A DNA stretch of 64,000 nucleotides from Candidatus Hydrogenedentota bacterium (GTDB lineage: Bacteria > Hydrogenedentota > Hydrogenedentia > Hydrogenedentales > SLHB01). The notes below the pieces were generated by a model that saw only the letters and a program-made list of their open reading frames with translations, had not been told where the DNA came from and made no database searches. Positions 1-64,000 of the stretch are shown piece after piece (within the stretch, counting starts at the first letter, position 1; each line of letters starts with the position of its first letter). The position numbers and the translations under genes were made by a program. The DNA is taken from contig CAVUWV010000001.1 in assembly GCA_963745075.1 (NCBI GenBank), forward strand, positions 352,001 to 416,000, written 5' to 3'.

Positions 1-1
1 G

Positions 2-166
2 GGGATTCCCGTGGCGACCCTGGCCATCGGCGACGCGGGCGCCGGCAACGCGGCGCTCTTCGCGGCGGCCATTCTCGCCCTACAGGATCCGGCGGTCGGC
101 GAGCGCATTCAGCAATTTCGTGAAACCCAGGCGGAAAAGATCCGCAAGGAAACGTTGGACTATTGA
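2..166 (+). CDS. purE: N5-CAIR mutase PurE, 3' end (partial, runs off window)
   Basis: Manual translation GIPVATLAIGDAGAGNAALFAAAILALQDP...DY* matches the PurE C-terminal motif G(I/V)PVAT.AIG..GA.NAALLA..IL. Confidence 0.9.
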   Translation, partial: GIPVATLAIGDAGAGNAALFAAAILALQDPAVGERIQQFRETQAEKIRKETLDY

Positions 167-175
167 CTGCTAAAG

Positions 176-212
176 CAAGGCCCGGCCGGTTCGTTCATTC
201 GGCCGGGCTTGG
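176..212. terminator. Hairpin between convergent purE and cNMP genes
   Basis: CCCGGCCG...CGGCCGGG stem between the two stop codons. Confidence 0.55.
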
Positions 213-217
213 TGTCT

Positions 218-652
218 TTATTCGCCTGAATGCTCCGCCAATCGCGCGTTCATATCCCGAAGGCGCTTGCTCAACGTGCCGATGATGTTCAGCAGAATGC
301 GGATCGCGGCCCGTTTCGTCATCAGCCGCTGAAAGATCGTTTCGCTGAGAACAAACAGCCGGCAATCTTCCGCAGCGACCGTCGTGGCGCTGCGCGGTTC
401 ACTGTTGATGAGCGCCATTTCCCCGAACATGTCCCCGGGCCGCAAGGTCGTCAGGTGCTTCTTCCCGTCAAAGACGCCCACCGTGCCCCCCAACACCACG
501 TACATCTGGTTGCCGGTCGTGCCCTGGTAGAAAACAGTTTCCCCTTTCTTCACGTCCATGGTCATGCCCTTGGCGAAGATCTTGGCGACTTCCTCCGGGC
601 TCAACCCGCGAAACAGGGGCACCCGCTTCGCCATCTCTGCGTATTTGGCCAT
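218..652 (-). CDS. Stand-alone cyclic-nucleotide-binding domain protein (Crp-type sensor domain, no HTH)
   Basis: GETVFYQG, MYVVLGGTV, GDMFGEMALINSEPRSATTVA motifs; start likely MAKY. Confidence 0.9.
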   Translation of the reverse strand: MAKYAEMAKRVPLFRGLSPEEVAKIFAKGMTMDVKKGETVFYQGTTGNQMYVVLGGTVGVFDGKKHLTTLRPGDMFGEMALINSEPRSATTVAAEDCRLFVLSETIFQRLMTKRAAIRILLNIIGTLSKRLRDMNARLAEHSGE

Positions 653-719
653 CAACATCCGAGTACCCCTCCCGGCGGAATGGTCTTACTGCACGACACC
701 GCGAACGTTCGTTAATTGG

Positions 720-1550
720 TTAGACGACGTAGATGAATCGGCTGCAATTCGAGCACGTGTGAATGTGGCTCGTGTCCTGACGAACCTGCTGCACGAATTT
801 CGACGGAAGGCGCATGAAACACCCTTGACAGGTATCGCCCTCGACCGGAACCAGCGCCGGCGCCCGGCTCTTGGACAAGCGGTCGTAATGCTTCAACACC
901 CGCGGTTCGACGAGCGACCGAATCGCCTCCATGCGCTGACTGATCTGGGTCTTGCCGCTGCGCGCCGACTGAAGCATCTCCTGGCACAACTGCAAGCGCG
1001 CCAGTAGAATCAAGTCGGCGTGACCGTCGGTGACCTTCGAGAGTTCCGGATCCGCCTTCAGCTTGCGCAGATCCTGCTCGTGAGTTTCCGCAAAGGATTC
1101 CGACGTCGCCTCCAGCAAGTCGTACATTTCGTCCGCGGTCTTCGCTTCCAGCATCGCCTTGAGGTGTTGCTTGTCGCTCAAGAGCTTCGCCACCGTTGCC
1201 ACGAAATTCAGGTACGACGTTTGTTCCGTCGGCGGATAACAAATGAGGAAAATCAGGTGCACCGGTTTGCGGTCCACGGCCATGAAATCGAGCCCTTCGG
1301 AAACCCGTCCGACGGCGCACGCCAGCGTCTTCATGCCGGTCACACGCGCGTGGGGCACCGCGATGCCGCGTCCAATGCCCGTGCTCTCCGTAACCTCACG
1401 GGCCATGATTTGGTCGAGGGCGGGTCCGTGACCCTCCATTTTCCGTTTCTCAAAAAGGAGATGTGTAAGTTCTTTGAGGGCGTCCGCTTTTGTAGATGCG
1501 GTCATCTCCGGCAGGATGCACGGCTTCGTAATAAACTTCGTCAGAATCAT
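720..1550 (-). CDS. PTS EIIA (Ntr/fructose-type) domain fused to C-terminal C4 zinc ribbon (DUF164/zf-RING_7-like)
   Basis: RE..ESTGIGRGIAVPHAR EIIA signature; C-terminal YDRL...ALVPVEGDTCQGCFM...CSNCSRF. Start placed at MILTKF. Confidence 0.85.
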   Translation of the reverse strand: MILTKFITKPCILPEMTASTKADALKELTHLLFEKRKMEGHGPALDQIMAREVTESTGIGRGIAVPHARVTGMKTLACAVGRVSEGLDFMAVDRKPVHLIFLICYPPTEQTSYLNFVATVAKLLSDKQHLKAMLEAKTADEMYDLLEATSESFAETHEQDLRKLKADPELSKVTDGHADLILLARLQLCQEMLQSARSGKTQISQRMEAIRSLVEPRVLKHYDRLSKSRAPALVPVEGDTCQGCFMRLPSKFVQQVRQDTSHIHTCSNCSRFIYVV

Positions 1551-1724
1551 ACCTTGCGTTTCCCTTAGCACTAGAGCCCCCTCCATCGGCGCACTTATAC
1601 GGGTACTGCCGTGCACGGGCCCGATTCGTAATATCTGCCCCACAACCAACTTCTGCAAGACAGTTCCTAAGCGCGTAACGCGCTGGATTGCTTAACCCTA
1701 GTGTAGCATCGCCGTCCCCGACAC

Positions 1725-1979
1725 TCAACCGCAGTCGCCGCGCGGTCCCACGCCAACACCCCCATTTAGAATCCCGGAATTGCCTCGGAACGCTGCGCGC
1801 TCGTGGCATGCCTTGGTCGGATATTGGCTTACAAGTGCGTAAATGAACGGCGCCACCACGCCGGCCTGACCGGCGAACCACATGAGTAGCCCCAGGAGCA
1901 TCAGGGCCAGGACGATGGGCGCGAGCCAGAATTTCTTCCGCACGCGTAAAAACAACCAGATTTCTCGAACGGTTTCCAT
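1725..1979 (-). CDS. DUF5989/SxtK-like small membrane protein (3' extension doubtful)
   Basis: FLRVRKKFWLAPIV...APFIYAL family motif; lies downstream of SxtJ-like and carbamoyltransferase genes. Confidence 0.8.
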   Translation of the reverse strand: METVREIWLFLRVRKKFWLAPIVLALMLLGLLMWFAGQAGVVAPFIYALVSQYPTKACHERAAFRGNSGILNGGVGVGPRGDCG

Positions 1980-2039
1980 GACGACAGTCTACTCCGCGGC
2001 CGACCGGAAGAAAAGCGCGCGCCGCCATACGAGCGAAGG

Positions 2040-2444
2040 TCAGAACTGATTTCGGTACCGTTCCCGGTCGGAGGGCTGCTCTTCCGGCGTTTCCCAATAG
2101 GACGCCGCATCCGGCATCCAGTCGCGCTTCAGGGGATCGGATCCGAATACCTGGTTCAACAACCGCGCTGGCGTGATCAGGCCGTAGAAGGCGACCGTCA
2201 GCAACACGCGAGTCATCACCCAATTCAGTGCTTCGGAGAACTTAAGCCACACGGAGAACAATGGTCGCAAGGCAAATGGCGCGAAGACCGCTGCGATCAG
2301 CAATACCAGGGCTGCCGTGAAAATTGCCGGCGACGGCGCGCCTTTCAGCCACCACCGAATTCCCCCCAAAATCGCCAGCGCCGCCGCCATCACGAGGCCG
2401 AAGTTGCGCTGTTCCCGGGGGTCCGATACGTTCACGTCAGTCAT
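2040..2444 (-). CDS. SxtJ-family membrane protein
   Basis: RNFGLVM...P.ALRPL...W...N.VMTRVLL...FY.LITP...G.DPL.R...SYW...NQF family pattern. Confidence 0.85.
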   Translation of the reverse strand: MTDVNVSDPREQRNFGLVMAAALAILGGIRWWLKGAPSPAIFTAALVLLIAAVFAPFALRPLFSVWLKFSEALNWVMTRVLLTVAFYGLITPARLLNQVFGSDPLKRDWMPDAASYWETPEEQPSDRERYRNQF

Positions 2445-2460
2445 CACGAACGGGATCCTT

Positions 2461-4272
2461 TCAGTCCAACTCGAAACGGTTCTGCCAATTCTCATCCTCG
2501 TGCCACAACGGTTGCTGCTTCTTATCCAAGAGAAACGATCCCAGCACAAGGTAGTCCATGTGCGTGCGCATGAAACACCGGTACGCCTCCCGCGGCGTGC
2601 AAACGATGGGTTCGCCGCGGACGTTGAACGACGTGTTGATCAGCACCGGACATCCCGTGCGCGCGTAGAAACTGGATATCAACTCGTGAAACAGCGGATT
2701 GTCCTCCCGCGACACGGTTTGGATGCGCGCGGAGTTGTCCACGTGGGTGACCGCCGGGATCTCCGAACGCGCGACCCGCAGTTTGTCGAAACCCGCGGCG
2801 TTGCGATCGTCTTCCGACAATCCCGTCAGCCGGCTTTCTTTTACGTCGGCCACAAGCAACATGTAGGGACTCTCACCGTCGAGATCGAAGTACTCCGACA
2901 CGTGCTCGCGTAGGACGGACGGCGCAAAGGGCCGGAACGACTCGCGAAACTTGATCTTCAAGTTCAACGTCGACTGCATGTCGCGCGACCGTGGGTCCGC
3001 CAGAATGCTGCGTGCACCCAGCGCGCGCGGCCCGAATTCCATGCGTCCCTGGAACCATCCCACGACCTTTCCTTCGGCCAGGAAACCGGCGATCTTGTCG
3101 CAGAGCGTATCCGCAGCGAGCCGTTGGTGCGGAATCTTTTCCTCAATGACATACGACTCCAGCGTCGCGTCCGTGAAAGAAGGTCCCAGGTAGCTCGCCT
3201 TCTGGCGTCGCCGGTCCGGTACCCGCTCGTTCCCCATGATTTGATGCCAGGCGAACAGCGCGCAACCCAACGCATTGCCTGCATCGCTCGCAGCCGGTTG
3301 AATCCAAATATCGTCGAATGGCCCTTCGCGAAGAAGGCGTCCGTTCGCAACACAATTCAAGGCCACACCACCCGCCAGCGCCAAGTTCTTCAGCCCCGTC
3401 TCCTGATGCACCGTGTTTGCCATAGCCAGCAGCACATCCTCAACGACGACCTGGACCGACCGCGCCATGTCCATTTCCCGCTGCGTGATTCTCGATTCCG
3501 GTTCGCGACGCGGCCCGCCAAACAGTTCGGCAAACCGCGCATTCGTCATGCGCAACCCCGCGCAGTAGTCGAAGTACTCCATATTCAAACGGAAGGATCC
3601 GTCGTCCTTGATGTCGATCAGGTCGCGGCGGATGAGATCCACATAGGTCGGCTTCCCATAGGGTGCGAGTCCCATGAGTTTGTATTCGCCGCTGTTCACT
3701 TTGAACCCCGTGAAGTACGTGAACGCCGAGTAGAGCAATCCCAGCGAGTGGGGAAAATTGATCTGTTTCAGGATCTCGACGCGGTTGCCCCGTCCAACGC
3801 CGTAGGTCGAGGTCGCCCACTCGCCCACGCCGTCCACGGTGACGATCGCCGCCTCCTCGAATGGGCTGGGAAAAAACGCCGCCGCGGCATGGGCCTGGTG
3901 GTGAGAGGTGAACAGAATCTCCCCCTTATACCCCAACCGGCGCCGTATCGTGCCCCGCGTAAACAACTTCTCCTTCAGCCAAAACGGCATCTGGCTGATG
4001 AAGGAACGAAGCCCCTTCGGCGCCGTCGCGATATAGGTCATCAGCAGCCGCTCGAATTTCACGAAAGGCTTGTCGTAGAACACGATACAATCGATGTCAT
4101 CGATATCCAGCGCGGCCCGCTCCAGGCAATAGGCGACCGCGTTTTCGGGGAAGCGCGGATCGTGCTTCTGACGGCTGAAGCGTTCTTCCTGGACCGCCGC
4201 CGTTATGTCGCCGTCCTGAACCACACACGCCGCACTATCGTGGTAAAAGGCCGATATTCCCAGAAGATTCAT
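2461..4272 (-). CDS. O-carbamoyltransferase (NodU/CmcH/SxtI family)
   Basis: LGISAFYHDSAA, QEERFSRQKHD, HHQAHAA, GRMEFGPRALGARSI, KFRESFRPFAPS, NTSFNVRGEPIV. Confidence 0.95.
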   Translation of the reverse strand: MNLLGISAFYHDSAACVVQDGDITAAVQEERFSRQKHDPRFPENAVAYCLERAALDIDDIDCIVFYDKPFVKFERLLMTYIATAPKGLRSFISQMPFWLKEKLFTRGTIRRRLGYKGEILFTSHHQAHAAAAFFPSPFEEAAIVTVDGVGEWATSTYGVGRGNRVEILKQINFPHSLGLLYSAFTYFTGFKVNSGEYKLMGLAPYGKPTYVDLIRRDLIDIKDDGSFRLNMEYFDYCAGLRMTNARFAELFGGPRREPESRITQREMDMARSVQVVVEDVLLAMANTVHQETGLKNLALAGGVALNCVANGRLLREGPFDDIWIQPAASDAGNALGCALFAWHQIMGNERVPDRRRQKASYLGPSFTDATLESYVIEEKIPHQRLAADTLCDKIAGFLAEGKVVGWFQGRMEFGPRALGARSILADPRSRDMQSTLNLKIKFRESFRPFAPSVLREHVSEYFDLDGESPYMLLVADVKESRLTGLSEDDRNAAGFDKLRVARSEIPAVTHVDNSARIQTVSREDNPLFHELISSFYARTGCPVLINTSFNVRGEPIVCTPREAYRCFMRTHMDYLVLGSFLLDKKQQPLWHEDENWQNRFELD

Positions 4273-4592
4273 TTCAGATGCCACTCTTGACGATCGGTAA
4301 CCCCGCGAACGCGCATTGTACGCATGCCTTGAAATACGATCAATTGCCCCTGAACTGCTTGGCAGAATGAAACGCAATGTGGTAAAAATTGTACGTAGGG
4401 TGAGGTAATTGCTGTACATGCCATGACGGGTCTCGGCAGCCATGTGGGGGCGGCCGATTCCACCGAAACACCGATCCGCGTTCGCAAAGTAAGATCGATC
4501 AGGGGGGTATCGCCGTTTTGGGTCTCCCAGTACCAGGACGGCGGCGTGTGGGATTTTGTCAATTGCAACACCAGGAGAGGAGGAGTCTGAAA

Positions 4593-5691
<1,099 letters not shown>

Positions 5692-5734
5692 AAAGTCGAA
5701 CGTCCCGCAATCGCTCGAAAACCTGACAGTTTAC

Positions 5735-5767
5735 CGGCCCGGCGAGGAATCGCCGGGCCGCTTCTCT
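5735..5767 (+). terminator. Rho-independent terminator-like hairpin after the OmpA gene
   Basis: CGGCCCGGCGA-GGAA-TCGCCGGGCCG perfect 11-bp stem followed by pyrimidines. Confidence 0.65.
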
Positions 5768-5799
5768 GTCCTTCGGCGACGGGAGCATTTGCGTTCGTC

Positions 5800-5998
5800 G
5801 TCCTTGCTGTCCTTGCTGTCCTTGTTGTCCTTGCTCGTCCCTGCTGTCCCTGCTGTCTCTGCCGTCCCTGCCGTCCCTGCCGTCCCTGCCGTCCCTGCCG
5901 TCCCTGCCGTCCCTGCTGTCCGTGACTGTCCGTGACTGTCCGTGACTGTCCGTGTGTGTCCGTGTGTGTCCGTGTACTGTCCGTGTGTGTCCGTGTGT
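5800..5998. repeat. Compound tandem array: 13 GTC(C)YTGCY ~9-mers then 8 GTCCGTGNNN ~10-mers
   Basis: Counted directly from the sequence. Confidence 0.95.
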
Positions 5999-6032
5999 GT
6001 CTCCAGACACTTCCACTTCGACTTCTGCCCAC

Positions 6033-6067
6033 TCCCCCTTTGAAGGGGGATCAAGGGGGATGTTCTT
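6033..6067. repeat. REP-like element TCCCCCTTTGAAGGGGGATCAAGGGGGATGTTCTT
   Basis: Same motif recurs at 49307, 49437, 52191 and ~52312. Confidence 0.9.
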
Positions 6068-6127
6068 CCCTGAAGGGCTTGGATTAGATCTCGAAAGAAG
6101 CTCGATTTCCCGAGAAAGTCTCCGGCC

Positions 6128-7492
6128 CTACGCCGCCTCCTCCGCCACCCGCCCCGCTGGTTCGGGCAGTGCGCGAGCGAGCACGACGGGCATCACCACC
6201 AACGCCGCGGCGACGTAGTAGGCCAGGGCCCCGCCCAAACGCCAATAGAGGACACACGCGACAAGCGGTCCGATGGCCCGGGCAAGCGATTCGAGGGATC
6301 GAAATACGCCCAGAATGCGCCCCTGCTCCCGGACGGGCGTGTACAGAGAAACGAGGGCCGACAGGCACGGTCGCACCTGCGCCGATGCCAGCGCCATAAT
6401 GAGCAGTCCCACATAGAAGACTGCGGTGTTCGGTGCAAACCCAACGACCGCGAGGCCGGGCACGGCCAGCATGAGTCCATGGAGCCCCATGCGTTTGGGA
6501 CCGATCACGCCGCTGCGCGTTCGCACATAGGAACCCTGCATCAGGGCCAGAATGATTCCGATGAACAGGAACATATACATGATCTGCTTCGGCCCGTAGT
6601 TGAAACGGTCGGCTGCCAGGAAGGTCAGCGAAAACTCCATTCCGGAAAACGCCAGCAGATACACAAAGTAGATGATGTTGGTCCGGGTCACGCCGGGGTA
6701 TCCCGTGCGGAACAGCGCGACCGGGTTGATGGGACGCCGCGCCGCGAGGCTCGGGCCGGCGTGCTCGAACCGGGTCTCGTGCAGGCGGGTCGCGACGGCG
6801 AACCAGTTGATCGTTGCCAGGACGAAGGCCGCAAAGGCCGCCATGCTGTAGGGATTCACGCCGTAGGTCGCCAAGGACGGCCACGTTTTGGAAAGGTCGA
6901 AGCCGGAGAGGATCCCGCCGAGGGCCGGACCGAACATGAACCCGATTCCAACCGCCAGCCCCAGCACCGCCATCCCGCGCGACCGGCGCTCATCCGGCGT
7001 CACGTCCGCGATAACGGCGCTGGCCGTCGAGATATTGCCGCTCATCAGTCCCCCGATAAACCGCGCCACGACGAGGACGGTGAAACTGCCGGCTACGAAC
7101 CAAAGAGCGTAAGAGAGGGCGAGTCCCGCGATGGAAACCAAAAGCACCGGGCGGCGTCCGTAGCGGTCGGAAAGACTGCCCATGATCGGCGCACAAAAAA
7201 ACTGCAAGATAGCGTAGAGCGAGCCCAGAAACCCGCCGAAAAGCACCACCAACCCCGTGTCCGCGTCCGCGCCGACGGCGTGGCTGAAAGCTTCCAGTGC
7301 GTTGACCACCCCACCCAAAAGGCCCACTGTTCCTTCGTGGGCCAGATAGTACTTCAGCATGCTCGGATACAGCGGAAAGATGATGGAAAACCCGGCCATG
7401 TCCAGAGCGACGATGAGAAAGACGATGCGCAGGACGTGTTTCGCGTCCTGTTCCTTCATGTGACCGGGTGCATGTGTAGCCTTGCGTGACAT
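6128..7492 (-). CDS. MFS transporter, TetA/DHA1-like
   Basis: GSLSDRYGRRPVLL motif A, IADVT..E.R..GM, GPALGG motif C, about 12 hydrophobic segments. Confidence 0.92.
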   Translation of the reverse strand: MSRKATHAPGHMKEQDAKHVLRIVFLIVALDMAGFSIIFPLYPSMLKYYLAHEGTVGLLGGVVNALEAFSHAVGADADTGLVVLFGGFLGSLYAILQFFCAPIMGSLSDRYGRRPVLLVSIAGLALSYALWFVAGSFTVLVVARFIGGLMSGNISTASAVIADVTPDERRSRGMAVLGLAVGIGFMFGPALGGILSGFDLSKTWPSLATYGVNPYSMAAFAAFVLATINWFAVATRLHETRFEHAGPSLAARRPINPVALFRTGYPGVTRTNIIYFVYLLAFSGMEFSLTFLAADRFNYGPKQIMYMFLFIGIILALMQGSYVRTRSGVIGPKRMGLHGLMLAVPGLAVVGFAPNTAVFYVGLLIMALASAQVRPCLSALVSLYTPVREQGRILGVFRSLESLARAIGPLVACVLYWRLGGALAYYVAAALVVMPVVLARALPEPAGRVAEEAA

Positions 7493-7634
7493 GGATTCTC
7501 TTTACAGCGACAGTTAAGGCGAGTAAGGCCATAACAGTATCGAATCGGTACCTCAAAGATCAAACACGCAATACGCCGAGCTGGGATTCGAATACTAAGA
7601 GCGCGTTCCAAAAGTGGGATATCGGCAAAACGTC

Positions 7635-7719
7635 GCGGATGTAGCGCAGGCGTCCCCGCCTGCATCCTTTGGGGCGCTGTCACAGGATTTGTAGGCGGGT
7701 ACGCCTGCGCTACATCCGC
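7635..7719. repeat. GTAG-type REP doublet (REPIN-like)
   Basis: GTAGCGCAGGCGTCCCCGCCTGCA plus inverted copy; related doublet at 19748-19827. Confidence 0.85.
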
Positions 7720-7837
7720 CGCACTTCTCTTTAGGACCGGTAACGATCCCGTTTGAAAACCGCTCTTAGTACACCGCGCACGCGATACTCAGGATCGGCC
7801 TGAGCCCTTTCCTGTCGGAGCCGTACGTCGCCGAAAT

Positions 7838-7945
7838 GGCCCGAAGGGCCTACATACTCATAGCCCCGGGTTGGCCGCCGCGCAGCAAGGCCTACCCGGG
7901 GTATCAATGCCCCAAACACGACTACCCCGAAGGGGTTCAATAACC
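7838..7945. repeat. Palindromic end-like sequence next to the tnpA remnant
   Basis: Short hairpins GGCCCGAAGGGCC, CCCCGGGT...ACCCGGGG and ACCCCGAAGGGGT directly after the tnpA stop. Confidence 0.6.
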
Positions 7946-7952
7946 ACCCGAT

Positions 7953-8090
7953 CTAATCCCACCCATACCGTTCATCAAATGCGACTCCATGCCGTCGCAA
8001 TAACATCCGGAATTCGTCCTGAAACGAAAACCCAATGTGATACTCCTCCTGCTCTCGAATGTATTTGGAGACGCGCCACGCGCATTCCGG
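7953..8090 (-). pseudogene. tnpA: IS200/IS605-family (Y1 HUH) TnpA C-terminal remnant
   Basis: Manual minus-strand translation VSKYIREQEEYHIGFSFQDEFRMLLRRHGVAFDERYGWD* matches the YI..Q..HH...F.EE....L..H...DERY.W tail; HUH-containing N-terminus is missing. Not in the ORF track. Confidence 0.8.
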
Positions 8091-8091
8091 G

Positions 8092-10641
8092 CTAAAGGCG
8101 ATTCGGCGTGATGGCGATGCTATACGGTTCCAACTCGATCGGTTTCATCCCGGGGATCGTCACGATGGCGGGATCGTCGCCGTAGTTCAGCACGGCATAG
8201 GACCCATTCCGAAGCGCGCTGACATACGCCTCGCTCGGTTTCTCGGTCTGCACCATGCGGATCGTGCGCGAATCCAGGACGTCGAGCGTTAGCAGTTCCT
8301 CGGCCATGGCATCGGCCACGCGGTGCGGCGGCTCCCGGTCGTCCGGCACAAAGACGACCCTGCCATGGCCGGTATCGCCGCGCTGCCAACGGTTGAATAC
8401 CGATCGGTCGCCTTCGACGGTGGTAATTGGCTGGGAACGCCATTGCGCGACCAACACGATGCCGCCGCCGCGAACCCACTCGTCGAGTTTGTTCAGCGGC
8501 GCCTCTTCGATCGTTTGGTTCCACAGGAGCAGCAGCACCTTGTACCGCGCCAACGCGCCGTCGAGCACCATCCGTTCGCTGCAAAAGTCGAAGTCGAGTT
8601 TTGGACGCAGCACCGCCACCCGCGCATTGAAGGTGAACGCGTAGAGGTTGCGAAACACCGCGTCGTCGAGTTTGCCCATGGTGTCCGGATACAGCGCAGC
8701 CACTTCGATGAACGGTTCGTCCCGCTGGTCCAGCAGCGGAGCGTATTTCAACCATTTGCCAACCGCCTGGTCGTTGTCCAAGAGATTCGAGTGGTAGTAG
8801 AAGAGATGTTGCCCGTTGTTCACGATGATATTGTATAACCGCGCCACGAGCCCTCGTGCGCTTCCGTAACCCGCTGGCTCCGATCCGAAGGGAACGCCGT
8901 AGAAGCGGGCCGCCGAAGTCATCATGCGGGTCGCGTAAAAATTCTGCGCGTAACTGTCGGTCTCGTTCGTGGCGCGGATGCCACCGTGCACCTTGGCCAT
9001 ACTACGGGTCTGGTCCGTGAAATCCGTGCCGGATTCGACAAAGCCCCAGCCTCCGGAAGATTGGTATATCGCCGTATCCGGCATGGCGTCCCGCGCCCAA
9101 ACCGCCCAATCCTCGCACCAATCGGTCATAGCATCCATGTACCAGTCCACAAAGTCCTTGCGTTTTCGGGGATTCTCCGCGAACTGCGCGATGAAAGGTT
9201 GAATGTCATCGAAGCTGTCGTAGGTTTCATCCCACGCCTTGTCCAGCGCCGCGATGTCCGCGTATCGGGCGCGCAGGTAATCCTGTAAACGTCGTGCCGC
9301 GTAGTCGTCACCGGCCCACCAGCCGATGTGGATGTGTTCCCGTTCGCCCCGGAAGCCCCAATTACCGCCGGCCGGATACTGGGACTCGCCGAAGTTCCCG
9401 CTGGGACCCAGCCGAACGCCGAGCAGTGCGTCCGGCGAACCGTAGTGTTGACCGAAGGCGTTCAGGAATCGGCGGACGTGAGGCGGTTGGAAATCCGTGA
9501 AAATACTCTGAATGTTGTTGCGCTTGCCATGTTCAAGACAAACGAACCCGACATTCTCATCCGATGCGTAAAACCAATTTGGCAGGGCGTACGCGGATCC
9601 CACGATGAGCAATGGAAACCATTTCAAATCGTGCCGTTGCGCTTCCGCTACGATCGCGTCGTAGTAACTCCAGTCGAATGTCCCTTTCTGAGGTTCTACT
9701 GTATTCCATTTGACGTAGCTCTCGACCGCCGTAAAGCCGAGCGCATGCACGACGGGGGACAACTCCCGCATCGCGGCCAGCGTCTCGTCAACATCCCGGT
9801 CGCGCTTCGAATCGACGCCGGCCGTGGTGACGAGTTGCAGCGGACGCTGCAACGCCAAGTGCGGTTGAACCGTTTCAGGAATCTCATTCTCGACCGCGTC
9901 GACCAGTGACGAATCGTCGCCCGGCACGATGGCGATCCCCGTCAGCGCATGGACGCCAAAGACCTCGATCCGGGTGCCCGGGCGTGGGGGAGAGGGCATG
10001 GCGAACAGGGCCCGGCGCGGCGTGCCGGTGTCGAGCGCCGTGTATCCCGCCACCGGCGTGATCGCCGCCGCTTCTCCATTAAACGTGGCGGTCGCATCGA
10101 TCAACGCAATGCCCGCGTCTTGATGATTGATTACCAGGAAGACGCCGTCACTCGGTTCCGACGGCGCGCGGTCCACCCGAAACACAATGCCCCGCCGCGA
10201 AAAGTAGTCCGGATTCGCGCCCGGCCGCAAAACGTCCACGCCGGAAACTGTGTCGCGCTCGACCGGCCGGTCTGCTGCGTTCACCAGGGAGATGCCATCT
10301 TCATGAGTTTCGCCTTCGCGAATGTCAAAGGTTTGCCCGTAGGCGGTCGCACATCCAACGACAACAACCAACAACGAAAGCACAATTCTGATCCCAAAGA
10401 AGACAGTTGAACGAGACCGTCGCGGTCCTTGTCGGAAGACCAAAGCCGGAGCCGGTGGAGTTAGACGTGTGGCACAGCCGCCCCCGGCTGTGGTCTTTCT
10501 GGGTATACGGCGTTCACCCGGATGATGACCAGCACGTCTTGTGGCAACCCTTGAAACAATGGCCTTTCGCGACGATAACATCGCTGTGACTGTCGACTTT
10601 CGGCTGATAGACGTACCGGAAACTATTGGTGCACTCTTCAT
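8092..10641 (-). CDS. Secreted glycoside hydrolase, GH14/GH42-like TIM barrel (true start probably near 10400)
   Basis: VESYVKWNTVEPQKGTFDWSYYD, RLGPSGNFGESQYP (beta-amylase-like), YLRARYADIAALDKAW; signal-like segment LSLLVVVVGCATAYG. Confidence 0.75.
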   Translation of the reverse strand: MKSAPIVSGTSISRKSTVTAMLSSRKAIVSRVATRRAGHHPGERRIPRKTTAGGGCATRLTPPAPALVFRQGPRRSRSTVFFGIRIVLSLLVVVVGCATAYGQTFDIREGETHEDGISLVNAADRPVERDTVSGVDVLRPGANPDYFSRRGIVFRVDRAPSEPSDGVFLVINHQDAGIALIDATATFNGEAAAITPVAGYTALDTGTPRRALFAMPSPPRPGTRIEVFGVHALTGIAIVPGDDSSLVDAVENEIPETVQPHLALQRPLQLVTTAGVDSKRDRDVDETLAAMRELSPVVHALGFTAVESYVKWNTVEPQKGTFDWSYYDAIVAEAQRHDLKWFPLLIVGSAYALPNWFYASDENVGFVCLEHGKRNNIQSIFTDFQPPHVRRFLNAFGQHYGSPDALLGVRLGPSGNFGESQYPAGGNWGFRGEREHIHIGWWAGDDYAARRLQDYLRARYADIAALDKAWDETYDSFDDIQPFIAQFAENPRKRKDFVDWYMDAMTDWCEDWAVWARDAMPDTAIYQSSGGWGFVESGTDFTDQTRSMAKVHGGIRATNETDSYAQNFYATRMMTSAARFYGVPFGSEPAGYGSARGLVARLYNIIVNNGQHLFYYHSNLLDNDQAVGKWLKYAPLLDQRDEPFIEVAALYPDTMGKLDDAVFRNLYAFTFNARVAVLRPKLDFDFCSERMVLDGALARYKVLLLLWNQTIEEAPLNKLDEWVRGGGIVLVAQWRSQPITTVEGDRSVFNRWQRGDTGHGRVVFVPDDREPPHRVADAMAEELLTLDVLDSRTIRMVQTEKPSEAYVSALRNGSYAVLNYGDDPAIVTIPGMKPIELEPYSIAITPNRL

Positions 10642-10710
10642 CCGTACCTTAATAATTCTTGAAGCCGTTCACGGGTGTTAGATTTCGCGGGGTTGCCTTG
10701 ATGGAATCAC

Positions 10711-11442
10711 TCACTCCTCAGCAATTCCTTCGATGTCGCAGGTGTAAGTCTGATCGCCGTCGCGCGGGCATTGCGCCATCCACTTGCCTTGCGGCGACAT
10801 CACACCGGTCGGGCAATTGACCGGTCCTTCGTTGGTGGCCGCGTTGGCCGTGCAGATATAGGCTTTGCTTTCGATGGCGCGCAGCACAAGGTTGGACTCG
10901 TGATAAGGGGCATGGATCGAGCTGGCGCCGGAATTCACGCTGAGGAAGATAACCTGCGCGCCTTTCTTCGCCAGTTGGTAGGAAAGTCGCGGGTCGGGGT
11001 ACGGTCCGCAACCCGGCGTCACCCAGAGGTCGTTGCAGATGAGGCACCCGAAGTTGACCCCCGCATGACGGAACACGCGCAGCTCGCCGCCGGGCCGGCA
11101 AAACTCGCGGTCCTTCGCCGTCGCCATGATCTTCTCGTGGGTGCCCATAAGTTCCCCCTGAGCACCGTACACGCGGGTTTGGATGTAGGCGCCGTCGTCC
11201 GTCTTCCACCCGGTGCCGACGAGCGCGGTGGTATACGTATGCCGGCATGCCTCCGCAATCTGTTTGCACGCGCGTTCGACGGCTTTCTGGCTGAAATCGC
11301 CGTAATAGCCGGTCAGGGCCATTTCCGGAAACAGCACGAAATCCGCATCCGTCGGCTTCAAGTGGGACAGGATTCGCTCGAGGTTGTCGTCAAGCTTCTT
11401 GGAAACGGGCATCTGAACACCCAGTACGCGAATTGTTTTCAT
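10711..11442 (-). CDS. Carbon-nitrogen hydrolase (nitrilase superfamily)
   Basis: FPEMALTGY (Glu), HEKI (Lys), GCLICND (Cys) triad. Confidence 0.92.
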   Translation of the reverse strand: MKTIRVLGVQMPVSKKLDDNLERILSHLKPTDADFVLFPEMALTGYYGDFSQKAVERACKQIAEACRHTYTTALVGTGWKTDDGAYIQTRVYGAQGELMGTHEKIMATAKDREFCRPGGELRVFRHAGVNFGCLICNDLWVTPGCGPYPDPRLSYQLAKKGAQVIFLSVNSGASSIHAPYHESNLVLRAIESKAYICTANAATNEGPVNCPTGVMSPQGKWMAQCPRDGDQTYTCDIEGIAEE

Positions 11443-11491
11443 GGTCGCTCCTCTCTCTCCCGATCATCATAATCGATTGCGTCATCGCCGA

Positions 11492-13495
11492 TCACGCTTC
11501 GATCGTGGGAGTCTTCGCGTAGCAGCGGACTTCATAGAGACGCGCCAGGTTCGATCCGTTGGTGGCCTGTATCGCGATGCGAATGCTTCGCGCCCGAACC
11601 GGATCGAAGGCGTGTCGGCGAAGCCGCTGGTAATTCCCGGTCACCCGCACCAGTTCCCGGTACCCATCAGAATCCTCGGGCTGGTATTCGATGGCGTAGT
11701 CCTTGATTGTTTCGGGTTGAGGGCCTTTTAAGACGCGCGCGATCGCACTTTTCTGCTCGGAAAGCGTGAGCTCCCGTTCAAAGCCGGTATCGAATGTGAT
11801 TTGAACGAAGCCGATCGCTTGCGGCGTGTCCCAGGCCAACGCGATCCACGCGCCCTTGTCCGTCATCGCCCCGGCCCACCGGTTGCGCCAACTCTTCGGC
11901 ACGTCGCGTGCCACGCCGGTCAGGATATTGGCGGGTTTGCTCTCTTCCAGTAGGCCGGACGCGGTTACCGTAGCGGTGCGCGCCACGTCATACGGATCCT
12001 CGTTGACGCAATCGCGAATGGCCTGGTCGTCGCGCAGCAGGATCTGTCGAAGGTCTGCGATCTGCCCGCTGTCGTTTACAACCTGATCCGGCGTCAGATT
12101 CCGCGTAATGCAGACTGCCGCGGCCGTTCCCACCGCCTGCCCGATGGCCGAACAGGTCCCCATCACGCGCGTGGACGTGAAGGCCACGTGGGTCGCGCTG
12201 ATGTTGCGGCCCGCCATAAACAGGTTCTGCAGATCCTTCGAATACAGCGACCGAAGTGGGATGTTGTACGGCTCAGGAATCTTCTCCTGCCGCGCAGGTC
12301 GCTCCTTCGGTTCATCGAATCCGCCGGAAGGGTGATCGTCGAAGGGCCACCCGCCGATGGTCACCCCGTCCGGGAAGTCGCGCCACCCCCCCTGACAATC
12401 GCCCTGCGTGAGCATGTGCGGCCCTTCAATGCGCCGGCTACCGCGCTTGCCCGGAATCATGCCAATCCAGTCCATGCCCCAGTTGGCGCTCGTGGGGTGT
12501 TCCCCCGAATTCTTGATGTAGTCCCATATCCCCATCACAATGGACAGGAGTTCAAAGCGAATCAGCTCGTTGTCGCGAATGGGATCGCGGTTGCCGCCCC
12601 ACTCGATCCACCAATACCCATACTCCCAGGAACGGATGCCCCGGAATTCCAGTTGGTCCTTCGTGACCTTACGCGCCCACGCCGGCGGAACGAAGGGGAT
12701 CGGTTCACCGTAGTCCTTCGACGTGAACAGGATGCTGCTGCCCAGTGTTTCCGGTCCCGCCGCTTCCGGGGCCAGGGATTCGTTGAACTCGGATTGCGCT
12801 TCGTGCCCCAGACGCATGGTCGCGCCCGCTTCCAGGCCCAAGCGGCAATCTCCGGTGCAGTCGGCGAAGTAGGGCGCGCGGATGCGATAGAGGTGTTCCG
12901 TCTTGTCGCAACGGACGAGTACTTCTTTGATTTGTCCATCCTCAACCTGCGCGCCGTAGAGGATGCTGTCCAGCAGCAGGGTGATGTTCGGCTCCGAAAT
13001 CACTTTGTCGTACAGCATCAGGTCCCACAGCTCCCACGCGAACTGCGGATTATGGACCACGTTTTCCAGGCGCAACTCTTCAAGGATTCCGCTTTCCCGC
13101 CAGCCCGGGTGCCCGCCGTGGACGTCCGCACCGACGATGTGCATCCGCACCTCGCTGCTCGCGTTGCCCCCCAGCCGCGAGCGGTCCTGCGCCAGTACGA
13201 CGCGCACGCCGTGGCGCGCCGCCGCGAGTGCCGCGCACACCCCCGCCATGCCCCCACCGGCCACCATGAAGTCGCAGTCGAGATCCACCGCCAGCATGTT
13301 TGGTTCGGCCTGGACCCGCTGCAACGAATCCGGCGGGGGAGCGATTTCCTCAAAGCGCGCATCCCGATCGATTGGCGCTGCCGCTGCCGCTTGTGCGGGG
13401 TCGGCGCGCAACAGCAGGGAGTACGTTCCCAACGCCCCGGCGCCGGCAACATCTTGAAAAAATCGCCGCCGTTCAATCCGTCTCTTGCTCGTCAT
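11492..13495 (-). CDS. Tat-exported FAD-dependent oxidoreductase with C-terminal discoidin-like domain
   Basis: RRRFFQ Tat motif, VAGGGMAG, LGGNASSE, DCTGD, YNIPLRSLYS, GRNISATH..F.STRVM. Confidence 0.9.
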   Translation of the reverse strand: MTSKRRIERRRFFQDVAGAGALGTYSLLLRADPAQAAAAAPIDRDARFEEIAPPPDSLQRVQAEPNMLAVDLDCDFMVAGGGMAGVCAALAAARHGVRVVLAQDRSRLGGNASSEVRMHIVGADVHGGHPGWRESGILEELRLENVVHNPQFAWELWDLMLYDKVISEPNITLLLDSILYGAQVEDGQIKEVLVRCDKTEHLYRIRAPYFADCTGDCRLGLEAGATMRLGHEAQSEFNESLAPEAAGPETLGSSILFTSKDYGEPIPFVPPAWARKVTKDQLEFRGIRSWEYGYWWIEWGGNRDPIRDNELIRFELLSIVMGIWDYIKNSGEHPTSANWGMDWIGMIPGKRGSRRIEGPHMLTQGDCQGGWRDFPDGVTIGGWPFDDHPSGGFDEPKERPARQEKIPEPYNIPLRSLYSKDLQNLFMAGRNISATHVAFTSTRVMGTCSAIGQAVGTAAAVCITRNLTPDQVVNDSGQIADLRQILLRDDQAIRDCVNEDPYDVARTATVTASGLLEESKPANILTGVARDVPKSWRNRWAGAMTDKGAWIALAWDTPQAIGFVQITFDTGFERELTLSEQKSAIARVLKGPQPETIKDYAIEYQPEDSDGYRELVRVTGNYQRLRRHAFDPVRARSIRIAIQATNGSNLARLYEVRCYAKTPTIEA

Positions 13496-13668
13496 AAGGC
13501 TTTCCCGTATCTTTTCGTTTGGAACTCGGAATCCGTCCGTTGCATCGTTGCGTAAACGAGGAATGGGATGCAAGAAAGGCGGGCATCAGCAGGGACATAC
13601 CGAAGTGGAGCCACGCTGGTGCGTGGCGATCCCAGTAAAGACAGACGTGCGATACAACGATCCAAAAG

Positions 13669-14559
13669 TCACGGGAAATTCGGAACCCCGTCCGTAGCGG
13701 CGGATTTCGACACCATGAAGAATTTCGAACCGTCGGGTTGCGGATAATTTGCGTACTCCACGTGGCCGTCCATGAACAGCACGTTCGCGCCGAGCGGCGA
13801 ATGATTGATCTCGCGAAACATCGGCTGTCCGTAGTCGGTTCGCACGGTGTCCCACCAAACGGCGATCTCCGACTCACCGCGCGCGGTGGCGGCCGGATTG
13901 TTGATATCCGAAACCGTAAACCGGTTGATGCCGTCGCGCAGGTAGTAGATGGTGATCGCTTCGCCGGTGCTCGGCAGGGTGACGTGCTGATCGTCGTAGC
14001 GGGTATCCAGGTTCACGCTGTCCGTGGTCAGGTTGTCGAGCAGCAATCCATGCAGCGCCATATCCAGCGGCTCCTTGACGAAGCGCGGTTCAATCATGAA
14101 ACCCCAATAGACATACGAGTAATCCGCCAGCGCGGGATATTGATCCATGGTCTTGACCGGATTGTCATAGATATCCTCGTGCCAACCGGGGCCAACGGGG
14201 CGAAACATCAGCCAGTAATCATATAACCGGCTGTATTCTGGGTCCGACGGGCAAACGATGAGGTGGTAGTCCGTGAGATATTCGGGGTACAGGATCGCCC
14301 CGTCAAAGCTCGACCAACATTCCTTCACCGGACTGAACGGCAAGTGATACGGGATCATTCGCGGCACCCACTCGCCGTGGTGTTCGTCGGCAAACATGCG
14401 AAAGATTTGCCCCATCTGCCGTTCGTTATTGGCGCACGAAGCCCGCCGCGCCGTTTCGCGGGCTCGGCCCAGTGCCGGCAGCAGCAGCGCCGCGAGGATC
14501 GAAATGATCGCGATCACCACCAGCACTTCGACCAGCGTGAATCCCCGATTGGTCCGCAT
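13669..14559 (-). CDS. Prepilin-type N-terminal cleavage / H-X9-DG domain protein (DUF1559-like)
   Basis: [36 protein letters not shown]-terminal [15 protein letters not shown]. Confidence 0.93.
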
Positions 14560-14953
14560 CGTTCTTCTCCCTCATCAATACAATGGCGCAAGTCCGTGAA
14601 ACGGATCAGGAGCTTCGAACTTCGATGGGGGCGCTGCGCGATCATCTTCCTAATCCCCCCTACTTACTAAGACGTATTTGAGCCGGTTTGGGTGACCTCT
14701 CAACGCAATTTCTTCGTCTGGGACCGCCCCGCTACGTGGCCGGCGAATTGGAGAACGCATATGACGTGCCAGGATGCATGATTCGTCGTAAGGTACTTGC
14801 CTGAAATGGATTATGATGCGGCCGGACGATGCCGTGGCGACGTTCGTGTGGCGTGGACAACCACTCTTTGGTGGCGCGCGGGAATCCATGGGGTCTGACC
14901 GGGACCCCCGCCGGACCAGTTCCCGCGGCCGGTTGGTTTCGTGATGATGCGGG

Positions 14954-15709
14954 TTACTCCGCTTCGGCCACGTTCCCTTTCAGGAAAGCCTTCACCAGCT
15001 CGGGATGGAAATGCTTCCCGGACTCGCTCTTGAGGTGGTCCAGCGCCTCGTCGATGGAGAAGGTGCCCTGCCGGTAGTGACGCGCGCTCGTCATGGCGCA
15101 GAACACGTCCAGGATGCGCATGGCCTGCGCGAGGTAGGGGATGGCGTCGCCTTCCATGCCGTCCGGATACCCGGTACCGTCGAAGCATTCGTGATGGCGG
15201 CGGACGATGTCCTCGATATCCCGCAATCCTTCCGTTCGTTTCACGAGGTCGGCGCCGATATGGGTATGGCGTTGCAGCGTATCCCATTCTTCGTGGTTCA
15301 GCAGGGTGTATTTCAGCAGCACCTCATTCCGAATCTTCAATTTGCCGATATCGCGCAAGAGGGCGCCCCGTTCCAGCGTCAATTGATCCGATGCGGACAA
15401 GCCGAGCGCTTCTGCAAAACGCGTCGCATGGTTCTTGACCCGGAGCGACGTGCCCTGCACCAAATCTTCCCGCGAGTCGATCGCGTGAGCAATGAGTTCC
15501 AGCAGCTCCTCCTGCCGCTTGCCCAAGGAATCGGCAAAAACACCGATGGCGTCAACGTCCTCTGCACCCCCCACGACGGTCGCCGTTCCCGCCGGCAACG
15601 ATTCGTCTTTGGCGACGCGCACGACTTCCATGTTGCCGTCGCCCGCATTCTCCGTCAAAAATCCGAATAGCGGCTCATTCTCGCCCACCACCACGATCCG
15701 TTTAAGCAT
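14954..15709 (-). CDS. HD-GYP domain protein with degenerate HD motif
   Basis: HHECFDGTGYPDG intact; LLRDIGK in place of LLHDIGK. Confidence 0.88.
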   Translation of the reverse strand: MLKRIVVVGENEPLFGFLTENAGDGNMEVVRVAKDESLPAGTATVVGGAEDVDAIGVFADSLGKRQEELLELIAHAIDSREDLVQGTSLRVKNHATRFAEALGLSASDQLTLERGALLRDIGKLKIRNEVLLKYTLLNHEEWDTLQRHTHIGADLVKRTEGLRDIEDIVRRHHECFDGTGYPDGMEGDAIPYLAQAMRILDVFCAMTSARHYRQGTFSIDEALDHLKSESGKHFHPELVKAFLKGNVAEAE

Positions 15710-15918
15710 GAAACGCTCCTCGCATTCTGTGAATCGACCCCTCAACCGATTACGCAATCGCATCGCCATAGTAGCAACACCGTCGTCTTGCGGCAAGCGA
15801 CTCGTCATTCGCAGCCGATTGGTGCGCGTGCACAAGACGCGGTGCCAGGCTGACTTGCCTCTTGTCTCGCACGCGGAATCTGGTATACTCGTTCGGGGAC
15901 CGGGAAAAGGAGCATGCC

Positions 15919-16878
15919 ATGAAACGAGTCGGAATCTGCTTAGCCGTTCTAGGATGCATGATTATGATGGGTTGTCAGCGGTACCAGTCCGGCGCCCCCC
16001 ATGGCGCCATCGACGTCATCGCCCACCGGGGCGCCAGCGCCTACGCCCCCGAAAACACACTCGCGGCCTTCAAGCTGGCCAAGGAAATGAGTGCGGACTG
16101 GTTCGAGCTGGACTGCACGCTGACCCATGACGGTGAAGTGGTGGTCATGCATGATGAAACCGTCGATCGCACGACGAACGGCAAAGGGTACGTCCGCGAC
16201 CTGACCCTTTACGACATCAAACAGCTTGACGCCGGTTCGTGGTTCTCGCCGGAGTTCGCCGGAGAACGCGTTCCCACCCTGGGTCAGGCGCTCGATTTCG
16301 CCAAGTGGAACATCGGCGTCTACATCGAGATCAAGGACAGCGCGGACGACACCGCCCTCTTGGCGGCTATCCTCGACAAGGCCAAGGGCGACAAAGATGC
16401 CGGTCATCGGTTTAAGAATGAGATGATCGACATGATCGAGAAGAGCGAGTCGCGCAACCTCGAACTCACGCGCAAGGTGATCGAAGAAGTGCGGGTCCGC
16501 AAGATGCACCGGTACGTCGTCATCCAGTCCTTCTCGCCGATCGTGTGTGCCATCGTCATGAAAGAGGCGCCCGAGATGCGCGTCGAATTCCTCGGCGGGT
16601 TCAAAGAAGGCGACACCGAGGGCTGGGAGCAGTATCTCCGGCTCGGCTACTTCTTCGACTTTGACGGTTTCAACATGAATGCCGACGCATTGACCATCGG
16701 CCGCCTCGCCGCCTTCCAGGACGCGGACAAGACGGTCGCAGTCTATACCGTCGACGATTTGGAAACCATGAAACGCTTCGTCGAATGGGGTGTCGACGGC
16801 ATCATCACCAACAAGCCTGACCTTGCCCGCACCGTGACCGGCACGGTCAACCGCGCCGGCGGTCCGGCGGACCAATAG
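15919..16878 (+). CDS. Glycerophosphodiester phosphodiesterase, probable lipoprotein
   Basis: IAHRGAS..APENTLAAF, ELD, HDETVDRTT, GVDGIITN; signal ending MGC. Confidence 0.93.
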   Translation: MKRVGICLAVLGCMIMMGCQRYQSGAPHGAIDVIAHRGASAYAPENTLAAFKLAKEMSADWFELDCTLTHDGEVVVMHDETVDRTTNGKGYVRDLTLYDIKQLDAGSWFSPEFAGERVPTLGQALDFAKWNIGVYIEIKDSADDTALLAAILDKAKGDKDAGHRFKNEMIDMIEKSESRNLELTRKVIEEVRVRKMHRYVVIQSFSPIVCAIVMKEAPEMRVEFLGGFKEGDTEGWEQYLRLGYFFDFDGFNMNADALTIGRLAAFQDADKTVAVYTVDDLETMKRFVEWGVDGIITNKPDLARTVTGTVNRAGGPADQ

Positions 16879-16907
16879 ACGGCGGTTCAGAAAGCAAATA
16901 TCGCAGC

Positions 16908-16931
16908 AGGGCGGGTTCTAGAACCCGCCCT
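16908..16931. repeat. Perfect 24-bp palindrome between convergent genes (REP or terminator)
   Basis: AGGGCGGGTTCT|AGAACCCGCCCT. Confidence 0.8.
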
Positions 16932-17021
16932 TCTTGTTGATGCGGCTTGGACACGGCAGTCTGCTCCGCTGGTCTTGCTGGGCCGGAACACACCGTGCAC
17001 GGCTCCTCCGCAGGCTTCCGT

Positions 17022-17804
17022 TCAACTGAGCAGATATTTGGTCAGGTGGTCCCACGCGTTCGTCTGCGCCACACGCATGATGAGGAAACTCCAGACGACA
17101 AGTACGGCGTATCCCGTGGCGTAGTATCGGTCCCAGGACCGCGTCAGCAACCGCTTGACGACAAGGAACACCAATCCCAAAACCAGCACGCCAAAGAACG
17201 GACCGAACAGGGCGCCGCACAGGGTGCCCGCGTAGAGGTTTCTAATCGCTTCGACGCGGTCCGTGGCGGCGGGGATGGCAGCCATGGTGGCCAACAGCAT
17301 CATGGGGCGATGGATCTTCACCCGCTTTCGGTTCCACACGCCGACGAAGACGAAAGCGCCGAAAAGCAGGATGCTGAAGAGCGGGACCGCCAGAAAACGG
17401 TTGGGTTCGAGATTCCACAGTTTGAGGTCCGGCGGGTTGACGCTCGCCGCCGCAAAGGCCACTTTGAGGCCCGCCAGCACGATGCCGGCCGCGAGCACCG
17501 CCCCAACACGGCCGGCCATCATATGAACGCGCCGGTTCCCGGTGACCACCAGGAGCGGCTGGGCCAGGAACAACAGCATCCAAGCCGTCATCGCGATCCC
17601 GTGGAGGATCAGCCAGATTCGAATGGGCGGAGTGAGTTCCCGATGGGGGAATGCCTTGCCGTGCAGATAAAACTGCTGGAAACCCAGGAACATGATCGTC
17701 AGGAGCAGCAAGGCCGCTCCCGTGTAAAAGTAACGTCCGAAATCGATCTTTGCATGCGTCTTCGGTTGGGGTTCGTCCAATGATAAGGTCTGGCTCGTGC
17801 CCAT
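17022..17804 (-). CDS. Hypothetical multi-pass membrane protein
   Basis: About 7 hydrophobic segments with spaced His residues (LHG, VH..AG, IHRPMM); RBS GAGG upstream. Confidence 0.8.
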   Translation of the reverse strand: MGTSQTLSLDEPQPKTHAKIDFGRYFYTGAALLLLTIMFLGFQQFYLHGKAFPHRELTPPIRIWLILHGIAMTAWMLLFLAQPLLVVTGNRRVHMMAGRVGAVLAAGIVLAGLKVAFAAASVNPPDLKLWNLEPNRFLAVPLFSILLFGAFVFVGVWNRKRVKIHRPMMLLATMAAIPAATDRVEAIRNLYAGTLCGALFGPFFGVLVLGLVFLVVKRLLTRSWDRYYATGYAVLVVWSFLIMRVAQTNAWDHLTKYLLS

Positions 17805-17940
17805 GATTTGACAGTTCCTCTTTGTTTGAATGTGGCGCTCAACGCGCTCGATCCCCGGACCGGATCGGGGATCGATTCACCAGAAGCGCAGATAGTACTC
17901 CAAGTCATTTGAGAAAAGGTAGCGGAATCTCAAGCGTTTC

Positions 17941-18020
17941 GTCCGTCTCGTCCCTGCCATCCCCGTCCCTGCTGCCCCTGCTGTCCGTGTAGGTCCGTGT
18001 AGGTCCGTGTAGGTCAAGTC
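17941..18020. repeat. GTCCCTGCY 9-mers then three GTCCGTGTAG 10-mers
   Basis: Same bipartite layout as 5800-5998. Confidence 0.9.
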
Positions 18021-18089
18021 CGCGTTCCATTGTTTCATTTCCCTCCGCACTGCAACGCCCCGGCCTATCTTTATAAGGAGATTTCCGCC

Positions 18090-19672
18090 ATGACAAACCA
18101 CCCCAAACGCCCCCGCCCTCAAAAACGAACGAATCTCGGCACCCCCTGCGCCCGCACCTGGACCAACGACTGGATCGCCACCGTCAACGCCAAAGAAGCC
18201 GGAACTCAACCACCGAATCTGCGGCGCCCGCCTCCCCGACGCCACGCCCGTTGCACCAATGCTTCCGACCACCCCTCCGGCCGCTGCCCATTCCACGGCG
18301 GATTCGACCTCACCGGCGCACCCCCCGGCAACCGCAACCACGTAATCCACGGCCTCTACTCCCGCCGCCTGAGACCCTGCACCCCCAACTGCCCCCACTG
18401 GGAAAATTGCCCCCTCGCCAACCGTCATCCTCATCCTCTCGAACGCGGGGAACACGGGGACCCATCTTCTCTCCAGCCTTCTACAAATCCACAATCGGAA
18501 GACCCATCTTCGCAATCCCAAACGTCCGATCCGACCGATCGGTGCGATCCGTCCCATTCTTCCCAACCCCCAAACCCCACACCCCCGCAACAGGATCGTC
18601 ATCCTCGCGACAGCGGGGACCCATCTTCCCAATCCGATCCGTCCAATTCTTCCGATCCGTCCTATAGGTCCCATACGTCCTATAGGTCCTATCCCCCCAA
18701 CGCCACGCCGACGCAATCACCGCCCACCTGCCCCTACCAACTCGCCGAATACAACACCGTCCTCACCGACGCCCTTGCCGTCGTCGAATCCCAGCCCCAC
18801 CCCAACCCCATGGGCATCCACGCCGCCCACAACGTCGCCATGCTCCAAGTCCTCGTCAACGCCGCCACCGCCCACTTAGCGCAAGCCCCAAACCTCGGGT
18901 CTTCCTCTGAAGCATGGCCTTCCCCCCCTGGGCACGGGCGTCCCGCCCGTGTTCTTCCTCTTCATCCGCGACATGGGCTTCAAGCCCATGTCCTCCCGAA
19001 AACCTTAACCCCAACACCATCCTCGCCTTCACCCGCCTCATGCGCGAGTACCGCCACACACTAAAACTTCTCCAAACACCGGGGTACACCCCCTTGAACC
19101 GTCACAATTCCGCGGGTGCACCCCCCTCCCCCGACGGCATCCTCCGCCACGTCCAACGCACCCAACACGACACCGGTCTCGACCCCGATTCCATCGCCGC
19201 CGCTCAACTCGAGCCCCAAACCCCCGAGACCCACGCCAAAGCCTACATCCAACGCGCCGCCCTCGCCGGAGGACAAGGTCGCGACGTGGAAATGTGCGAA
19301 GCCTTCGATAACGCCGCCCTCATCGACGAACCCTACGCCGAATCCGAACGCGATCACGTCCTGGCCAGCTACCGCCCCGCAAAACAATCCGTCTCCCAAG
19401 AACTCGCCGAACTCATCCTCGGCAACCTTCATCTGCCGCCCCGACCCACAACCCACGAACAGAACCCCGACACAACCAAGCCCAACACCGACCACCCAAC
19501 AAACGAAGAATCCGACGATGTGCTCCAACACTTCCTCGACCTCATAAGAGAAGGGAAAATGCCCCCCGAAGCCTTCCCCATCGGCTCCCCCCTCCGAGCC
19601 CACGTTGAAGCCATCTACACCGGCCCACCCACCACCACAACCAAGCCCACCGGCGAAGCCGGCTCCGAGTAG
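18090..19672 (+). CDS. HGGxSTG-type Zn-finger protein (small-terminase-like), interrupted by repeat insertions and frameshifts
   Basis: RBS AAGGAG; GRCPFHGGFDLTGAPPGNRNHVIHGLYS motif; ICGAR lies in the +1 frame at 18217-18231; C-terminal part continues in the 18914-19672 frame. Confidence 0.72.
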
Positions 19673-19690
19673 TCCTTATCCGTCCATATC

Positions 19691-19740
19691 GTCCGTGTAA
19701 GTCCGTGTAAGTCCGTGTAAGTCCGTGTAAGTCCGTGTAG
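19691..19740. repeat. Five tandem GTCCGTGTA(A/G) 10-mers
   Basis: Counted directly. Confidence 0.95.
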
Positions 19741-19747
19741 CCCAGTT

Positions 19748-19827
19748 GTAGCGCAGGCGTCCCCGCCTGCAATTCCTGAGACAGAACCCCAAAGAATGCA
19801 GGCGGGGACGCCTGCGCTACATCCGCC
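19748..19827. repeat. GTAG-type REP doublet
   Basis: Arms match 7641-7713; spacer is the reverse-complement homolog of that doublet's spacer. Confidence 0.88.
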
Positions 19828-19959
19828 GCTCAACCCCGGAGTGAACCCCCAAAAATGCTGCGCACCCCCAACCACCTATCGTCCTCCCCCTACTACCCAC
19901 CAAAGCTCAATAACGCAAGCAGGCTTGCCTCGCCGAAGCTGACAAGCGAAGGCGGGTCC

Positions 19960-21490
19960 ATGTGTCCGTCCATCCCATCCCGCACCCGCTTCGCCCGCCA
20001 CTACCTCCGCGACCGCCACGGTTCCCCCTGGGCGCCTTGGCCGTATCAGTCTTTGTCCTTGGAATCCCTCGCACCTCGGAAGGTGCATTGCGATGGGCGG
20101 GATGTGGGGAAAACGTCGGAGATCGAGATCGTGGCGGCGTGGGCGTCGGTGATGCGGCCGAATTCGCAGATGTTGATTGCGACGCAGTGTGAGAATCATT
20201 TGTTTCCGTTGATGGACCGGATCGTGCGGGTGTTTGAAAGCGATTCATGGAAAGAGGGACAGACCGGTCTCGACGGAATGAAAGAGGGCAATGAAAGAGG
20301 GACATGGGCGTGGAAAAGAGGGACAGACACGTCTCGCTTCGCTCGCTTGCGTCAGTCCCTCTTTTCCGGTCGCTGGGGTCAGTCCCTTGGTGGAGGTGAA
20401 GCGGACGCCGTCGTGGTGTTTGCGGTTTGCGAACGGGTTTGTGTTGTGGGGGCGGATTGCGGGGCCGCACGGGATGAATTTCCAGGGGCTGCACGTGGAT
20501 TGGCAGATTGTCGACGAGGCGCAGGAGATGACGGATGCGGCGTGGGAGGAGATGTTTCAGGCGTTGAACGCCGGCGGGTGGCGCTGGGTGTATGGGGTGC
20601 CGAACGGGTTGCGGAACACGTTTCACCGGATGACGACGGACCCGGACGCGGAGCAGTACAACTGGCCGTCGTCGTCGAATCCGGCGTGGTCGGCGGAGAA
20701 GGAGGCGGAGTTGGCGCGGCTGTATGGCGGCAAGGATTCGCCGGGGTACATCCATCGGGTGCTGGGGCAACACGGTTCGCCGGCGTATGCGGTGTTCGAT
20801 CTGAATGCGTATCTCGCGTGTGTGGACGGGGGGCTGGAGTGGTTCGAGGCGTCGCTGGGGGAGGACGATCCCTTCGAGGCACCGTCGGGCGTGGCGAAGG
20901 GCACCCATTATCTGGGCTGCGACCTGGGGTACGTGCGCGATCCGTCGGAGTTTGTGATCTACCGGAGTGCGCCGCCGGATTTGGTGAACGTGGGGCGGGT
21001 ACACTTGCACGGGGTCAATTATCATCGGCAGCAGGGCATCATCGAGGAGTTGGATCGCGCGTATGACTTCCGGGCGATCGGCATCGATGCGGGGAACAAC
21101 GGGAGCGCGGTGGCGCATAACCTGAAGAACATCGACGTGGACTGGCATGAGAAGGTCATGGCGTTCGAGTTCGGGGGCGTATGCGAAGCGGGGTCGTTTC
21201 CGGACGGGTCGCCGGACCGGCGTCCGACGAAGCTGTTCATGACGGAGCTGTTGCAGCGGCGGATGGCGGACCGGACGATTGTGTTTCCGCCGCCGGCGGA
21301 TCGGGAGTCGCAGTACGCGGGGCACACGTATACCGCCGGGATGCGGGGGCAGGTCCTGTTCGACAAGGGGAACGACCACATTATCGACGCGGATCGGTGC
21401 GCGGTGCTGGCGCATTACCTCGACACGCAGGAGGTGGGGGCGCAGAACGTCGGTGGGTACTATCCCCGTCTCCGGTTGGAGGCGTTTTAG
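19960..21490 (+). CDS. terL: Phage terminase large subunit-like protein, split by a REP insertion / +1 frameshift at ~20245-20385
   Basis: PWPYQ adenine-binding motif, Walker A GRDVGKT, Walker B WQIVDEAQ, motif III-like GVPNG, nuclease acidic motifs LGCDLG, IGIDAG, NDHIIDADR. Confidence 0.82.
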
Positions 21491-21520
21491 TGTTGCAAGT
21501 TGGCGAATCCCTTACAATTC

Positions 21521-21585
21521 AATCGAAATCGAAATCGAAATCGAATTGCAAAGGCAACGTGTCTGCGATTTCGATCCCGATTTCG
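21521..21585. repeat. (AATCGA)x4 hexamer run with partial inverted counterpart
   Basis: AATCGA x4 at 21521-21544; CGATTTCGATCCCGATTTCG at 21566-21585. Confidence 0.8.
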
Positions 21586-21633
21586 GCAGCGGCGAGACTG
21601 GCATGCTGCGCAGTCAGGAGCGCGCGGCGCAAC

Positions 21634-21879
21634 TTACGTATCGGACGTGACATTTTCGCGCCAGCGCGCTTCAATCGTGTCAGCGGAAAGATCGGCCCCG
21701 CACCGCCACTCGACATAGTAGCTCCCGTTGCGAACCTGGGAAAACTCGACCCAGTTTCGCAACGGCACAAAGGCCGGCGATTCGAAATACGGGCGAACAT
21801 CGAAGATGCCGGAGCGGCCGTCTTCGGCGACCACATGCAGCGTGCCGTTTTCCTGTGGAGTGACCGTTGCGATTCTCAC
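21634..21879 (-). CDS. DUF2442 protein (putative antitoxin)
   Basis: DGRSGIFDVRPY...F.PL....F..V......VEW..GADL..DTI; GTG start overlaps the upstream TGA. Confidence 0.85.
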   Translation of the reverse strand: MRIATVTPQENGTLHVVAEDGRSGIFDVRPYFESPAFVPLRNWVEFSQVRNGSYYVEWRCGADLSADTIEARWRENVTSDT

Positions 21880-22148
21880 TGATCCAATCCTCGAATAGGC
21901 AAGGGATTCTGGCCGTTTACAGCCAGTTCCCAATCCGCCATCAAGTCTTCCTGATGAATCTCGATCCAGGCGACCACCAGTTTATGCTTCTTCGGCGGCA
22001 GACTACCTGCCAACACGCTTCCGTCCGCAATCGAATACACGGCGACCTCGCCCTGATAGTCCGCATGAATGTGTGGCAAGTGATGTCTGTCTGTGTCGTG
22101 AAAGAACATTCGGATCAAAATGCCGTAGAACATCGATATCGTAGGCAT
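21876..22148 (-). CDS. DUF4160 protein (putative HicA-like toxin)
   Basis: MPTISMFYGILIRMFF.D...H..PHIHA.Y...LV.AW.EIH..DL..DW.LA...I..L. Confidence 0.92.
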   Translation of the reverse strand: MPTISMFYGILIRMFFHDTDRHHLPHIHADYQGEVAVYSIADGSVLAGSLPPKKHKLVVAWIEIHQEDLMADWELAVNGQNPLPIRGLDQ

Positions 22149-22325
22149 GCGACCTGCTCCTGTTTCTCACGGCGCCCAGAGATGACCGATGTATCCAGTT
22201 TTCTCGGAGCAACGGCCATCCATAGCTTACGCAGTCATTATTCCACGTCAATCGCGCCCCGGTCTACCTCGTCCGTGGTAGTTTCCACGGGGGCCGCCTC
22301 CCCTACTTGCGCCGCCGTCTCGCCG

Positions 22326-23252
22326 CTACCCTTTCAGCGCGCCGACGGTGATGCCGCGGGTGAGTTGCCGCTGCAAGAGGATGTACACGAAGAGCGTGGG
22401 GAGCAACACGATGACCAGTCCCGCGAACATCAACCCGAAATCGGTCTTGTACTGGGCCTGAATGCTGACCGCGGCCAGACCGAGCGGCAGGGTCTTGTGG
22501 GAGTCCGAGTTCACGAAGACGAGGGCGAAGAGGTATTCGTTCCAGATGCCGAGGAAGTTGAAGATGGCGGCGGTAACCAAACCGGGTTTTGCGAGCGGGA
22601 GCATGATGTGGCGGAACACGCTGTACTCCGAGCAGCCGTCGATGATGCCCGCTTCGCGCAGGGTGCCGGGGAGGGATTTGAAGAAGCCGGTCAACACGAG
22701 AATCGTAAACGGAAGACTGAGGGCGACGTAGATCGTGATGAGCCCCGTGAAGGTATCGTGCAGGTGCATCTCGTATCCCAGGGGCGACAACAGCGCGGTG
22801 CCCCATCGCGATAACGCGGTGAATTGAAAAAAGAGGGGGATGAGCACGAGTTGCGCGGGGATCATCAGGCCGCTGACGAAGTAGAGGAAGAGCAGCCGGC
22901 TTCCGCGGAATGGGAATTTGGCGAGTACGTAGGCCGCCATCGCGGACACGCCGAGGATCCCCAACAAGGAGATCGATGTGACCAGGATGCTGTTGAAGAA
23001 GAACCGGCTGAACTTCGATTTCACCCAGGCCTTCTGGTAGTTGGACACCACGGCCTGCGCCGGCGTTTCCACATCCGGGTTGTCGGCATAAGGGGAACCG
23101 GTAACCAACCAGGGAATGCCAAAGGGGTCTTCGACGAACTCTTTGGAACTGCGGGCCGAACTTGCAACGACCCACAGCAAGGGCATCACCACGGCCAGCA
23201 ACCAGACGACCAGGATGAAATAGAGCGCTATGCGTCCCAATGCCGAAATCAT
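22326..23252 (-). CDS. Carbohydrate ABC transporter permease (MalG-like)
   Basis: EAGIIDGCS EAA loop, PLAKPGL, WNEYL, GITVGALKG. Confidence 0.93.
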   Translation of the reverse strand: MISALGRIALYFILVVWLLAVVMPLLWVVASSARSSKEFVEDPFGIPWLVTGSPYADNPDVETPAQAVVSNYQKAWVKSKFSRFFFNSILVTSISLLGILGVSAMAAYVLAKFPFRGSRLLFLYFVSGLMIPAQLVLIPLFFQFTALSRWGTALLSPLGYEMHLHDTFTGLITIYVALSLPFTILVLTGFFKSLPGTLREAGIIDGCSEYSVFRHIMLPLAKPGLVTAAIFNFLGIWNEYLFALVFVNSDSHKTLPLGLAAVSIQAQYKTDFGLMFAGLVIVLLPTLFVYILLQRQLTRGITVGALKG

Positions 23253-24154
23253 CAGTATTCCAAGGCCTCCCTCCGGGAAAACCGCAACGTTACCAGTGTT
23301 GCCAGAAACACGAGGACAAACAGCATGACCGCCACGGCGGACCCGTAGCCGACGTTGTATTCGCTGAACACCTTTTGGTAGAGCAGCGTCGCCATGACGT
23401 GGGTCTCGCGCGAGGGCCATTCGTTGTCCATGATCCACACGGCCTCGAACAGTTTGAGACTCGTGATAACGAGAAAGACGATGCCGACGACGAGCACTTC
23501 GCGGATCAGGGGCAGGGTGATATGCCAAAACTGACGAAACGGGGAGGCGCCTTCCAATTCCGCGACTTCGTAGAAGGACTCCGGGATTCCTTCCATGGCG
23601 GCCAGAAACAACACCATGTAGAAGCCGGTCATGGTCCATACCAACATCGGCACGATGGAATAGATGAGGTACTGCTTGCCCGTGAAGGGGAAGGGGAGAT
23701 CGAGGGTGGGCCAGTGAAAATGGGCCTGCAACCACGCGAGAAATCCGTTCACGACGCCGAATTCCGTGGTGCTGTACAGGAGGACCCAAAGCAGCGCGAT
23801 GGCAACCGATGCAATGACGTTGGGGAAGAAAAACGCGACGCGGAAGATGGCAGCCCCGCGAACGCGCCGATGCAGGACCGATGCGAAGAACAGCGAAAGC
23901 ACCAGGACCATGCTGCCGGCGGTGACGGTCAAAAACACGTTGTGCCCGAGAGCCAGCCGGAACAACCCGTCATCCGTGAACAATGCGCGGAAATTCGCCA
24001 ATCCGACCCATTTGGGCGTCGAGAGGCCGTCCCATTTTTCGAGGCTGTACAGCAGCGCCCGCACGCCGGGGATCGCCACGAATCCAGTGAACAGCAGAAA
24101 CGCCGGTGTCAGAAACGTGAGGATGAAGACCGTCTGTTCCCGCGTGCGTTTCAC
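23252..24154 (-). CDS. Carbohydrate ABC transporter permease (MalF-like)
   Basis: WVGLANF, YEVAELEGAS...QFWHITLPL, GYGSAVAV. Confidence 0.93.
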   Translation of the reverse strand: MKRTREQTVFILTFLTPAFLLFTGFVAIPGVRALLYSLEKWDGLSTPKWVGLANFRALFTDDGLFRLALGHNVFLTVTAGSMVLVLSLFFASVLHRRVRGAAIFRVAFFFPNVIASVAIALLWVLLYSTTEFGVVNGFLAWLQAHFHWPTLDLPFPFTGKQYLIYSIVPMLVWTMTGFYMVLFLAAMEGIPESFYEVAELEGASPFRQFWHITLPLIREVLVVGIVFLVITSLKLFEAVWIMDNEWPSRETHVMATLLYQKVFSEYNVGYGSAVAVMLFVLVFLATLVTLRFSRREALEY

Positions 24155-25548
24155 GGTTTTTCTCCGAAGGCCGTGGGGTCGTAGGGGGAGAAGTTTGGAA
24201 TGATGGTGTCAGGATTGGCACGGGCGCGCGTGATGCCGTCGTCCATCCGTTTGCCGAATTCTTCGGGCGTAATGGATCCCTCGAGCAACGCGCCCAGCGC
24301 GGGAGTCATGACTTGCTGCGTCCATTCCAGAAGCAAGGTATCGAGCCGCACATTGAAAATGCCGGGCGCGCCATGGATGCGCGATGCGTCCATCATGTCG
24401 AGAACCGATTGCAGCGCCGGGGTGACGGCCGACCGGGGCGTTCCCTCTTGGATGGGGGAAATGACGCCGATACTCGCGCCCATGTCCGGCGCGTTCCGCG
24501 GCGACACCATGAAGCGCGTGAAGTCTGCGGCGATATCCGTGTACCGGCCGTCCGACGGCATGTAGACACACTCGGCGCCCAGTCCGTTGAATAGTTTGGG
24601 ATTGCCGTTGCCGCCGTCGACCGCGGGGACGTTGAAACAACGCAATTCGAAGCCCGGGGGGATGATGTCCTTTTGCTCGTTCTCGAGCCAGACCCCGCAA
24701 AAGATCATCGCCGCGCGATTGTTGCAGAACTGAAGCTGGCTCTCGGTGTGGGTCATGGCCATGGCGCCCCGTTGAAAGTAGTGGGTCGCCATCTCCTGGA
24801 GCAAGCGCGCGGCCCACAACGCGTCCGGTTCGCTGAAGGCGCCGGGTTCCAATGCGTTCATGCGATTGATTAGCGAGAGCCCGCCGCATCGTTGCGCGAG
24901 CGAGATGTAGGTGAACCACGAGTAATACGGATATTTCCCCTGAAACGCGATGGGGGCGATTCCTTCGGATTGGATTTGCTCGCACAAGGTCTCGAACGCG
25001 GACCACGTGGTGGGGATGTTCCACCCGTGCTCGCGGAACTGGCGGGCGTCGTACCAGCAGCCCCAGGCGCCGAAGCTCGTTGGGATGGCGTAGACGTGGC
25101 CGTCGCTTTTGTACGCGTCGAGCGTACCGGGAATAAAGAGGTCTCTCCAAGGTCTGTCGCTGCCGTACGCCGGTTTGTCGAGTTCGTCGTCGAATGGTTT
25201 CAACTTCCCGGTACTGATCATCAGCCAGAGGGGCAAGCGGTTATCCAGAACCAGCGCCGGCGGGTCACCGCGCAAGACCCGCGGTTTAATCTTTTCGGCA
25301 ATGCGGGGTTCTCCCCAGAGGTCGATTTCGATGCCATCGTCGCGATGGGCGGCCGTGTATTCGGCCGCGATCTTTTGATGCCAGTAGATGCCGTAGCCCC
25401 CTTCAAAAACGGCTACCTCGACGTGGCGGATAGCACCTTCCCCGACCTGGGCCGGCCGGATGACGCCGTCCCAGAACAAGAAACCGATGCAGCACACAAT
25501 CGCGACGAAGACGCCTGCGAGACCGGATATGCGAAGGAGCAGATTCAC
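24151..25548 (-). CDS. Sugar ABC transporter substrate-binding protein (NgcE-like)
   Basis: VAVFEGGYG, P.TW..F..LC..I...GIAP..FQGKYPYY, HTESQ..F...AAMI.CG.WLENE. Confidence 0.85.
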   Translation of the reverse strand: MNLLLRISGLAGVFVAIVCCIGFLFWDGVIRPAQVGEGAIRHVEVAVFEGGYGIYWHQKIAAEYTAAHRDDGIEIDLWGEPRIAEKIKPRVLRGDPPALVLDNRLPLWLMISTGKLKPFDDELDKPAYGSDRPWRDLFIPGTLDAYKSDGHVYAIPTSFGAWGCWYDARQFREHGWNIPTTWSAFETLCEQIQSEGIAPIAFQGKYPYYSWFTYISLAQRCGGLSLINRMNALEPGAFSEPDALWAARLLQEMATHYFQRGAMAMTHTESQLQFCNNRAAMIFCGVWLENEQKDIIPPGFELRCFNVPAVDGGNGNPKLFNGLGAECVYMPSDGRYTDIAADFTRFMVSPRNAPDMGASIGVISPIQEGTPRSAVTPALQSVLDMMDASRIHGAPGIFNVRLDTLLLEWTQQVMTPALGALLEGSITPEEFGKRMDDGITRARANPDTIIPNFSPYDPTAFGEKP

Positions 25549-25630
25549 GCAGCGATTGTAGTGACTCGTCGTGGAGGAGGCAAGACAGCAACGAGGCGCG
25601 GGGAGTCGTCGTGCAGCCTGCCTCCGACCC

Positions 25631-25639
25631 TGCTATAAT
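25631..25639 (+). promoter_or_regulatory. Extended -10 sigma70-like promoter element
   Basis: TGCTATAAT about 40 nt upstream of the PilZ gene start. Confidence 0.55.
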
Positions 25640-25678
25640 GCGAAGACAGCGATGTCAACGGGGTACAGAGGGGGCTTC

Positions 25679-26728
25679 ATGTCAAGTGTCGATGAGGTTG
25701 AACGGTATTTTGAGGTTGGCCGCGCCGTCGTCCTGCAATCGAAGCGGATCCAGGGGGAAGAGGGACGCGTGCGCACGTTCGTGCGCGGTTGGCAGCGGGG
25801 CGCCTACCTGTTGTTGGATGTCCCGCGCAAAGAAGTGGGAAATGCGTCGCTTCGCGTGAACGACCCCTGCGTGCTCCGGTTTCTTGCGGAGGGAGACGCG
25901 TGCGGATGCAACGCGGAGGTGGAGGATCTCGGCACGGGATCCCACTTCTCGTATATCCGGGTCACCTGGCCCCGCGACGTATCCTGCGTTCGGGTACGAA
26001 AGTACGAGCGCGTTCACGTGCACACTTCTTGTTCCGTACGTTTGGACAACGACAAAACGATTGAAGGAGAACTGGTCGACCTGAGCGCGGGCGGCTGCAA
26101 AGTCCGAGTGCCGCATATCCTGCCAAAGGGGGACCGAATCGTAATGTCTTTTTGCCTGCCGGACGGTTCCGCGGTTGATGAGATCGTGGCGGTCGTTTGC
26201 GCGTCGGCCGAGGATTCAGAGGGCGCCTGGGTCGGGTGCGAATACCACGACCCGGAGGAAGGGGCCATCTACGATATCGAGTTTTTTGTCGCGGCCACGC
26301 TTGCCCGTCTGCGCGCGGAACCCCCGGAGAGTCCGCATGTACTTGTCATTGAACCGGACTTGAGCAAGGTGAACGACCTTCGCATCGGGCTCAAATCTGC
26401 CGGATACGAAGTAATCCTGGCGCCCGGTCCTGTGGATGGTTTCTTCTGGTTGCGTTTGTCGACGCCGTCCGTCCTGGTGGCTTCGGCCGAGCAGCAGGTC
26501 ATCAGCGGAGCGGACATTGTCGGAATCATAAAGACAACCCGTCAATTCAAAAATCTGCCCGTTATCGTATACGGCGGCGACGCCACCATCGGGAAACGGG
26601 CGATGGAAGCGGGCGCGGCATTTCACGTGCCATCAGCGGCCGACGTGCAGAAGATTACCGGCGCGGTAAAAGAGTTAATCGAAAAGAATGCGCGCAAACC
26701 CGAGGAAACCGCCGGCACCGGCCTCTGA
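25679..26728 (+). CDS. YcgR-like PilZN-PilZ protein with C-terminal pseudo-receiver domain
   Basis: RKYER (RxxxR) and DLSAGG (DxSxxG); REC-like VLVIEPD...GYEV...PSVLVAS...LPVIV...GA. Confidence 0.85.
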   Translation: MSSVDEVERYFEVGRAVVLQSKRIQGEEGRVRTFVRGWQRGAYLLLDVPRKEVGNASLRVNDPCVLRFLAEGDACGCNAEVEDLGTGSHFSYIRVTWPRDVSCVRVRKYERVHVHTSCSVRLDNDKTIEGELVDLSAGGCKVRVPHILPKGDRIVMSFCLPDGSAVDEIVAVVCASAEDSEGAWVGCEYHDPEEGAIYDIEFFVAATLARLRAEPPESPHVLVIEPDLSKVNDLRIGLKSAGYEVILAPGPVDGFFWLRLSTPSVLVASAEQQVISGADIVGIIKTTRQFKNLPVIVYGGDATIGKRAMEAGAAFHVPSAADVQKITGAVKELIEKNARKPEETAGTGL

Positions 26729-26732
26729 ATGC

Positions 26733-27860
26733 TCAAAACACCCGCAGAACGATGCAGTTCAAGTAGGCGGTTTCGGGCATGGTCAAGAGGACCGGATGAT
26801 CCCGAGCGGCCCCACGTTCTTCCAGGACCCACACGTCGCGCTGCGCGGCCCGTGCAGCCCGCTTCAAGACTTCGACAAACGCCGGTCCGTCCATGAAATG
26901 GGAACAGGTGCTCGTGACCAGATACCCGCCCGGTTCGACCGCCTCCATGGCATCCCGGTTCAACGCCTGATACAACCCCGCGGCTTTGCGGCTCTGGCCG
27001 CGTGACTTTGCGAAGGCCGGGGGATCCAGTATCACGAGGTCGTACCGTTGGCCCCGTTGGAGCGCGGTGCGCACGTCCACGCATTCGAAAATGCACCGAT
27101 CGCTGAGCGCGTTCCGTTCCGCATTGCGCCTGGCGTGCGCGATGGCCGTCTCCGAAGAATCGACCGCCAATACCGACGCGGCGCCGGCCGCCGCCATATG
27201 GCAAGCCCATTGCCCCGAATAACAATGCCCGTCGAAGACTCGGGCGCCGCGGGCCAATGAACGTGCCGCGAGTACGTTCTCCCGCTGATCCAGAAATGCA
27301 CCGGTCTTTTGTCCGCGCTCAAGATCAACTACGAATTGCAATCCACCGTGGCTCACTTCAACGGAACCCGGCGCCTCGCCCGCGTTGCGCCGGCCGCCCG
27401 GCAGGTTCAGTTGTACGCCTTCGACGCCATCGTGGCGCGTGAGGATCGAGGCGAGGGCGTCCCCGTACGCCGCGTAAAACGCGCATCCGGACTGAACGAC
27501 CGCAACCGGCCCGTACCGGTCGATCACCATGCCCGGCAACCGGTCGCTCTCGCCATGAACCCAGCGATAGAAAGTTTCCCCCGGATACAAGCGGTCGCGA
27601 AACTGCTTCGCCTGCGCGATACGACGCTCGAGCAAATCTGTATCGACCGTCTCCGTCTCGCGTTTTGTGATCAACCGAATCGCGATTCCGCCGGTTGCCT
27701 GGTAAAAACCCCTGCCGACGAACCGGCCCCGGTCCGACACGATGTCGACCACCGTTCCGTCTTCCACCCGAGGCAATCGCGCGAACTCATTCCGGTAGGC
27801 CCACAAATGCCCGCGCAACAGGCGGCGGTCTTCTTTTGCTTTTAAGATTGCTGTATCCAT
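26733..27860 (-). CDS. rlmI: RlmI-like class I SAM-dependent rRNA methyltransferase
   Basis: GHLWAY PUA region, GESDRLPG..IDRY, GQKTGAFLDQREN, DLVILDPPAFAK, STCS, PETAYL. Confidence 0.88.
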   Translation of the reverse strand: MDTAILKAKEDRRLLRGHLWAYRNEFARLPRVEDGTVVDIVSDRGRFVGRGFYQATGGIAIRLITKRETETVDTDLLERRIAQAKQFRDRLYPGETFYRWVHGESDRLPGMVIDRYGPVAVVQSGCAFYAAYGDALASILTRHDGVEGVQLNLPGGRRNAGEAPGSVEVSHGGLQFVVDLERGQKTGAFLDQRENVLAARSLARGARVFDGHCYSGQWACHMAAAGAASVLAVDSSETAIAHARRNAERNALSDRCIFECVDVRTALQRGQRYDLVILDPPAFAKSRGQSRKAAGLYQALNRDAMEAVEPGGYLVTSTCSHFMDGPAFVEVLKRAARAAQRDVWVLEERGAARDHPVLLTMPETAYLNCIVLRVF

Positions 27861-28031
27861 AAGCGGAAGAGTGTACCGCAAACCGGCGTGTACTTGCGAG
27901 GAAATTGTTGTCAGGAATTTGTTGTCGTTCGGGCCGATTCGCCCACCGCCGCCGAACCGTGGACATCCGGACAGCCAAAAGATTGATCCGTTCCCCGTCG
28001 TTCGCTATACTATCGCCTCGTCTGAACCCAT

Positions 28032-28107
28032 GGGGATGTAGCTCAGTTGGGAGAGCGCTTGTCTGGCAGACAAGAGGTCAGGGGTTCGATTCCCCTCATC
28101 TCCACCA
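28032..28107 (+). tRNA. tRNA-Ala (anticodon GGC)
   Basis: Cloverleaf GGGGATG...CATCTCCACCA, G3:U70 pair, anticodon arm CTTGT-CTGGCAG-ACAAG, GTTCGA T-loop, encoded CCA. Confidence 0.97.
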
Positions 28108-28121
28108 TCTAACACATTAAT

Positions 28122-28162
28122 GACCGCTGGGTTACAAGAATGGCTCGGCGGTCTTTGTTTTT
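28122..28162 (+). terminator. Terminator after tRNA-Ala
   Basis: GACCGCTGGG...CTCGGCGGTC followed by TTTGTTTTT. Confidence 0.65.
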
Positions 28163-29056
28163 GCCTGCCCGGTTTGTAAGTCCGCCCTGATGCCGAGGCA
28201 TCAACAATTCGAGCGTCACGCCAAAACGGTCCACGCGTGCGCGTAGTGTCCAATCGGTGTGCGTTCCTGCACTTTCGTTTCCCATGTCGCTCGTTGTGTA
28301 TCGTTGTTGGCTGACGTTCGCTTCGGGGATTACACGAGGTACGTGCCGTGTCGCGATGGAACCTTCTCGCCGGGGATTTCGGTCCGTCCGGCTTTTCTGA
28401 GTTCGTCGCCAAACTCGTCGATGGTGCGATTACCGGGAGCATCGGTGACCATTACGTACTATGGGAAACCGCTGACATCGGGCAATTGACCGGCGCACTA
28501 CGCATTGGTTGCCACGTTCTCTTGGTGAGCAACTTGTGGTATGTGGGCAGCGGGGATGCCGGGTTTGACCTTACGGTTGCGTCACTCGACTTCATGAGCC
28601 GACTTCGAGTGGCGACGGATGCACCGATTACTCGCGGTCTTCGGATATGCCGAGGAAGCGAACTACGCCGGCATGCTGATTCATGCAGGCGCCGACTTCG
28701 CGACTCGTGTTCCGTTTGATCCGAAGCTGTTTCAGGAAGGGTGTTGCGCTTTCTTACTCCCCTCCCGTGAAGATGCTGTAGTCGCGCATTACCTGCTAAT
28801 CGTATTGCGTGATTTGGTTAGGGCAGTGTATTATGGCGGGTGTACCGGGACGATGCAATATTACAACGCCACGGCACAAGTGTGAACACGGTATCACTCG
28901 TCAAGCTGGTTTGAATGACGAATAGCCTAAGACGATTAGGATGAGAAGTAGAGATAAGAGCTAAGCGAACAAGTCGCTGGACATGTATCGCCTGGAGCAA
29001 CACCGGCTGCGCCGTCAGATGAACTGTCGGCGTGAGTGTTACCCAAGGAGAAGGCA

Positions 29057-29332
29057 ATGACCAAAAAGTATTGGCCAACGGAACGGCAGAAGCGAAGGCA
29101 ATGTCTGGCAGCAGTGATACTAACAATATGTGCTGTGCTCGACGCATACGTACTTCTTAGGAACTTCGATGCTTCGTATGTGTTGGTCGAGATTCTCCTG
29201 GTAGCGTGCGCGGTTTTGCAGTGGAGCATCTACCTCAGCATTCAGACACAACTCGACATTAAGGCAATCCTGACGAGTCAAGAACCAGATGACGATGGGG
29301 CGCATAACAAGCCGAATGCAGGAGACGCTTGA
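29057..29332 (+). CDS. Small two-TM hypothetical protein, cassette-like
   Basis: RBS AAGGAG, lower GC, two hydrophobic helices, 3' end runs into an attC-like site. Confidence 0.65.
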   Translation: MTKKYWPTERQKRRQCLAAVILTICAVLDAYVLLRNFDASYVLVEILLVACAVLQWSIYLSIQTQLDIKAILTSQEPDDDGAHNKPNAGDA

Positions 29333-29475
29333 CAGCGCTCTTAGTCCGTGACGTACCGCACCGATTGAGAATATACGCAAACAAGCTCCGCCGAATGGCA
29401 GGCCAAACACGATGAGGTGCTGCACGAAAAGTGGAGAGTTGACGAGGGTATCATGCGGCGAATTGACCAAGGGAA

Positions 29476-29950
29476 ATGGGGGAACGTATGGAGTACGACA
29501 CGTCGGTTGCGTTCCACGGGCCGGCCGGGGGAGCCATTGAAAAGGCGCGTTTGAGCGTCACGTCGAACGGCTTCAAACTGGGCCACGTCAGCGAGACGCA
29601 ACTGGTGGCGACCGGCCCGGGGATGCACAGCACGAAGCAGAGTCCGATACTGGGCGCAACGCGCATTACGATCACTGTTTCCGGAGGCTTTATCGACGTG
29701 CAGGCTGCACTTGGGGCGTCACGTTCATGCAACTGTTTGTGTTTCTCTTTCCTCCGGCTCTTGTGGGGATTCTGACCTTCAGCTTTTGCTTCAGGCCAGA
29801 AGTTCCGAAGCATATCTTACTCCTACCGCTTGCGCGACTTTTGCCATGGGCGGTTATATCGCCCTGATGGCCCGGGGCATCAAGAACCGGACGAGGGAGG
29901 CACTGGATGATTTCGCCCAGTACATTGCATTCGTTGGGTTGACGGATTAA
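29476..29950 (+). pseudogene. Membrane protein with two apparent 1-nt homopolymer deletions (~29713, ~29862)
   Basis: Adding one G and one C gives a continuous ...AALGGVTFMQLFVFLFPPALVG...LPWAVISPLMARGIKNRT... frame. Confidence 0.6.
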
Positions 29951-30432
29951 CCAGCGCATGCGGCAGTCCGCGGATACGCCGAACGTCAGGCAGCGGCCAA
30001 TGCGCTCTCCTTAGTGAAGTACCCCAGCGCCGGTTGAAAAGGGCCTTAGGCGTTAGCCTACTTGGCGGATTGGGTTGCGAGGAGATGGGGCTGACCTGGC
30101 CCTGAGTTTCTGCGAAAGGCGTCGATGTGCGGAAGGCTACCTCAGGAGGGTTGAGAATTCCAGACTAAACTTTCTTCCGCGGCCCATCCATGGTCAACCC
30201 AGAACCGTTGGGCGCCGTTTCGGAAGATTTCGGCTGGGATGGCGGTGCGTTGACATTTGGTCACACCGGACTATAGCCTTCGCTGCGCAACTCTTCGGTC
30301 AGGGTAGCAATCGTCGTATGACAGTGGATCGACTCTTTGGCGATTCATGATGGGAACACCGCATTCCGTCGCGGGAGAAGCAGGGGCGCCGCAGCGAGTG
30401 GGCGCGACCGTTACCGACGGGGAGGTTATGGG

Positions 30433-31458
30433 ATGTCGCGATATCTGGCCGGTTCTTGGCGGTCCGGAATCCGAGTGGCGTTGGTATCCGGCGTACTCGT
30501 TTTCATCGTCTGTGTCACGACGGGATGTCCAACCAGCCCACCTTATATCGAGATCAGCGAATCGCAGCACGTGTTCGGGCAGGATGAAAACCAGTGGGTG
30601 TTTCACGTTCGGAACAGTGGTGGGAGGGGGGCTATGTTCTTCCAGGTCGCCGCAACTGTTTCGTGGCTGGAGGTGCGGCCGGAGCGAGCGTTCAGCCTGG
30701 GTCCGAATGACCTGGTACCGGTTTGGGTTCACGTTCGCCGGTCTTCCATTCCGAAGGCTTCGGTACAAGCGCGGGTCGTCGTGTCATCTACGCAGGCGCC
30801 CTATGACAGCGCTGCAGCAGTTTATCTGGATACCGGAAGCTCGGACGAAGTCTTTGTGCGGGATTACTTCCCGTTGCGTAAGGGGGCTACGTGGCGGTAT
30901 TCGCCTTCGGGGCTGAAAGGATCGCCCGGCGAACCGTGGAGTGAGCTGCAAATACAACGGGTCTTCTACCGGGGCGGCATTCGTGTCGCGGAGGCGACCT
31001 ATCGTATTGCCGGCGAGGCCAAGGTTGCCGTCGTGTACATCGCGTTGATTTCTGAGATACCGGTGGTGGTGAGGAGTAACACGCGAGCAATTCAGTCGCT
31101 GCCAAATACCGAGCGATTTTGGGATCTTGCATTTGACGACGTTGTTCCGTCGTGGTTATTTACCGGCGTATATGAACCGGGGGTCGATCAACTGAACTCC
31201 AACACGACTCGGTACAGCACGGCGCCTTTGAACGATCTGACCCCCATTCATGTTGAAAGCGGCGACCTTGGACCCTACGAGTCCGGCGCGTTCGGGGTAG
31301 ACGGCGATACGCCCTGCCTCGCGACGCATACGCCGACGGGGCCTCCGTGGTCGGATGTGCGCTACTACGTCGATCTGTTAGGGCGTGGTATTGGCCCGTT
31401 GCTTGATCCTTTTGGCAATGGCGCGTTGATTTTCTTCGATCCGGGCGAAACACCGTAA
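30433..31458 (+). CDS. Hypothetical lipoprotein with N-terminal BACON/Ig-like domain
   Basis: RBS GGAGG; lipobox-like VTTGC-P; VRNSGG...WLEV.P; DYFPL..G.TW.Y. Confidence 0.7.
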   Translation: MSRYLAGSWRSGIRVALVSGVLVFIVCVTTGCPTSPPYIEISESQHVFGQDENQWVFHVRNSGGRGAMFFQVAATVSWLEVRPERAFSLGPNDLVPVWVHVRRSSIPKASVQARVVVSSTQAPYDSAAAVYLDTGSSDEVFVRDYFPLRKGATWRYSPSGLKGSPGEPWSELQIQRVFYRGGIRVAEATYRIAGEAKVAVVYIALISEIPVVVRSNTRAIQSLPNTERFWDLAFDDVVPSWLFTGVYEPGVDQLNSNTTRYSTAPLNDLTPIHVESGDLGPYESGAFGVDGDTPCLATHTPTGPPWSDVRYYVDLLGRGIGPLLDPFGNGALIFFDPGETP

Positions 31459-31645
31459 CCACGTTCTACGCGGGTGTGGGCTATCGGCATCTGCTGGAGC
31501 GGCGGAAACCACGGAATCTGGATCGTTCGCTCTCGGCGAAACCTTCACGACGATGTGAGAAGAATCTCGCGCAGCAAAGAGCCGGTTGGGCTGGTTCGCG
31601 TGCTCTTCCGGAATTCTTGCCCGGTTTTTGGAATCATTTCGTACA

Positions 31646-31674
31646 TTGCGCGTTTTCGTGCACGTCCCTATAAT
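31646..31674 (+). promoter_or_regulatory. sigma70-type promoter for the histidine kinase
   Basis: TTGCGC-N17-TATAAT. Confidence 0.6.
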
Positions 31675-31727
31675 CAGCGCCGGATCGGTTTTTCATTGAA
31701 CGATAGTGCTTCGGAACCATTGGATGT

Positions 31728-33563
31728 GTGCGTGCCATGGGCAGATGGCTTCTTCATAGTCTTCAGGGTAGGGTGCTGCTGACGCTGTTGGTGCTTGCGA
31801 TGGCGCCGTTGGGAATAGCGGCGTTTCAGGGGTACCACTGCGCCCGGCAAGCGGTAAACGATCTGGTGCAGAAACACTTGCTGTCGGTTGTGCGGACGCG
31901 GGAAGCCATGATCGAGGCGTGGTATGGTGAGCGGGTGAAGGACATCAAGACCGTGGCATCGTTGCCGGATGTGGTCAAGAAGGTTCTGAAGGCGGATTCG
32001 GCGGGGAAGAGCGAGTCCGACCCGGCGCTGGATACATTGCTCTCGGACATTGAACTTCAGGATTCGGCGTTCGAGAGTTTGTCCGTGTATACGCTTGACT
32101 GGCATCTGGTGGCCCGAGCGGAGTTTGGTGAGCACCGGAGCGAGGACCTTTTGACCAAGCGCCTCATGTCCGATCTCGAAGCCGCGGAAGGTGTTTTCCT
32201 TGAAGAAGTGCACATGCACCACGACGCAAACGCGGGCGCGCATATCGGCGACAGCATCCAGGACAAGGCGGGAACGGACATCGGATATCTGGTTGGCAAT
32301 CTGAACCTCACCAAGAGCATTGCGCCGTTGTTACAGGAGCGGAGCGGCTTGTGGAACACGGGGAAGGCTTACCTCACGAACGGTGATCTGGAAATCATTA
32401 CGGAGCCCTTTACGGAGGGCCGGCGGGTATCCTTCGAGAAAAAGGCTCCGACAGCGGTGGAAGCATGTATCGCGGGTGGAACTTCCCAGGTTCTCAGTTA
32501 CAAGGACTATCGCGGTCACGAGGTTCTTGGAACGGCGGTTCGCCTGCCGATCGACAATTGGGCGCTGGTGGCAGAGATCGACCGGTCGGAAGCGTTGAAA
32601 TGGCTGAACCGGCTGATCTTTCGGGCGTCGCTTACGGTTCTCGTCACCCTGATTGTCGTGGTGGCAGCTTCCATGTGGATGTCGTCCTTTCTGGGGCGTC
32701 CTCTCCGGCAGTTGGTGACCATTGCCAACCGGATACGGGGCGGCCAGACGAGTGAACGCGTGCAGCCGACGCAGATAGTCGAGGCCGACGAGGTTGGTAT
32801 GGCGTTCAATGAGATGCTGGATGAACTGCGAACCCAGCAGGACTTTGTGGCGCGAACGACGGCACTGGCGAGTATGGGCGAGATGACATCGAGTATCGTG
32901 CATGAAATGCGAAATCCGCTCTCGTCGGTGAAGATGAACCTTCAGGCTTTGTCGCGGTCGTTGGAACCTGGGAATCCGAACACGGAAGTGGCCGAGATCG
33001 CATCCAATCAGATTGCCCGCATCGAAAACATGCTGACGGATTTGCTGCAGTTCGGACGGCCGGTTTCGATCCAGAAGACGGAAGTATTTTTCGAGGACCT
33101 CGTTCAAGCATGCACTCGTATCGCAGGCGACACGATGCGCGAGAAGGAAATCCGGTGCGAGGCGGATTGTGCGTTGGACGAAAGCGTCCTTTTTGTCGAC
33201 GAGGAGCAGATGTGTCGCGCGTTGTCCAACCTCATCCTTAATGCGGTACAGGCATCGCCCGCGCAGTCCGAGGTTCGTGTCACGTTGCGGCCATCCCGTC
33301 GCGGGGAGCGTTTCGTGGACATCGACGTGGAGGACTCGGGTCCGGGTCTCACCGAGATGGCGCTGAAGAAAGTTTTTCAGCCGTTTTTCACAACCAAGCC
33401 GGGCGGGACCGGGCTTGGCCTCGCAAACGTGAAGAAGATCGTGGAGCTTCATGGTGGATCCGCTTCGGCCGAGAACGCGGAGCCGGGTGGTGCGGTGTTT
33501 CGTATCACCATTCCGCGCGCGGCCCATTCCGTCCAATTGGACGTGTTTCAGGTAAGGCAATAG
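31728..33563 (+). CDS. Sensor histidine kinase (Cache-like periplasmic domain, HAMP, HisKA, HATPase)
   Basis: Two TMs, VHEMRNPL H-box, NLILNAVQA, DSGPG, FFTTK..GTGLGL. Confidence 0.94.
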   Translation: MRAMGRWLLHSLQGRVLLTLLVLAMAPLGIAAFQGYHCARQAVNDLVQKHLLSVVRTREAMIEAWYGERVKDIKTVASLPDVVKKVLKADSAGKSESDPALDTLLSDIELQDSAFESLSVYTLDWHLVARAEFGEHRSEDLLTKRLMSDLEAAEGVFLEEVHMHHDANAGAHIGDSIQDKAGTDIGYLVGNLNLTKSIAPLLQERSGLWNTGKAYLTNGDLEIITEPFTEGRRVSFEKKAPTAVEACIAGGTSQVLSYKDYRGHEVLGTAVRLPIDNWALVAEIDRSEALKWLNRLIFRASLTVLVTLIVVVAASMWMSSFLGRPLRQLVTIANRIRGGQTSERVQPTQIVEADEVGMAFNEMLDELRTQQDFVARTTALASMGEMTSSIVHEMRNPLSSVKMNLQALSRSLEPGNPNTEVAEIASNQIARIENMLTDLLQFGRPVSIQKTEVFFEDLVQACTRIAGDTMREKEIRCEADCALDESVLFVDEEQMCRALSNLILNAVQASPAQSEVRVTLRPSRRGERFVDIDVEDSGPGLTEMALKKVFQPFFTTKPGGTGLGLANVKKIVELHGGSASAENAEPGGAVFRITIPRAAHSVQLDVFQVRQ

Positions 33564-33662
33564 CCACTGCGCTGGTCAGAATCTGTCCAGGGCGAGCGGT
33601 AAACCGAAGTTTGAAGGTGTATTATTTTTTATTAACATGACTGAGACTATGGATTTCGGAGG

Positions 33663-33678
33663 TGGCATGATCGTTGCG
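33663..33678 (+). promoter_or_regulatory. sigma54 -24/-12 promoter
   Basis: TGGCAT-GATCG-TTGC, preceded by an AT-rich tract at ~33618-33637. Confidence 0.65.
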
Positions 33679-33803
33679 TTGGCGGCACCAGAGTGCAGAA
33701 CGCCAGGCACGTGTTCCGGGCGTGAACAGGATTGGTGCTCGATATGCTTGCTCCAGCGTCAAACTTTTCGGTTGCGGAATGCAGGGAGCTGGGGACCCGA
33801 AGT

Positions 33804-35159
33804 ATGCGTATTCTGGTAATCGACGACGACTCGGGTCTTTGCCGATCCATGCAGATTCACTTGGAGCGGCAGGGCCATGCGGTTACGACGGCGCAAACGG
33901 CTCATGACGCACTCGAGCGGTTTAGTGCGGTGAATCCGGAAGTGACCTTCGTCGATCTGAATCTTCCCGACATCTCCGGTTTGGACATAATTAGAAAGCT
34001 TAAGGAGCAGGGAAGTGAGACGCTTGCCGTTATGATCACGGGTGAGCAGGACGCCAATGCGACTATCCAGGCCATTCGGCTGGGCGCGTTCGACTATATC
34101 CGCAAGCCCCTGGACCTCGATGCGATTCTCGTAACGCTGGAAAAGGCGGCCCAGGATTTGACGCGGCGGAAGGTCGAACCTTCCCTCGTGGCGGAAACGG
34201 GCGACGCACGAACGGAATTGGTTGGAGCCGATCCGTTGATTATTGACGTGCTCAAACAAGTTGCCGTTCTGAGCGACAGCCGGGTCCCGGTTCTGATCCA
34301 GGGCGAGAGCGGGACCGGCAAAGAGTTGGTGGCTCGCGCGCTTCACGATACTGCCGGTGCGGGCGCGCCTTTCGTGGCCGTCAATTGCTCGGCGGTGGTT
34401 CCGACGCTGCTGGAGAGCGAGCTGTTCGGCCATGAGAAGGGCGCGTTTACCGGGGCGGATGCAACAAAAGTGGGCAAATTGGAACATGCGGACGAGGGGA
34501 CGGTGTTTCTGGATGAGATAGGAGATATGTCTCTCGAACTGCAGGCGAAGCTGCTTCGCGCGTTGCAAGAGCGTGAGTTTGAACGCGTTGGGGGAACGCG
34601 CGCGATTCCGTTCCGGGCGCGCGTCGTGGCCGCTACCCATCGGGATTTGCAGGCGATGGTGGCAAAAGAAGAATTCCGTCAGGATTTGTACTACCGGTTG
34701 GCGGTATCGACGATCGACGTTCCGCCGTTGCGGGAACGCCGCGGCGATATTCCGTTGATCGTGAAACATCTGCTGGCCAAGAACGCGATCGAGCTGCACC
34801 GCAACGTCACGGGCATTGAGGAGACTGCCCTTCGCGCATTGCGAGCCTACGAATGGCCGGGGAACGTGCGAGAACTGTCGAACGTGCTGGTCCGGGCAAT
34901 CCTTCTTGCCCGTTCCGAAACGTTGTCGGCAGGGGAGATTCTTGCGGCCATGGGGCATGGCATCGAGCGGTTCGCGGATCCCAGCGACATTCGCCCGCTT
35001 CGCGAGGTTGAAAAGGACTATGTCGAAAAAGCCTTGAACGCGACGGGCTGGAACATTTCGCGCACGGCGGAACTTCTCGATATTTCGCGCGTGACGCTGC
35101 GCAAGAAGATCGCGGACTATGAAATCCACTCGCCGGCCGGCAAGAAGCGGCTGGTTTGA
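33804..35159 (+). CDS. sigma54-dependent response regulator (NtrC family)
   Basis: REC (VIDDD, FVDLNLPD), GESGTGKE, GAFTGA, FLDEIG, WPGNVREL, Fis-type HTH. Confidence 0.96.
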   Translation: MRILVIDDDSGLCRSMQIHLERQGHAVTTAQTAHDALERFSAVNPEVTFVDLNLPDISGLDIIRKLKEQGSETLAVMITGEQDANATIQAIRLGAFDYIRKPLDLDAILVTLEKAAQDLTRRKVEPSLVAETGDARTELVGADPLIIDVLKQVAVLSDSRVPVLIQGESGTGKELVARALHDTAGAGAPFVAVNCSAVVPTLLESELFGHEKGAFTGADATKVGKLEHADEGTVFLDEIGDMSLELQAKLLRALQEREFERVGGTRAIPFRARVVAATHRDLQAMVAKEEFRQDLYYRLAVSTIDVPPLRERRGDIPLIVKHLLAKNAIELHRNVTGIEETALRALRAYEWPGNVRELSNVLVRAILLARSETLSAGEILAAMGHGIERFADPSDIRPLREVEKDYVEKALNATGWNISRTAELLDISRVTLRKKIADYEIHSPAGKKRLV

Positions 35160-35272
35160 TTCAATCTAACCGAAATTTCGTCTGCAAGGCAGAAGAATTC
35201 TTTGTCAACGCCGATTCCGGCTTTCCCCTCCACGCCGGCCGACGCTGACCTCGTTAACAGGAGGTAGTCGTT

Positions 35273-35920
35273 ATGAAGAAGTTTATAGGCGCTCTAGTTG
35301 TCATTTGCATAGTGGTTGTTCTGGGGCTCGTCGTCTTCGTTTATTCCGGCGTGTACAACATTGCGGCGACATCGCACCACACCGCGCCGGTTTACTGGAT
35401 GGTGAACACGATGACGGATCGGTCGATCGAGTCGCACGCGCAGGGGATCACGGCGCCGAATCTCGAGGGCGACGATACGCTACGGCTGGGGCTGGAGCAT
35501 TACAACGAGATGTGCGTCACGTGTCACGGTGCGCCCGGAGTCTCACCCGCGGAACTTGCGAGCGGAATGTATCCGCTTCCGCCCATCCTCTCGGCGGAAC
35601 CGACGGACATGACGTCATCCGAACTCTATTGGGTCATCAAGAACGGCATCAAGATGACGGGCATGCCGGCCTTCGGACCGACCCACAGCGATGACAAGAT
35701 TTGGGCCATGGTGTCGGTGGTGGAGAAGTTGCCGCAGTGGAGCCCGGAGGAGTTCGCGCAGCAGGTGAAATCCGTCGGTTTGGAGATGCCCCAAACGGGC
35801 GATGAAGACGAATCCGCGGAGCACCATCACGACGAAACCGCGGAAGGGAATGCCGGTTCGGCGACTGCACGAGCAGGAAGCCGAGCACCCGGGAACCAGT
35901 CAAGGCAATGGGTAAAATGA
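35273..35920 (+). CDS. Membrane-anchored monoheme cytochrome c with His/acidic tail
   Basis: CVTCH, GIKMTGMPAF; tail EDESAEHHHDE. Confidence 0.9.
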   Translation: MKKFIGALVVICIVVVLGLVVFVYSGVYNIAATSHHTAPVYWMVNTMTDRSIESHAQGITAPNLEGDDTLRLGLEHYNEMCVTCHGAPGVSPAELASGMYPLPPILSAEPTDMTSSELYWVIKNGIKMTGMPAFGPTHSDDKIWAMVSVVEKLPQWSPEEFAQQVKSVGLEMPQTGDEDESAEHHHDETAEGNAGSATARAGSRAPGNQSRQWVK

Positions 35921-35926
35921 TTGTGA

Positions 35927-35962
35927 AAATCCCGTGCGAGTGTATGCTCTCGCACGGGATTT
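35927..35962. terminator. Bidirectional terminator hairpin
   Basis: AAATCCCGTGCGAG...CTCGCACGGGATTT perfect 14-bp stem between convergent genes. Confidence 0.75.
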
Positions 35963-36005
35963 GCGTCACGTAGGTCTTATTCCGGCGTAATCGTCCCGTC
36001 TTGTT

Positions 36006-36659
36006 CTATCGATTTCGGTTGTCGTCAATCATTTGGAGATACTTGGCCGGATTCTCTGCAACTTTCTTGATGCAACCTTTACAGCAGAGGCGAACGAGCC
36101 GGTTGCCGACCACGTACTCGATCGGTTCGCCCATGTCGCCGCCCAGCTTGTCTCCGGACACGACACAAGTATCCAGAGGGTAATTGCTCTTCTGCTTATC
36201 AATGACGGCTTGGTCCAAGGTTTTTCGGTACTCGGCCGGGTTCTTTTCGTACTTGGGTAGGCAGCCCTTGCAGCAGAAGCGGACCAGCGTGTTGCCGTCG
36301 ATGTAGTCGATCGGCTTGCCCATATCCGCGAGTTTTTCACCGCTGACCACGCAGGTATCCAGGGGGTAGTTGGGCGTTTGCGCAGCGATCAGTTTTGCCT
36401 CGATTTGTGCATCGTACTTCGCACGGTCGGCCTCATATTTCGCGGGACAGCCGCCGCAGCAGAACTTGATCTCTTTTCCGTCATAGACCTTTACTACCGG
36501 TTCGCCCATGGCGCCAAATGCCTCACCGGATACCGGGCACGTGGACAGCAAGTACGGCGTTGGCGCCGGGGATTCTGCGGCGGCGACACCCACCGATCCT
36601 CCGACGAAGGCAAGCCCGACGGCCATACGGGCGAGTAGTTTTGCTATAGAACGTTTCAT
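36006..36659 (-). CDS. Secreted protein with three YHS/TRASH-like Cys repeats
   Basis: Signal peptide; 3x Y.L.TC(P/V)VSG....MG.P......G.....CC.GC. Confidence 0.85.
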   Translation of the reverse strand: MKRSIAKLLARMAVGLAFVGGSVGVAAAESPAPTPYLLSTCPVSGEAFGAMGEPVVKVYDGKEIKFCCGGCPAKYEADRAKYDAQIEAKLIAAQTPNYPLDTCVVSGEKLADMGKPIDYIDGNTLVRFCCKGCLPKYEKNPAEYRKTLDQAVIDKQKSNYPLDTCVVSGDKLGGDMGEPIEYVVGNRLVRLCCKGCIKKVAENPAKYLQMIDDNRNR

Positions 36660-36726
36660 TTTTGGACCTCCACCTAGGGTTATGTTGACGCCGCAGTCGC
36701 ACGTCGGCGCTTAGCAGCATGTGGAG

Positions 36727-36742
36727 AGCAATCGCCGTGCCA
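36727..36742 (-). promoter_or_regulatory. sigma54 -24/-12 promoter
   Basis: Minus strand TGGCAC-GGCGA-TTGCT, consensus match. Confidence 0.8.
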
Positions 36743-37297
36743 GTAAGTGCAGGGTGCGCAAGGGGCGAAGCCAGGGCCGCGAAAGCATTTTTTCGGGGAT
36801 ACAGTGGTCACTTGAGCGTACCGAGTTCTCGAGCCACAAAGCGATGCAGGCTGGCGCGAATCCGTGCATTGCCGAGTGATTTCGGCATCGCGCGCATTTT
36901 CGTGCGGCCTCGAACTTGGTAGGAAGCATCGCGGTATTCAGCCGAAAGCCCAAGAAGGCTGAAAATAGGCCAAAATCGGTGCGGGAGAACTCGGTACTCT
37001 CAAGGTGGTCAGTATTGCGTCTTTCGATGGACAGAAGCTGATCACTTGGGAGGATCTAATCTGGTGGGGACTTTGCGTCAGAAAAACATGCTCAATTCGA
37101 CCGGGGTCGTACGCGATGACCCGTGCTGGCCGTCCGAATTGGCGATTTCGTTACGTCGGGCGAAGCAAACGGTTCTTTGTGTCCGAGGCCGTGGACTGGT
37201 TTGGGTTGGGGGCGGCGTAGTGGTAATGTAAATGGGCTGGGATCAATAGGTTGGCAATAGGTTTCTTTCGGCCGGGTTCAATTATCGCAGTAGTCAC

Positions 37298-37313
37298 TGG
37301 CATCGGACTTGCT
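37298..37313 (+). promoter_or_regulatory. sigma54 -24/-12 promoter for the cus-like operon
   Basis: TGGCAT-CGGAC-TTGCT. Confidence 0.75.
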
Positions 37314-37417
37314 TTGCGAAGACCCACAAGTACCCATTCACCCGGTACGTTATTCGAGTACGAAATGAGTGAAGTGCACGCATTACTGGCTCCACGGTCA
37401 CGAAGGCAGAAACCCTT

Positions 37418-39886
37418 ATGAGCAAAGATGGCATACGGACTCGATTCAAGCATATCTCTCGACGGGATCGATTTGCGCTGGCGATCGGGATTGTCGTGGT
37501 CATTCTTCTCGTCGGTATTGTCACCGGTTACTGGCTTGGGCATCGATCCGGTGAAGCGGCGCCTGGCAAAGGAACGGAAGCCGCTGCCGAAGGTCAGGCG
37601 AAGAAGACGCAATTCTGGACCTGCGCGATGCATCCTCAGATTCGCCAGCCGGAACCCGGAAACTGTCCGATCTGCGGGATGGAGTTAATCCCGGTCTCGA
37701 GTGAATCCGGATCGGAAATGGCGGGTCTTCGAGAATTCCGTGCGAGTGAAGACGCCAAGCAGTTGATGCATATCGAGACGAGTCCGGTCGAGCGCAAGTT
37801 TGTGACCAAAGACGTTCGCCTGGTGGGAAAGATCGATTACGACGAGACGCGGCTGAGCTATATCACGGCATGGATTCCGGGACGTTTCGATCGATTGTAT
37901 GTGGATTTTACGGGGATCGACGTTCGTAAGGGCGACCATATGGTTTCCCTGTATAGTCCCGAGTTACTGACCGCGCAGGAAGAACTCCGGCGGACGTTGG
38001 AAGCGCTGAAGAATATGCGGCCCGGCGCCCCCGAGGTGCTTCGGGAAACCGCCAAGGCAACGCTGGAGGCGGCCCGTGCGAAGTTGCGGCGATGGGGCCT
38101 TACCGACGAACAGATTGCGGACGCCGAAAAGAATGGGGTTTCTTCCGACCACGCGACGATCTACGCGCCGATCAGTGGCACGGTGATCGTTCGGAACGGC
38201 CAGGAAGGGATGTACGTGCAGGAAGGAACGCGGATCTACACGCTTGCGGACCTTTCGAGCGTGTGGGTCAAGCTGGACGCGTACGAATCCGATTTACCGT
38301 GGCTGCACTATGGGCAGCGCGTTTCGTTTACGACGGAAGCGTATCCCGGCGAGGAGTTCGACGGCCGGATTTCGTTTATCGAGCCGGTACTCGATGCGAC
38401 GACGCGGACGGTCAAGGTGCGGGTGAATGTTGCGAATCCGGACGGACGATTGAAACCGGAGATGTTTGTGCGTTCGGAAGTTCGAGCGCAGGTGGCGACG
38501 GGCGGACGCGTCATGGACCCGAGTCTGGCGGGCAAGTGGATCTGCCCGATGCATCCGGAGGTGATTGAAGACAAACCGGGTACGTGCGAGATTTGCGGCA
38601 TGCAGCTTGTCAAAGCCAAAGATCTGGGCTACGTGTCCGCGCAGCCGAATGACGAAGATATGCCCTTGGTCATTCCTGCGTCGGCGGCGCTGGTTACCGG
38701 GACGCGCGCGATTGTCTACGTGGAGAAGCCGGACACCGAAGTGCCCACCTACGATGGTCGTCAGATCGTTCTGGGTCCGAGGGCGGGAGACTATTACCTC
38801 GTTCGGGCAGGTTTGGAGGAAGGCGAGCGCGTGGTGACGCGGGGCAACTTCAAGATCGACAGCGCGCTGCAGATTCTGGCGAAGCCGAGCATGATGACGC
38901 CGGAAGGGGGCGGCGGTGGCGGCATGCACATGGCCGGTATGGGCTCGGAGGCGAAAGGGGAGAGCACGGTCGCGATGAGAATCGATCCACGCACGGTGGA
39001 GCAGATTACGGCGCTCGAAGCGGCCGAGACGGTGTTGTCCGAGGCTGTGGCGGCGGACGACCACTCCGCGATTCCCGATGCCATTGAAGGCGTCAAGAGG
39101 GCGTTAAACGAGGTGGACATGTCGCTCCTGGCCGGCCACGAGCATTTGGTCTGGATGGAATACTCGATGCGCTTGCACAACGACTTGGTCGAGATGGAAG
39201 GGACCAATACCCACGACGACTTGGCCAATCTGGTCAAGACGATGGCGCATAATCTTTCGCAATTGCGCGACAAGCTTGGTATCCATGCGCCGGTCAAAGA
39301 GCCCTTTAACGCGCCGAAATTCGCGGTGCCGGATGCGTTCAAAAAACAACTCGGTGCGGTAAGTGATGCCTATTTGGGGATTACGTCCGCGCTGGCTAAC
39401 GACGACGAGAAGGCGGCACACACGGCTGTGGAGGAGACCTTGCAGGCCTTGGGCGCGGTATCTGCCAAGAACCTTGAAGGAAAGGCGGCTGATGCCTGGG
39501 TGGAACAGTCCACGGAACTGGACCAGTGGCTGAAGGCGATGCGGGACGCAAAGGACATCGACGGAATACGGTCGACGTTGGACGCGCTGACGGATTCGCT
39601 CGCCGATACGCTGGAGCTTTTTGATGAGACTCCCGAGCCGCCGATCTATGAAGTGCATTGCCCGATGGCGATGGAGGGTGAAGGCGGCAATTGGCTCCAG
39701 CGCGGCGCCGAAGTGCACAACCCTTACTTTGGACATATCATGCCTACCTGCGGAACGGTCTTGCGGAAAGTGGGCGTGCATGATACCGACGACGGGGCAA
39801 CGCCCACGCCGGCTCCCGGAGATAGAATACAAGCTGCACCGATGACGGATACCGATGCCCATGCGGGAGCGATGTCTCATGAGTGA
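37418..39886 (+). CDS. cusB: CusB-like RND periplasmic adaptor with two heavy-metal-binding motifs and DUF3347-like C-terminus
   Basis: WTCAMHPQI...CPICGM, WICPMHPEV...CEICGM, LYSPELLTAQEE, LKPEMF, HCPMA...W......NPYFG..M..CG. Confidence 0.88.
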   Translation: MSKDGIRTRFKHISRRDRFALAIGIVVVILLVGIVTGYWLGHRSGEAAPGKGTEAAAEGQAKKTQFWTCAMHPQIRQPEPGNCPICGMELIPVSSESGSEMAGLREFRASEDAKQLMHIETSPVERKFVTKDVRLVGKIDYDETRLSYITAWIPGRFDRLYVDFTGIDVRKGDHMVSLYSPELLTAQEELRRTLEALKNMRPGAPEVLRETAKATLEAARAKLRRWGLTDEQIADAEKNGVSSDHATIYAPISGTVIVRNGQEGMYVQEGTRIYTLADLSSVWVKLDAYESDLPWLHYGQRVSFTTEAYPGEEFDGRISFIEPVLDATTRTVKVRVNVANPDGRLKPEMFVRSEVRAQVATGGRVMDPSLAGKWICPMHPEVIEDKPGTCEICGMQLVKAKDLGYVSAQPNDEDMPLVIPASAALVTGTRAIVYVEKPDTEVPTYDGRQIVLGPRAGDYYLVRAGLEEGERVVTRGNFKIDSALQILAKPSMMTPEGGGGGGMHMAGMGSEAKGESTVAMRIDPRTVEQITALEAAETVLSEAVAADDHSAIPDAIEGVKRALNEVDMSLLAGHEHLVWMEYSMRLHNDLVEMEGTNTHDDLANLVKTMAHNLSQLRDKLGIHAPVKEPFNAPKFAVPDAFKKQLGAVSDAYLGITSALANDDEKAAHTAVEETLQALGAVSAKNLEGKAADAWVEQSTELDQWLKAMRDAKDIDGIRSTLDALTDSLADTLELFDETPEPPIYEVHCPMAMEGEGGNWLQRGAEVHNPYFGHIMPTCGTVLRKVGVHDTDDGATPTPAPGDRIQAAPMTDTDAHAGAMSHE

Positions 39887-42800
39887 GCCGCACCCGGACG
39901 AGAACATCAACACGCATGAGTTATCGTTGATCGACAAGGTCATCTGGTTTTGCCTCAACAACAAGCTTGTCGTTGGTCTCCTTATCGTGTTCGTCGTTGT
40001 GTGGGGCATACTCGTGGCCCCGTTCGACTGGGAAATTAACTGGCTTCCGCGAAACCCGGTGGCCGTCGATGCCATTCCCGACATCGGCGAGAATCAGCAG
40101 ATTGTCTTCACGGAATGGATGGGACGGTCGCCGCAAGACGTAGAGGACCAAATCACCTACCCGCTGACCGTGTCGCTATTGGGAATCCCCGGTGTCAAGA
40201 CGATCCGGTCCTCCTCGTTTTTCGGATTCTCTTCCGTTTACATCATCTTCAAGGAGAACGTGGAGTTTTATTGGTCGCGGAGCCGCGTCCTCGAGAAACT
40301 GAACAGCCTTCCAGCCGGAACGCTGCCCGAGGGGGTGCAGCCCATGCTGGGCCCCGACGCCACGGCGCTTGGCCAAGTCTATTGGTACACCCTCGAAGGG
40401 CGGGATCCGGACGGTCGCCCTGCGGGAGGGTGGGACCTCGCAGAACTGCGGAGCGTCCAGGACTGGTACGTGCGGTATTCGCTTCAATCGGCGGACGGCG
40501 TCAGCGAGGTCGCTTCGGTGGGAGGCTTCGTTCAGGAGTACCAGATCGACGTGGACCCGGACGCGATGCGGGCGGATCACGTGACGCTCGACGAGGTGTT
40601 CATGGCGGTGCGGTCGTCCAACCTGGACGTGGGCGCCCGAACCATCGAACTCAATGACGTCGAGTACATCATTCGCGGTCTTGGATTCATCAAGAGTTTG
40701 GCGGATATCGAAGAGTCCGTCATCAAGGTCAACGACAACGTCCCGATTCGGATAAAGGATGTAGCCCACGTATCCCTGGGGCCGGCGTTGCGACGGGGCG
40801 CCCTGGATAAGGAAGGCGCCGAAGCTGTGGGGGCGGTGGCGGTCGTACGGTACGGCAGCAATCCCCTGGCGGCCATCAAGAACATCAAAGCGAAGATAGG
40901 CGAGATCGCGCCTGGCCTCCCTATCAAGGCGGTAGTTGACAACGAGAAGGTGGACCGCGCCGAAGTCGAGCGTTTTGCCGAAGCCCACGGCTTCCAAGCG
41001 TACGCCGATGTGGGATTGAATCAGAAGGACTGGATGGCGTGGCTGCGATCGACGGACCGGCAGGAATGGCCGGACTGGATCACGACCAGCCAAGTCACGA
41101 TCGTTCCATTCTACGATCGAACGGGGCTCATTTACGAGACCCTGGGCACATTGAACGAGGCCTTGCTGCTGGAAATTCTCGTCACGATCATCGTCGTGAT
41201 CGTGATGGTTCGTCATCTACCGAGTTCGATACTGATTAGCGGATTGTTGCCGCTGGCCGTGCTCATGTGCTTCATCGCCATGAAAGTTTTCGGGGTCGAT
41301 GCGAACGTTGTGGCGCTTTCGGGAATCGCGATTGCCATCGGCACGATGGTCGACATGGGGGTCGTGATCTGCGAAAACATCCTGAGAAAGCTCGACGAAC
41401 TCGAACCGGGAAAGAGCCGGCTCCGCGCCGTCTTCGACGCGGCCAGCGAAGTCGGCAGTGCCGTCACCACGGCAGTTTCCACCACGGTCGTCAGTTTCCT
41501 GCCGGTTTTCACGATGACGGCGGCCGAAGGGAAACTCTTCAAGCCGCTGGCCTTTACCAAGACTTTCGCTCTCATCTCGTCCGTTATTGTCGCGCTGGTT
41601 ATCATTCCGCCGGCGGCGCACCTTATTATGGGAAGCAACTTCCGCTCGGTCCGTTTGCGGACGGGACTTCTCCTGGCAACGGTTTTCGCTGGTTTTGCGC
41701 TGCTGTTTTACGCGCCCTGGTGGGTCGGGGCTATCGTGATTGCTTTTGCCGGCTATCAACTTACCCGGAGCTATCTGCCACCAAGACTCGCGTTGGCGGG
41801 ACCGTGGATTGCGAATGGATTGGCCTTGGCATGCATTGTCACGATCTTAACGCAACAATGGGAACCGCTTGGTCCGGAGCGTGGCGTCATACGCAATCTT
41901 GCGTTCGTCGTATTGATCACCGGCGGTTTGTTGGGTTTCTTTCAGATATTTCAACATACCTATCCGACGATTCTGCGCTGGTGTTTGAACCATAAGCTGA
42001 GCTATTTATCCCTGATCGTTGTCATTATCGCGACGGGGTTCTCGGCCTGGCTGGGCTTTGACACCGTTTTTGGGTTCATTCCCCAAGGGGCCGGGAAAGT
42101 GGGGGTGTCGCCGGGGACCATCCGGAACTCGAGCCCGTGGCAGATCGCGTCCAGAACGTTTCCCGGGTTCGGTAAGGAGTTCATGCCGCCGCTCGATGAA
42201 GGCTCGTATCTCTACATGCCGACGACGATGCCACACGCCTCGATTGGCGAAGCCATGGATGTATTGCAGACGCAGGATAAGGCCCTGGCCTCCGTGCCCG
42301 AGATCGAGTCCGTGGTCGGAAAGATCGGCCGCGTTGACAGTCCCTTGGACCCGGCCCCCATATCCATGATCGAGACGGTGATCAACTATGTTCCGGAGTA
42401 CATCACCGACAAAGACGGTCATCGAATGAGCTTTCGATACGACACGAGCAAAGGCGAGTTCGTTCGCGATGAGAGAGGAGAATTGATACCGGACCCGGAC
42501 GGGCGACCGTTCCGTCAGTGGCGCGACGCGATCCGTACGCCGGACGACATCTGGAAGGAGATTGTTGATGCCGCCGAGATTCCGGGTACAACATCGGCGC
42601 CCAAGTTGCAGCCCATCGCCGCGCGAATCGTCATGCTCCAGAGCGGCATGCGCGCCCCGATGGGCGTGAAGATAAAAGGCCCCGATCTCGAGACGATTGA
42701 AGGAGTGGGGTTGGATATCGAGCGGTTCTTGAAAGAGGTACCAAGCGTAAAACCCAGCGCGGTCATTGCGGATCGGATCGTTGGAAAGCCGTACCTGGAA

Positions 42801-43838
42801 ATCGCCATCGATCGCAAATCCATCGCGCGGTATGGAATCACGATCAAGCGGATGCAAGACGTCATCGAAGTGGCCATTGGCGGGCGCAAGATTACGAACA
42901 CGGTGGAGGGCCGAGAACGCTATCCGGTACGGGTGCGTTACATGCGCGAATTGCGCGATCAAATCGAGACGATCGGCAAGATCCTCGTGCCGTCACCCAC
43001 CGGCGCGCAGATTCCGATCGATCAGTTAGCCAAGATCCGATACGTCCGGGGTCCCCAAGTTATCAAGAGCGAGGACACCTTCCTGACGGGGTACGTCTTG
43101 TTCGACAAGCAGCCGGACGCCGCGGAAGTGGACGTGGTCGAGGACTGCCAGCGCTATCTGAAAGAGAAGATCGCAAGTGGTGAGTTCAATCTTCCGCCCG
43201 GCGTGAGCTATACCTTTGCCGGCAGCTATGAAAACCAAGTGCGTTCGCAGAAAACGCTAGCTGTGGTGCTGCCGTTGTCGCTCTTCGTGATCTTTCTCAT
43301 TCTTTATCTGCAATTTCGCTCGGTGGCGACTACGACCCTTGTGTTCTGCGGAATCGTGGTCGCCTGGGCGGGAGGGTTCATTCTGATCTGGCTGTATGGT
43401 CAACCCTGGTTTCTCGACTTCAGCCTGTTCGGCGTTAATCTCCGAGAACTGTTCCAAGTCCATCCAATTAATTTGAGCGTCGCAATCTGGGTGGGATTCC
43501 TCGCCTTGTTCGGTATAGCGTCGGATGACGGGGTGATTATCGCTACGTTCTTGGACCAGAGTTTTGCCGCTCGTCAGCCCGAGTCGATTTCGGAAATCCG
43601 GGAGGCGACGATCGTGGGCGCCAAGCGGCGAATTCGTCCGGCCCTCATGACGACGGGCACGACGATTCTGGCCTTGATTCCCGTATTAACATCCACCGGT
43701 CGAGGGTCTGACATCATGCTGCCCATGGCGATACCGTCTTTTGGTGGTATGTTGTTTGTGTTATTGACGGTCTATATGGTGCCCACGTTGTATTGCTGGG
43801 TCAAGGAAGCCCAATGGCGATCGCGGCGATCGCGTTAG
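39879..43838 (+). CDS. cusA: CusA/CzcA heavy-metal RND permease
   Basis: VDAIPDIGENQQIVFTEW.GRSP, GPDATALG, GTMVD, EFMPPLDEG, RIRPALMT. Confidence 0.93.
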   Translation: MSEPHPDENINTHELSLIDKVIWFCLNNKLVVGLLIVFVVVWGILVAPFDWEINWLPRNPVAVDAIPDIGENQQIVFTEWMGRSPQDVEDQITYPLTVSLLGIPGVKTIRSSSFFGFSSVYIIFKENVEFYWSRSRVLEKLNSLPAGTLPEGVQPMLGPDATALGQVYWYTLEGRDPDGRPAGGWDLAELRSVQDWYVRYSLQSADGVSEVASVGGFVQEYQIDVDPDAMRADHVTLDEVFMAVRSSNLDVGARTIELNDVEYIIRGLGFIKSLADIEESVIKVNDNVPIRIKDVAHVSLGPALRRGALDKEGAEAVGAVAVVRYGSNPLAAIKNIKAKIGEIAPGLPIKAVVDNEKVDRAEVERFAEAHGFQAYADVGLNQKDWMAWLRSTDRQEWPDWITTSQVTIVPFYDRTGLIYETLGTLNEALLLEILVTIIVVIVMVRHLPSSILISGLLPLAVLMCFIAMKVFGVDANVVALSGIAIAIGTMVDMGVVICENILRKLDELEPGKSRLRAVFDAASEVGSAVTTAVSTTVVSFLPVFTMTAAEGKLFKPLAFTKTFALISSVIVALVIIPPAAHLIMGSNFRSVRLRTGLLLATVFAGFALLFYAPWWVGAIVIAFAGYQLTRSYLPPRLALAGPWIANGLALACIVTILTQQWEPLGPERGVIRNLAFVVLITGGLLGFFQIFQHTYPTILRWCLNHKLSYLSLIVVIIATGFSAWLGFDTVFGFIPQGAGKVGVSPGTIRNSSPWQIASRTFPGFGKEFMPPLDEGSYLYMPTTMPHASIGEAMDVLQTQDKALASVPEIESVVGKIGRVDSPLDPAPISMIETVINYVPEYITDKDGHRMSFRYDTSKGEFVRDERGELIPDPDGRPFRQWRDAIRTPDDIWKEIVDAAEIPGTTSAPKLQPIAARIVMLQSGMRAPMGVKIKGPDLETIEGVGLDIERFLKEVPSVKPSAVIADRIVGKPYLEIAIDRKSIARYGITIKRMQDVIEVAIGGRKITNTVEGRERYPVRVRYMRELRDQIETIGKILVPSPTGAQIPIDQLAKIRYVRGPQVIKSEDTFLTGYVLFDKQPDAAEVDVVEDCQRYLKEKIASGEFNLPPGVSYTFAGSYENQVRSQKTLAVVLPLSLFVIFLILYLQFRSVATTTLVFCGIVVAWAGGFILIWLYGQPWFLDFSLFGVNLRELFQVHPINLSVAIWVGFLALFGIASDDGVIIATFLDQSFAARQPESISEIREATIVGAKRRIRPALMTTGTTILALIPVLTSTGRGSDIMLPMAIPSFGGMLFVLLTVYMVPTLYCWVKEAQWRSRRSR

Positions 43839-43929
43839 AATGAACCTCGTTATTTGAGCAAAGGTTGTTATCCAACGGCGGCGACTCAATGGGAGCGGGG
43901 ATGGATGAAGAGAGGAAGGGGTTAGAACC

Positions 43930-45486
43930 ATGACGGCACTGGTTTGCTTGATTGTCTTGGCGCAGGCTCCAGTCGAGGCGCCCGAGTTCTATGCGCCGAA
44001 CGAGGAACTCCATGGCTACCTGATGGAGGCGATGGAGAACAACCCCGGTCTGCACGCGCGCTACACCGAGTACCTGATGGCGCTGCAGAAGATCCCACAG
44101 GTGACGTCGCTGGACGATCCCATGTTTACGTACGGGCAGTTCCTTCAATCGGACGTGAATCGGTTCAAGGCGATGGTCCAGCAGAAGTTCCCGTGGTTTG
44201 GCACGCTCAAAACGCGGGGCGAGAAAGCAGCGGCAGAAGCGGATGCGCGTCTGCAACGGTTCTTCGACGAACGGAACCGGATCGGTATGGCCGTGAAGAA
44301 GGCGTACTTCGAGTATGCGTTCCTTGGGGAAAGCATCAATGTGACGCAGGCCCAAGCGGACGTGTTGTCGTACATGGAAGACACGGTGCGGGCCAAGTAT
44401 TCTCTTGGATTGGCCAATCAGGATGACTTGGTGCGCGTCTCGATCGAACAGACGAAACTGCAAGATCGATACGATGGGTTCGTGCGCCTCAAGCCGGCGT
44501 TGATGGCGAATTTGAATGAAGTGTTGGGACGAGAACCCACCAGCGAGATTCCTTGGCCGCAGAAGGCTGAATTTCCTCCCGATCTGCCGCCGCCGCCGAT
44601 CGTTCTGGCGCGTGTGCGGGCTGCGAATCCGCAATTGCGGGCCTTCGACTCGGAAATCGAGAGCTGGGAAAAGGCGACGGAGCTTGCGAAAAAGAAGGGG
44701 CTTCCGGACTTCACCGTGGGCCTTGAATATGTCTCGATCAGCAAACCCCGGCAGATTCGTCCCGACCGGCCGTACCCGGCGACACTGAACGCTCTCAATC
44801 GGCGGCGTATGACCGCGGCGAATGCGGCTCGGACCGATATTCAGGCGCTCAACAACGTTTTGCAGGGCCAGCCGGCGCAGTTTTCAGCGCTGGAGCGTGG
44901 CGTTACGCCGGCGATCGACGCCTATTCGATTGCGACGTACGACGAACCTATGGCGTACTCCGACGGTGGGGAGGACAACATCGCGTTGTCGTTGACGGTT
45001 AACGTTCCCATTTGGAGGAAGAAAATCCGGGCGGGCATTGAAGAAGCGGAACTCGGGCAGAGTATGGTAGCGGACACGAAACACCAAAAAGCGCTGTCCC
45101 TTTCGAGTGCAGCCCAAATGGCGGCGTATCGTTTTGACGACGCAAAACGGAGATACAATCTCTATGAAGATTCGCTGATCCCACAGGCACAGCAAGCGTA
45201 CGAAGACTTACAAAGTCAGTACGGCACGACCGAGTTGGGCTCGGGCCTGGCTGCAGCGAGTTTCATCGATGTTCTGGATAGTGTCCAGACCTTGCTCAGC
45301 TTTGAACTCGACCAAGTTCGGGCGGAGCGGGATTGGCAAATCGGCGCGGCGGAACTCGAGTACTTGATGGGAGGGCCGTGGGCTGCGGACTCCTCGGGCG
45401 AGGTAAAGGAAAAGGAAGCCGAGCCTGCGGGACCTACTCAAGTTGACGCGACAGATTCGAGTGAGGACTCTCAAGCGTCGCAATAG
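43930..45486 (+). CDS. TolC-family outer-membrane efflux protein
   Basis: AMENNPGL, SLDDPM, QKFPWFG, LPDFTVG, VPIW; follows the RND permease. Confidence 0.88.
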   Translation: MTALVCLIVLAQAPVEAPEFYAPNEELHGYLMEAMENNPGLHARYTEYLMALQKIPQVTSLDDPMFTYGQFLQSDVNRFKAMVQQKFPWFGTLKTRGEKAAAEADARLQRFFDERNRIGMAVKKAYFEYAFLGESINVTQAQADVLSYMEDTVRAKYSLGLANQDDLVRVSIEQTKLQDRYDGFVRLKPALMANLNEVLGREPTSEIPWPQKAEFPPDLPPPPIVLARVRAANPQLRAFDSEIESWEKATELAKKKGLPDFTVGLEYVSISKPRQIRPDRPYPATLNALNRRRMTAANAARTDIQALNNVLQGQPAQFSALERGVTPAIDAYSIATYDEPMAYSDGGEDNIALSLTVNVPIWRKKIRAGIEEAELGQSMVADTKHQKALSLSSAAQMAAYRFDDAKRRYNLYEDSLIPQAQQAYEDLQSQYGTTELGSGLAAASFIDVLDSVQTLLSFELDQVRAERDWQIGAAELEYLMGGPWAADSSGEVKEKEAEPAGPTQVDATDSSEDSQASQ

Positions 45487-45738
45487 GCAATCCGAGGAGT
45501 TCCATGCGAAGTCCCGCGTCTGTGGCATTCGCCACTGGAAGCGCGGGCTTCGCTTCCCCGGCGGGGCAACCGAAGCCAAATCACACACAAGTTCCATCCT
45601 TCCGAGTCGATTCCACGAAACTCCCGTCGGCGGACTCTGACCATCGCTATGGTCAATTGCTGACCAAGGACCCGGTTTTGGGGCAGGGCTGGCACCTCAA
45701 AACAGGCCTAAATCACGCGAATCCTGGAGGATTTCTCT

Positions 45739-45754
45739 TGGCACGCGGCATGCA
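45739..45754 (+). promoter_or_regulatory. sigma54 -24/-12 promoter
   Basis: TGGCAC-GCGGC-ATGCA (GG-N10-GC spacing kept). Confidence 0.6.
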
Positions 45755-45921
45755 CTCGGTCGGGTTGAGGATGGCCGATGAAGGCCGCGAGCCTCGGGGG
45801 GACCTGACGCGGACCCATCCGGACACCTCGCACAGTTTTTCCTGGCAAGGGGGTGTTCTGAATTCGCACATCGCGACAGCACCCCACATGACCTCGTTGT
45901 GAGGTTATAAGGAGAAGAGCC

Positions 45922-46299
45922 ATGAGGCGCAACCTTTACGATCTGGGTGCATTGGCGGTTGTGGGTATTCTTGCAATCGCGCTGTTCGGCAACGTTGCCG
46001 AGGCTACAACGACCATCGACAAGGGCGACTTGGGCACGTACCAGCGGCACGGCCGGTTCGTGCACCGGATCTTGTCGTCCACTGCGGAATGGGGTACAAG
46101 CGCGTCCCCGGCGGCGAACTCCGTAGACCGTCAAGTTCGCTATGAGAAGGGCGACCTGGGCACGTGGGTCCGTGATGGCCGGCGTGTCATGAAAGTTGCT
46201 ACCGGCGCATCCGACAGGCACGACTCCGGTCGAGGATTCCATGAGGCGACCTACCGAACGGTCGACCATATCAAACATATCCACCGTTACCCTGGTTGA
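45922..46299 (+). CDS. Small secreted His-rich protein with duplicated KGDLGT motif
   Basis: RBS AAGGAG, signal peptide ending AEA, DKGDLGTY..HGR / EKGDLGTW..DGR. Confidence 0.72.
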   Translation: MRRNLYDLGALAVVGILAIALFGNVAEATTTIDKGDLGTYQRHGRFVHRILSSTAEWGTSASPAANSVDRQVRYEKGDLGTWVRDGRRVMKVATGASDRHDSGRGFHEATYRTVDHIKHIHRYPG

Positions 46300-46538
46300 G
46301 ACACTTCCCCATATCGCCTGGAGGCAACTCGTACCGCACGCTCCGGTCTGGCAGAGACCGGAGCGTGCTCCGATCACGTTTCCTGTCGACACGATAGAAC
46401 CCTGTGCCAGTTGTCGTCTTAGGGGGAGCAGGAATTCCGATTCCAGACAAATTGTTTTCCCTGTATCAATGAAGTTGCACGGACATCCAACCGGATCGTA
46501 CTCAGGTTCAACGTATTCACGGGCGGAGTGGTCTTGGC

Positions 46539-47525
46539 GTGAAAGAATTGTTTCTTGCCTTTGTAATTGCGAGTGTAGGGCTGTTTTCGGCATACGCTGG
46601 ACCGCTGGCGTCCCTTACGTTGTTGCGCACGCTGCCGCTCCAAGGCGTGGAAGGGCGCATCGATCACTTGAGTCTGGATGCGAATGGAAGCCGGCTATTC
46701 GTGGCGGCCCTGGGGAACAACACCGTCGAAGTGTTAGACCCTGTGAGCGGCGAGCGTGTTGGCATAATCACGGGGCCACTCGAGCCGCAAGGTGTTGTGG
46801 TTGTACCGAACTCGAGCGCCCTCGTTGTTGCCAGCGGCGCCGATGGGATGTGCCGTGTGTACGATCGATCCTTGAACCTGACGGGCACCTTGAGCGGGCT
46901 GAACGACGCCGACAATGTTCGATACGATGCGGAAGGCAGGTGTGTCTGGGTTGGTTACGGGGACGGCGCTTTAGCCGCGATCGATGTTTCCGGCGCCACG
47001 ATCTCGAGGCAAATCGAACTTGACGGACATCCCGAATCATTCCAGTTGGAAAAGGAAGGCAATCGCATTTTTGTAAATGTGCCTTCCGCACAAGGGATAG
47101 TCGTAGTCGATCGGGGGAGTTGGAAAGTTACGGCTCGCTGGCCTGTAAAGGAGGCCAAGGCCAATTTTCCCATGGCCCTGGACGAGGAGCACCACCGCTT
47201 GTTCGTTGGATGCCGTCGGCCTGCGGAGCTGCTCGTGATCGATACGGAGTCGGGCAACGTCGTGGCGGAAACGGTGTGCAGTGGAGATGCGGATGATATC
47301 TTCTACGATGCAGTGCGCAAGAGAATATACGTTTCGGGCGGCGAAGGAAGTGTTACGGTAATCGAGCAGGCTGACGCAGACAAATACCACGTGATAGATA
47401 GGATTCCTACCGGAACCGGCGCGCGCACGTCCTTGTTCGATCCGGCGAGCGCGTGCCTGTACGTCGCGGTTCCGCAACGGGGTGAGCAACGCGCGCACGT
47501 ATTGGTATACAGGGCCCATCCTTAG
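46539..47525 (+). CDS. YncE/YVTN-type beta-propeller protein
   Basis: GRIDHL..D....RLFVAALGNNTVEV.D, DADNVRYD, HPESFQLE, NFPMALD, GARTSLF. Confidence 0.85.
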   Translation: MKELFLAFVIASVGLFSAYAGPLASLTLLRTLPLQGVEGRIDHLSLDANGSRLFVAALGNNTVEVLDPVSGERVGIITGPLEPQGVVVVPNSSALVVASGADGMCRVYDRSLNLTGTLSGLNDADNVRYDAEGRCVWVGYGDGALAAIDVSGATISRQIELDGHPESFQLEKEGNRIFVNVPSAQGIVVVDRGSWKVTARWPVKEAKANFPMALDEEHHRLFVGCRRPAELLVIDTESGNVVAETVCSGDADDIFYDAVRKRIYVSGGEGSVTVIEQADADKYHVIDRIPTGTGARTSLFDPASACLYVAVPQRGEQRAHVLVYRAHP

Positions 47526-47842
47526 GTACGGAAATCCTGTGGGGCGGCGGCACGTGTTCGTGGCCGTCCAGTGGAGTCCTCGAACCGAACTCAACGATCT
47601 CCCCGGTGTGACCTGCGAAGCGCACGTGAAACTGATGAACGAGAAGCGCGTATGGTAGCGCATTGCGCGAACCGTGCGTTGGTGCGCACCGCTCTTGACG
47701 AGGCGGAAGGAAAGGGCGGAAGACCGCGAGATACCTGATAGTTGAAGGCATGTGGCGATTCCCTTAGACTCGCCGGGAGATCTCAGCGGTAGCCTGTAAC
47801 CGCTTTGCTTCGTAATTCCCGGAGGAGAAGGGGGCGCGAATC

Positions 47843-49147
47843 ATGCCGAGTATTCTGCGAAGGCGAGAATTCCTGCAATCGGCTGCGGCAGCCATGTCCA
47901 TTCCCATACTTGGCGCGCCACGCGTATCCGGCCAGGAGGCCGCGCCGGTTTCGCCCAGCGAACAGATCACGCTGGGTTGCATCGGGGTGGGAAACCACGG
48001 CACGACCTGGAATCTCGACGCTTTTCTCAAGATTCCTGAAGCGCGGGTGGTGGCGGTGTGCGATGTGTTTCGCGACCGGCGCGAGAATGCGCGCGATATT
48101 GTAAACAAGGCCTATGGTAACCAGGACTGCGATACGCACGCCGATTTCCGGGAGATTCTCGCGCGGCCGGATGTCGATGCGGTGGTCATTTCCACACCCG
48201 ATCACTGGCACGTGCTTTTGTCCGTCATGGGGGCCCGTGCGGGCAAGCACGTGTTTTGCGAGAAGCCGACGCTTACCGTTCAGGAAGGGCAGGTGCTCGT
48301 TGATGTGCTCGGCAAGGCGGGGGTCGTGTACCAGGGCGGCATTGAGGACCGGTCCGTTGAAATCTATCACCGCATGGCGGAGCTGGTGCGCAATGGCGCG
48401 ATTGGGAAACTGCAACGCATTCTGGTGGTTCTTCCGGAAGGCGAGGTATTCGCGAAAGAGGAATCCGTGCCGGTACCGGACGGTCTCGATTACGACCTGT
48501 GGCTGGGGCCCGCCCGATTCACGCCGTACACACCGACGAAGCTCGGCGCGCAGGAGTGGCGGAACATCTGGGATTACTCGGGCGGCAAGTTGACGGATTG
48601 GGGCGCGCACCTTCTGGATACGGCGCAGGTCGCCATGTCCCAGGAACACGGCGGACCGTTGGAAGTTGACGGGAAAGGCACATTTCCCGAGGACGCGATG
48701 TCCCAAACCGCCACGGAGTACAAGATCTATTATCAATACCCCAACGACGTGCAGATGATCGTGAAATCGGGCGGCACGGGGATCCGCTTCGAGGGCACGG
48801 ACGGCTGGATCGAGAGTCCGGCATGGCGAAAACCGATCAAGGCCAGCGACCCCGGCATTTTGGAAATGGTTTTTGCGCCGAACGAGAACAAGATGTGGCC
48901 GCGGCCGTCCACCGAGCACCAGAGTTTTATCGATGGCGTGAAGGGAAGGGAAACTCCGTATTACACGCCGCTGGATATTCATCATTTGAGTATCCCGATG
49001 CACATCGGGAACATCTCGATGCGGGTGGGGCGCAAGTTGAAGTGGGACCCGAAGCGCGAGGTGTTTCCTGGGGATGACGAGGCCAACGGGTACTTGTCCC
49101 GGCCTATGCGCGAACCGTGGTCGCTGGAGAAATTGGGGCCGGCGTAA
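47843..49147 (+). CDS. Tat-exported Gfo/Idh/MocA oxidoreductase
   Basis: RRREFL, GCIGVG, DAVVISTPDHWH, CEKP, WLGPA, DWGAH. Confidence 0.94.
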   Translation: MPSILRRREFLQSAAAAMSIPILGAPRVSGQEAAPVSPSEQITLGCIGVGNHGTTWNLDAFLKIPEARVVAVCDVFRDRRENARDIVNKAYGNQDCDTHADFREILARPDVDAVVISTPDHWHVLLSVMGARAGKHVFCEKPTLTVQEGQVLVDVLGKAGVVYQGGIEDRSVEIYHRMAELVRNGAIGKLQRILVVLPEGEVFAKEESVPVPDGLDYDLWLGPARFTPYTPTKLGAQEWRNIWDYSGGKLTDWGAHLLDTAQVAMSQEHGGPLEVDGKGTFPEDAMSQTATEYKIYYQYPNDVQMIVKSGGTGIRFEGTDGWIESPAWRKPIKASDPGILEMVFAPNENKMWPRPSTEHQSFIDGVKGRETPYYTPLDIHHLSIPMHIGNISMRVGRKLKWDPKREVFPGDDEANGYLSRPMREPWSLEKLGPA

Positions 49148-49306
49148 GACAGCAGAGACAGCAGAGACGGCAGGGACGAAACGCCGCATGTAATCCGTGA
49201 TATTCGTGCCGACCATGAGCCCAAAACGTATTCTTAGTTGTGGAAACTCGTACTAAGTACAATTCTCCGCAATTAAGGGTACATTCCCAGATGCCGCTCT
49301 TACCCG

Positions 49307-49473
49307 AAGAACATCCCCCTTGATCCCCCTTCAAAGGGGGAATTTGGGCTCAACTGTTTATATAGATAAACGCATTGAAACACAGCCCGTATGTTGTCTA
49401 TAATTGACGTGTAACACAACACGGAGTGTTGTGCGGAATTCCCCCTTTGAAGGGGGATCAAGGGGGATGTTAT
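49307..49473. repeat. Inverted pair of CCCCCTTTGAAGGGGG REPs with AT-rich spacer
   Basis: Arms at ~49307-49343 and ~49437-49471 are reverse complements. Confidence 0.88.
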
Positions 49474-49569
49474 CTCGCGCCAGAGCATACGTGATGTATC
49501 CTTAATCATGTTGAAGTGTACTAAGTCCCGTCGTACGGGGTGGAAATGCGGTGATCGCAGGGAGTCATT

Positions 49570-52122
49570 ATGTACAAGTCTTGCCCAAGCTTCGTAAGTC
49601 TTCTGGTTGGATTGATGTCCGTGCTGTTTGTCGCGCAGGCTCCGGCAGACGGGACGCAGATCGATCTGACGCGTCCTGATGCGGCGAAGAAATGGGTGTT
49701 CTCCGATGCGAACGGCGCGATTTCGGAGGGGGAACTCGTGCTGGACGGACGAACGGCGCCGACCAAGGCTTTTTACCTGCCGTACGCGTGGTCTGACGTC
49801 ACGTTGAAGGCGGAGTTTAACGTCGATCCCCAGGAGTCGGGCGTGTTGGCGTGTGGGTTTGTCGTTCATGCGGCGGACGCCTCTCATTATTACTACGTTC
49901 ACTACGACCGTGGTCAGGCTATTCTTTGCCGTTCCGATGAAAAGGAGTCCTGGAACGAGATCAAGCGCGTGAGTGGTCTGGACAAACCAGCCGGCACCTG
50001 GCACACGGGTCAGTTGGAATGCGTGGGCGACACGATTCGCGTCTCCTTGAACGGGATGCTGCTCTACGAGGCGAAGGACGCTACGCTGAAACGCGGGCGG
50101 ATCGGGTTCTATGCGGGGCAGGGCCGGGTGCACGTGCGGAACATCTTTGTCTCGGGCGCGGCCGAGAAAGCAGATACGGACTTTTCCATGCCGCCGCCTC
50201 CGCCGCCGGACTATGTGTACGTGTGCACCGACGCGGGCGCGGGCGGATACGAAGCGTTTCCCGATGTGTGCCGGCTCAGCGACGGCCGCCTGATGTGCGT
50301 GTTTTACGCGGGGTACACCCACGTTTCGATGCCGAACGAACAACTCCCGAACGGAGGCCGGGTGGCGTATTGCCTCTCGAGCGACGAAGGGCGCACGTGG
50401 TCGCCGGCCCAGACGCTCTACGATAGTCCCGACGATGATCGCGATCCGTCCATTGTGCAAACGTCAACGGGCCGGCTTATCTGCAGTTTCTTTTCGCTCC
50501 GCAAGGCCGAAGGCAAGACGCCGCCGTGGGACGGTTTGGGCGCCTGGATGGTCTACTCGGATGACGTGGGCAAGACGTGGTCGGAGCCGCGGCAGATTGC
50601 GAAGACGTACTATTGCAGCTCTCCGGTGCGCCAACTTACCGACGGCCGGTTGATCCTCGGCCTCTACGCGGAGGAAAACGGGAAGGGATGGGGGGCCGTA
50701 TCCATCTCCGAGGACGACGGGCTCACGTGGAGCGACGTTATCGACATCGACAACAACGGGATGCCGCTCGACGCGGAGACGGATGTAATCGAGCTGAAGG
50801 ACGGCAGTCTGTATGCCGCGGAACGTGGGCGCAGCGAAACGATGGCGTGGTCCATGTCCAAGGATGGCGGCAAGAGCTGGAGCGTCTCCGAGGCGTACGG
50901 TTTCCCCGGGCATTGTCCCTATCTGCATCGTACGGTGAACGACATCATCGTCATGGCGCACCGTCTTCCTCAGACGAGTCTTCGTTACAGCCTGGATGAG
51001 TGCAAGACGTGGAGCGACAGCGTGCTCGTCGATGACTTTATCGGCGCGTATCCGTCCATGGTCGATCTGAAGGACGGCACGGTGCTCATTGTGTATTACG
51101 AAGAAGGGGGAGGTTCCAGCATTCGTGCCAAACGCTTCCTCGCTACCGCGAAAGGCATTCAATGGATGCCGGTGGACCGCGGCCAGGCGCCGGGGGCGAC
51201 GCTCGTCAGCTACCACAAGATCTGGGACGAGGCGCCCCACAACGCGTTCACCAATCTCATTCGGTATCAGGATCGGTGGTTTTGCGTGTTCCGTGAGGGG
51301 CAAGGGCACGTTTCGGATGACGGCGCGTTGCGTGTGATTACTTCCGAGGACGGCGAGAATTGGACCTCCGCAGCCCGCATTACGTCCGATACGGCCGATC
51401 TTCGCGATGCGCAGATCTGCATCACGCCGGACAACCGTCTGATGCTGAGCGGCGCTGCGGCGCTGCATCAACCGGCCGATGCGTTTCACCAGACCATGGC
51501 GTACTTCTCGGATAGCGGGACTGACTGGACGGACGGTGTGCCGATTGGCGAGAAGGACCTCTGGCTGTGGCGGGTGACGTGGTATGACGGCAATGCCTAT
51601 GGCATCGGCTACACGACCGGAAAACGATGGCCGTCCCGGTTCGTCCGGCTCTACAAGAGCGACGACGGCGTGCATTTCGAGACCCTCGTGGACAAGCTAC
51701 GGGACAACGAATACTGCAACGAAAGCCAGCTTGTATTCTTGGAGGACGGGACTGCGCTCTGCCTGCTTCGGCGGGATGAAAAGGATCCCGCGCAAACCGA
51801 CGGGCTTCTGGGGGAGGCGAAACCGCCGTATACCGAATGGACCTGGAAGGACGTCGGCGCGAAGATCGGCGGTCCGTGCATGATCGCGTTGCCCGACGGA
51901 CGCCTGGTGGCGGCTGTGCGCCTCTACGATGAGCGCACGCGCACGTCACTCTGCTGGGTGGATCGGGAGAAGGGCACACTTACCGAATTCTTGCCGTTAC
52001 CGTCCGGCGGCGACACGAGCTATCCGGGGATGGTTTGGCATGACGGCCTGCTCTGGGTCAGCTACTACTCGTCGCATGAAGGGAAAACGAGCATTTACTT
52101 GGCCAAGGTGAAGCTCGACTGA
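49570..52122 (+). CDS. Sialidase-like protein: DUF1080-like N-domain plus two BNR/Asp-box propellers
   Basis: Repeated SxDxGxTW boxes, YEAFPD, DRDPS, HNAFT.L, GGDTSYPG. Confidence 0.85.
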   Translation: MYKSCPSFVSLLVGLMSVLFVAQAPADGTQIDLTRPDAAKKWVFSDANGAISEGELVLDGRTAPTKAFYLPYAWSDVTLKAEFNVDPQESGVLACGFVVHAADASHYYYVHYDRGQAILCRSDEKESWNEIKRVSGLDKPAGTWHTGQLECVGDTIRVSLNGMLLYEAKDATLKRGRIGFYAGQGRVHVRNIFVSGAAEKADTDFSMPPPPPPDYVYVCTDAGAGGYEAFPDVCRLSDGRLMCVFYAGYTHVSMPNEQLPNGGRVAYCLSSDEGRTWSPAQTLYDSPDDDRDPSIVQTSTGRLICSFFSLRKAEGKTPPWDGLGAWMVYSDDVGKTWSEPRQIAKTYYCSSPVRQLTDGRLILGLYAEENGKGWGAVSISEDDGLTWSDVIDIDNNGMPLDAETDVIELKDGSLYAAERGRSETMAWSMSKDGGKSWSVSEAYGFPGHCPYLHRTVNDIIVMAHRLPQTSLRYSLDECKTWSDSVLVDDFIGAYPSMVDLKDGTVLIVYYEEGGGSSIRAKRFLATAKGIQWMPVDRGQAPGATLVSYHKIWDEAPHNAFTNLIRYQDRWFCVFREGQGHVSDDGALRVITSEDGENWTSAARITSDTADLRDAQICITPDNRLMLSGAAALHQPADAFHQTMAYFSDSGTDWTDGVPIGEKDLWLWRVTWYDGNAYGIGYTTGKRWPSRFVRLYKSDDGVHFETLVDKLRDNEYCNESQLVFLEDGTALCLLRRDEKDPAQTDGLLGEAKPPYTEWTWKDVGAKIGGPCMIALPDGRLVAAVRLYDERTRTSLCWVDREKGTLTEFLPLPSGGDTSYPGMVWHDGLLWVSYYSSHEGKTSIYLAKVKLD

Positions 52123-52190
52123 TCGCGTGTTCGTCGCTGGTCCTGGCGAGCGGAGTGCGGCGCTGTTTGTATATACGTAGGCGAGCGATG

Positions 52191-52347
52191 AAGAACATCC
52201 CCCTTCAAAGGGGGAATTCTTCGCAACACTTTGCGTTGCGGTAAGGCATACCAGAGTTTAACGTCGAAGCATATCGCGACGCTAATACCGATAGACAAAA
52301 CTGTTCGCAATTTCCCGCCTTCGAAGGGGGATCAAGGGGATGTTCTT
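52191..52347. repeat. Second inverted pair of the same REP family
   Basis: AAGAACATCCCCCTTCAAAGGGGGAA...CCCGCCTTCGAAGGGGGATCAAGGGGATGTTCTT. Confidence 0.85.
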
Positions 52348-52424
52348 GCTTTATGCCGACATCCGGTCCGAAACCGAGTAGTCTGGTGACGCACCGGTAC
52401 GTTAGTGATTCTCTGGTTCGCCGC

Positions 52425-55094
52425 TCACGGCGTGATGTTCCAGCCGGTTACGCGTAAGGCTGGTTCGGCCCGTTCGAGATCGGTCGCGTTGAAGGTGGCC
52501 GTGTATTCTTTCGATTCACCCGGCAACAGGGAGAAATCGTTTTCCGACCAGTAGCACGGAGCGACTTCCCCACCCCCTTCGTTCTTGGTGATGGCCAGAT
52601 TCACGAAGAAGGCGATGGTGTCGCCAGAATTACTCGCGCGAACGGTCGCGGTATATTTATCTCCATTCTGCGTGAACGTAGGCGTCGTCTCGAGTTCAGC
52701 TTTGGGCAGCGAGCGCAACAGCGTGAAATCGGCGACGGATTTGGCGTTCAGTGCGAAGTTGGTCCAATCGTCGGTCATCTGTCCCGGAATATCGGGGGTA
52801 GTGGACAGCCAATACAGGTTGTCCGAGATGAGTTTGCCGTCGCGGCCGGTGAGCGTCAGGCACAGGAAATGGGTTTTGGACAGACCATCCGGAAACTCGA
52901 TGGCAAAGACGTTCGTCTTGCCGTCCGGTTCAACCTTCACGTTTGCTTCCCGCTGCCACATCTCCTTCATATCCGTATTGAGCAGGCGAGCGGACACGTG
53001 CAAGTCGTCGAAGGGTTTGTAGAGGGAATTCACGACCCATATCGAATGGTCGTCGTACGAATACTGGACGTGCAGGGGTTCGCAGGCCTTTTTGGCGCCG
53101 TAGTATGCGCCGGTCGCCAGCAGATACCAGTCCACATACTGCCACGTCATGACCGCGGGCCACGCGGCGTCGTACTTCCAGGCGGTAATCCCGAGGGCGT
53201 CGTACTTGTTGCGCGCGAAGGCCTCGTACATGGCCCGGGCGCTTTCGTAATTGAGCACCTGGCCGGTTAAGCAGAAATCGTCAACGTCCTTGGGTTGGCC
53301 GTAGCGGGCGTTCATCGCACGAATGGTTGCCTGGAAGAATTCGGCGCCCTGGATGACGGTATGGAACGACATGGCTTCGGACCAGAGCGGCCACAATTGA
53401 TCCTCGGGAATGGTGCGGCGCACGGTTTCGGACGTGGCAATGACGCCGCCGATGCCGCCGGACTGGGCGAAACCCCAGGCGCGTTCGGGATACTGGGTGT
53501 CGTAGTACCGGGCGGGGTTCGCGTAGGTCCACAGTTCGCGGGTCCCTGTACGCGTGCCGCCGGTTTTGAACCGATCTGCCACGTCGAAGGCGCCCGAGTG
53601 GGGCTGATAGGTGCGGTCGGGGATGTATCGCGCGATGAGGTCGCGGTACGCCTGGTCGAGCGTCGGCGTGGGGAAGGTTTCGTCGTGCCCGAGGAAGTGC
53701 ACGAGGCTGGGATGGTTCCGGATGCGGAGAATAGTGTCTTCGATACAGGCAATGGCCAGCGGTTCGTCGGGAATGCTGCGACCGAAGAGTTGCTGCGTGA
53801 CCATGACGCCCTCTTCGTCGCAGATGTCGTAAAGCCGGTCCGTTTCGCGAATCGAAAAGCCCTCCGAGCGCAGCATGTTCAGATTGGCTTCGCGCGCATA
53901 GCGAACCAAGGCGCGGTCGCGGCGTTCCGTGAATCGAAGCAGCATATCGTTGGTCATCCACGCGCCGCCGCGAATCAGCACGCGCTGGCCGTTGATACGA
54001 TAGCCTCGCCAGCCTTCGTCGTTGATGTAGGTGGTTGCCTCGCGGATACCGAATCGCGATGAAACCTGGTCGGACACCTGAGAATCCACGTCCGCGGACA
54101 GCGCGACCGTATACAGTTCCTGCGGGCCGAGTGGATGCGGCCACCACACGCGAGGCTTTTCAATGACGAGCGATTCGAATTCGGCGGGCTCGAACGTAAT
54201 CCATCGGCTTTCGCCCTGTTTCAGCGAGACCGGCTGTTGAAACGCGCGATCCTCGATGACGCCTCGAATCATGGCGTCGACACGCTTTTTGGTCACGTTC
54301 GTCGCGAGGACGGAAACGGTAAGTTCCGCCTTTGTCAGTCCCGGGACTTCGAGCTTGGGCAGCACGTACGGGTGTCGCAGCGTGACCGGACCGCTCGCGG
54401 TGAGGTATACGTCCTGCCAGATGCCCATATTGAGGTCGGGGGGTTGGGGGTTATGGTCGTCCCATCCGGTGGTAGCCTCAACTTGTTTCGTGCGAAACTC
54501 CTGGTCCGGGAGTTTGCCCGGCGCGCTGACCTCGACCGCAAGGCAATTTGTCTCGCCAGCGTGAATGCCCTTGGTAACGTCAAATTCAAAGCGGCGAAAC
54601 ATGCCGACAACGTCGTCGGCGTCCGCGATCTTTTTGCCGTTGAGCCACACGTTGGCCCGATAGTTGATGCCGTCGAGATGAAGTTGGACGTGCCGCCCCT
54701 CGTAGTCCGCGGGGACGGCGAACTCGATGCGATACCACCACGCCGGATAGAAGGGGCTGGACTCATCCATCCGCATCCAACGGCCCTCTTTGTATCCGGG
54801 AATTTGTTTGAGGTTGAGGCCGTAATACGGATCGGGATACACGTTCGCATCCGCGAGGGCGGCGAGCACGGTCGATGGGAGCTTCAGCGAATACCAATCC
54901 TTGGTGCTGAACCCCAACGAGGACAACGGTGCGCCTTGTGCATTTGGGATAGATGCGCTGGACTGGAGTCGCCACCCATCGTTCAGAACGATCGCATCTC
55001 CGGGAGGGGTCGCGACCGCAGCCGGCGCGAACGACAGTGCGGCACAAGCAATCGCCAACACCGGAAGACCACTAAAACCGCGTAGACATTTCAT
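52425..55094 (-). CDS. GH2 glycoside hydrolase, exo-beta-glucosaminidase/mannosidase-like
   Basis: PSTVLAAL...YPDPYYG.N, DGINYRANVWLNG, WWP..LG.Q.LY, FGIRE, RNHPSL, YYGAKKACEPLHVQY. Confidence 0.88.
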   Translation of the reverse strand: MKCLRGFSGLPVLAIACAALSFAPAAVATPPGDAIVLNDGWRLQSSASIPNAQGAPLSSLGFSTKDWYSLKLPSTVLAALADANVYPDPYYGLNLKQIPGYKEGRWMRMDESSPFYPAWWYRIEFAVPADYEGRHVQLHLDGINYRANVWLNGKKIADADDVVGMFRRFEFDVTKGIHAGETNCLAVEVSAPGKLPDQEFRTKQVEATTGWDDHNPQPPDLNMGIWQDVYLTASGPVTLRHPYVLPKLEVPGLTKAELTVSVLATNVTKKRVDAMIRGVIEDRAFQQPVSLKQGESRWITFEPAEFESLVIEKPRVWWPHPLGPQELYTVALSADVDSQVSDQVSSRFGIREATTYINDEGWRGYRINGQRVLIRGGAWMTNDMLLRFTERRDRALVRYAREANLNMLRSEGFSIRETDRLYDICDEEGVMVTQQLFGRSIPDEPLAIACIEDTILRIRNHPSLVHFLGHDETFPTPTLDQAYRDLIARYIPDRTYQPHSGAFDVADRFKTGGTRTGTRELWTYANPARYYDTQYPERAWGFAQSGGIGGVIATSETVRRTIPEDQLWPLWSEAMSFHTVIQGAEFFQATIRAMNARYGQPKDVDDFCLTGQVLNYESARAMYEAFARNKYDALGITAWKYDAAWPAVMTWQYVDWYLLATGAYYGAKKACEPLHVQYSYDDHSIWVVNSLYKPFDDLHVSARLLNTDMKEMWQREANVKVEPDGKTNVFAIEFPDGLSKTHFLCLTLTGRDGKLISDNLYWLSTTPDIPGQMTDDWTNFALNAKSVADFTLLRSLPKAELETTPTFTQNGDKYTATVRASNSGDTIAFFVNLAITKNEGGGEVAPCYWSENDFSLLPGESKEYTATFNATDLERAEPALRVTGWNITP

Positions 55095-55393
55095 AACAAC
55101 CCCCTGTATGCACGTTATCGCCGATTCGCACTTCGACGGGTACGGTGTGCTCCGTCCACCAATCTAGCGACTGCCGCACCAAGACGCAAGGTCGCGTTTT
55201 GCGCCGAACACGGAACTTGAAATCCCGACTGGGGATTAACCGGTGTGAAACGTTGATGGCAGGGGACGACGCGGCGATGGGCGTGGACCGCGGAAATGCC
55301 AGGTCACCGACGAAACGGTAAACCGACACGCCCGGTTTTGCCGGGGAGATGCATTCACGAGCGATTAGCCTATAGCCATGAAGGGAGTGCCCC

Positions 55394-57451
55394 ATGTGCA
55401 GGTCATCATTTCCAGCGTACTGCGCGGTCGTGTGTCTTATTTTAGTACCTACCGCCAGGGGCGAAACAGGCTCCGACAAGACTCTCGCGCCATACTTCTT
55501 CGTCGAAGGCGGCGATGCCGCGATTGACAGTTTTCCCCTCAAGCAAACCTCGGCCGACGTTACCATCTCCGGCGTAATCGCGAGAGTGGCGCTCACGCAG
55601 ACCTACGTTAACGATGGCACCCGGCCCATTAACGCAACATACGTGTTTCCCGCGTCCACGCGGGCTTCCGTGCACGGCATGACGATGACCATCGGCGAGC
55701 ATGTCATCACCGCGAAGATTCGGGAGAGGGAACGGGCGAAACAGGAATTCAGCCAGGCGAAGAAGGCCGGGAAGAGCGCGTCACTGCTCGAACAGCAGCG
55801 ACCCAACGTGTTCAGTATGGACGTGGCCAACGTGATGCCGGGGGACACGATCGACGTTGAACTGTTCTACACCGAGTTGTTGGCGCCCACCGACGGCACC
55901 TACGCGTTCGTGTTCCCGACTGTCGTGGGGCCGCGCTACTCGGAATTCACGGAGAAGACCGCGACCGATCACGACCGCTGGGTGCAAAGTCCTTATCTTC
56001 ACGAGGGGGAGGCGTCGCCCATGGGGTTCGATATCTCGGTCAAGATATCGAGCGGCATTCCGTTGCAGGAGGTGTCGTGTCCGACGCACGAGGTGACTGT
56101 CGATTGGGCCGATGAGCGATCCGCGACGGTTTCCCTGGCGCCATCCGACGAGCCGGGCGGCAACCGGGATTTTATTCTGAAATACCGGCTCGCAGGGCAA
56201 CAGATCGAGTCTGGTTTGATGCTGTATAGTGGCGTGGACGAAAATTTCTTCCTGCTGATGGCCGAACCGCCGGCCCGGGTGCGCCTGGAGAATATCCCGC
56301 CGCGCGAGTATGTTTTTGTCGTTGACGTGTCCGGTTCGATGCACGGGTTCCCGCTGAATGTATCCAAGGAACTGCTGCGGTCCTTGATCGGTAGTCTGCG
56401 GCCGACGGATACCTTTAACGTCGTTCTCTTCGAGTCCTCGGCCGTCGCCATGTCTCCAGTGTCGATACCGGCTAGTGCGGAGAATATTAAGAGGGCGATC
56501 GGCGTCATCGGTCAGCAGCGCGGGGGCGGTGGCACGCGGCTTTTGTCGGCTATGGAGACGGCGTTTGCGTTGCCGCGCGACGAGAATACGTCGAGAAATC
56601 TCATCCTGGTCACGGACGGCTACATCTCGGCGGAGAAAGACGTCTTCATGGCGATCCGTAAGAATCTGCATAATGCGAATGTCTTTGCGTTTGGCATCGG
56701 ATCGAGCGTTAACCGGCACCTTATCGAAGGCGTGGCCAAAGCGGGAAACGGCGAATTGTTTATCGTCACGGAGCCCCAGGAGGCACCGGTCGAGGCGGAC
56801 CGGTTCCGGGTCTACGTCGAGTCGCCGGTGCTGACCCGCGTGTCCGTCAAATACGAAGGCTTTGAGGCCTACGATGTCGAGCCGGGCTCCATTCCAGACC
56901 TGTTGGCGCAACGGCCGTTGCTTGTCTACGGCAAATGGCGGGGCGACGCCGGCGGCACGATTCGCATTGAAGGCGTGAGCGGCAACGGCCGGTACGAACG
57001 GGATTTTAATGTGGCCGAAACGCGTCCCGTGGCGGAGAACGAACCCTTGCGTTACTTGTGGGCTCGCGCACGCGTTGCAGAGTTGTCTGACTACAACTTC
57101 GAGTTGGGTGAGGACGAGGCGGCTCGCGAAGTCACGTCGCTGGGGCTAACGTACAACCTTTTGACCAAATACACGTCTTTTGTTGCGGTACACGAGGTCG
57201 TCCGGAATACGCAGGGTAACGCGATGGACGTGCAGCAACCGCTGCCGTTGCCCAAGGGCGTAACCGATCTCGCGGTGGGCACCAACGCTATGGCTACGGC
57301 CAAGACCCAACCGGCGGGACGAATGTCGTCCGTCCGCACGGCGAGGAGACTCGCTGAGCCGGGCCTCGTGCTGATGCTGCTGTTGGTGACGCTTGGTTTC
57401 GCCGGAAAGTACCTGCTTGAGCGGCGCGTGGCAGGTCGCAAATCCGCATGA
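55394..57451 (+). CDS. VIT + vWA domain protein with C-terminal PEP-CTERM-like (LAEP) sorting signal
   Basis: VIT (ASLLEQQRPNVF), MIDAS DVSGSM...GGT...TDG, LTKYTSFVAV, tail LAEP-hydrophobic-RR..RK. Confidence 0.9.
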   Translation: MCRSSFPAYCAVVCLILVPTARGETGSDKTLAPYFFVEGGDAAIDSFPLKQTSADVTISGVIARVALTQTYVNDGTRPINATYVFPASTRASVHGMTMTIGEHVITAKIRERERAKQEFSQAKKAGKSASLLEQQRPNVFSMDVANVMPGDTIDVELFYTELLAPTDGTYAFVFPTVVGPRYSEFTEKTATDHDRWVQSPYLHEGEASPMGFDISVKISSGIPLQEVSCPTHEVTVDWADERSATVSLAPSDEPGGNRDFILKYRLAGQQIESGLMLYSGVDENFFLLMAEPPARVRLENIPPREYVFVVDVSGSMHGFPLNVSKELLRSLIGSLRPTDTFNVVLFESSAVAMSPVSIPASAENIKRAIGVIGQQRGGGGTRLLSAMETAFALPRDENTSRNLILVTDGYISAEKDVFMAIRKNLHNANVFAFGIGSSVNRHLIEGVAKAGNGELFIVTEPQEAPVEADRFRVYVESPVLTRVSVKYEGFEAYDVEPGSIPDLLAQRPLLVYGKWRGDAGGTIRIEGVSGNGRYERDFNVAETRPVAENEPLRYLWARARVAELSDYNFELGEDEAAREVTSLGLTYNLLTKYTSFVAVHEVVRNTQGNAMDVQQPLPLPKGVTDLAVGTNAMATAKTQPAGRMSSVRTARRLAEPGLVLMLLLVTLGFAGKYLLERRVAGRKSA

Positions 57452-58194
57452 CGATTCGGACCCTCCGAGACAATTGGAGGCCCTACCTGGCCGCCATTGT
57501 CGTGGCCGCGTCGCTCAAAACCGGGTACAGCGTTGCGGGCGCCGGTGAACTTCGGTGGATACTGGGACCCACGGCATGGCTTGCGGACGTATTCACGAGG
57601 CGTGGGTTTGCATTCGAAGACGGCGCCGGATACGTGAGCGCGGACGGGGGCATTGTTATCGCGCCGGTGTGCGCAGGAGTCAATTTTCTGATCATCTGTT
57701 TTTGTATGCTGGCGTTCAGTCATATTCCGCATGTCCGGCGACCAGCAGCAACGTTTGGCTTGCTGATCGGATTGGCGCTCGTTTCGTACGTCGTGACGGT
57801 CTTGGTGAATGCAGCGCGAATCGCCGTGTCGATTCAATCCCTCGAGTTGGCGCTCCCGTACCGATGGCTTTCGTCCGAAGGCATGCATCGCTTGGAAGGA
57901 GTGTCCATCTACTTTCTGAGTTTGAGCTTGCTCTATATTGGGTCGCAGGAGATATCGCACCGCGTCGTCGGCGGTGGCAACGGACGACACCTTGGACGTT
58001 TGACGCTCGCGGCGCCGCTGTTCTGGTACTTTTTGGTTACGGTCGGCATACCGCTGGTTCGAATCTCCTACGGGGCGGACGATGAGCGCTTTATTGAACA
58101 CGTGCGATACGTGATTCTCGTTCCCGCACTCATGGTACTTGCGTACGCAGCACTACGACGCGGGTTGCGTGCGTTCGGCCCGGTGCGGGACTGA
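57448..58194 (+). CDS. xrtK: Exosortase K-like protein
   Basis: LRWILGPTA.L, IAPVCAGVNF (Cys), N..RI (Arg), H..EG (His); ATGA overlap with the upstream gene. Confidence 0.82.
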   Translation: MTIRTLRDNWRPYLAAIVVAASLKTGYSVAGAGELRWILGPTAWLADVFTRRGFAFEDGAGYVSADGGIVIAPVCAGVNFLIICFCMLAFSHIPHVRRPAATFGLLIGLALVSYVVTVLVNAARIAVSIQSLELALPYRWLSSEGMHRLEGVSIYFLSLSLLYIGSQEISHRVVGGGNGRHLGRLTLAAPLFWYFLVTVGIPLVRISYGADDERFIEHVRYVILVPALMVLAYAALRRGLRAFGPVRD

Positions 58195-58454
58195 ATTGTC
58201 TGGATACCCATTCGCGCCTTCGCGGCACCCCTGAGGGGGGAATCTCGATTGGTTCTACCCCGGAATTCTCACGCGATCCAAGTCTACCTCGTATTGGCGC
58301 GGTCGCCGGCCACGCGAATCCCGACGGTTGCAAAATCGGACACGGGGCGTCATGCTAATCCCTGTTGTGTGTCGCGCTCGGCGAGCGGTACGGGTTTCAG
58401 AATGTCTGTCGTATAGGATTTTTCCGAACGTCGAACGATGCAGGTACGAGGAGG

Positions 58455-60953
58455 ATGATGGGGATGATGGGGATGCAAGCCGGATTAGACTTGAGAGCGT
58501 GTAGTGTGTGCCTGCTGGCGTTGTGGACCCTGACCGGCGCTTTTTCGGCGGAGGCCGATCCCGACCGGGAGGCGGTCCGGACTTCCCATGTGAGCATTAT
58601 CATCGACGCGGGCGGGGACGGGGTCGAGCAGCATGTCGCCGACGTGTTGCGGGACCGGATCCTTCGTCGCAGCCATGTAGCGGTGGACATCGCGGAGAGA
58701 GCCAATTCGGACTCGGGTCTTCGCGTTTATCTCGGGCGGCGCGACGGGGGATCGGAGCGGTTCGCGAAACTCGTGGAGCACTATTGGGTGACGTTACCGG
58801 GCAAAGAGCGCGTCGCGCCGGAGGGATATGCGGTCAAGCTGGCGCGGGACTCGGATGGTCCGCTGGTGATCGCGGAAGGGGCGGACGCCCGCGGGGTGTT
58901 GTACGCGGCGGGTGAGGTGCTCCGGCGGTTTTCGTATGGCCCGGATTGTATATCGTTAGCGCCGACCGATGTCAGCGCAGCTCCCGCGTACCGGTTCCGT
59001 GGGTCGTCGGCCAATCAAGGTGGCACCATGCGCACGAAGACCGGCGCGCGTGCGTGGACCCAACAAGAGGCACGGGACTACATGCTGGACTTCGCGCTGG
59101 CCGGAGCGAACACGTTTTACGCGAGCGGAGCGGATTTTGACTTCGTCAAACAGTTCGATTTGATGACCGTGGGCGGGTGCCGGCCCAACGAGTACAAAGG
59201 CGACGTTCCGCCGGAGTGGAAGGCGGGCGGTCTCGAGTTCTGGGAAGGGGACAAGTGGGTTTGTCCGTCCGTACCGGAAGCGCGCGCCGCGCTGTTGGAA
59301 CAGTGGGACCAGGAATTCGCCCAAACGCAGGACCACGATATTTTGCGCCTGTACGCGGGCGATCCGGGTGGATGCCGTTGTCCGCGCTGTGAACCGTGGG
59401 GTAAGACCTTTGTCGAGTTATGCGAGGAGGTGGCACAAGTCTGGCTGAAGCATCACCCTGACAGCATCGTTCAGATCGCCAATCAGGATTTGAGCAACCA
59501 AGGGGATCAAGCCATCTTCGACTATCTCAATGCCAAGCCGCGGCTTTGGCTCGAAGGTATTGCCTACGGTCCGGGCAGCAACGCGATGTCCTACTACTTC
59601 CGCGATCGGTTGCGCGAAGACCTGTTCGAATACCCGGGGTCAGGGCCGGTTAACCGCTACTTGAGGGAGATTCTCAACAACATTCCCCGGTATCAGCACA
59701 TCACGCATTACTCGGATATCACCCACTGGGTCAGCGCCCAGTATATGGTCGAAAATCCGGAGCCGCATATTGAGAAGGTATACGGCCGGCGCACGTTTCA
59801 TACGCGTCCCGCCGCGTTTTACCGGATCTTCCAATCAATCATGCCCTTTTCCGAAGGGGACATCATCTACTCCGAGGGGTATCACGACGAACTTCATCAG
59901 TACATGTGGAACCGGCTGCTTTGGAATCCGAACCGTTCGCTTGAGGACGTGCTGAAGGAGTACTGCGATTTTCAGTTCGGTCCCGAAGCGGCGCCGGATA
60001 TGCTCGAAGCGATGCTGCAACTCGAGAAGAATCTGGAGACGCCGCTGGCCGGGAACGACGGTGTCGATCGGTTCTATCTGTTGGTGAAGGAGGCGGGGTG
60101 GAAGATGCCGGAGTTCCGCATGAACGGGAATTACCGGTGGCGGCTCTATATGCAGAAGGCCGCCCTCGACAAGTATGTCCAACTAAAACTGCGGCGTGAA
60201 CTGGAGCGCGAGTCGCAAATCGAGACTTGGGTTCGAGACGATTCGGACCATGCCGTTGAGCAGACGCGCCGGCTCGCAGCCGAACCGCTCGAAACTGGCG
60301 AGATGGCGGCGTTGCGCGAGGAGGCCGGACGGTTGGGCGAAGAGAGCGATCAGATCATGGGTGTCCGAAACGTGGGGTATTTTGCCCTGGATACCCCGCT
60401 GACGGCCCTCGACTGGACCCTGAAACAGTTGGAAGCGGCGTCGCAGGGAACGCAGACGGAACAGTTCGGGGCACTTAAACGCGCGGTCTTGTACGAGGAT
60501 CCCGGGCCGGGAGGATTTTACGACGACGCGGGAACAAAGGGGCATCAGCCGCACCTGATCAAAGGCGAAGTCTACGACGCGTCGCGCCGGCTGGATGCCG
60601 CGTGCCGGCCCAGTCAAGGCACGATCGCATACGACCTGGAACAAGACGGCGTGGCGTTCCGGTACACGGACCTCGATTCACGCGCGTCGTACAAGGTTCG
60701 GCTGACGATGGTCCTACCCCGGCATTGGATGGAGACCGACCTGGATCCGCCGCATGGCGTCCAGATGCAAAACGTCCTGGCGGACGGGACGTATATTGCC
60801 AAGGACGTGGTGATTCCCGAACTCACTCCCCAGGAGTTCGAGTACGACATACCGCGATCGGCGACGAAGGACGGGTCTCTGACGATCGATATCGAACGCG
60901 GCGAGGGTTCACGAGGGGTTTCGGTCTCGGAAGTGTGGTTGGTGAAGAAATAG
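58455..60953 (+). CDS. Secreted hypothetical protein with GH20/GH67-like N-terminal domain (putative glycoside hydrolase)
   Basis: PEGYAV...G.DARG.LYAAGE.LR, P.Y.FRG, GDPGGC.C..C; signal peptide. Confidence 0.7.
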   Translation: MMGMMGMQAGLDLRACSVCLLALWTLTGAFSAEADPDREAVRTSHVSIIIDAGGDGVEQHVADVLRDRILRRSHVAVDIAERANSDSGLRVYLGRRDGGSERFAKLVEHYWVTLPGKERVAPEGYAVKLARDSDGPLVIAEGADARGVLYAAGEVLRRFSYGPDCISLAPTDVSAAPAYRFRGSSANQGGTMRTKTGARAWTQQEARDYMLDFALAGANTFYASGADFDFVKQFDLMTVGGCRPNEYKGDVPPEWKAGGLEFWEGDKWVCPSVPEARAALLEQWDQEFAQTQDHDILRLYAGDPGGCRCPRCEPWGKTFVELCEEVAQVWLKHHPDSIVQIANQDLSNQGDQAIFDYLNAKPRLWLEGIAYGPGSNAMSYYFRDRLREDLFEYPGSGPVNRYLREILNNIPRYQHITHYSDITHWVSAQYMVENPEPHIEKVYGRRTFHTRPAAFYRIFQSIMPFSEGDIIYSEGYHDELHQYMWNRLLWNPNRSLEDVLKEYCDFQFGPEAAPDMLEAMLQLEKNLETPLAGNDGVDRFYLLVKEAGWKMPEFRMNGNYRWRLYMQKAALDKYVQLKLRRELERESQIETWVRDDSDHAVEQTRRLAAEPLETGEMAALREEAGRLGEESDQIMGVRNVGYFALDTPLTALDWTLKQLEAASQGTQTEQFGALKRAVLYEDPGPGGFYDDAGTKGHQPHLIKGEVYDASRRLDAACRPSQGTIAYDLEQDGVAFRYTDLDSRASYKVRLTMVLPRHWMETDLDPPHGVQMQNVLADGTYIAKDVVIPELTPQEFEYDIPRSATKDGSLTIDIERGEGSRGVSVSEVWLVKK

Positions 60954-60970
60954 GCGGGGGTGCGATAGGC

Positions 60971-61813
60971 CTAATCTTCCGCGACGCCCTGATACCCAGG
61001 GACATCGTGCACAATGGTGCCACCGTAGAACCGTTGCGTTCCGCGGGACGTTTGGAGTTCCAACGCGCCGGTGGCGTCGATGCCGGTGCAAATTCCTGCG
61101 ATTTCATCGGAGTCCATACGAAGCCGAACGCGGCGGCCACGAAGCATGCAGCGACTGATCCATGCCTGGGGAAGTGCCGAATCGGCATGGGCGAGTTGAT
61201 CAAACCGCTTCTCGAGGGATTGAAGCACGCAGACCAGGGCTTCCGTCAACTGTGTGCGCCGGGCGGTGAGGTCGAGTAGGGATGTCGCGATGATTTGGAG
61301 TTCCTCAGGAGCGTTCCGCACGGAATTGTTCACGTTGATTCCGACACCCAGCACGAGGCGCGGCGTTCGGTTTAAGTGCAATTCCGGCAGGATGCCGCAG
61401 ATCTTTCGTTGTTCCATGCACACGTCATTGGGCCACCGGATTCCGAATCGGGTGTTGGGCGTCATCGATTCCAGCGCGTCGCAAATACCCACCGCGGCGG
61501 CAAGGGCGAAGCGGGGCCAGGACTCCGGTTGTACGGTGTCGGAATGCAGGTCGAGGATGAGCGAGAACGTGAGTGCTCCGGACGACGACCACCATGCGTT
61601 GGCGCCGCGTCCCCGTCCGGCGGTCTGCAACTCGGTCAAGACCAACGCGGGAACGGGGAGGTGCGGCTGGGCGGCGAGTTCCATTGCTCGCGTATTCGTC
61701 GATTGAAGGCTGCGGTGGTAGTCGACGTGTCCCGCGAAGGTTTCGCGTCGAATTCGGGAGACGGAGAACCGTCGGCGAACGGGTCGACCGGTCATTTTGG
61801 AGGTCCTGGACAC
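60971..61813 (-). CDS. birA: Biotin--protein ligase (no N-terminal HTH)
   Basis: STN, QTAGRGRG..W.S, RWPND, KICGIL.E, GVGIN, GID.TGAL. Confidence 0.92.
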   Translation of the reverse strand: MSRTSKMTGRPVRRRFSVSRIRRETFAGHVDYHRSLQSTNTRAMELAAQPHLPVPALVLTELQTAGRGRGANAWWSSSGALTFSLILDLHSDTVQPESWPRFALAAAVGICDALESMTPNTRFGIRWPNDVCMEQRKICGILPELHLNRTPRLVLGVGINVNNSVRNAPEELQIIATSLLDLTARRTQLTEALVCVLQSLEKRFDQLAHADSALPQAWISRCMLRGRRVRLRMDSDEIAGICTGIDATGALELQTSRGTQRFYGGTIVHDVPGYQGVAED

Positions 61814-61871
61814 GAAGTCTTAATCCTTCGTTACGGCGCGGTCATCAGGCAAACGCGAGCCCATGAATTGG

Positions 61872-64000
61872 TTATTCCAGCCGCACGAGGAGGTCGCCGG
61901 CTTCGACTTGCGTTTTGGGTCCGGCTGACAACTCCGCGACGCGCGAATTTCGCGGCGCGTAGAGGGTCATTTCCATCTTCATGGCTTCGAGGGTCAACAG
62001 TTTTTGTCCTTCGCTCACCTCGTCGCCGACTTGCACGGCCACGTTGACCACGAGCCCGGGCATGGGGGCGGCGACCTGATCGGGATCGGCGGGATCGGCT
62101 TTCGGGCGCTTCACGACCTGGGATTCGAGCGACGCGTCGATAACGGTGGCGTTGCGCGGTTGGCCGTTGAGTTCGAAGAAGACGGTGCGATTCCCATCGG
62201 GATGGGGGTCGCCGATGGTGACGCATTTTAGAATGAACGTTTTGCCGGGTTCGATCTCGAAAGCGGTTTCCTGCCCCGGTTGCAACCCGTAAAAGAACAC
62301 GGACGTGGGGAGGACGCTGGTGTCGGAGTAGGTTTGCTGATGGCGCGCGTAATCGTCGAACACACGCGGGTAGAGCAAATAGGACAGGATATCCTGATGA
62401 GATGGTTCGTAGCCGAGCACTTTCTTGAGTTGAGCCGACGTCGCCTTGAAATCGGCCGGCTTCATGGCCGAGCCGGGTCGGCCGCGCAACGGCGTTGCAC
62501 CGCGCAAGACACGCTTCTTCAGTTTCGCCGGGAAACCGCCGGGGGGCTGTCCCAACCGTCCCATCATCATGTCCACTACTGATTCGGGAAAGGCGAGTTC
62601 GCGCTTGGATTCCAGCACGTCGTTCGTTGTCAGATTGTTGGCGACCATGAACAGCGCCATGTCGCCGACCACTTTTGAGGTAGGCGTCACTTTGACGATA
62701 TCGCCGAACATGCGATTGACTTCGGCGTACATCTCGCGGACTTCGGGCCAGCGGTCGGCTACGCCCAAGGCCTGGGCCTGCGCGTAAAGGTTGGTAAGCT
62801 GCCCGCCGGGCATTTCGTGCTGGTAAACCTCCGCGGTGGAGGCTTTCTGGCCCGTTTCAAAGGCGGCATACTGTTCGCGCACCTCTTCCCAGTACGCGGC
62901 GAGCATTCGCAAATGGTCCGGATCGAGCCCGGTCTTTCGGGGGTGGAATCGCATGGCTTCGACCAGCGAATCCAGGTTGGGTTGGGACGTCATGCCGGAC
63001 ATGGGGGCGCTGGCGCCGTCCACGATGTCCGCGCCGGCTTCGGCGGCCAGCAAGAGCGCCGCGGACTGGACACCGCCGGTATCGTGGGTATGAAAGTGAA
63101 TGGGGATTCCGATTTCCTGTTTGAGGGTTCGAACGAGCAACTGGGCGGCGTAGGGTTTGCACAAGCCGGCCATGTCTTTGATGGCGAGGATGTGGGCGCC
63201 CATTTGTTCGATGCGTTTGGCCAGTTCCACATAGTATTTGAGGCTATACTTGGTACGTTTCGGGTTCGTGATGTCGCCGGTATAGCACATGGCAACTTCG
63301 CACAGTTTATCGGCGTTTCGGACTGCGTCGACCGCCACGCGAAGGTTCGGTTCCCAGTTCAGTGCATCGAAAATCCGGAACAGATCGATCCCGGCATCGG
63401 CGGATTCTTTGACGAAGGCCCGAACGACGTTGTCGGGATAGCTCGTGTAGCCGACCGCGTTCGAGGCGCGAATCAGCATCTGGAAGAGGATATTGGGAAT
63501 GCGCTCGCGCAGTTCGGTCAAGCGTTGCCAGGGGGACTCATTGAGGAACCGCATGGAGGTGTCGAAGGTTGCGCCGCCCCACATTTCGATGGAGAACATT
63601 TCGGGCGCGAGCCGGGCGTAGGCGTCGGCGATGGCCAGCATGTCGTAGGTGCGCATGCGTGTGGCCAGCAAGGATTGATGGGCGTCGCGAAATGTCGTAT
63701 CGGTCAACAGAAGCCGTTTCTGTTTTTGAATCCAGCGACTGAACTTTTCGGGACCCAACTCCTGGAGCCGCTGGCGCGTACCCTTGGGTGGAGCCATTTT
63801 GGTTTGCACGGGCGGGGGCTCGGGCGGCTCGAACCGGGCCGGGACCGGGCGGTCTTTGACCAGGGGGTGCCCGTTCACCGCGATTTCCGCCAGGTAGGTC
63901 AGCAGTTTTGTGGCACGATCGCGTCGCGGGACGATCTCGAACAATTTCGGTGTCTCGTCGATGAACCGCGTCGTGCATTCCCCGCGAACGAAGGAAGGGT
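61872..64000 (-). CDS. pyc: Pyruvate carboxylase, C-terminal part (runs off window)
   Basis: DTTFRDAHQSLLATR, WGGATFD, IKDMAGL, HFHTHDT, HEMPGGQ, IVKVTPTSKVVGD, EAMKM biotinyl motif. Confidence 0.96.
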   Translation of the reverse strand, partial: PSFVRGECTTRFIDETPKLFEIVPRRDRATKLLTYLAEIAVNGHPLVKDRPVPARFEPPEPPPVQTKMAPPKGTRQRLQELGPEKFSRWIQKQKRLLLTDTTFRDAHQSLLATRMRTYDMLAIADAYARLAPEMFSIEMWGGATFDTSMRFLNESPWQRLTELRERIPNILFQMLIRASNAVGYTSYPDNVVRAFVKESADAGIDLFRIFDALNWEPNLRVAVDAVRNADKLCEVAMCYTGDITNPKRTKYSLKYYVELAKRIEQMGAHILAIKDMAGLCKPYAAQLLVRTLKQEIGIPIHFHTHDTGGVQSAALLLAAEAGADIVDGASAPMSGMTSQPNLDSLVEAMRFHPRKTGLDPDHLRMLAAYWEEVREQYAAFETGQKASTAEVYQHEMPGGQLTNLYAQAQALGVADRWPEVREMYAEVNRMFGDIVKVTPTSKVVGDMALFMVANNLTTNDVLESKRELAFPESVVDMMMGRLGQPPGGFPAKLKKRVLRGATPLRGRPGSAMKPADFKATSAQLKKVLGYEPSHQDILSYLLYPRVFDDYARHQQTYSDTSVLPTSVFFYGLQPGQETAFEIEPGKTFILKCVTIGDPHPDGNRTVFFELNGQPRNATVIDASLESQVVKRPKADPADPDQVAAPMPGLVVNVAVQVGDEVSEGQKLLTLEAMKMEMTLYAPRNSRVAELSAGPKTQVEAGDLLVRLE

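What the first reader, a model, noticed from the sequence alone, without database searches (positions are those of the whole stretch)
17900..21600. Orphan terminase pair sitting on an extreme strand-skew inversion that looks like a replication origin
Seen: the top strand is extremely C/A-rich at ~18.0-20.03 kb (19441-19500: 31 C, 6 G, 0 T) and G/T-rich from ~20.08 kb (20401-20460: 28 G, 10 C), although both genes are on +. The flip lies inside terL, just before Walker A, where codons change from CGC/CTC/ACC to CGG/TTG/GTG/GCG. By eye a weaker skew of the same polarity extends across the window, and most genes point away from this site (mostly minus at 0.2-17.8 kb, mostly plus at 29-61 kb; exceptions at 21.6-27.9 kb). 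I see no dnaA, DnaA-box cluster, portal, capsid, tail or integrase. Known: C-to-G skew switches with divergent genes mark bidirectional origins, and terminases cut DNA at or near their own genes. Inference: a domesticated TerS/TerL-like module may cut or open its own locus and seed repeated local replication (compare Bartonella run-off replication feeding its GTA), or act as a dispersed GTA-type packaging module. This is the best candidate here for an undescribed system.
Basis: partly seen in the sequence, partly recalled or inferred. Interest (0 to 1): 0.9.

Follow-up and report, generated by a model that had tools for sequence, protein, structure and literature searches.

The report
Mobile terminase module marking skew switches
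A small jumping DNA module built from phage DNA-packaging genes sits exactly where the strand composition of this uncultured bacterium's chromosome flips in the way it does at a replication origin, and its relatives do the same at dozens of other sites, which suggests that such modules start DNA synthesis locally.

Summary
GC skew is -0.33 to -0.50 at 18.0-20.0 kb and +0.13 to +0.45 at 20.1-21.4 kb, with the window minimum at 20077, 15 bp before the Walker A codons. This juxtaposition is unique in the 6.8-Mb genome.

It is not the chromosomal origin. It is a 5.4-kb insertion (16.95-22.32 kb), absent at the same site in two same-genus genomes. It carries an HGG-motif TerS-like gene, a second paralogue of a large terminase (TerL fold confirmed) and phased GTCC repeats. 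Both genes are frame-broken here. A normal-composition core TerL is conserved in 37 of 41 related Hydrogenedentota genomes.

The main result is comparative:
- At 35 HGG loci in 15 genomes, flanking host DNA switches from negative to positive skew (28 of 35).
- The step is at least 0.09 in 66% of these loci, against 2% of control genes.
- The step is larger where the module is present (3 of 3 sites).
- It arose on the module-bearing branch (p=7e-5).
- It is set by position, not inherited with the gene.

Best reading (about 0.4): the module is a mobile site from which DNA synthesis repeatedly starts outward. No read-depth test was possible.

The parts
16949..22324 (.). Inserted segment as a whole, lying between the host GDPD gene's terminator hairpin (16908-16931) and the host ABC-transporter gene.
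   Evidence: Homology to the colinear DNA of G003:C9 and G005:C3 stops at about 16938-16948 and resumes at 22325. The same site holds 0.59 kb in G005 and 1.6 kb in G003, without HGG or TerL2.
17022..17804 (-). 260-aa predicted membrane protein that travels with the module.
   Evidence: 84% nucleotide identity to copies next to HGG at G003:C1:297205-297969 and next to TerL2 at G005:C475:736-1500. No Pfam or PHROG family.
17983..18015 (+). Upstream phased repeat, GTCCGTGTAG x3.3.
   Evidence: Tandem Repeats Finder. The same unit flanks the C27 copy.
18090..19672 (+). HGG-motif, TerS-like gene, broken into two frames (18090 to about 18900, and 18992-19672). It has a low-complexity repeat insert at about 18420-18700 and a hairpin insert at about 18900-18990. 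The coding strand is C/A-rich.
   Evidence: ORFs. Intact 474-490-aa orthologues or paralogues exist at L003 and L020. HGG_STG domain E=0.002 (below cut-off) and TerS_not_xtmA E=0.022. 16 of 25 family members hit PHROG TerS phrog_9231. GC3 skew is -0.63 to -0.75.
19672..19739 (+). Downstream phased GTCC repeats (GTCCATATC x2.4, GTCCGTGTAA x4.9).
   Evidence: They belong to a genome-wide polar repeat family with 49 sites, against 1 in the reversed-sequence control.
19747..19829 (.). Palindromic REP-like repeat.
   Evidence: Dozens of 75-94% identical copies in both orientations across the genome.
19957..20235 (+). TerL2 N-part (Walker A at 20092-20115). Its first 30 or so homologous codons are C3-rich.
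   Evidence: tblastn to core TerL residues 28-117 gives 67% identity. GC3 skew is -0.50, then +0.48 and +0.83 per 30 codons.
20020..20080 (.). Switch point of strand asymmetry (cumulative G-C minimum at 20077).
   Evidence: Colinear loci of G003, G004 and G015 show the same intragenic switch.
20236..20392 (.). Hairpin-repeat insertion (GAAAGAGGGACAG units) that splits TerL2 into two frames.
   Evidence: The C24 paralogue is split at the same place. The intact core and G003 genes lack the insertion.
20393..21490 (+). TerL2 C-part (Walker B and RNase H-type nuclease). The coding strand is G/T-rich. An ATG at 20291 opens this frame.
   Evidence: PHROG phrog_2 2.8e-15. 71% amino-acid identity to core TerL. 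dN/dS is 0.09 against both the C24 and G003 copies. GC3 skew is +0.42.
21491..22324 (.). Remainder of the insertion, of unknown content (AATCGA x4.2 at 21521-21545).
   Evidence: Skew here is near 0.

Best explanation
The window holds one copy of a dispersed, mobile module of uncultured Hydrogenedentota. The module has three parts: a fast-evolving HGG-motif protein related to phage small terminases, phased GTCC repeats at its ends, and in some loci a second paralogue of a large terminase (TerL2).

Shown here:
- The skew inversion marks a discrete switch point in strand-asymmetric substitution at the HGG 3' end / TerL2 5' end.
- The switch has the polarity of diverging replication forks.
- The switch is set by position in the locus, not carried by the genes.
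- Host DNA on both sides takes on the same polarity.
- That polarity is stronger where the module is present.

Inferred:
- The site is a recurrent start point of outward DNA synthesis in both directions.
- The most likely trigger is that the terminase-like pair nicks or opens its own pac-like repeats, giving 3' ends that prime strand displacement. Usually this runs 1-2 kb, which would explain the extreme local skew. Sometimes full forks form and run tens of kb, which would explain the weak regional step.

On this reading the module is a mobile accessory origin-like element. It is not oriC.
For: 1. Association across genomes.
- At 35 HGG loci in 15 genomes, with 8-kb flanks, downstream-minus-upstream skew is positive in 28 of 35, mean +0.104.
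- The origin-type pattern (upstream negative, downstream positive) occurs in 22 of 35 loci; the opposite pattern occurs in 4 of 35.
- The step is at least 0.09 in 66% of loci, against 2.1% of 3097 control genes of G000 (Mann-Whitney p=1.5e-10).
- The per-genome mean is positive in 13 of 15 genomes.
- The averaged profile is a flat step out to 8 kb on each side.
- Divergent intergenic sites do not show it: 2.5% reach 0.09.

2. Insertion versus module-free site.
- The flanks are colinear and contiguous in G003 and G005, which lack the module here.
- Over aligned blocks, G000 has left -0.038/-0.061 and right +0.037. The relatives have left +0.006/-0.019 and right +0.005/+0.008.
- The reciprocal sites behave the same way. 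At L020, the module-bearing left flank is -0.149 against +0.010 without the module. At L064, the module-bearing right flank is +0.079 against -0.001.

3. Polarised substitutions on the G000 branch.
- On the left flank, G>C outnumbers C>G 46 to 27, with net G-C of -57.
- On the right flank, C>G outnumbers G>C 70 to 29, with net G-C of +100.
- Fisher test of left against right gives p=6.8e-5.
- The G003 branch shows no such contrast (p=0.46) and the G005 branch only a trend (p=0.084).

4. Position, not gene, sets the skew.
- The first 30-45 codons of TerL2 have GC3 skew -0.43 to -0.62 where the HGG gene lies directly upstream in the same orientation as TerL2 (colinear loci: G003, G004, G015, window).
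- The same codons have +0.64 and +0.71 where HGG and TerL2 point away from each other, 3-5 kb apart (divergent loci: G021, G109).
- Skew decays along TerL2 over about 1 kb in colinear loci.
- In divergent loci skew falls from +0.4 to -0.1 between the two genes, then jumps again.

5. The genes are a functional pair.
- The TerL fold is confirmed.
- HGG and TerL2 are fused into one 946-aa ORF in G015.
- The TerL2 C-part is under purifying selection, dN/dS 0.09.
Against: - No read-depth, fork-direction or nick data could be obtained.
- No helicase, primase or initiator gene lies in the insertion. No DnaA box is present.
- Gene orientation around HGG loci points away in only 54% of coding bases. 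This is not significant: 22 of 35 loci, p=0.13.
- 7 of 35 loci show no positive step, including this genome's own C27 copy.
- 11 of the 14 origin-type switches in G000 have no HGG gene.
- The left-arm drift is also seen, more weakly, on the module-less G005 branch. The long G002 branch shows the opposite sign (p=0.003), which is unexplained.
- The extreme skew ends sharply at the element's edges. This also fits composition carried along by the element.
- HGG and TerL2 are frame-broken in this copy, so any activity here would need intact copies acting in trans.
- The asymmetry is dominated by G<->C transversions, which is not the classic deamination pattern of replication skew.
- The relatives are MAGs and are kin, so the statistics overstate independence.
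Confidence: 0.42

Rival explanations
1. The composition is carried by the element. On this view the extreme skew is made during the element's mobile life, for example through a single-stranded or rolling-circle intermediate of one fixed strand. It is then simply brought to each new site. The flank steps would reflect where such elements land or survive, not anything they do.
For: - The extreme skew begins and ends sharply at the element's edges.
- All four G000 copies share C-rich coding strands, whatever their orientation or location.
- The family is multicopy, often lies at contig ends, and is non-syntenic.
- Polar GTCC repeats occur genome-wide, and a RAYT-like ORF (recognised by eye) sits in L020.
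- Another small element with a nicking-type protein, reported by the earlier scan at about C1:141 kb, lies in a local skew trough of -0.26 to -0.44.
Against: - Orthologous TerL2 N-terminal codons have opposite GC3 skew depending on locus arrangement.
- Orthologous host flanks differ between module-bearing and module-free sites, and the asymmetry arose on the module-bearing branch.
- HGG members at 30-55% identity keep extreme skew, so it must be continually renewed. Some have the opposite sign.
- A preference for landing at pre-existing switches is not seen at the three module-free sites: their steps are about 0, +0.01 and +0.075.
Confidence: 0.2
2. Transcription or R-loop driven asymmetry. 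On this view strong divergent transcription starts at the switch point: antisense through HGG and sense through TerL2. It exposes the G-rich non-template strands and drives local mutation bias, possibly with R-loop-primed synthesis.
For: - The skews are tied to transcription units at the 1-2 kb scale. In the divergent loci each gene has its own up-jump.
- The G-rich non-template strand of TerL2 is the kind of sequence that favours R-loops (established knowledge, not tested here).
Against: - The step in host flanks extends at least 8 kb and up to about 50 kb, across genes of both orientations.
- In colinear loci the switch lies 45-60 codons inside TerL2, an odd place for its promoter.
- The promoter scan found nothing above the shuffled expectation: 1 site found against 1.3 expected.
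- No other genes of the genome, whatever their expression, reach such values.
Confidence: 0.1
3. GTA-like or lateral-transduction-like packaging. On this view the terminase pair starts headful packaging at these sites. Recurrent transfer of the neighbouring DNA through a single-stranded uptake step then imprints the origin-type asymmetry in recipients.
For: - The module has a real TerL fold and a TerS-like partner with pac-like phased repeats at the gene's end.
- The strand polarity expected from 3'-first uptake of pac-anchored fragments matches the observed pattern. This is my own reasoning, not a tool result.
Against: - No portal (PF04860) was found, and only one HK97-type capsid match, on another contig, in this 90%-complete genome.
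- Packaging from a pac site is normally one-directional, whereas the step is symmetric.
- No particle genes are linked in any locus that was read.
Confidence: 0.07
4. Rearrangement or assembly artefact. On this view the switch is a misjoin, or an inversion breakpoint at a repeated element.
For: - The module is repeated and the genome is a mosaic of skew domains with both polarities: 14 origin-type and 7 terminus-type switches.
- There are inversions relative to G003 nearby, at C1:348-360 kb.
Against: - Both flanks are colinear and adjacent in G003, G004 and G005, so there is no breakpoint at the module.
- The same intragenic switch occurs in intact TerL2 genes of other genomes.
- Inversions would give both polarities equally, whereas HGG loci show the origin-type pattern 22 times and the opposite pattern 4 times.
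Confidence: 0.05
5. It is the chromosomal replication origin (oriC).
For: The switch has origin polarity, and the window's cumulative skew minimum lies at 20077.
Against: - There are several origin-type switches on the same contig and 14 in the genome.
- The best DnaA match is on C36, and the strongest DnaA-box cluster is at C10:407.5-409.3 kb. The module has none.
- The segment is an insertion absent from close relatives.
Confidence: 0.03

Closest known systems
Phage large terminase TerL (T4 gp17, HK97, Sf6 gp2, D6E, P74-26/G20c)
   Same: - It has the two-domain fold. All top-50 Foldseek matches are TerL, the best at E=3e-15, and the nuclease domain reaches TM 0.76.
- Walker A, Walker B and the nuclease aspartates are invariant.
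- A TerS-like gene lies directly upstream, or is fused to it.
   Different: - No Pfam or NCBIfam family matches.
- No portal or capsid partner was found.
- One paralogue is conserved in 37 of 41 genomes of a bacterial order at 63-81% identity, next to dapA/dapB in G000.
- The window's paralogue is mobile and split in two frames.
Run-off replication origin of Bartonella, linked to its gene transfer agent (Berglund et al. 2009, PMC2697382; passages read)
   Same: It is a phage-derived extra start site for replication inside a bacterial chromosome, proposed to act bidirectionally on neighbouring host genes.
   Different: - In Bartonella there is a single conserved locus with a phage helicase at the amplification peak, shown by array coverage.
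- Here there is no replication gene. There are many mobile copies per genome, and the module is built from packaging genes.
- The evidence here is evolutionary (skew and substitutions), not coverage.
Extra replication origins captured from mobile elements in archaeal chromosomes, each next to its initiator gene (recalled; only a search listing was seen)
   Same: There are several origin-polarity skew switches per chromosome, each next to a copy of one multicopy gene family.
   Different: - These are bacteria, not archaea.
- The neighbouring gene is TerS-like, not Orc/Cdc6 or Cdt1-like.
- Origin activity is unproven.
Skew 'N-domains' of mammalian genomes: sharp upward jumps at initiation zones with gradual decline between them (recalled; no paper read)
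   Same: - Regional skew is a sawtooth at the 25-kb scale, with 8 sharp up-jumps and 1 down-jump.
- There is a miniature sawtooth between the two up-jump sites of the divergent loci.
   Different: - The scale and organism differ.
- At the 8-kb scale both polarities occur, 14 against 7.
- The cause here is unknown.
IS200/IS605-REP/RAYT single-strand elements with orientation tied to replication direction (recalled)
   Same: - The GTCC phased repeats are strongly polar with respect to local skew.
- RAYT-like ORFs lie in related loci (recognised by eye).
   Different: - The HGG protein has no detected HUH or Y1 transposase family match.
- GTCC repeats away from HGG genes do not mark switches: 6 origin-type and 6 terminus-type among 40 sites.

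Membership tests
Large terminase (TerL) | N-terminal ASCE ATPase with Walker A and Walker B / catalytic Glu | tested here: met
   GRDVGKT and VDWQIVDEAQ are invariant in 24 sequences. Both motifs are present in the window pieces. The PDB profile hits the P74-26 TerL ATPase domain at E=5.4e-4.
Large terminase (TerL) | C-terminal RNase H-like nuclease with conserved acidic residues | tested here: met
   D292, D347, D447 and D449 are invariant. The nuclease domain aligns to G20c TerL nuclease with TM 0.76. The motifs CDLG, IDAGN and IDADR are kept in the window copy.
Large terminase (TerL) | Whole-protein fold like solved TerL | tested here: met
   The model has pLDDT 76. All top-50 Foldseek PDB hits are large terminases, with E down to 3e-15. 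The model is of the intact G003 orthologue, not the broken window copy.
Large terminase (TerL) | Works with portal and capsid genes of a virus or GTA | tested here: not met
   No structural genes lie in the insertion or its flanks. In G000 there is no PF04860 portal and only one PF05065 capsid match, on C14. Only two families were searched, and the genome is 90% complete.
Large terminase (TerL) | Single intact reading frame | tested here: not met
   The window and C24 copies are split by a repeat insertion into an N-part and a C-part in different frames. The copies in G003, G004, G015, G021 and G109 are intact.
Small terminase (TerS) | Sequence membership in a TerS family | tested here: inconclusive
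   NCBIfam TerS_not_xtmA gives E=0.022 and HGG_STG gives 17.8 bits against a cut-off of 29. PHROG TerS phrog_9231 is hit by 16 of 25 members, best 6e-6, over about 40 residues only.
Small terminase (TerS) | Encoded directly upstream of, and acting with, TerL | tested here: met
   HGG lies directly upstream of TerL2, in the same orientation, in the window, G003 and G015. The two are fused in one ORF in G015. However, 29 of 35 HGG loci have no adjacent TerL2. Joint action was not tested.
Small terminase (TerS) | TerS fold (DNA-binding N-domain, helical oligomerisation core, beta-barrel) | tested here: inconclusive
   The model has pLDDT 82. Foldseek gives no hit at E<=0.001, and the VIA wide search gives a best Z of 7.0, to generic helical hairpins.
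Bacterial chromosomal origin (oriC) | Cluster of DnaA boxes | tested here: not met
   There are 0 boxes (TTATCCACA, up to 1 mismatch) in C1:368.5-374.8 kb. The best cluster is at C10:407.5-409.3 kb. The box consensus is recalled from other phyla.
Bacterial chromosomal origin (oriC) | Unique global skew minimum, usually near dnaA/dnaN | tested here: not met
   There are several origin-type switches on C1 and 14 in the genome. The best DnaA match is at C36:53979-54917.
Bacterial chromosomal origin (oriC) | Skew switch of negative-to-positive polarity | tested here: met
Phage-derived secondary origin (Bartonella run-off replication type) | Local copy-number peak centred on the site | not testable with these tools
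   Only one public run holds 5% of the sampled words, and it is kept as contigs.
Phage-derived secondary origin (Bartonella run-off replication type) | Phage replication gene (helicase/primase) at the peak | tested here: not met
   The insertion encodes only the 260-aa protein, HGG and TerL2. None matches a replication family.

The most novel reading that the evidence does not exclude
Hydrogenedentota chromosomes carry several mobile initiation sites for DNA synthesis, derived from terminase genes. On this reading a TerS-like protein recognises phased repeats at the end of its own gene, and a TerL-type nuclease opens them. Forks or displacement tracts then run outward. The elements therefore spread like transposons and re-set replication direction, strand composition and codon usage of neighbouring host genes. 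That would make this a bacterial lineage with dispersed accessory origins, and would give packaging enzymes a new, non-packaging job.
Probability: 0.3. Interest if true: 0.95.

Novelty: new variant of a known kind. Interest (0 to 1): 0.8.

Why it matters
Bacterial chromosomes are taught as having one origin. Extra, phage-derived start sites are known from very few cases. Here a small mobile module made of DNA-packaging genes coincides with origin-polarity switches of strand composition at dozens of independent sites in a whole order of uncultured bacteria. The host DNA next to it appears to acquire that polarity after insertion.

If the cause is local initiation of DNA synthesis, three things follow:
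- It would show a new way in which selfish elements reshape replication, mutation bias and codon usage.
- It would show a new cellular use of terminases.
- It would give a testable sequence signature (HGG gene, GTCC repeats and a skew step) for finding such sites in metagenomes.

Even if the cause is different, two points remain unexplained: the position-dependent GC3 skew of up to +/-0.7-1.0, and the order-wide conserved core terminase with no capsid genes.

Tried and rejected
- **oriC reading.** Rejected.
- **Misjoin or inversion breakpoint.** Rejected because the flanks are colinear in three relatives.
- **Preference for divergent intergenic regions.** Rejected, since such sites show no step.
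- **Gene-orientation bias as independent support.** Tried and uninformative: 54% of coding bases point away, p=0.13, and the genome-wide correlation of orientation with skew is only rho 0.19.
- **Double-strand break with resection or repair synthesis as the cause.** Rejected on polarity by reasoning: it predicts the opposite sign.
- **Recombination between inverted HGG copies.** Rejected, because it predicts switches inside HGG and both polarities.
- **HGG fold search.** No convincing match.
- **Pfam and NCBIfam on all module proteins.** No family above cut-off.
- **Rfam on 16.5-22.5 kb.** No match at E<=0.1.
- **Promoter and terminator scan.** Not above shuffles for promoters.
- **Public reads.** One run holds 5% of the words, as contigs, so there was no depth, end or spanning-read test.
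- **Widening to the phylum.** This added only 2 genomes and no new HGG-bearing genome.
- **A second polarised-substitution test at the L064 site.** Abandoned, because G005 shares that insertion and the outgroup pieces were too short.
- **Literature.** Full-text searches for 'Hydrogenedentes' with 'GC skew' found 0 papers. 'HGGxSTG' found 0 papers. 'terminase' with 'Planctomycetes' and 'conserved' listed 52 papers, none relevant among the 15 shown. I therefore found no description of this in print within that library.

Full report
**The observation.**
- The two 60-base counts are correct.
- GC skew in 200-bp windows is -0.33 to -0.50 from 18.0 to 19.7 kb. It changes sign between 19.9 and 20.1 kb and is +0.13 to +0.45 up to 21.4 kb. 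AT skew mirrors it.
- The cumulative G-C minimum of the window is at 20077, 15 bases before the Walker A codons at 20092-20115.
- Genome-wide, 1-kb skew has sd 0.070.
- A 2-kb stretch at or beyond 0.3 abutting an opposite 1.3-kb stretch at or beyond 0.2 occurs at 5 of 66,903 positions, all here.
- The change is largely at codon third positions. C3 is 0.57-0.63 and G3 is 0.09-0.13 in the left gene. G3 is 0.61, C3 0.25 and A3 0.01 in the right gene.
- Among 3201 long ORFs (mean GC3 skew -0.076, sd 0.135), the left-gene family gives the four most negative values and this right gene gives the most positive.

**What the genes are.** Pfam and NCBIfam give no family above cut-off.

The right gene is a real large terminase:
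- PHROG phrog_2 gives 2.8e-15 for the window's C-part and 1.9e-20 for the intact G003 orthologue.
- A PDB profile search hits TerL ATPase and nuclease domains.
- An AlphaFold model of the G003 orthologue (pLDDT 76) matches only large terminases in its top 50 Foldseek hits, with E down to 3e-15.
- The ATPase and nuclease motifs are invariant.

The left gene encodes a cysteine-rich protein with an RC-x-FHGG...GAP-x-GNRN-x-x-HGLYSR motif:
- It matches TerS families only weakly and locally.
- Its model (pLDDT 82) has no convincing solved relative.
- I call it HGG, or TerS-like.

In this window both genes are frame-broken. HGG breaks at about 18.9-19.0 kb. terL is broken by a 157-nt hairpin-repeat insertion at 20236-20392. 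The terL C-part is nevertheless under strong purifying selection: dN/dS is 0.09 against the equally split C24 copy and against G003. So either a split gene is in use or the breaks are assembly errors. I could not tell which.

**Two terminase lineages.**
- An intact 488-aa TerL with an upstream 175-aa gene lies on contig C8 next to dapA/dapB and has ordinary composition, GC3 skew +0.09.
- Its orthologues occur in 37 of 41 related genomes, in 13 families of the order, at 63-81% identity. There are 471 clusters, nearly all from Candidatus Hydrogenedentes MAGs and all named hypothetical.
- The window's gene belongs to a separate, well-supported clade, TerL2 (100/100).
- TerL2 also occurs on C24 of this genome and in G003, G004, G005, G015, G021 and G109.
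- G000 has one HK97-capsid match on another contig and no PF04860 portal.

**The module is a mobile insertion.**
- The window's flanks are ordinary host genes.
- They are colinear and adjacent in three same-genus genomes. Homology stops at about 16948 and resumes at 22325. G005 has 0.59 kb there and G003 has 1.6 kb, without HGG or TerL2.
- Conversely, G003's module at L020 sits between katG/fur and genes that map to C10:13-45 kb in G000, where there is no module.
- HGG is multicopy. It is found in 32 of 133 genomes of the order, with up to 14 matches per genome, often at contig ends. The phylum set gives 32 of 135.
- The 260-aa gene at 17022-17804 travels with the module.
- This also rules out a misjoin at 20.05 kb.

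**Not oriC.**
- Contig C1 changes skew sign many times.
- A 25-kb detector finds 9 switches in the genome, 8 of origin polarity.
- An 8-kb detector finds 14 origin-type and 7 terminus-type switches.
- The best DnaA match is on C36. The module has no DnaA box, and the best box cluster is on C10.

**The comparative result.** I took every HGG locus from the hit list that had usable flanks. The choice was by rank and contig length, not by skew. I then measured GC skew in 8-kb flanks.
- Of 35 loci in 15 genomes with at least 3 kb on both sides, the downstream-minus-upstream difference is positive in 28, with mean +0.104.
- The origin-type pattern (upstream negative, downstream positive) holds in 22 loci and the opposite pattern in 4.
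- The step is at least 0.09 in 66% of loci, against 2.1% of 3097 control genes of G000 (control mean -0.0015, sd 0.042; p=1.5e-10).
- The per-genome mean is positive in 13 of 15 genomes. One pair of loci (L056 and L063) is the same insertion, and kin are not independent.
- The mean profile is a flat step: -0.04 to -0.07 upstream and +0.04 to +0.06 downstream, out to 8 kb.
- The step holds for 23 of 29 loci without an adjacent TerL2, and for HGG members whose own skew is neutral or positive.
- Divergent intergenic sites in general show nothing.
- In G000, 3 of the 4 HGG loci with assembled flanks are among the 14 origin-type switches. The C27 copy is not.
- The other 11 origin-type switches have ordinary host genes and no common element.

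**Direction of cause.**
- Over aligned orthologous blocks, G000 (module present) has left -0.038/-0.061 and right +0.037. G003 and G005 (module absent) have left +0.006/-0.019 and right +0.005/+0.008.
- At L020 the module-bearing genome has left -0.149, against +0.010 in G000.
- At L064 the module-bearing genome has right +0.079, against -0.001 in G000.
- The step is therefore larger with the module at 3 of 3 sites.
- Substitutions were polarised with G003, G005 and G002. On the G000 terminal branch the top strand loses G on the left (G>C 46, C>G 27; net -57 over 3517 sites). It gains G on the right (C>G 70, G>C 29; A>G 34, T>C 15; net +100 over 4158 sites). Fisher p=6.8e-5.
- The short G003 and G005 branches are not significant (p=0.46 and 0.084, with a left-arm trend of the same sign in G005).
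- The long G002 branch, which contains the root, has the opposite sign (p=0.003). I cannot explain this.

**Position, not gene identity, sets the skew.**
- Where the HGG gene lies directly upstream of TerL2 in the same orientation (colinear loci: window, G003, G004, G015), the first 30-45 TerL2 codons have GC3 skew -0.43 to -0.62. The gene then jumps to as much as +1.0 and decays to about 0 over 1 kb.
- Where HGG and TerL2 point away from each other, 3-5 kb apart (divergent loci: G021, G109), the same codons have +0.64 and +0.71, and the whole gene stays at +0.5 to +1.0.
- In those divergent loci, and on C24, skew starts at +0.4 beside the HGG 3' end. It falls to about -0.1 and jumps again at the TerL2 5' end, a miniature sawtooth.
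- HGG relatives at 30-55% identity keep extreme values. A few have the opposite sign.
- The asymmetry is therefore being renewed in place.

**Mechanism.** The polarity is that of diverging forks, with the displaced or lagging-template strand becoming G/T-rich.
- Break-and-resection repair predicts the opposite sign.
- Inversions predict both signs and breakpoints, which are not seen.
- Transcription cannot reach 8-50 kb across genes of both orientations.
- The reading I think most likely (about 0.4) is that the HGG 3' end / TerL2 5' end is a recurrent start of outward DNA synthesis. The terminase-like pair would act on its own phased GTCC repeats.
- Supporting the idea that the two proteins work together, HGG and TerL2 are fused in one ORF in G015.
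- This mechanism is inferred. No nicking, binding, amplification or fork data exist.

**Evidence against the best reading.**
- There are no replication genes in the insertion.
- The gene-orientation signal is weak (54%).
- 7 of 35 loci show no positive step.
- Most origin-type switches in G000 lack HGG.
- This copy is frame-broken.
- The substitution spectrum is driven by G<->C transversions.
- The extreme skew has sharp edges at the element's ends.

**The GTCC repeats.**
- Units such as GTCCGTGTAR (10 bp) and CGTCCATAT (9 bp) flank HGG ORFs in many loci.
- They also form a genome-wide family, with 49 sites against 1 in a reversed-sequence control.
- The 40 sites away from HGG do not mark switches.
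- They are, however, strongly polar. The GTCC strand lies on the locally C-rich strand (mean flank skew -0.044, p=1e-8), although the unit itself is G/T-rich.

**Literature.** I found no paper linking Hydrogenedentes with GC skew, and none mentioning HGGxSTG, in the held library. For the Bartonella run-off replication comparison I read passages of PMC2697382. They describe a phage-derived extra origin near a helicase and do not mention skew. The comparisons with archaeal captured origins, mammalian N-domains and IS200/REP orientation bias are from recall.

**Earlier scan notes.** The notes named the phylum, which searches confirm from source names. They also reported a 1.7-kb element with a Rep_trans-like protein near C1:141 kb, which lies in a local skew trough. 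I did not test that element.

Noticed in passing
L004:8006-9472 (-) = G000:C8:332009-333472, with an upstream 175-aa gene at L004:9564-10091 (-): A core TerL-like gene of normal composition lies next to dapA/dapB. It is conserved in 37 of 41 genomes of the order at 63-81% identity, forms 471 clusters all named hypothetical, and has no capsid or portal partner. It looks like a long-domesticated terminase of unknown cellular role.
   Followed up: partly
L024:266-3106 (-) (G015:C5): The HGG (TerS-like) protein and TerL2 are fused into a single 946-aa open reading frame.
   Followed up: partly
Genome-wide, for example window 5800-5971, 18659-18689 and 19672-19734; C8:412719-412782; C27:168657-168738: There is a family of phased GTCC-N5/6 tandem repeats: 49 sites, against 1 in the reversed-sequence control. 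Its orientation follows local skew almost without exception (p=1e-8), opposite to what the unit's own composition would predict.
   Followed up: partly
window 19747-19829 and dozens of sites genome-wide: An 80-bp palindromic REP-like element is present in both orientations. RAYT/IS200-like ORFs (recognised by eye, not run against a family library) lie at L020:8906-9358 and in the G003:C9 79.5-81.1 kb gap.
   Followed up: no
window 20236-20392 and L001 about 13813-13960: A hairpin-forming GAAAGAGGGACAG repeat insertion splits TerL2 at the same codon in both G000 copies. The indels inside it differ, yet the downstream part stays under purifying selection. It could be a split gene, a recoding signal or an assembly error.
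   Followed up: partly
G000 contigs C8:398-416 kb, C8:464-477 kb and C18:40-55 kb: These host regions have unusually strong regional skew: top-strand GC3 skew is 0.3-0.55 in genes of both orientations. The genome's skew is a mosaic, with 14 origin-type and 7 terminus-type switches at the 8-kb scale.
   Followed up: partly
G000:C1:140.75-142 kb: A local skew trough (-0.26 to -0.44) lies where the earlier scan reported a 1.7-kb insertion sequence with a Rep_trans-like protein. This may be a second example of a nicking-type element with extreme strand skew.
   Followed up: no
G000 contig C22 (30.5 kb; L005/L006): This contig has 47-56% GC, against 59% for the genome. Nearly all its ORFs are on one strand, and skew is -0.2 to -0.35 at 13-20 kb. 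It may be foreign DNA or another replicon.
   Followed up: no
L001:10895-11905 (-) (G000:C24): A 336-aa ORF at about 50% GC lies between the HGG and TerL2 genes of the C24 module. It interrupts the skewed tract and looks like a recent insertion.
   Followed up: no
G005:C3 about 35218-35805 (site orthologous to window 16949-22324): The same intergenic hotspot holds a different small cargo in G005: an acetyltransferase-like ORF, judged by eye only. In G003 it holds a RAYT-like ORF plus repeats. The site has therefore been hit repeatedly by insertions.
   Followed up: no
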